Positions 1 to 10,206 of a DNA stretch of 10,206 bases are shown here, piece after piece. Location of the stretch: positions 1 through 10,206 of the forward strand of contig CAVNZM010000090.1 in assembly GCA_963693365.1 (NCBI GenBank). Direction: 5' to 3'. Position 1 is the first letter of the stretch. Each line of letters starts with the position of its first letter. The position numbers and the translations under genes are program-made. The DNA comes from Amoebidium appalachense. Its lineage: Eukaryota; Protista; Ichthyosporea. The notes beneath the pieces were generated by a model. It had not been told where the DNA came from. It worked only from the letters and a program-made list of their open reading frames with translations, and ran no database searches.

Positions 1-18
1 ACATGTTTGTTGAACATG

Positions 19-317
19 TGTTGGCAATACATTCACAATATTGCGACTACATAGGTAAAGTGACCTGATCTTTCATCCCCAATATTTTACCAATATATTG
101 GCAATAAAATACACGCCCCATATTTTCGGTTGCTTTTACCTATTGATAATAGGTGCAATACATTTCGACCGAATTGAGATCCTTTTATAATCATATCATA
201 ACCCTATAACCAATAGCGACATTATGTTTGTATCGGCCATATGGGACATATGGGTTGGGTATATTGCCAATATCCCAAAATGGTCAGGAAAAATACATTC
301 ATAATATATTGGCAATA
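19..317. repeat. Cluster of TATTG-N-CAATA palindromes (left part of a putative interrupted DNA transposon)
   Basis: TATTGGCAATA at 96-106 and 307-317, TATTGCCAATA at 262-272, and variants at 19-29 and 141-151, all in AT-rich DNA. The same motif recurs at 4568-4815, just beyond the LTR-element insertion. Confidence 0.65.
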
Positions 318-556
318 GTCTTGCCACGTTGGACAATACCCTAATTTGACACAAAATTGTCCTACATTTTATATATTCATAACGTATTGGTTTTATTTGT
401 GGAAATTATTGACATAAATATTTTTCTGGGTAAACACGTAGGATGGGTGTTCGATACCAACATAACCATGTAGGCTTCATTTCGTGTTTTAGCAGTTAGC
501 GGTTGGCTGCCCGCACACGGGCACCTATTAGCCAGTCAAAACATCAGATACCACAG

Positions 557-650
557 ATCACTAGACCGAGTTATGATTGGCTTGGATCAGATTTCACATA
601 TCACTAGATCGATTTTTGATTGGCTCAGATCGGTAGGCTTAGGTATATAA
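557..650 (+). promoter_or_regulatory. Putative Pol II promoter: two reverse CCAAT boxes in a 43-bp imperfect tandem duplication, followed by a TATA box
   Basis: ATCACTAGA at 557-565 and 600-608; GATTGG at 575-580 and 618-623 (period 43); TATATAA at 644-650. No convincing downstream CDS. Confidence 0.4.
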
Positions 651-1041
651 GCACGACAGTTTTTAGCAGATCAGCAAGCTACAAACACATCTTCTGTGTT
701 TAGCATCCACAGCCTTACAGCTATATATTCCTTTAAAATTTCACCCACCCACCTACACCCACACACAACCCCCATTGATCCACACATACGTGCTGTTTTT
801 TCACGGGGCGAAGACTTCCCCCGTTTTTTGGGCACATGGACCTCACGGATCAATAAATTGATGACTGGGGGCTTGCCGTGGTTTACAACCATTGCAGGTT
901 CACTTTCGTCCAAGGGGATGTCCCCCTAGAGGCAACACACGTCCCGGAGTAGTTTTCATAGAGACAATACTCCGCAAGCAATAGTATAATACCGAATAAG
1001 TACATTGACAATATCGAAATTGTATTGTTAATAGGCACACG

Positions 1042-1046
1042 TACAC
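1042..1046 (+). repeat. Left 5-bp target-site duplication (TACAC) of the gag-only LTR element
   Basis: TACAC immediately precedes TGTC at 1047 and recurs at 4552-4556 immediately after GACA at 4551. Confidence 0.93.
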
Positions 1047-1653
1047 TGTCGTGGCAACAAACAGAGTGTATACAAACTACTCTAACTATCTGCACGCTTA
1101 AAGGGGCTCGAAACTGTGTATACGTATAAACTTTTCTTTGAGTTGGGTGGGAAGCGAGAAAAACGAGTTCTTAGAAGAACTTCGAAAAGCCCGCGACCCC
1201 GCGAGACACTTCACAGACACGCGGCCCACTGGCCAGACAAATACCACAGTGACATTCAGCCAATCACAACACTCCCTCCCCCACAGACTACACGCACTCC
1301 ACACCATTGGCTACCGCGACCTCAGACACCCCTACAGCACTACAACACGTACACACGTTTACTCACAATACATATAAGCATACACACACGCGAGCAGGCA
1401 ACATGGGTCTCGCCACGCACACAGCAAGAAGCAATACAACATTTAACATGGAGAGTACGCAGAGGCATTGTGCATGCACGCGCGCACCTTTAACAATCAG
1501 CCGCCGCCGCATCAGGTTCTCCCCATACCACTGATTAATCTCCTCATACCCCACTTAGACCCCGGCATCACTATGCAAGAAAACCCCCGAAATTCACTCA
1601 CCAAAACACAAAATATAGAAGCAAACTAATACGAATCAGCTCAGCACATGACA
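1047..1653 (-). repeat. 3' LTR (607 bp) of the gag-only element
   Basis: Direct repeat of 3945-4551. No differences found by eye, and the ORF-track translations of the two copies are identical. TG...CA ends with a 6/7 terminal inverted repeat. Confidence 0.95.
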
Positions 1654-1663
1654 ACTCCCCCTC
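1654..1663 (-). other. Polypurine tract
   Basis: The minus strand reads GAGGGGGAGT directly before the TGTCATG start of the 3' LTR. Confidence 0.8.
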
Positions 1664-2056
1664 GCACAGAAAATAACTGAGTTCCACCTCAGTAAAAACT
1701 ACCTAAAAACAAAATAAAGTTATGTGCTGAGCGACTACAACTACCGCTACCCATGCAGGAAGCAACATTTAACATTTAACATATAACATAAAACATATAC
1801 ATGCATCCACACACCACCCCACCATGGTTAATACCCAACCCAACCCCAAAACAAGGATAATTATGAACCGCCACTGACGTTGCCCTGTAGATGCACCTCT
1901 GCCCCCGTCCACAACCTGCACCCAAAACCCCATGCCCCTGGCACAATGTTATATCGAGTGGAACATAGCAACAGACATGATAACAGACACCATCCATAAA
2001 ACCACACTCAGCATGCCCCATCCACAAAGAATATTCCTAACACAACCAAACATGCC

Positions 2057-2100
2057 GTGACGAACACCTCCAGACTCATGTGACGTACACCTCCAGACTC
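2057..2100. repeat. Tandem duplication, period 23 bp (2 copies)
   Basis: GTGACGAACACCTCCAGACTC (2057-2077) and GTGACGTACACCTCCAGACTC (2080-2100). Confidence 0.9.
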
Positions 2101-2250
2101 TCTTGCTGGCCATTCCTCTACCCGACAAAGACTCCTACTACGTAGGTCCCGGTGGTTTGGGAATGCCTCCGCCCCAACCGTGCCCTACCCAGCGGTGTGT
2201 CTAAGGCCTACTGCTGCACTGGGCACCACAACATTACTCAACAACACTAC

Positions 2251-2321
2251 GGGCAGCCACTCCAAAGGGCCTCAACACCAGGCCCAGGGCAGCCACTCCA
2301 AGGGGCCTCAGCACCAGGCCC
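2251..2321. repeat. Tandem duplication, period 36 bp (2 copies)
   Basis: GGGCAGCCACTCCAA(A/G)GGGCCTCA(A/G)CACCAGGCCC at 2251-2285 and 2287-2321. Confidence 0.9.
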
Positions 2322-2615
2322 TTTGACGACGGGGGTTCACAACAGTGGGGGCCTGCCACTGCCATGACTACACTTCGACCCCCCCCCCAGCCCCCTCGTC
2401 AGAGGGCCGAGCTCCCAGACAGCAGCAGGACTTTCTATTCCACTGACCCTAACCAGACACGTCGCCAACACAGGACTCATACACACGTCGAAAACGCCAG
2501 GCACCAGTAGAAAACTCAGCGAAAAAAACACACCACACAACTCCCATACAACAACAACTTGAACAACCCAAGAGACGGCCTACCCCCTAATAAAACCTTC
2601 ATACCTGCAACACGG

Positions 2616-3836
2616 TCACCGACGTCCCCCACGACGGGGCTGTTTGCACCACGCGTATGTGTGCCCCCGCTCCTTGCAGTTGTCGCAGGTGCCTGGGAAA
2701 GAGTCCGGCGCCGGCTCTTGCTGTCCCGCCCGACGACGCCAGCCTGGCCCATCATCCCGTTGTGGCCGTGGCTGGTAGGGCTGGTAGCGCCGTGGGGAGG
2801 GTGACCGCCGCCGGTCCCCTCTGAGGCCTCTGCCCTCCTCCCTCTCACGGTCCCGGTACCTGTCTCCTCTGTACCGGTCCCCCTCCTGGTCCTTCTCCTC
2901 CAGACGCTTGGTGAGCACAGCCACCTGCTTCAAGAGAGCAGTGAGTGTAGGCGTGTCCTGCCCAGCCCCATGCTTTACCTCCATGACCTCAGCAGCATGC
3001 TTATCCCTCATAGCCAGCTTACTCTCAAACTGCGCTAAAAACCGCCTCTTCACCGCCCTCCACGCCAAGTCTACCTCATGCTGCTCTTCATGCTGAGCAA
3101 ACAGCTCACCAAACTGACTGCTATCTACAAACAGAGAGCGAGCAGCATGAAACTTTCCACGAGCATCATTCTCCAACCCAGCAAGAAACACAAGAGCACG
3201 AAAATTTTCTTCGAACAGCTCAAAGTGGGTTCTAGCTTCGGTCACAGACATGGTGAGGGGGGGGTAAGTAAACTTAGCTTGTCTCAGATCAGCGTCAAAC
3301 TCCCGTCGTCGTCCGTCGTCCAGGTACTTGGCCACCGCCCTGTCAAGCCACTCAAGCTCATTCTCGGGGCGCAAAACCTCAACCACGTCCCCGGAGCCGC
3401 CCGTAACAATAGGCACCTGTGCGTTGGCCGCTTCGTAGCGGGCGGCCAGCTGGAGTGCGGCCGGGTTGCGGGCTCCACCCGCCACTGTGCGGGCGTACGC
3501 AACCGTGCGCACAGACGGCTCGTCGGTAGGCAGTTGTGTGCTTTCAAGCACCTTCTGGAACTCCAGCATTGAGGAGCCCACCGTGTTCATGATGAGTGTG
3601 GCCATCCTTCGAGGGGTTTGGACGTCCTTCCCCTCAGTGGCCTCTGCTGGGCAAACAGCCCTGAGCTTGCTAAGCCACCTAGGGAGGGCGAGGTCCTTAG
3701 CGAGGACTAAGTCCCCTGTGATACTAGTCCTACTGCTCATGTTGCCTATGCCAACTGTTGCTAGCTGTAGGCCTGTGTGTGCGTATGTTTCTTCTACCTC
3801 TAACTGTCGAAAAAGTCCTAAGTCAAAGCCACTCAT
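2616..3836 (-). CDS. gag: Retrotransposon Gag protein (406 aa from the first ATG) with a C-terminal CCHC zinc knuckle
   Basis: Longest ORF in the window, open from 3917 with first ATG at 3836, and located just downstream of the 5' LTR. The C-terminus CDNCKERGHTYAWC is CX2CX4HX4C and is preceded by an RD/RS-rich basic tract. The segment SVTEARTHFELFEENFRAL loosely resembles a capsid major homology region. Confidence 0.85.
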   Translation of the reverse strand: MSGFDLGLFRQLEVEETYAHTGLQLATVGIGNMSSRTSITGDLVLAKDLALPRWLSKLRAVCPAEATEGKDVQTPRRMATLIMNTVGSSMLEFQKVLESTQLPTDEPSVRTVAYARTVAGGARNPAALQLAARYEAANAQVPIVTGGSGDVVEVLRPENELEWLDRAVAKYLDDGRRREFDADLRQAKFTYPPLTMSVTEARTHFELFEENFRALVFLAGLENDARGKFHAARSLFVDSSQFGELFAQHEEQHEVDLAWRAVKRRFLAQFESKLAMRDKHAAEVMEVKHGAGQDTPTLTALLKQVAVLTKRLEEKDQEGDRYRGDRYRDREREEGRGLRGDRRRSPSPRRYQPYQPRPQRDDGPGWRRRAGQQEPAPDSFPGTCDNCKERGHTYAWCKQPRRGGRR

Positions 3837-3932
3837 AACCGCTAGGCGTAAAAAAAAAACTAGGGGTGAAAGCAACAGCCCAGAAGGACTAACAGTGCGT
3901 GTGCCCCCTCCCTGCAAAAAACTGCAGAGAAA

Positions 3933-3944
3933 GGGGGTGTAGCT
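3933..3944 (-). other. Atypical primer-binding-site region (AGCTACACCCCC on the minus strand)
   Basis: Occupies the PBS position immediately after the 5' LTR but lacks TGG. Partly complementary to LTR 4208-4230. The plus-strand GGGGGTGTAGCT resembles nt 1-12 of eukaryotic tRNA-Ala. Confidence 0.55.
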
Positions 3945-4551
3945 TGTCGTGGCAACAAACAGAGTGTATACAAACTACTCTAACTATCTGCACGCTTAAA
4001 GGGGCTCGAAACTGTGTATACGTATAAACTTTTCTTTGAGTTGGGTGGGAAGCGAGAAAAACGAGTTCTTAGAAGAACTTCGAAAAGCCCGCGACCCCGC
4101 GAGACACTTCACAGACACGCGGCCCACTGGCCAGACAAATACCACAGTGACATTCAGCCAATCACAACACTCCCTCCCCCACAGACTACACGCACTCCAC
4201 ACCATTGGCTACCGCGACCTCAGACACCCCTACAGCACTACAACACGTACACACGTTTACTCACAATACATATAAGCATACACACACGCGAGCAGGCAAC
4301 ATGGGTCTCGCCACGCACACAGCAAGAAGCAATACAACATTTAACATGGAGAGTACGCAGAGGCATTGTGCATGCACGCGCGCACCTTTAACAATCAGCC
4401 GCCGCCGCATCAGGTTCTCCCCATACCACTGATTAATCTCCTCATACCCCACTTAGACCCCGGCATCACTATGCAAGAAAACCCCCGAAATTCACTCACC
4501 AAAACACAAAATATAGAAGCAAACTAATACGAATCAGCTCAGCACATGACA
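3945..4551 (-). repeat. 5' LTR (607 bp) of the gag-only element
   Basis: Direct repeat of 1047-1653, followed on the plus strand by the TSD TACAC (4552-4556). Confidence 0.95.
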
Positions 4552-4556
4552 TACAC
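4552..4556 (+). repeat. Right 5-bp target-site duplication (TACAC)
   Basis: Matches 1042-1046. Confidence 0.93.
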
Positions 4557-4823
4557 GCATTTTGGGATATTGCCAGTACATTACTCATACGGTATATAGT
4601 TATTGGTGGTAGACCTGACATGGTATGACAATAATATAAAAATATTATGCCGATATTACGTCAATATTACAGTTCTATTACACTTCTATAGCGTCTCTAC
4701 CACAGAAAATCTCTACTCGCAATACATTGGCAATGGATAATTGATATTACTTCAGTATTAATCTGGTGTTTTTACGATATTGGCAATAGATAATAGCCTC
4801 ACAATATTGGCAATACCACGGGG
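4557..4823. mobile_element. Putative right end of a DNA transposon with subterminal palindromic repeats, ending ...CAATACCACGGGG
   Basis: TATTGGCAATA at 4778-4788 and 4805-4815, with variants at 4568-4578 and 4725-4735. 4560-4578 is a 17/19 inverted match to 262-280. There is an abrupt switch to GC-rich copia sequence shortly after 4823. The other terminus is not visible in the window. Confidence 0.45.
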
Positions 4824-4834
4824 AAGTTTGCTGA

Positions 4835-6351
4835 TGTCCCCAGCGTCTGAAATGGGAGGAGGCTGCACACCGTGAGCTCAAGGCCCTGGAAGACAACGGC
4901 ACCTTCACCCTTGTGCCCCGTCCAGAGGATGGCTCCACTGTCATTCCGGTCGGCTGGGTCTTTACGGTCAAGCATGACAACGTCGGCAACGTCACTGCTT
5001 TCAAGGCCCGGCTTGTGGCCCGAGGCAACTACCAGTAGCCTGGCCAGGACTATTTCGTCACCGAGTCACCTGTGGCTGCGCTGGCTACCATCCGGCTGGT
5101 TTTGGCTACCTCCGTGGCCCAAGGTCTGCCTCTGCGCCACATCGACGTGAACACAGCATTCCTCAAAGGCACCGTCAACGAGACCATCTACATTGAGCAG
5201 CCCCCTGGCTTCGTCAACCCCTCGGCCCCCCATGCTGTCGGCTTGCTCCACAAGGCGCTCTACGGCCTAAAACAGGCACCGCGCCAGTGGTATGAGGCCC
5301 TCCGTGACATCTCCTCGACCAAGGCTTCATTGTGAGTGCTGCTGACCCGTGCCTGTTCATCAAGAATGCCGGGACCCCAACGTTTATTGCCCTTGCTGCC
5401 TACGTGGATGACTTCACTGTGACGGCCGCCACTGATGCGCTCATCGACGATTTTTTCACCAAGCTGGATGCTCGTTTCTCTGCCAAGGACCTGGGTCGTC
5501 CTACCCTGCTCATCGGGCACACTCTTACCTGGCTGGAGGACGGGTCTCTGCGTCTGGGCCATCGTCAACACATCATCGACTTGGCTGCCCGTTTTCGTCT
5601 CACCCACATGTCCGGCACCAAGACCCCCATCGTCCCGGGCCAGGCCAGTGAAAGCAACAAGACCCCAGCCTACAGCAAGAAGGAGGACTATGCCAGCCTG
5701 GTCGGTGCCCTGCTGTGGATTGCGCGTACCACCCGCCCCGACATTTCCCAGGCTCTGGGAGTCCTTACTCGACACATTCATGCGCCCACCGTCACCCACT
5801 GGACTATGGCTACCAGAATTGTAAGCTACCTGCTGGCCACCATCGACCTGGGTATTGTCTACCGTCCCGGCCCCCCCACCCTTGTTGGCTACTCCGACTC
5901 CGACTACGCCGAGGACCGCAACACCCGGCGCTCCACCACGGGCTATGTCTTCTTCATCAACACCTCCCCTGTGTCCTGGGTGTCTCGGCTCCAGTCCATC
6001 ACCACCCACAGCTCCACTGAGGCTGAATTTGTGGCCATGTCTGCTGCTACGAACGAGGCCATATGGCTCAACTATGTGATGGACGACCTGGGCCTTAATC
6101 CTATCGATGAGCCCACCCCGGTGCCCATCCATGGGGACAATGAGTCTGCCCGGGCCCTGCTGGACACCCTGGGGGTTAAGCCCAAGACCAAGCACACCGA
6201 CGTCCGCTACTGCTCCGTCAAGGAACATCACCTGCTGGGCAACATCACTGTGGTCCCGGTGGCTTCTGCTGACAACAAGGCCGACATGTTCACCAAGGCC
6301 CTGTCTGCCTCTTTCTTCACCAAGGCCGTGGGGATGCTCAACATGTGCTGA
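4835..6351 (+). pseudogene. pol: Ty1/copia pol fragment: reverse transcriptase plus RNase H, 5'-truncated and disrupted
   Basis: RT motifs WEEAAHRELKAL, GWVFTVK, KARLVARG, HIDVNTAFL, LYGLKQAPRQW and YVDD. RNase H motifs GYSDSDYA..RRSTTGY, SSTEAEF, KHTDVRY and NKADMFTKAL. In-frame TAG at 5036-5038 and a 1-bp frameshift near 5309-5311 join ORFs 5072-5335 and 5332-6351. Confidence 0.95.
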
Positions 6352-6386
6352 GCACCCGTCATCAACCAACTGCGCCCTCGTACTTC

Positions 6387-6401
6387 AGGGGGGGGAGAGA
6401 G
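6387..6401 (+). other. Polypurine-tract-like run downstream of copia pol
   Basis: AGGGGGGGGAGAGAG, 35 bp after the pol stop codon. Confidence 0.5.
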
Positions 6402-6527
6402 TTGCATCCGACTGTGCAACTACGTGTACCATACTAAAATTGAGTAGGGGAATCTTTATTGTCTGTATTTTGTGCACCTGAAGCACTCGAGCTCAGTTGC
6501 ATTAATTCATACCACAATTATCCAATT

Positions 6528-6614
6528 GAGTAGGGGTGTTGGAGTACACTGGTACTCCCGGCTAGCAATGTCTCTTAGAGAAAGTTTCTGAGCAATTGAA
6601 TAATTGTTTCAACA
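6528..6614 (+). repeat. Probable copia PPT and start of the 3' LTR (TGTTGGAG at 6537); LTR end uncertain
   Basis: GAGTAGGGG (6528-6536) is followed directly by TGTTGGAG. A possible matching end TTCAACA lies at 6608-6614 but would give an LTR of only 78 bp. No second LTR is in the window to confirm it. Confidence 0.45.
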
Positions 6615-6903
6615 CTCACTCGAGTGCATAGAGCTTTTGTTTACGGTCATGTTCATATATGGTAGTTATATGTTTGAGCCAAAACTGTACCAATGACGAG
6701 CTTCACTAGCAACGTGCTAATTGTGCTCATTAATTAATATTCCCGGTTCAGATGATGTCATGTCTATATTTGCCACAGGATTCTATTCTTAGAGTGGTAG
6801 TGTGCTTTATTCCCGGATATTCTCTGTTGGAAGATGGTATCGTTATCCAGTCCGATCGCATGAATCAGATCATGATCGGCTGGTGGCCTGCGAGGTCTTA
6901 ACC

Positions 6904-6976
6904 GATCTCGTAGCTCAGTTGGTAGAGCACTCGACTGGAGATAGAGGGGTCGCGGGTTCAAATCCCGTCGGGATCA
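6904..6976 (+). tRNA. 73-nt tRNA-like gene, anticodon GGA (nominally Ser) on a short-variable-loop body; probably element-derived rather than a decoding tRNA
   Basis: Cloverleaf: acceptor GATCTCG/CGGGATC-A; D-arm GCTC-AGTTGGTA-GAGC; anticodon arm CTCGA-CTGGAGA-TAGAG with one G:A mismatch; 5-nt variable loop; T-arm GCGGG-TTCAAAT-CCCGT. A and B boxes intact. Confidence 0.85.
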
Positions 6977-6978
6977 TC

Positions 6979-6984
6979 TTTTTT
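6979..6984 (+). terminator. Pol III terminator-like T6 run after the tRNA-like gene (second copy at 7350-7355)
   Basis: TTTTTT two nucleotides after the discriminator base. Confidence 0.65.
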
Positions 6985-7114
6985 CTCATCCTCTCCTCGC
7001 TGGGGTAAAAGCCAGCACGCCTTTACTGGCGTCATCACAACCATCGGCAGTGGTTAGGTTGTGATCTCAAGGCTAGCAAGATCGCTAGTCTCTGCACCAG
7101 GACAAAATCCAAAA

Positions 7115-7127
7115 TGGTAGCATGAAC
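7115..7127 (+). other. TRIM primer-binding site, initiator-Met type
   Basis: TGGTAGCATGAAC directly after the 5' LTR. TGGTAGC is complementary to the ...GCUACCA 3' end of fungal and animal tRNA-iMet. Confidence 0.75.
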
Positions 7128-7186
7128 AGAGGTTCAGTGGGGACTGAGGGGGCAGTCCACCCTAACCTGATTCTGCGATTCGTCCT

Positions 7187-7195
7187 GAGTGGGGA
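7187..7195 (+). other. TRIM polypurine tract
   Basis: GAGTGGGGA immediately before TGTTGG of the 3' LTR. Confidence 0.75.
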
Positions 7196-7485
7196 TGTTG
7201 GAAGATGGTATCGTTATCCAGTCCGATCGCATGAATCAGATCATGATCGGCTGGTGGCCTGCGAGATCTTAACCGATCTCGTAGCACAGTTGGTAGAGCA
7301 CTCGACCGGAGATAGAGGGGTCGCGGGTTCAAATCCCGTCGGGATCATCTTTTTTCTCATCCTCTCCTCGCTGGGGTAAAAGCCAGCACGCCTTTACTGG
7401 CGTCATCACAACCATCGGCAGTGGTTAGGTTGTGATCTCAAGGCTAGCAAGATCGCTAGTCTCTGCACCAGGACAAAATCCAAAA
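7196..7485 (+). repeat. TRIM 3' LTR (290 bp)
   Basis: Direct repeat of 6825-7114 at an offset of 371 bp. Confidence 0.92.
7275..7347 (+). tRNA. Second tRNA-like copy (GGA), more degenerate
   Basis: Same as 6904-6976 except T>A at 7286, which breaks a D-stem pair in the A box, and T>C at 7307, which removes the near-invariant U33. Confidence 0.8.
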
Positions 7486-7716
7486 TCTCCGAATATTTTT
7501 AGTTGTGTGAAGTAAGATTTACGTTTAACTGCAATTGGTGTGTTAAACACGTTTATTTGTGTGCTTTAGTGCAAGTTTACTAGCCACTCAACGTGCACAG
7601 TTAACTTTTATATCTTTAACGACTTGTTTTCATTGTGCTCTCTTTTCGGCTATGCTGCCAGTGTACATGGCCCACCACCAGGGTGCACACGAGGCCACCA
7701 TGAGGTGGCCAACAAC

Positions 7717-7724
7717 TATATAAA
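7717..7724 (+). promoter_or_regulatory. TATA-box-like TATATAAA
   Basis: Consensus match, preceded by a 7-bp inverted repeat GGCCACC-ATGA-GGTGGCC (7693-7710). Confidence 0.3.
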
Positions 7725-7815
7725 GCAGTGCCTCCCATGTCACAAACATGGGAAGCAGAACGTTTGATTTACACTTTTCTACTGTCGTATTCAGTGCACA
7801 AAACACATAGACTAG

Positions 7816-8085
7816 TTACCCATCATACACGAAACTATATCTGATAACTTACAGTTGCAGCAACTAGTCCAACTACTGGAGCAGAGGTTGGCCTCACAAG
7901 ATGCAATCATTTCTGACTTACAGAAGGAACAACGTGCACTAGAACTAGCTTCTATGAAGTTTCCACAATGTTCAACAGTTGCCCCCCCCCCCCCCCCCCC
8001 ACCCACCCCAAATAAATATTCCCTTCCTTCCACCCTAAAACATGCAACTCACCAGCTTGCCCATGATCTTCACAACGTATCATGA
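7816..8085 (+). CDS. Possible short coiled-coil/polyproline exon or gene remnant, unknown function
   Basis: Open frame reading LQQLVQLLEQRLASQDAIISDLQKEQRALELA, which is heptad-like. The polyproline comes from a C19 run at 7982-8000. No clear ATG start. Confidence 0.25.
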   Translation, partial: LPIIHETISDNLQLQQLVQLLEQRLASQDAIISDLQKEQRALELASMKFPQCSTVAPPPPPPPTPNKYSLPSTLKHATHQLAHDLHNVS

Positions 8086-8606
8086 TGGGCCCTCCTGCGG
8101 CGTCACCGAAAACAGTAGGGGGGTCACGGTTGTGCTGTTGGCGTCAATGTGCAGCGCACTGAGCAGCTCCACAAGGTGTGCAACACACGTGTCTGCATCT
8201 AGGACCGCCTTGCATGGCATGTGCATTTGTCTTGCTGCCCATGCTCGGCAGGCCCAGCGGAAGCACGTGGGGCGGGGAGGCCTTGGCGTCGGCAGCGTAT
8301 GACCCTACCAACACTTCTCTGCCGTTGTCTTCCACCACGGCCAACCGCAACTGTGCCAGTGAATCATAATACATGATCACTACACAAACACACACATACA
8401 TAATGCAGCATAGTGTCAAAAACCCGATATTCCCATTATACATCAAACCACCATCCACGAAACAGCTTGTTCAAACACCGAAACCTATGTCCTGTGGAAA
8501 CAAACCGTGTGTGCATAAATTGAAAGACACAGACAATGTGCAACATGCACTGTGACACCGGGGCTGATGCTGCCAGCATGCCTTGAAAAGTATCTTTCTT
8601 GGCCCA

Positions 8607-8990
8607 CTAGGGGGCAGATTGTGCACTGTCATCCACCGCCCTACCCTCTTCCGATCCACGACCGTTCTTCTTCTCTCCTTTCTCATTTCCCTTATCTCCC
8701 TCCTCTTGCTCACCCTCCTCCCGCTCTTTCTCTCCTCCATCCTCCTGTTCTGAGTCACTTCCATCATCATCATCCTCTTCCTTGTCGTGGCGGGATCCCT
8801 CCTGTGCTCGTGCCTCCTCCATGTCGCTACCCTTCGAGTCATCACTCGCATCACTGGCACTCACGACATGTTCAGCAATCGACAGCTTAGCGGCGGGCTT
8901 TCTGGATGTGATCTGGACTCGTTTGCCGGTTTCTTGGGTGTGGGTTGTGGGTCCGGTATCGAACTGTCCGCTTAGCCTACTTTTTTCTTT
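8607..8990 (-). CDS. Acidic low-complexity exon of an unknown spliced gene or pseudogene (boundaries approximate)
   Basis: The frame is open upstream of ORF 8607-8864 (SGQFDTGPTTHTQETGKRVQITSRKPAAKL...) and runs into a D/E/G/K-rich tract with strong purine bias, ending at TAG. Confidence 0.4.
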   Translation of the reverse strand, partial: KEKSRLSGQFDTGPTTHTQETGKRVQITSRKPAAKLSIAEHVVSASDASDDSKGSDMEEARAQEGSRHDKEEDDDDGSDSEQEDGGEKEREEGEQEEGDKGNEKGEKKNGRGSEEGRAVDDSAQSAP

Positions 8991-9384
8991 GCATCGCTGA
9001 ACCCAGTAAGGGTCTCAATGAAGTCCACAAAACCAGACATTGTGCGACCCTGTGAGATAATGTTGTTAGATGGGCTACGAGATAACAATGAATGTGACAT
9101 GCTGCTTTTTTTTTTTTTAGTTTGTATGTTTTTGGGCTGGAGGTGGGTGGGTGGGAGAGACTCTTTCAACCTCCTGGCAACATAGACCTGTGTCAGAAAA
9201 TCGAGGGATCTGCATCAATTTCAACACTTTTTTTTCCCGTTCGTTTACATCCTAAATTATACCCTCGGAATGGCTACCGGTATAAGTTTTCAACACATAG
9301 CCCAGTAGCCAATTTTTGATAGGGGCGTTTACAAGTTTCTTTAAGGTGTGATAATTTACACTCTATAGTGATATGTAAGCTTAC

Positions 9385-9513
9385 CTTCTTCGAGTCGGCA
9401 TCTGCAGTGGCGTCCCCGTCATCCCCCTCCGTCAACAAATACAGGAGTGCTTTGCACACCCAATGGTCCTGCTTTGGTTTGTAGCCCGCAGCTGTAATTT
9501 TATTCCAGAACTG
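9385..9513 (-). CDS. Internal exon (43 codons, QFWNKITAAG...DADSKK) of an unknown spliced gene
   Basis: Flanked by acceptor TACTCTTCAG and donor AAG|GTAAGC. Open and in frame with the upstream exon 9544-9641. Confidence 0.5.
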
Positions 9514-9543
9514 CTGAAGAGTAAACAATTACGTGAACCTTAC

Positions 9544-9641
9544 CGACATGGGATCCGAGCAGAGCGTGTACTTCTGCATGAGGTAATCGAAAGCGGTGGT
9601 GCAGTCGATGCCGGGAGAGGTGTGCAAGTCTAGGAATGGCC
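9544..9641 (-). CDS. Internal exon (PFLDLHTSPG...CSDPMS) of the same unknown gene
   Basis: Acceptor CTTTTCATTGCAG ends at 9642 and donor GTAAGG starts at 9543. Open frame and GC-richer than its flanks. Confidence 0.5.
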
Positions 9642-9759
9642 CTGCAATGAAAAGTATGAGAAACAACACCAATATAAATTATGTTTCAGAGGGAGAAACG
9701 TGTACATGATGATGTTTGTGTGTACATGAATATCTTCGGTTACAACTGTGTTTTCGTGT

Positions 9760-9862
9760 TCGTGTTTTCTGTCCTGCTTTCTTTTCTTTTTCCTCCTTCT
9801 TCTTCTTTCTTTTCTCTTTCTTTTCTCCCTTGTTTTCTTTCACATAATTATACTTCTTTCTC
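9760..9862 (+). repeat. Pyrimidine-rich (T/C) low-complexity tract
   Basis: Runs of TTTTC and TTC. Confidence 0.75.
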
Positions 9863-10206
9863 ACTAATATACGTTGAGTAGGTTTGTATTACTCGTTATG
9901 TTTTGATTGGTAGGAAAACACTTAGGCTACACTTTAGCTTGTCATGTATGATTCATAGCTTAGTCAGCCACTTTTATTTTGTGTGTTGCCGTACTGTATC
10001 CAATCAGTAGACTTAGTCAGAAAATGTCTGAGTCTTTGTAGCCGGTGATAGGTTAGAAACATCACCTCTTTCCTCGTTACTTTTCACCTCATTACTTTCT
10101 TATAGCTGTGACAAAATAAGGAGCCATCTCAGTAGGTGGCAGCAACGCAACTCGCATTTGGCACATGCACGTCGAGGTACCAACGTCTGACTCATATACC
10201 TACACT

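Follow-up and report, generated by a model that had tools for sequence, protein, structure and literature searches.

The 10,206-nt stretch of Amoebidium appalachense DNA analysed here (the window) carries a 661-bp miniature LTR retrotransposon (TRIM) with a tRNA-like unit in each LTR; the insertion lies in a broken Copia element, within its 3′ LTR. With a probability of roughly 0.6, it is a dispersed non-coding TRIM of the Helenus type that RNA polymerase III (Pol III) likely transcribes from the tRNA-like unit of its 5′ LTR and that Copia proteins likely copy and insert. The class itself is already known: Helenus (TRIMp3), which comprises TRIMs with tRNA-derived sequence in their LTRs, was described in 2024 (Kojima 2024; PMC10886601). 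Assignment of the element to this class is supported at the level of sequence, where it fits the published definition on every point that could be tested; the TRIM structure and the kinship to Helenus named in an earlier note on this DNA agree with that definition. According to the same paper, Helenus elements measure 311-1263 bp and are hosted by fungi, animals and Selaginella, the fungal families showing 5-bp duplications and Copia-type primer sites and the animal families 4-bp duplications and Gypsy-type sites (PMC10886601).

Structure of the element

The window contains, in this order, TCTC, a 290-bp LTR, an 81-bp internal part, a second 290-bp LTR and TCTC, with 661 bp between the two TCTC. 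The features of the element and of the Copia sequence around it are as follows.

4838..6351, +: RT/RNase H fragment of the broken Copia element that hosts the insertion (RVT_2 matches)
6528-6536, +: Copia polypurine tract (PPT) (sequence)
6537..7977, +: Copia 3′ LTR, about 776 bp without the insert, with the TRIM inside (loose ends at 6537 and 7958; right end 7977 read from the sequence and approximate)
6821..6824, +: left target-site duplication TCTC (empty-site joint)
6825..7114, +: 5′ LTR, 290 bp, TGTTGGA...TCCAAAA (sequence)
6825..6903, +: U3-like part, 79 bp, preceding the tRNA-like unit; putative role
6888..6897, +: anti-acceptor arm, 5′ copy, complementary to nt 1-10 of the tRNA-like unit, with a 6-nt loop (folding)
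6904..6976, +: tRNA-like unit, 5′ copy, GGA anticodon, without a long variable arm (ARAGORN, Rfam); A box at 6911-6922 and B box at 6955-6964
6979..6984, +: T6 run of the 5′ LTR, likely a leaky Pol III terminator
6985..7114, +: U5-like part with four predicted hairpins at 6999-7016, 7017-7032, 7034-7065 and 7070-7091 (folding z)
7115..7122, +: primer-binding site (PBS) TGGTAGCA, directly abutting the LTR (sequence)
7115..7195, +: internal part, 81 bp, non-coding
7187..7195, +: PPT GAGTGGGGA, before the 3′ LTR (sequence)
7196..7485, +: 3′ LTR, 290 bp
7259..7268, +: anti-acceptor arm, 3′ copy (folding)
7275..7347, +: tRNA-like unit, 3′ copy (ARAGORN, Rfam); A box at 7282, B box at 7326
7350-7355, +: T6 run of the 3′ LTR (sequence)
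7486..7489, +: right target-site duplication TCTC (empty-site joint)

This layout, with its coordinates and its TCTC pair, had been described in the earlier note and is exact in the sequence. The 81-bp length given there for the core stands as well, but the PBS and PPT, which had been counted in addition to it, lie within the 81 bp. The two LTRs terminate in AA, not CA, at their 3′ ends, and a recount of their mismatches returned the 3 of 290 positions already reported (1.0%), located at 6895/7266, 6915/7286 and 6936/7307. The longest ATG frame of the TRIM covers 85 aa and has no match in Pfam, in keeping with the earlier description of the element as non-coding.

Dispersal, empty site and age

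At least half of the words of 6500-7800 are present in 20 of 24 listed public runs, which carry four organism labels. In all four runs examined over 6300-8000, a joint leads from 6820 directly to 7486 with 4 ambiguous letters, skipping 665 bases, that is, the element plus one TCTC. These empty sites are other copies of the surrounding repeat, the Copia 3′ LTR, and hold a single TCTC. Dispersed copies, which the earlier note had proposed as a check, are seen in the same public data: among the loose ends listed (9 of 17 rows), three different flanks begin at most 3 bases from the LTR 3′ end and different flanks also precede the LTR 5′ end. The element is marked both by a duplication within the 4-6 bp range of Helenus, with an empty site in 4/4 runs, and by copies with other flanks; the length of the duplication is known for the window's site only. 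None of the contigs listed bridges the filled site of the window.

Because an empty site with one TCTC occurs together with several other flanks, the element is confirmed as a member of a dispersed family, and hence as a real mobile element and not a local duplication. The family looks young and abundant. A 251-base stretch inside the TRIM matched 143, 106, 1 and 9 contigs in four runs, and in two of these 106/143 and 80/106 contigs were at least 99% alike to it. The order LTR-PBS-internal-PPT-LTR lies on single contigs of other runs, and even in run X5 (1.85 million contig letters) the TRIM unit is assembled, at 370 bases and with one T less. Two tRNA calls at a distance of 371 bp are what a tRNA gene duplicated locally in tandem, or an artefact of the assembly, would also leave; this explanation is refuted by the empty site in 4/4 runs and the different flanks, is further opposed by the full element order on single contigs elsewhere, and retains a negligible probability. 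Pattern scans of metagenome and viral contigs returned chance matches only, and the TRIM is found in 0 of the 125 loci listed (120 of about 410 from metagenomes, plus 5 viral).

A separate observation concerns positions 7138-7152 in runs X1 and X4, where one copy of the TRIM seemingly holds an insert with a tRNA head and an A tail. Of two loose ends, one follows 7152 and begins like an A box, and the other, rich in A, precedes 7138, which would amount to a 15-bp duplication. This putative SINE is pieced together from two separate contigs, and a 1117-nt contig of X4 also breaks there.

The tRNA-like unit

ARAGORN calls a 73-nt tRNA-Ser(GGA) at both 6904-6976 and 7275-7347, and the Rfam tRNA model, with a gathering score of 29 bits, gives 62.2 bits for the 5′ copy and 50.8 bits for the 3′ copy. 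The calls and the located boxes bear out the 73-nt unit with A and B boxes that the earlier note had placed in each LTR. The 3′ copy has a mismatch in the D stem (7286) and a C in the place of the invariant U33 (7307), and the same C is present in the single long contig of run X6. Ser tRNAs carry a long variable arm. The variable loop of the present unit is 5 nt beside a GGA anticodon, anticodon and body thus disagreeing, and the nearest control tRNA genes are of Lys/Phe types (55-56/73 identical). Since the GGA anticodon sits on a body without the Ser-type long variable arm, the unit is unlikely to work as a tRNA and would rather serve as a promoter. The T6 behind it is the sole run of at least 4 T per LTR on the + strand, with T5 in its place in many other copies among the public-run contigs. 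Helenus-type families inflate tRNA gene counts, as shown in rust fungi (PMC10886601), and here do so by false Ser-GGA calls.

Copia or Gypsy as probable helper

The Copia fragment that hosts the insertion is 5′-truncated and carries one stop and one frameshift. It is 90% and 83% identical to the intact Copia polyprotein P0121; named Copia relatives are at best about 34-37% identical, and no relative was found in viral contigs. The first 7 LTR bases of the TRIM equal those of the surrounding Copia LTR, the two PPTs are alike, and other copies of the Copia LTR end in TCCAACA, one base from the TCCAAAA of the TRIM. The PBS follows the LTR with zero spacer and starts like several fungal Helenus internal parts. 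With the points on both sides weighed, a Copia helper is favoured over a Gypsy helper by about three to one.

Mobilisation of the same TRIM by Gypsy proteins, which has been put forward for animal Helenus, is unlikely on balance, though it would agree with the 4-bp duplication at the window's site, since the duplications stated in the available parts of PMC10886601 are 4 bp in all animal families and 5 bp in all fungal and plant families. The AA end of the LTRs likewise counts against Copia, although a few fungal Helenus LTRs end in TA, by eye in the accessible part of the supplement of PMC10886601, so non-CA ends do occur; and beyond the termini the TRIM has no similarity to the Copia LTR. 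On the other side, the resemblance of the TRIM to Copia and to fungal Helenus extends to the type of PBS, the zero spacer, the start of the LTR and the PPT, and most animal Helenus have at least one base before the PBS (Fig. S2 of PMC10886601). Moreover, the 4 bp come from one site, where a 5-bp TTCTC duplication with one T lost would fit as well.

Proposed transcription and priming

Because Pol III initiates upstream of what becomes the 5′ end of the mature tRNA, its start in the TRIM is more likely to lie some bases upstream of 6904 than at this position. Oligo(dT) makes Pol III terminate, and RNase P and RNase Z cleave pre-tRNAs (PMC10498592), so that a genomic RNA headed by a tRNA faces two problems. 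The main text of PMC10886601 discusses neither passage of a T run nor tRNA processing for Helenus.

We infer that Pol III is used, and propose that it would start at or slightly before 6904, would sometimes pass the first T run and would halt at the second, a leaky terminator being the simplest answer. The product would be an RNA about 450-460 nt long whose repeated end is the tRNA-like unit. A hairpin between the end of U3 and tRNA nt 1-10 would prevent the acceptor stem of the 3′ copy from forming, and that of the 5′ copy too if the start lies at least 12 bases upstream; with the acceptor stem lost, RNase P and RNase Z would leave the RNA uncut. The 3′ end of a host initiator-Met tRNA would then prime at TGGTAGCA, and the PPT would prime the plus strand. 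No complement to the PBS exists in the TRIM's own tRNA or LTR for self-priming. Contigs of runs X6 and X9, which we guess to be RNA, span LTR-internal-LTR and were not counted as evidence of transcription. The run contigs show neither where an RNA begins nor where it ends.

A point that speaks against Pol III is the T5-T6 run, which is an efficient Pol III stop in yeasts and may stop the enzyme too well here. Its position directly behind the tRNA unit would suit transcription of the TRIM by Pol II, starting in U3 or reading through from the host Copia element, in which case the tRNA unit would be a passenger SINE head or a source of short RNA and the hairpin a by-product of local inverted duplication. 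For 8% of the control genes a masked acceptor stem is predicted, and Pol III transcription has been validated for no Helenus, by that paper's own statement (PMC10886601). However, the TRIM lacks TATA and AATAAA-type signals, its A and B boxes are intact, and similar hairpins are seen by eye in several Helenus lineages in the available published sequences, all of which makes transcription by Pol II improbable.

The predicted anti-acceptor hairpin and RNA folding

Folding predicts a hairpin of 10 bp with a 6-nt loop, 7259-7268 being paired with tRNA nt 1-10, and the predicted probability of the acceptor stem falls from 0.89/0.97 for the unit alone to 0.0 with U3 in front, the switch being complete once 12 upstream bases are included. 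In a test chosen after the fold had been inspected, shuffles of U3 paired equally well in 7/2000 and 8/2000 cases. The duplex energy of the hairpin was reached by 1/237 control tRNA genes with the same D arm, and masking by 20 upstream bases was predicted for 16/197; the control set consists of 237 usable phage and prokaryote tRNA genes, after 11 had been dropped (near an end, containing N or duplicate). In full-length RNA both acceptor stems are predicted to be lost whatever the start, and the model thus fails to demonstrate a need for the hairpin; the 100-nt folds of hairpin plus tRNA are no more stable than shuffles (z -1.5, -1.6). By folding, the small hairpin would likely shield the RNA from tRNA-like cutting.

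The U5-like part is strongly structured (z -4.55; z -4.02 in a second test, with 0/200 shuffles as good), and is a candidate packaging or primer-presentation signal. Long-range pairings of the trailer with the PPT and of U5 with the internal part lie within the range of shuffles (130/2000, 156/2000).

A hairpin of at least 8 pairs across the same border seems clear in about 30 of 58 LTRs of supplement parts 5 and 7 of PMC10886601, a count made by eye, uncomputed and unfolded, over families that are not independent, with parts 2-4, 6, 8 and 9 available as snippets. The clear cases come from fish, coelacanth, bivalves, ribbon worms and one mushroom-forming fungus; in the same parts the hairpin is partial in about 6 wasp LTRs, and A-U, G-C and G-U pairs appear to be exchanged in it among fish families, both by eye. 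It is not obvious by eye in the rust-fungal LTRs of supplement part 1, as far as available. The word "hairpin" occurs 0 times in the main text of PMC10886601, and no earlier report of a Helenus hairpin was found in literature consisting largely of papers free of subscription, with Repbase and Dfam outside its scope.

Tentatively, and with the odds rather against the proposal as a whole, tRNA-bearing TRIMs may share an unreported trick, in which U3 would end in an antisense arm that binds the initial bases of the tRNA-like unit and unfolds it, and RNase P and RNase Z would leave the RNA whole. The trick would then have arisen independently in the present element, in a eukaryote lineage beyond the Helenus hosts published so far, a possibility that the earlier note also raised; its helper would be of Copia type and would leave duplications of 4 bp at LTRs that end in AA. 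The hairpin is a lead worth following. A family that looks young and abundant and has a single defined T run and a single defined hairpin makes two questions testable, namely how a Pol III RNA passes the terminator that it carries and how a genomic RNA shaped like a tRNA avoids being processed as one.

Neighbouring sequence

A second, very young LTR element lies at 1047-4551 on the - strand, with identical 607-bp LTRs (TG...CA) and a 5-bp duplication TACAC. A single gag-like frame (2616-3974), which includes a CCHC knuckle, is present, whereas pol is missing; the frame has no match among 1.84 billion representatives. The bases beside its 5′ LTR lack a TGG start and would form an odd primer site, as they look complementary to a tRNA's 5′ end. 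This element splits an AT-rich repeat (1-420 and 4552-4815) with recurring ATATTGGCAAT motifs and inverted copies (262-282 with 4558-4578); the repeat is possibly a DNA transposon end. At 8100-10100 on the - strand, short exon-like frames with GTAAG donors accompany a long acidic stretch (8607-9014); three pieces examined within this region have no match in Pfam.

Comparison with known systems

Retrozymes are small, structured, non-autonomous LTR elements like the present one, which lacks the hammerhead ribozyme of retrozymes. Replication of the TRIM through self-cleaved circular RNA would accord with its short, non-coding LTR form and its strongly structured U5-like part. Such a course is nevertheless very unlikely: a hammerhead core is absent from both strands, no ribozyme family is matched at E up to 10, and the circular joint in run X5 is the usual assembler product for any two-LTR repeat. 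Retrozymes are named in the discussion of PMC10886601. As a separate matter, the published wasp LTR Helenus-2_SyUm-LTR (Data S1 of PMC10886601, available in part) has by eye an apparent hammerhead core behind its tRNA unit; the main text of that paper names hammerheads only in a reference title.

tRNA-derived SINEs share with the TRIM a short, non-coding form and an internal A/B-box promoter, but they are without LTRs, PBS and PPT and insert by target-primed reverse transcription. A SINE2 element has a single tRNA head, a body, a simple-repeat tail and no LTRs, whereas this element has two LTRs, a PBS and also a PPT. Cassandra (PMC7215508) and Ajax (PMC10886601) are likewise non-coding TRIMs whose LTRs each contain a Pol III promoter. 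Their LTR sequence is derived from 5S rRNA, whereas here it is tRNA-derived, and no match to 5S rRNA is found in the element at E up to 10. Cassandra also differs in its land-plant PBS TGGTATCAGAGC (PMC7215508, available part), the primer site of the TRIM not being of the land-plant type.

The closest system is Helenus. The element is a TRIM of less than 1 kb (661 bp with two 290-bp LTRs) and falls within the range of 311-1263 bp given for Helenus in PMC10886601; two 10-base probes taken from it have no match in the supplement of that paper. It differs in joining a 4-bp duplication with a fungal, Copia-type PBS, in LTRs that terminate in AA, and in the position of its tRNA unit, which occupies the 5′ half of the LTR and is followed by a structured tail of 130 nt, but is placed near the 3′ end in the fungal families examined. 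It agrees with Helenus in that each LTR contains a tRNA-like unit with its A and B boxes, in having a candidate PBS, a PPT before the 3′ LTR and a disagreement between isotype and anticodon, and in encoding no protein for its mobilisation; the first 8 bases of its PBS recur in several fungal Helenus, and the PBS start is shared with families such as Helenus-1_CCin, -1_AmAr and -5_PSt.
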